From contig NZ_JAYKGW010000166.1 of NCBI RefSeq assembly GCF_035285525.1, forward strand, positions 1-6,098: a stretch of 6,098 nt of DNA, written 5' to 3'. This document shows positions 1 through 6,098 of the stretch, in pieces; the first letter of the stretch is position 1, and each line of letters starts with the position of its first letter. Position numbers and translations under genes: made by a program. Origin of the DNA: Okeania sp. (lineage in GTDB: Bacteria > Cyanobacteriota > Cyanobacteriia > Cyanobacteriales > Microcoleaceae). The notes below the pieces were generated by a model that saw only the letters and a list, made by a program, of their open reading frames with translations, was not told where the DNA came from and made no database searches.

Positions 1-30
1 TTCTGGGTAAGTTGGAGTTAATAAAGACCT

Positions 31-106
31 CTCCCCCAACCCCTCTCCTGCAAGGAGAGGGGAGAATCTTTCCCCCCCTTCCCTCGCAGGGAAGGGGGTT
101 GGGGGG
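31..106. repeat. G/C-run nested hairpin repeat (cyanobacterial small dispersed repeat)
   Basis: Hairpin 1 pairs CCCCTCTCCT (40-49) with AGGAGAGGGG (53-62) around a GCA loop. Hairpin 2 pairs CCCCCTTCCCT (74-84) with AGGGAAGGGGG (88-98) around a CGC loop. An alternative outer pairing joins CCCCCAACCCC (33-43) to GGGGTTGGGGG (95-105). The CCCCCAACCCC core recurs in the repeats at 3434-3501 and 4645-4711. Confidence 0.7.
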
Positions 107-229
107 TTAGGTTTTTTCACCTATAAAATTTATTTTGAACTATCGGATTCATTTTCTGTTTGTAAAGCTGGAATTATATCTTTTAATTTATTTTGAATTT
201 CCTTGATAAATTCTGGTTCAAATATAGCA

Positions 230-318
230 GTAGGTTGGGTTGAGAAACGAAACCCAACAATAGGAGAACAACAATAATCAAAGTTTTGTTGGGTTTCACT
301 GCGTTCTACCCAACCTAC
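230..318. repeat. Inverted pair of GTAGGTTGGGTT...AACCCAAC hairpin repeat units
   Basis: Unit 1 is 230-259 (gtaggttgggttgagaaacgaaacccaaca), with internal stem GTTGGGTT (234-241) / AACCCAAC (251-258). Unit 2 is 287-318 in opposite orientation (tgttgggtttcactgcgttctacccaacctac). The same family recurs at 6000-6029 and 6081-6098. Confidence 0.75.
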
Positions 319-501
319 ATTCTTGGCCATAATTAACATAAAGTAGTAATATAAATTTTATTATTAATGTGTTGCTTGGCACATAAAAATACTATTTTGA
401 TGGAAATCTAATTATACAAATCGTAGAGAGAAACAAAAGTTTTGAAAAGTAGTTAAAATAATTGATGGTAGTTTATTAGAATTTAAGGTGTATCAGTCAG
501 A

Positions 502-636
502 ATGAATGAAAAGATTTTGCCCCAAAAAAATGGCTATCTTAGTTTACCAGATTTAGAAGATGCAATTAATGCGCCCATCTGCACAAAAACTATTAATAGA
601 TTTTTTATGATAGAGAACATCCAGAAGAATCTTTAG
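502..636 (+). CDS. Small upstream ORF (44 aa, MNEKILPQKNGYLSLPDLEDAINAPICTKTINRFFMIENIQKNL); possibly the displaced N-terminus of the 660-1406 gene
   Basis: ATG at 502 is preceded by AAGGTG (485-490). The ORF ends at TAG 634-636 and is absent from the supplied track, presumably because it is below a length cutoff. It can be joined to the open frame of the next gene by a 1-nt change in the T6 run at 601-606. Confidence 0.3.
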   Translation: MNEKILPQKNGYLSLPDLEDAINAPICTKTINRFFMIENIQKNL

Positions 637-659
637 GCGATTGGGTTAAAAATTTTAGT

Positions 660-1406
660 GTGTCTCTAAATTATCGGGTTAAAGAAGAGGATATTGAAAA
701 GCTAGAAAATGTACGAAAAAGTTTGTATGTAAGAATTTTTGAGAGCCTAAAAAATTGGAAAAGTGCAGGAGTTGTTGGTCAGTTAAGTAAACCAAAACTC
801 GAATTAGTTTTATATAAAGACAAACCTTACTATCAAAGAGACAAGCAAAGGTTATACATAGAATTTAGATATAAAAGTGTTCGTGAAACAAATATTACAA
901 TCTTGTTTCGGTGTTATGTACACAGCAATAACTTGTATATTGCTGTTGATTCTTATCTGTTGGGAAGACTACAAATTATCATTTTTTGTATGCATAACTT
1001 CTTCCTACTATTTATTTTCATGACTTTATTTTCTCTTGGCATACCTTTCCTTATTTTGGGGTTGATAGTTTTGATACCTTATGCTAACTGGATTTGGACT
1101 AAAATAATTAAGGCTTTGAGGCAAGGAGAAGGATTTTTAACTTCTCTTCGCCAACGTTTCCACAAACCAATTAGTGATAATTCTTTTGATGTGGATGATA
1201 AATCTATAATTTTGAAAGCCATATTTTCTTTAATACTGCAAGCAACGAAAAATGCTTTTAAGGAAAACAATTTTGCTGTTGAAGGTTTAGATGAAAAACT
1301 AGATGAACTTATAAATAATGCCTCCAATCAAACATTTAATATTGTTGCGGAAGGTGGCATATCTGGTGCAATTTTTGGTGGAACTAGCAACAAAGTTGTT
1401 AACTAA
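660..1406 (+). CDS. Uncharacterised membrane protein (248 aa as tracked) with a central two-helix hydrophobic hairpin and a Gly/Asn-rich C-terminal tail
   Basis: This is the long ORF in this region; the only antisense ORF is shorter (82 aa). Residues ~104-147 (nt ~969-1100; IIIFCMHNFFLLFIFMTLFSLGIPFLILGLIVLIPYANWIW) form a hydrophobic stretch long enough for two TM helices, split by a G-I-P turn. The start is uncertain. The tracked start is GTG with no obvious SD, there is no in-frame ATG for ~110 codons, and the frame is open back to 600. Confidence 0.6.
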   Translation: MSLNYRVKEEDIEKLENVRKSLYVRIFESLKNWKSAGVVGQLSKPKLELVLYKDKPYYQRDKQRLYIEFRYKSVRETNITILFRCYVHSNNLYIAVDSYLLGRLQIIIFCMHNFFLLFIFMTLFSLGIPFLILGLIVLIPYANWIWTKIIKALRQGEGFLTSLRQRFHKPISDNSFDVDDKSIILKAIFSLILQATKNAFKENNFAVEGLDEKLDELINNASNQTFNIVAEGGISGAIFGGTSNKVVN

Positions 1407-1461
1407 ATATAGTTAGAAAAATAACCCTATTTGAAGTCTTTATAACTGAGGTGCAAAAAAA

Positions 1462-1779
1462 ATGAGTGACCAATTTAAAATAACTGCAAAGAAAATTGAA
1501 GGAAGTCTATTTGGTGGTGTGGGCAATACTATAAAAAATAATTTTAGTAGTATTCAAGATATCCCTGATTCAGAATTATCTGAAGAAAAAGTAGTTGAGA
1601 TATTAGCAAGTTTAGAGGATAAAATTCAGTCTTTTCCAGCACTAACACCTGCGACTAAAGATGAATCAATACTCAGTATTCAGCAAGTTAAATCTGAAGT
1701 TCAAAAAGATGTTCTTAATAAACAGCTTGCTGCCAGAAAACTGGAGACTTTTCACAAAACTATTAGTACAGTAAAATAA
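1462..1779 (+). CDS. Small hypothetical protein (105 aa), probably helical, whose N-terminus repeats the C-terminal motif of the upstream membrane protein
   Basis: ATG at 1462 with GAGG at 1448-1451. It lies 55 nt after the upstream stop on the same strand with no intervening terminator, so co-transcription is likely. The N-terminal FKITAKKIEGSLFGGVGNTIKN (1474-1539) matches the tail of the previous protein. Confidence 0.6.
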   Translation: MSDQFKITAKKIEGSLFGGVGNTIKNNFSSIQDIPDSELSEEKVVEILASLEDKIQSFPALTPATKDESILSIQQVKSEVQKDVLNKQLAARKLETFHKTISTVK

Positions 1780-1800
1780 GCAAAGGAATTAGCTGAAGAA

Positions 1801-1848
1801 GTTGTTCCTATTACTGTCAAGGTAATTTCTTGGTTAACAACACTTTTT
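1801..1848 (+). terminator. Weak AT-rich hairpin plus T5 run downstream of the 1462-1779 gene
   Basis: GTTGTT (1801-1806) pairs with AACAAC (1836-1841). An inner stem pairs ATTAC (1810-1814) with GTAAT (1822-1826). The hairpin is followed by acTTTTTgt (T run 1844-1848). The stem is imperfect. Confidence 0.25.
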
Positions 1849-1890
1849 GTATAAGTAAATAAGTAAAAATAGAATAGGTAGATAATTTTC

Positions 1891-1950
1891 AGGCGATCGC
1901 TTTTTATAGTTTTTATAGTTTTATATTCTAGGAAGCGATCGCTTTTCATC
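1891..1950 (+). terminator. Paired-HIP1 stem-loop followed by a T run; candidate intrinsic terminator or insulator between the two operons
   Basis: GCGATCGC at 1893-1900 pairs with GCGATCGC at 1935-1942. The stem extends to about 1891-1906 / 1929-1944 if G-U pairs are allowed. The ~22-nt loop contains a TTTTTATAG tandem (1901-1909, 1910-1918), and the 3' tail is TTTTCATC. Confidence 0.4.
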
Positions 1951-2006
1951 AAGTTTTTATTCAAAGGTAAAACTTTAATGATTAAGTCATAGATACGAGG
2001 TATGAA

Positions 2007-2243
2007 ATGAGAATTATACAAACAACCGGAACAGTGAAAAATGGAGAAGTAAAAATTACTGTTCCTCCAGAATTTAATAACGGTGAAATAGATATTATTC
2101 TGGTTGCTAAAAATGAGCCAGATGAATTTGAAATTATGCCGGAAATAGCAAAAGCAAAAGGATATGATTCTAAGGAAAAGATACTCGACCTAATCAAGAA
2201 AGTTAAATTAGAAATGGTTCAAGAAAAAGAGAGAATAAAATAA
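2007..2243 (+). CDS. Putative antitoxin (78 aa), resembling the AF2212/DUF104-type small proteins that pair with PIN toxins
   Basis: GAGG (1997-2000) lies 6 nt before the ATG. The stop TAA overlaps the next gene's ATG (TAATG at 2241-2245). The N-terminal pattern IQTTGTVKNGEVKITVPPEFNNGEIDIILV resembles the 'x-yenGvlkP...l.eG..v.v' pattern of DUF104-like antitoxins; this comparison is from memory and was not searched. Confidence 0.6.
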   Translation: MRIIQTTGTVKNGEVKITVPPEFNNGEIDIILVAKNEPDEFEIMPEIAKAKGYDSKEKILDLIKKVKLEMVQEKERIK

Positions 2244-2758
2244 TGTCTAAAATCAAACGTTTATGTCTTGATACAAATGTTTATATAATCGGCGTTCAAG
2301 AAGTTAATTCAGATGAGGGAAAAATTCTTGAATCTATAGGTTACTATGGTAAACAATATACTCAAATTGAAGCTGAAATTATTTTATCTCCTGAGTTAAT
2401 TGACCAAATCCGGCGAGTAGGTAAATATTTATGGAATCAAGACAAAGCTGGTTTAGTTCTTAGTCTTATTTGGTCAAATCTAAACATCTTTGATGTAACC
2501 CCTGATGCAGAGTGGCGGAATCTCTTAAAAGAAATTAATTTAACAGGGAATATCCCCACAGAAGATATAGAAATTTTTCTTACAGCTAAGTTTGGATTAG
2601 CAGATTGTTTTGTCTCTTCTAATAGAGAACTAATTAAAGCGATCGCCGGTTTTGAGTGTTTAACTCCAGATACTTTTATCAAAAAATATTTCAAAGAAAT
2701 AAATATCTGTAAATACTTGTGCAAAATACTAAATTCTATCAGCAAAATGAAGTTATAA
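2243..2758 (+). CDS. PIN-domain-like ribonuclease toxin (171 aa, VapC-like)
   Basis: The N-terminal LCLDTNVYI motif supplies Asp10. Acidic candidates follow at E44/E46/E51 and D108 (PTEDIEIFLTAKFGLADCFVSSN). The S-x-N at residues 125-127 sits where PIN domains carry T/S-x-D. The gene is translationally coupled to a small upstream gene. Confidence 0.7.
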   Translation: MSKIKRLCLDTNVYIIGVQEVNSDEGKILESIGYYGKQYTQIEAEIILSPELIDQIRRVGKYLWNQDKAGLVLSLIWSNLNIFDVTPDAEWRNLLKEINLTGNIPTEDIEIFLTAKFGLADCFVSSNRELIKAIAGFECLTPDTFIKKYFKEINICKYLCKILNSISKMKL

Positions 2759-2770
2759 GAGGTTAATTTT

Positions 2771-3421
2771 ATGGTAGTTTCATCAGCAAATACCCAATCT
2801 TTTGTGAAACTTATCGAATACTTAAATTGTGACGCTATTGATAGCGATCGCTTATTAATTTATGGCGATATAAGCTGGAATACTTATGAAAATTTATTAG
2901 ATTATTTAGGTAATTCACCTTATTTTAAAGTTGTTTATCATCAAGGAATTTTACAAATTATGTCTCCTAGTAGTCGCCACGAAATTTACAAGAAAACCTT
3001 GGGAATGTTGGTAGAAAATTATTGTTTAGAAACCGGCATTTATTTTTATCCCTTGGGTTCTACAACTTTGAAATCTCAAGATAAATTAAAAGGTCTTGAG
3101 CCAGACCAATGTTATTGTATTGGTAGTAAAAAAAAGATTCCAGATTTAGCAATTGAAGTTGTAATTACCAGCGGAGGAATTAAAACTTTAGAGATTTATA
3201 AAGGTTTAGGTGTTTCAGAAGTTTGGTTTTGGCAAAATGGAGAATTACAGGTTTTTTGCCTAGAAAATGGTGAGTATTTGCAGAAAAATAATAGTCAGTT
3301 ATTGCCAAAAATTGATTTAGAATTGTTAGTTAGTTATCTAGATTGGGATGAGCCTTTTGATGCTATTTTAGATTTTAAAGCCAAAATTAGAAGTAAGAAA
3401 GAAGAAAGAAGTATTAAATAA
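2771..3421 (+). CDS. Uma2-family (DUF820) PD-(D/E)xK endonuclease (216 aa)
   Basis: Three motifs are characteristic of the Uma2 family that is highly expanded in cyanobacteria: GLEPDQCYCIG, IPDLAIEVVITSG and KTLEIYKGLGVSEVWFWQ. AAGAGG (2757-2762) overlaps the PIN gene's stop, 8 nt before the ATG. Confidence 0.85.
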   Translation: MVVSSANTQSFVKLIEYLNCDAIDSDRLLIYGDISWNTYENLLDYLGNSPYFKVVYHQGILQIMSPSSRHEIYKKTLGMLVENYCLETGIYFYPLGSTTLKSQDKLKGLEPDQCYCIGSKKKIPDLAIEVVITSGGIKTLEIYKGLGVSEVWFWQNGELQVFCLENGEYLQKNNSQLLPKIDLELLVSYLDWDEPFDAILDFKAKIRSKKEERSIK

Positions 3422-3433
3422 ATTAAGCAGCAG

Positions 3434-3501
3434 AAAATATCCCCCCAACCCCCCTTTAAAAAGGGGGCAGAACGAGTGAGAAGGTACAAATTTTTTTCAT
3501 C
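3434..3501. repeat. Copy A of a ~67-bp dispersed repeat (AAAATATCCCCCC-AACCCC-hairpin-GGGGGCAGAAnGAGTGAGAA...TTTTTCATC)
   Basis: Blocks shared with 4645-4711 in the same order and orientation are aaaatatcccccc, aacccc, gggggcagaa, gagtgagaa and tttttcatc. The internal near-palindrome is CCCCCTTTAAAAAGGGGG. Confidence 0.75.
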
Positions 3502-3590
3502 TTAAGTGTGGTAAGTGGGAAAGCGATCGCTCTCAAACTAAAAAATTTCTCCAGAGCCAGATTACTTCCTTTAACAATTTTTATTTTAGC

Positions 3591-3619
3591 TTGAAATTAT
3601 CATATCTAAATTATATACT
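3591..3619 (+). promoter_or_regulatory. Sigma-70-type promoter candidate TTGAAA-N17-TATACT
   Basis: TTGAAA at 3591-3596, a 17-nt spacer, then TATACT at 3614-3619, ending 41 nt upstream of the ATG at 3661. Confidence 0.45.
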
Positions 3620-3660
3620 AAAATCACAAAATAATTGGTAATAAAATTCCCTCAAAATTT

Positions 3661-4296
3661 ATGACTCAAACTATTCCAGCTAAAGATATAAATATTCGTT
3701 ACCTGGTAGATAACTTGAGACTTAAAAGAAACCAAGACCAGGAATTTTTCCGGGAATGGCAAGATAATTTATCAGAACTTACTGACTTAGAAAAACAACT
3801 TTTAAACCAAGTAAAATCGGGATTTATTAACCTAATAGATTATCCCCCAGTGCTAGAAAATATTGTAATAATGGCAGTAGTTGACCCAATTTTATTTATT
3901 GGCGGATTTTTTCTTCATCCATTCTATATTCGTTCTGAACCTGCAATTAATTTAGCAGTGGAAGATAAAGATATTATTATTAAAGGTAAGATTGATATTT
4001 CATTAAAAGACCAATTTTGAGCAATGGTAATTGAGTCTAAAAAAGCTGAATTTTCTACTGAAGCTGGCAGAGGTCAAATTCTTGCTTATATGTTAGCAAA
4101 TCTTCATCCAAATCTTCCTAATTATGGGATGATTTGTACAGGTATAAGTTTTATTTTTGTTAATTTAGTGAATGGAAAACCACCACAATATGCTCTTTCA
4201 AAACTTTTTATTACTATCAATCCTGGTAATGAACTTTATGATATACTTAAAATTCTTAAACGTTTAACTAAAATTGCTTTATTAGGGATAATTTAA
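3661..4296 (+). pseudogene. PD-(D/E)xK nuclease (type I restriction R-subunit N-terminal, HSDR_N-like) interrupted by one in-frame TGA at 4018-4020
   Basis: ORFs 3661-4020 and 4024-4296 are in the same frame and are separated only by TGA-GCA. The joined reading is ...GKIDISLKDQF*AMVIESKKAEF..., which places the D and E-x-K halves of a PD-(D/E)xK motif on opposite sides of the stop. Confidence 0.65.
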
Positions 4297-4413
4297 TGGA
4301 TAATTGATAATGATGAAAATTTTAAAGTTTGAGTAACCAGCCAAATTTTTGAATGCAAAAAGTATTAAATTTAGTACAACATTTAGCAATCAAATAATTA
4401 TCAATTATCCATT
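4295..4413. repeat. 119-bp element bounded by perfect 17-bp inverted repeats (MITE-like or long stem-loop)
   Basis: AATGGATAATTGATAAT (4295-4311) is the exact reverse complement of ATTATCAATTATCCATT (4397-4413). The left arm overlaps the TAA stop (4294-4296) of the preceding ORF. Confidence 0.6.
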
Positions 4414-4644
4414 GTTAATTATTAATTATTCTTGACTTTATAATCAGTCTATAATAACTAGATTTGGTATGCAGTGTTTCCCATTTTTATGAGGTACACC
4501 CCCATATGGGCTTTCCGGCCCGCACTATAATATTTTCATCGTTTACCCTGTACTTCATTTGCCCAAAATATGCTGTAAAACTCTTTATGGCCGAATCCCA
4601 TTCTCCCCTACTTTATATTCAATAGTCTTGTTTTTAAGCAACAC

Positions 4645-4711
4645 AAAATATCCCCCCCAACCCCGTTGGAAAGGGGGGCAGAAGGAGTGAGAAAATAAAA
4701 AGTTTTTCATC
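4645..4711. repeat. Copy B of the ~67-bp dispersed repeat
   Basis: Same block order and orientation as 3434-3501. The inner hairpin is CCAAC-ccc-GTTGG, enclosed by C-run and G-run arms. Confidence 0.75.
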
Positions 4712-4754
4712 AATTAATTATTCGGATTCTATATTAAAACCTATTGAAGATTGT

Positions 4755-4760
4755 TATAAT
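4755..4760 (+). promoter_or_regulatory. Candidate -10 box (TATAAT) upstream of cofH
   Basis: A perfect TATAAT lies 36 nt before the ATG at 4797. There is no convincing -35 at 17-nt spacing (TATTAA at 4732-4737). Confidence 0.3.
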
Positions 4761-4796
4761 TATCTATTATTCATTATCCATGATCAACTAATAAAC

Positions 4797-5972
4797 ATGA
4801 CTACTTTAAATTTAATAAACCAAAACCTGGAAACAATTTTAAATAGCGCTCTCGAAGGTGACAACTTATCCCCAAAAGAAGCACTGTTATTATTATCTCC
4901 AACTACTGAATCTAATTTCAGCAAACTTACTTTAACCAAACTGCCACCAGAAGTAACCGCTATCAAAAAAACAGCAGATAAACTCCGACAACAACAAGTA
5001 GGTGATACCATAACTTACGTTATCAACCGGAATATAAATTTCACGAATATCTGCGAACAACATTGTAGTTTTTGTGCATTTCGTCGAGGCGAGGGAGACG
5101 CGGGTGCATTTTGGTTAGACACTGAGCAAATACTGGCAAAAGCTAATGATGCAGTAGAACGTGGAGCAACAGAAATTTGTATGCAGGGAGGATTAAATCT
5201 TCAAGCTAAAGTTGCCGGAAAATCTTTACCTTATTATTTGCAACTGGTAAAAGGGATTAAAAATGAGTTTCCGCAATTACATTTACACGCTTTTTCTCCC
5301 CAGGAGGTACAGTTTATTGCGAGGGAGGATGGCGTCAGTTATGAATATGTAATTGCTGCTTTCCGGGATGCAGGTGTCGGATCGATGCCAGGTACTGCTG
5401 CCGAAGTTTTGGATGATGCGGTGCGGCGAGTTATTTGCCCGGAAAAAATTGATACGGCGACTTGGTTAGAAATAGTCGGTACGGCGCATCGGTTAGGAAT
5501 GCCAACTACAAGTACGATGTTATGCGGTCATATTGAAACCCCCGAACAGCAGATTTTACACTTAGAGAGGTTGCGCGTTCTCCAACAAACTGCCATCGAA
5601 AAAGATTATCCGGCGAGAATAACCGAGTTTATTTTATTACCATTTGTTGGGCAAGAAGCACCTGCACCTTTGCGTCGGAGAGTAGGGCGATATCAACCTG
5701 TTTTATTGGATGTTTTATTATTAACAGCAGTGTCGAGAATATTCTTAGGAAATTGGATTATTAATCATCAACCGAGTTGGGTAAAACTTGGTTTAGATGG
5801 AGCAAAAGAGGCATTGAACTGGGGTTGTAATGATATTGGGGGTACGTTAATGGAGGAACATATTACCACAATGGCAGGTGCTGTGGGAGGTACTTGTATG
5901 GAGGTAGAAACTTTGCAAGAAGCTATTAAAAGTTTGGGTAGAAATTATCAACAAAGAGACACAGTTTATTGA
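4797..5972 (+). CDS. cofH: FO (7,8-didemethyl-8-hydroxy-5-deazariboflavin) synthase subunit 2, radical SAM enzyme CofH
   Basis: 391-aa ORF carrying the radical-SAM cluster motif [12 protein letters not shown] (CxxxCxxC). It also carries CofH/FbiC-C-type blocks: [50 protein letters not shown] and [20 protein letters not shown]. Cyanobacteria use the men pathway rather than futalosine, which argues against the related MqnC/MqnE. Confidence 0.85.
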
Positions 5973-5974
5973 AG

Positions 5975-6098
5975 TCAAAATTCAAAAGTCAGATATTTTG
6001 TAGGTTAGGTTGAGGAAGGAAACCCAACCAAATATGGAAGTCAAAATTTATGGATTCAAAATTCAAAAGTCAGATATTTTGTAGGTTAGGTTGAGGAA
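5975..6098. repeat. Direct repeat with 81-bp period immediately after the cofH stop, containing GTAGGTTAGGTTGAGGAA hairpin units
   Basis: The 43-nt string tcaaaattcaaaagtcagatattttgtaggttaggttgaggaa occurs at 5975-6017 and again at 6056-6098, where the window edge truncates it. gaagtcaaaatt also repeats at 5971-5982 and 6037-6048. The unit at 6000-6029 belongs to the same family as 230-318. Confidence 0.8.

Follow-up and report, generated by a model that had tools for sequence, protein, structure and literature searches.

Bacterial amyloid signalling has so far been defined by Bell-type effectors together with NLR or TGP sensors, and very few such systems have been shown experimentally. The motifs concerned, here called BASS motifs, are terminal stretches of about 25 aa with an excess of Q, N, G, V and I and a shortage of K, P and L (Dyrka et al. 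2020, bioRxiv 10.1101/2020.01.06.895854). Amyloid signalling with a non-NLR partner has been described for Bab/Agp, an antiphage system of E. coli ECOR25 that works by abortive infection (Ibarlosa et al. 2024, bioRxiv 10.1101/2024.11.07.622273), and Kaur et al. 2021 (PMC8195603) count HetE-N among the effector domains that occur in TPR-GreA/B-C-PIN systems. Reading these last two papers together, we infer that HetE-N is the class containing Bab, which neither of them states.

The window, a stretch of 6,098 nucleotides from Okeania sp., holds a two-gene module that resembles BASS in layout: a motif of about 25 aa is shared tail-to-head between adjacent collinear genes, the upstream gene carrying the C-terminal copy; the matching is pair-specific; the motif is G/N/V/I-rich and K/P/L-poor; and the range covers Cyanobacteria and Actinobacteria. 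Gene order and tight collinearity are also those of the Bell/NLR pairs. The proteins, however, are different: the C-terminal motif is carried by Bell in BASS and by an integral membrane family of about 300 aa here, while the N-terminal motif belongs to an NB-ARC/NACHT NLR there and to a helical protein of 105-160 aa here. In addition, the motif of the module is none of BASS7-10 and is not enriched in Q. BASS motifs are further defined by forming amyloid fibrils and acting as prion-forming domains, with the motif of the receptor converting that of the effector, properties that are putative for the motif of the module.

Bab/Agp includes a small Bell-related (HetE-N-class) protein with a C-terminal motif, and at one locus of the family studied here (L148) the membrane protein likewise has a HetE-N protein as its partner. 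On the other hand, Agp is a TPR-GreA/B-C-PIN sensor of 1094 aa with an N-terminal motif, whereas the non-Bell component of the module is a membrane protein with a C-terminal motif, and in the subfamily of the window the partner is not Bell-like. The pairs HET-S/NWD2 and HELLP/PNT1 and the RIPK1/RIPK3 RHIM necrosome follow the same logic, in which a motif present in two proteins builds a cross-beta scaffold that leads to a membrane-targeting death effector, and the fungal HET-S/NWD2 and HELLP/PNT1 genes are adjacent, like those of the module; these systems are nevertheless eukaryotic and built from unrelated domains (HeLo, NACHT-WD, kinases). Furthermore, HET-S is a soluble protein in which templating sets a membrane helix free; the module protein is already embedded in the membrane.

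Two further comparisons can be made. The curli genes csgB and csgA are adjacent and encode a nucleator and a subunit with a common G/N/Q-rich amyloid repeat, one of which templates the other; unlike the module, whose proteins have one motif each, lack a signal peptide and are predicted to be cytosolic, curli are secreted, have five tandem repeats and form an extracellular fibre. The two- and four-TM effectors of CBASS, Pycsar and SLATT type are, like the membrane protein of the module, small membrane-hairpin proteins of conflict operons, thought to disrupt the membrane once activated; they respond to nucleotide second messengers through sensor domains, whereas the module has no such domain, no cyclase and no sequence similarity to them (no PADLOC hit).

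The two genes of the window

The features of the locus are collected in Table 1. The initial annotation had described a membrane protein of 248 aa, which proved to be a frameshift-truncated reading: the true start codon is ATG 502, and the loss of 1 nt in the T-run breaks the gene. When the window is aligned with the DNA of Okeania sp. SIO2D1, the single gap falls at this run, and one added T restores a protein of 301 aa; the lost T removes 52 conserved N-terminal residues. The segment upstream of the run matches the N-terminal extension of the SIO2D1 orthologue (P0002, 300 aa), and its codons show a dN/dS of 0.67. The T6 run may reflect a genuine frameshift mutation or else an error of assembly.

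Table 1. Features of the two-gene locus, with positions in the window.
Feature	Position	Strand	Remarks
Upstream piece of the membrane-protein gene, true 5' end	502..600	+	ATG 502; 33 codons, MNEKILPQKNGYLSLPDLEDAINAPICTKTINR
T6 homopolymer run	601..606	+	1-nt deletion relative to T7 of the orthologue
Conserved family block DREHPEESLGDWVKNFS	609..659	+	In the frame of ORF 660, 5' of its GTG start
Annotated 248-aa ORF, GTG start	660..1406	+	C-terminal five-sixths of the membrane protein
Beta-rich conserved core of the cytosolic N-domain (RLYIEF...LYIAVDSYLLG)	849..965	+	Alignment; AF2 secondary structure, low confidence
47-residue hydrophobic stretch, G-I-P turn	969..1109	+	Read as a two-helix membrane hairpin
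Cytosolic juxtamembrane conserved block ALRQGE...RQRF...SFDVDDKSIILKAIFSL	1113..1232	+	Alignment
Tail motif copy FNIVAEGGISGAIFGGTSNKVVN	1335..1403	+	C-terminus of ORF 660-1406
Intergenic spacer, 55 nt	1407..1461	+	GAGG 10 nt 5' of the partner ATG
Partner gene, current reading, 105 aa	1462..1779	+	N-terminal motif and helical domain
Head motif copy FKITAKKIEGSLFGGVGNTIKN	1474..1539	+	Residues 5-26 of ORF 1462-1779
TAA stop (1777-1779) and what follows	1777..1854	+	24 in-frame codons AKELAEEVVPITVKVISWLTTLFV, ending TAA 1852-1854

It was first proposed that the membrane protein begins with a soluble domain, crosses the membrane as a hairpin of two helices and ends in a cytoplasmic tail, and this architecture agrees with the Kyte-Doolittle profile and the AF2 model. 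The hydrophobic segment covers residues 153-203 of the repaired protein, AF2 places helices at 157-178 and 182-208, and the length of the hairpin region differs between family members. The block upstream of the GTG contains P41 and G46 (P0002 numbering), two of the six residues that are invariant in the family; the core of the N-domain contains the invariant R117 and the near-invariant T126, Y146 and L154, and the juxtamembrane block the invariant F229, D232 and D233 and the near-invariant K239.

Downstream, 47 of the 55 nt of the spacer are the same in SIO2D1, and a terminator scan found no terminator-like site between the two genes. The partner ORF has a dN/dS of 0.49, the two alternative frames values of 0.8-1.1, and AF2 predicts helices at residues 20-32, 41-57 and 63-104. 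The TAA that closes this ORF is probably premature, the codons beyond it probably representing a lost C-terminal hydrophobic helix: read through the stop, the partner has 130 aa, and the extension scores as hydrophobic and aligns with the hydrophobic C-terminal helix of partners of 119-135 aa elsewhere; the contig of the SIO2D1 orthologue stops short of the 3' end of the partner and does not enter this comparison. As judged from the sequence of both genes, the window copy is probably inactivated, and its 248-aa and 105-aa "hypothetical proteins" are probable remnants of a broken cassette.

The motif first noticed in these two proteins is real, with coordinates and sequences exactly as reported: the last 23 residues of ORF 660-1406 align with residues 5-26 of ORF 1462-1779. 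Local alignment with BLOSUM62 gives a score of 45 with one gap, 2 conservative pairs and 10 identities; the alignment thus stands, with 10 identities in place of the roughly 11 counted before. The similarity had also been called far more than expected, which the window alone bears out only modestly, as 20-34 of 2000 shuffles equal the tail/head score (p about 0.01-0.017, with the end-to-end placement uncounted), and here the comparative data given below are decisive. A motif HMM found no third copy in the window. The SIO2D1 orthologues retain the motif at both termini, and among 12 substitutions between orthologues within the two copies, only one falls at the 10 shared positions (hand count; binomial p about 0.01). 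In the AF2 monomer models, built on shallow alignments of two sequences (membrane protein, pLDDT 46.6; partner, pLDDT 65), the tail is of low confidence and almost without regular secondary structure, and residues 1-18 of the partner have a pLDDT below 50.

The membrane-protein family and its partners

The cassette had been taken for an orphan, wrongly, as a full HMMER search found 102 representative homologues of about 300 aa at E<=1e-3, with 65 of them under 1e-10; counted at 50% identity, the family comprises about 100 clusters. When either protein or the motif alignment was used as the query, word-indexed protein searches returned Okeania orthologues only, and a search for related loci with the Okeania pair returned none. 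Neither the window protein nor the core region in 57 relatives had a match among Pfam, NCBIfam, PADLOC, PHROGs and PDB sequence profiles, and no description of the family was found in the literature; by these sequence comparisons the membrane proteins of about 300 aa are a new family. The same profile searches gave no domain match for the partner in the window or for partners elsewhere, apart from the one at L148 described below, in keeping with the earlier view that neither protein can be assigned to a described family.

Homologous loci were retrieved by means of a degenerate DNA pattern, composed by hand, that encodes F-D-x-D-D-x-x-[MI]-x-L-K-x-x-x-P of the juxtamembrane block. They occur in Cyanobacteria and Actinobacteria and also on plasmids. 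BASS pairs are described as essentially confined to Cyanobacteria and Actinobacteria that are multicellular or form aggregates; here, the loci with a named host come from Okeania, Iphinoe, a Prochloraceae MAG, Phormidium, Gloeothece PCC 7424 and three Actinomycetota MAGs, and most of the 102 representatives come from metagenomes. Some family members carry N-terminal fusions, which include an FHA domain (5 of 57 members), a Zn-ribbon and pentapeptide repeats, and the FHA member on a Gloeothece plasmid adjoins a divergently transcribed Ser/Thr kinase.

The pairing of the two genes is conserved in other genomes. A motif-sharing partner is encoded in 27 of the 28 loci with a family member; it lies directly downstream with an N-terminal motif in 21 of the 28, downstream with a C-terminal motif in three and upstream with a C-terminal motif in one, and the remaining two partners are one gene away and divergent, respectively. 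In the nine of the 21 that were measured, the distance between the genes ranges from a 4-nt overlap to 139 nt, and partners elsewhere have 112-160 aa, compared with 105 aa in the window. Among the neighbourhoods examined there is no conserved third gene: an NB-ARC-TPR gene is a neighbour at L023 alone, and the Gloeothece plasmid is the sole place where a kinase was seen.

The folded domain of the partner is replaced among at least four unrelated types between loci. The L028 partner is anchored by a membrane helix of its own, and the L150 partner continues into ...KTILILAANP where its contig ends. The L148 partner has the Pfam HetE-N domain (PF20701; 31 bits against a cut-off of 25), and the partners at L142, L147 and L157 combine M-[ED]-P-x-S-L N-termini with a C-terminal motif, a Bell-like layout. 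With hhalign, partners of another type, here called type A, show no homology to the Bell-like ones, which in turn show no convincing homology to the L148 partner (E=0.04); that partner is the only one which is formally HetE-N, and the other Bell-like partners are assigned by layout. Taking as HetE-N a helical domain of about 100 aa with a hydrophobic N-terminal helix and a score above the Pfam gathering cut-off, neither the partner nor the membrane protein of the window matches PF20701.

A toxin with its antidote is one way to account for such a locus: the membrane protein would be a toxin polymerised through its tail and silenced by the partner, whose head caps that tail, and loss of the labile partner would kill the cell by addiction or abortive infection. 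Tight operons on plasmids and mobile elements, a toxin-like protein embedded in the membrane, the cognate specificity that an antidote requires, and a small partner translated downstream all agree with this. An antidote would nevertheless be expected to keep its body, and here it is precisely the body of the partner that is swapped, with a HetE-N death-effector domain and the membrane helix of L028 among the variants; in addition, three loci have the motif at the C-terminus of a Bell-like partner, and in the window both genes are damaged, not one. We also looked for a type II toxin-antitoxin system, defined by a small toxin of known fold and a conserved proteic antitoxin, usually DNA-binding, which neutralises it via a dedicated domain; no toxin or antitoxin family matched, and the partner body is not conserved across loci. 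We take a toxin and antidote to be an improbable explanation of the module.

Composition and co-evolution of the motif

Compared with the rest of the protein, the tail is strongly enriched in G (27%, 5.1x) and N (12%, 2.2x); I (1.8x) and V (1.5x) are raised, as are T and S, while L (0.12x) and K (0.42x) are depleted and P is absent. The composition is thereby like that of amyloid motifs, with the exception of Q, which at 0.41x is not enriched, unlike in the published BASS motifs. The placement is also that of BASS, a short motif joining the C-terminus of one protein to the N-terminus of the adjacent collinear gene product (in the window, 10 of 23 residues identical and a 55-nt gap), and both copies are of low confidence in the shallow-alignment AF2 monomers.

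With HMMs made from the published sets of BASS7, 8, 9 and 10, no tail or head scored over shuffled controls, which rules out membership in these families; the profile test covered these four of the families BASS1-11. None of the BASS1-10 data files contains the words GSIFG or FGGN. As for the proteins, the one with the C-terminal motif has no Bell, TIR, CHAT or other known immune effector domain, and the one with the N-terminal motif is neither an NLR (NB-ARC/NACHT with TPR or WD) nor a large sensor such as TGP. A BASS hit has been reported in Cyanothece sp. PCC 7424 (Dyrka et al. 2020, bioRxiv 10.1101/2020.01.06.895854), and this strain, now Gloeothece, also carries a locus of the membrane family.

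Besides the negative BASS7-10 comparison and the lack of Q enrichment, two observations on the proteins count against an amyloid reading. No sensor can be recognised in the module, be it an NLR, a TGP or another kind, and its partner protein is very small. The protein with the C-terminal motif, moreover, is already an integral membrane protein, unlike Bell and HeLo, where templating drives membrane insertion.

The two copies of the motif co-evolve in pairs. The mean tail/head score is 60 for cognate and 39 for non-cognate combinations (permutation p=3e-5), and the cognate partner ranks first in 6 of the 9 lineages tested (7 of 10 tails overall). At L140, tail and head (STINISGGNIIGSAIGGLGNLVKGS and EEINISGGSIIGSAIGGKDNQVQN) are identical at 16 of 20 residues, yet 10 of those 16 codons differ, and L028, L021 and L025 show the same combination of matching protein and diverging codons. 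Since the match is kept in the protein while synonymous sites differ, it is selected and not a recombination scar; the synonymous-site comparison likewise rules out gene conversion as the source of the tail/head match. That the common segment is a functional tag for pairing is supported by these data, and neither of two conditions which would have refuted it holds: homologous genes do lie side by side elsewhere, and the motif is kept and co-evolves. This co-evolution demonstrates contact or co-selection and is no proof of a cross-beta polymer.

The same results dispose of chance similarity and of a functionless scar left by local recombination or duplication. The p value obtained from the window by itself would leave room for either; however, cognate matching is found at 27 of 28 loci over two phyla, the tail and head coding segments of the window have only 21 of 45 nt in common, and synonymous sites have drifted apart under amino acids that still match. 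The comparative data refute these explanations, to which we assign next to no probability, and the motif is conserved in homologues, where its absence would have meant a scar.

It had also been suggested that the segment is a common recognition or processing tag. In that case a protease or exporter would recognise it in both proteins for processing or sorting, for example as a double-glycine leader cleaved after F-G-G. The partner N-terminus (MSDQFKITAKKIEGSLFGG, then V) has what we take to be a superficial likeness to such a leader. The same motif, though, stands at the extreme C-terminus of the membrane protein, where a leader makes no sense; the GG pair is missing from many family tails; and neither a C39-peptidase ABC transporter nor another recurrent protease occurs in the window or the neighbourhoods examined. 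A third-party reader also predicts one consensus for the whole family and not the pair-specific co-variation observed. A double-glycine leader (PCAT substrate), which would be an N-terminal GG-ended leader of a small exported peptide, was discarded on the C-terminal position of the second copy and the lack of a nearby C39 transporter, and for the processing tag in general, which finds no support in these data, the likelihood is very small indeed.

Genomic context and proposed mechanism

Family loci were found on plasmids, and at some of them the neighbours are a protelomerase, ParA or an integrase; L023 lies beside terminase genes and an NB-ARC-TPR protein, and L141 beside a recombinase. Broken copies occur in the window, L065 and L072, and the dN/dS of the module is about 0.46-0.49. 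Taken together, plasmids, mobile-element neighbours, broken copies and dN/dS describe a context and turnover typical of conflict systems. The conflict or abortive-infection role suggested at the outset is thus plausible, given this context, the HetE-N partner and the three Bell-like sister partners. No family member was found in GenBank phage records or in IMG/VR (the latter searched by DNA pattern), and PADLOC gave no match of the family to a known defence system. These negative results, like the probable inactivity of the window copy, weigh against an amyloid-signalling system. The nuclease cluster beside the module, read initially as PIN/Uma2/HSDR_N, does not belong to the system and is not conserved at other loci; of the three identities Uma2 alone is confirmed, PIN and HSDR_N had no match, and ORF 2243-2758 could not be verified as PIN.

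Stable docking without amyloid has to be weighed against this background. A single pairing of tail with head, perhaps in a small intermolecular beta-sheet or hairpin, would tether the partner to the membrane protein as a fixed heteromer with a non-suicidal role in signalling, transport or the envelope. Pair-specific co-evolution and selection at the protein level suit any direct contact; there is no NLR or other oligomerising sensor and the partners are tiny helical proteins; the FHA/kinase association hints at ordinary phospho-signalling; and some loci lie among housekeeping genes. Nevertheless, a motif with so much Gly and Asn and almost no charge, Leu or Pro is in the style of a beta-arch amyloid and unusual for a docking peptide, and it is always at the extreme terminus. 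The exchange of the partner's folded domain for unrelated ones, HetE-N included, is contrary to a fixed complex, and the frequent broken copies and the plasmid or mobile-element locations also speak against it. We regard docking as rather unlikely.

Taking into consideration that: (i) the pairing of the two genes is conserved, (ii) the motif copies co-evolve pair by pair, (iii) their composition and placement resemble those of amyloid motifs, (iv) the HetE-N partner of L148 ties the family to known amyloid-signalling parts, and (v) gene order, phyletic range, genomic context and the input-type fusions agree with such a role; we consider it somewhat probable that the module is a widespread, undescribed two-gene system of the bacterial amyloid-signalling (BASS) type, of which the window holds a probably inactivated copy. 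According to this amyloid-signalling model, the first component would be an inner-membrane protein of about 300 aa. Its N-domain, rich in beta structure, would lie in the cytosol and be followed by a membrane hairpin of two helices (in some members more), the conserved SFDxDD...LK block, again cytosolic, a helical linker and, as a flexible tail, about 23 residues rich in G, N, I and V; the second component, usually encoded by the next gene, would be a helical protein of 105-160 aa with the same motif at its start. In the resting state both motifs would be unstructured. Upon a trigger, one protein would self-associate and its motifs would fold into a stacked beta-arch (cross-beta) nucleus, which would template the matching motif of the other protein; the co-polymer would then activate a membrane-damaging output, leading to regulated cell death or abortive infection that may protect kin or the carrier mobile element.

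The direction of such signalling can be read in two ways. The initial annotation had cast the membrane protein as effector and the small protein as regulator, roles which the present data do not establish: the membrane protein is constant and bears input-type fusions (FHA, Zn-ribbon, pentapeptide), while the partner domain is swapped, and the membrane protein may for this reason be a sensor or hub and not the effector. We favour an anchored hub or sensor-nucleator in the membrane with the small partner as the output that can be exchanged; signalling in the opposite direction is possible, in which case the membrane protein would be the executioner, in line with the classical BASS geometry.

A bolder version of the amyloid-signalling model, possible but in our view doubtful, is that these membrane proteins are a new class of membrane-anchored, NLR-independent amyloid-signalling receptors, which would take a cytosolic or envelope cue via the N-domain and switch on small executioners by a prion-like tail. 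Some members would then be cued by phospho-signalling, through the fused FHA domain and the neighbouring Ser/Thr kinase, and the interchangeable executioners would be of Bell/HetE-N, type-A and hydrophobic-helix types.

The module is tractable, as the genes are short and intact pairs are present in the cultured Gloeothece citriformis PCC 7424 (plasmid pP742405) and on a Phormidium yuhuli plasmid. If the amyloid-signalling model is true, a whole uncharacterised protein family would be added to amyloid signalling, in which a prion-like switch is wired to a membrane-resident component in place of any STAND NTPase and joined to FHA and kinase signalling, and a new motif family would become available for training amyloid-motif detectors. 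Should the membrane proteins prove to be receptors of the kind proposed, they would represent an unrecognised branch of regulated cell death or immunity in multicellular bacteria and their plasmids.

A terminal motif shared by the membrane protein and its partner

The C-terminus of the membrane protein (the tail) and the N-terminus of the small partner encoded next to it (the head) carry related motifs. In the window, a 6098-bp contig of Okeania sp., tail and head align locally with a single gap at 10 identical and 2 conservatively exchanged positions, and the score of 45 was reached by 20-34 of 2000 shuffles; the similarity is real but, by the window alone, only mildly significant. The segments that code for the two motifs have 21 of 45 nt in common, which rules out a recent DNA duplication as the source of the match. 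In the orthologous pair of Okeania sp. SIO2D1, the motifs differ from those of the window by 12 substitutions, of which 11 fall outside the 10 positions common to both copies (hand count).

Sister loci holding a homologue of the membrane protein with flanking DNA (L-numbers) were pulled from GTDB genomes and JGI metagenomes with a degenerate nucleotide pattern encoding the SFDxDD...LK...P block and filtered with the family HMM; the contigs of single representatives, looked up one by one, and two plasmid records brought the total to 28 independent loci. A partner with a cognate motif was present in 27 of them, the sole exception being L149, and together with the 10 aligned identities this confirms the tail-to-head duplication proposed in the initial annotation. 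At 21 loci the gene directly downstream is small, lies on the same strand and encodes a protein with an N-terminal motif; at the nine loci measured, the two genes range from overlapping by 4 nt to lying 139 nt apart. The motif is at the C-terminus of a downstream partner in L142, L147 and L157 and of an upstream partner in L148, while the partner is an unannotated ORF one gene away on plasmid pP742405 of Gloeothece citriformis PCC 7424 and is divergently transcribed on a Phormidium yuhuli plasmid.

Tail and partner motif read NGNGVMNVGGVMGDVVAGAGN and NGDGVMNIGGAMGNVVAGRRN in L025, INISGGNIIGSAIGG and INISGGSIIGSAIGG in L140, and FTGSVGSVAAKVHGNVTNIN and FTGSVSGVAGEVHGNQININ in L145. For 9 independent lineages, the mean tail/head score was 60 for cognate versus 39 for non-cognate pairs (permutation p=3e-5), and a resemblance arisen by chance is scarcely credible. 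Tail and head of L140 agree at 16 of 20 residues, yet at 10 of these 16 the codons differ, serine AGT versus TCT included; selection on the proteins therefore maintains the match, and gene conversion is ruled out as its cause. Tail and head are under joint, pair-specific selection at the protein level, which argues that they almost certainly contact each other.

Coordinates of features in the window and in sister loci (nt)
Locus	Feature	Position	Strand	Details
Window	Membrane protein ORF	660-1406	+	GTG start, 248 aa as read
Window	Tail motif	1335-1403	+	FNIVAEGGISGAIFGGTSNKVVN; C-terminal end of ORF 660-1406
Window	Partner ORF	1462-1779	+	105 aa
Window	Head motif	1474-1539	+	FKITAKKIEGSLFGGVGNTIKN; residues 5-26 of ORF 1462-1779
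Window	Overlapping ORF pair	2007-2758		78 aa and 171 aa, ATGA overlap; toxin-antitoxin-like arrangement, unclassified
Window	Uma2-family nuclease gene	2771-3421		PADLOC candidate defence family PDC-S17, nearly full length, E=6.5e-74
Window	Abutting ORFs	3661-4296		119 aa and 90 aa, single TGA between; second: weak PADLOC PD_DExK match, E=0.001
Window	74-nt dispersed repeat	3423-3496; 4634-4707		82% identical, internal C-run/G-run hairpin
L023	NB-ARC-TPR NLR-like protein	5447-7999		starts ~330 nt downstream of partner
L052	Protelomerase gene	5135-6685		ParA beside it
L065	Protelomerase gene	6119-7150		integrase beside it
L065	Membrane-family gene in two ORFs	8440-9359		metagenomic contig
L072	Membrane-family gene in two ORFs	417-1422		metagenomic contig
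L145	Second small ORF	6241-6603	-	…NFEVNIGNAESVAGQVTGDQVN…
L146	Type-A partner ORF	~17654-18082	-	…GGSISVQTGGGTVVGSAIGGMNNTIDN…
L150	Protelomerase gene	824-2518
L150	Partner	3700-3876		motif first, then '…KTILILAANP' at contig end

The membrane-protein family and the decay of the window copy

A word-indexed search of a 5.8-billion-protein database gave no close relatives beyond the one adjacent pair in SIO2D1. When 1.84 billion cluster representatives were searched in full with HMMER, 102 homologues of the membrane protein passed E<=1e-3 and 65 of these fell below 1e-10, so that the cassette is not the orphan it had been taken for. Most members are 280-320 aa long and share a layout that runs from an N-terminal conserved block (F-N-R-x-x-x-D-x-x-D-P-x-E-x-x-G) through a beta-rich domain, a hydrophobic region that differs in length between members, a second conserved block (A-L-R...S-F-D-x-D-D-x-x-M-F-L-K-S-x-L-P-L) and a helical linker to the G/N-rich tail. 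Some carry N-terminal fusions, namely FHA (5 of 57), Zn-ribbon and pentapeptide repeats. Neither the profiles of Pfam, NCBIfam, PADLOC and PHROGs nor the sequences in PDB matched the family core, and no description of the family or of the pairing was found in the searchable literature.

The SIO2D1 pair sits on a 1185-bp contig, where the membrane protein has 300 aa; of the 52 residues by which it is longer at the N-terminus, the first correspond to window ORF 502-636 and the rest to the stretch directly upstream of GTG 660. DNA alignment places a T6 run at window 601-606 against T7 in SIO2D1, and the missing T, whether a true frameshift mutation or an error in assembling the homopolymer, splits the gene into ORFs 502-636 and 660-1406. 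Adding one T to the run yields a 301-aa protein; the 248-aa gene model first proposed is thus a truncated reading, and the part cut off includes DREHPEESLGDW, with 2 of 6 family-invariant residues. The partner stop, TAA 1777-1779, is followed by 24 in-frame codons, AKELAEEVVPITVKVISWLTTLFV (to 1854), and is likely premature, since the extension can be aligned with the hydrophobic helix at the C-terminal end of 119-135-aa partners elsewhere; the SIO2D1 contig ends before the position matching 1777-1854. Between window and SIO2D1, the membrane gene has a dN/dS of 0.46 and the partner one of 0.49, whereas the partner off-frames give 0.8-1.1; the two genes are evolving as coding sequences, with relaxed constraint. 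The window cassette is probably a decaying remnant. The family gene is broken in L065 and L072 as well, showing that broken copies recur; the L072 gene is intact in L118.

Partner types and genomic surroundings

The partner body is not conserved and falls into several types, between which profile comparison found nothing in common except the motif. Type A is helical and well conserved (...AAAEIQxLLxQLE...NPxLKxRxxSALKxGG...HPxxxFxxGAxxGW; 8 aligned loci, also L151), a second, actinobacterial type is marked by a hydrophobic helix with W.L..A..IG, the window partner forms one type with those of L052 and L029, which has a hydrophobic helix at the C-terminus, and the L028 partner has its own membrane helix. 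The L150 partner may be a larger multidomain protein instead of a small helical one. The L148 partner is a HetE-N domain by Pfam, scoring 31 bits where the cut-off is 25, and it carries the motif C-terminally. HetE-N is an effector domain of TPR-GreA/B-C-PIN systems (Kaur et al. 2021, PMC8195603), and Bab/Agp is an experimentally proven amyloid-signalling antiphage system (Ibarlosa et al. 2024, bioRxiv 10.1101/2024.11.07.622273); that the HetE-N class includes Bab is stated in neither paper and is what we infer. The partners of L142, L147 and L157, with a hydrophobic N-terminus M-[ED]-P-x-S-L, a helical body of ~110 aa and the motif at the C-terminus, are Bell-like by layout; profile comparison with the HetE-N partner gave no convincing match (hhalign E=0.04).

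The neighbourhoods of the sister loci hold no conserved third gene, and the neighbours suggest mobile or conflict regions. Plasmid-borne loci have MobQ and an integrase, L141 has a recombinase, and in three cyanobacterial loci a gene with a protelomerase ResT/TelK catalytic domain lies less than ~1.5 kb from the cassette, which suggests that these cassettes are carried on N15-like linear plasmid-prophages. In L023 (Iphinoe sp. HA4291-MV1), genes for the small and large terminase subunits lie directly upstream of an FHA-fused membrane protein; the NLR-like protein of this locus has a G/N/Q-rich N-terminus (…SGGMQAIQGDNNIQLQGD…), not obviously the same motif as that of the cassette. In L146 (NC_011733.1, the Gloeothece plasmid), the FHA-fused member WP_012599391.1 adjoins a divergent Ser/Thr kinase with an SH3 domain (WP_012599392.1), and the partner ORF one gene downstream is missing from the PLSDB gene table, itself incomplete. 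The clear divergent partner in L145 (the Phormidium plasmid, NZ_CP098612.1) is WP_252665488.1, adjoined by a pentapeptide-repeat protein; a second small ORF there has a weaker tail match (score 36). At other loci the cassette lies among ordinary genes.

None of the window neighbours (the overlapping ORF pair, the Uma2 gene and the PD-(D/E)xK-like gene) recurs in other loci. The 'PIN' label given to the 171-aa ORF finds no support in Pfam, NCBIfam, PADLOC or PDB, nor does Pfam give an HSDR_N match at the abutting ORFs, which look like a split PD-(D/E)xK nuclease pseudogene, the TGA falling between ...GKIDISLKDQF and VIESKK. The 74-nt repeat flanks this split gene, and a C/G-rich hairpin sequence related to it occurs at 30-110; both may be MITE-like elements. 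Directly after cofH, at 5970-6098, a 48-nt unit is repeated 81 nt apart; within it, a 29-nt element, GTAGGTTrGGTTGAGrAAsGAAACCCAAC, occurs also at 230-258 in a doubtful minus-strand ORF.

Motif composition and the proposed mechanism

The tails contain 27% Gly and 12% Asn, are enriched in Ile, Thr, Val and Ser too, and are strongly depleted in Leu, Pro, Lys, Glu, Asp, Tyr and Trp. The cyanobacterial consensus, approximately [IF]-x-[IV]-x-T-G-G-G-x-I-x-G-S-I-F-G-G-x-x-N-x-[IV]-x-N, reads as three short hydrophobic-alternating strands with G/N turns between them; both motif copies are of low confidence in AF2 monomer models (shallow alignments). Bacterial amyloid signalling sequences (BASS) are ~25 aa, terminal, N/G/V/I-rich and K/P/L-poor, and are common to adjacent collinear genes in Cyanobacteria and Actinobacteria (Dyrka et al. 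2020, bioRxiv 10.1101/2020.01.06.895854). The motif described here fits this published length, position, compositional bias, gene layout and range of phyla; however, Q is not enriched. HMMs from the published BASS7-10 sets score no motif above shuffled controls, so membership in these families is rejected, and the characteristic words of the motif are absent from all published BASS data.

Taking into consideration the composition and terminal position of the motif, the gene arrangement and phyletic range, and the fact that a HetE-N (Bell-related) protein stands in for the usual partner in L148, as Bell-like proteins do in three other loci, we favour amyloid signalling, that is, templated cross-beta co-assembly of tail and head, as the best-supported and a reasonably probable mechanism. 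A tag through which the two proteins dock without amyloid is possible but rather doubtful, and a tag for processing is very improbable.

Under amyloid signalling, the classical geometry, in which the effector bears the motif C-terminally, would suggest, together with the membrane hairpin, that the membrane protein is the executioner. Slightly favoured is a role as hub or nucleator, with the partner as swappable output, because the membrane protein is constant, carries input-type fusions (FHA, Zn-ribbon, pentapeptide) and takes the place of the NLR/TGP sensor in Bell-type loci. The fixed effector and regulator roles first assigned are not supported; a partner acting as capping antidote is unlikely. 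The initial reading in its general outline, a conflict module of two proteins at the membrane that a beta-pairing tag joins, is supported in part, without those roles, the orphan status and the short gene model. The membrane component, the small partners and the motif family appear to be new, as would be an amyloid-signalling-type pair without an NLR, and the interest lies in the family revealed rather than in the window's own copy.
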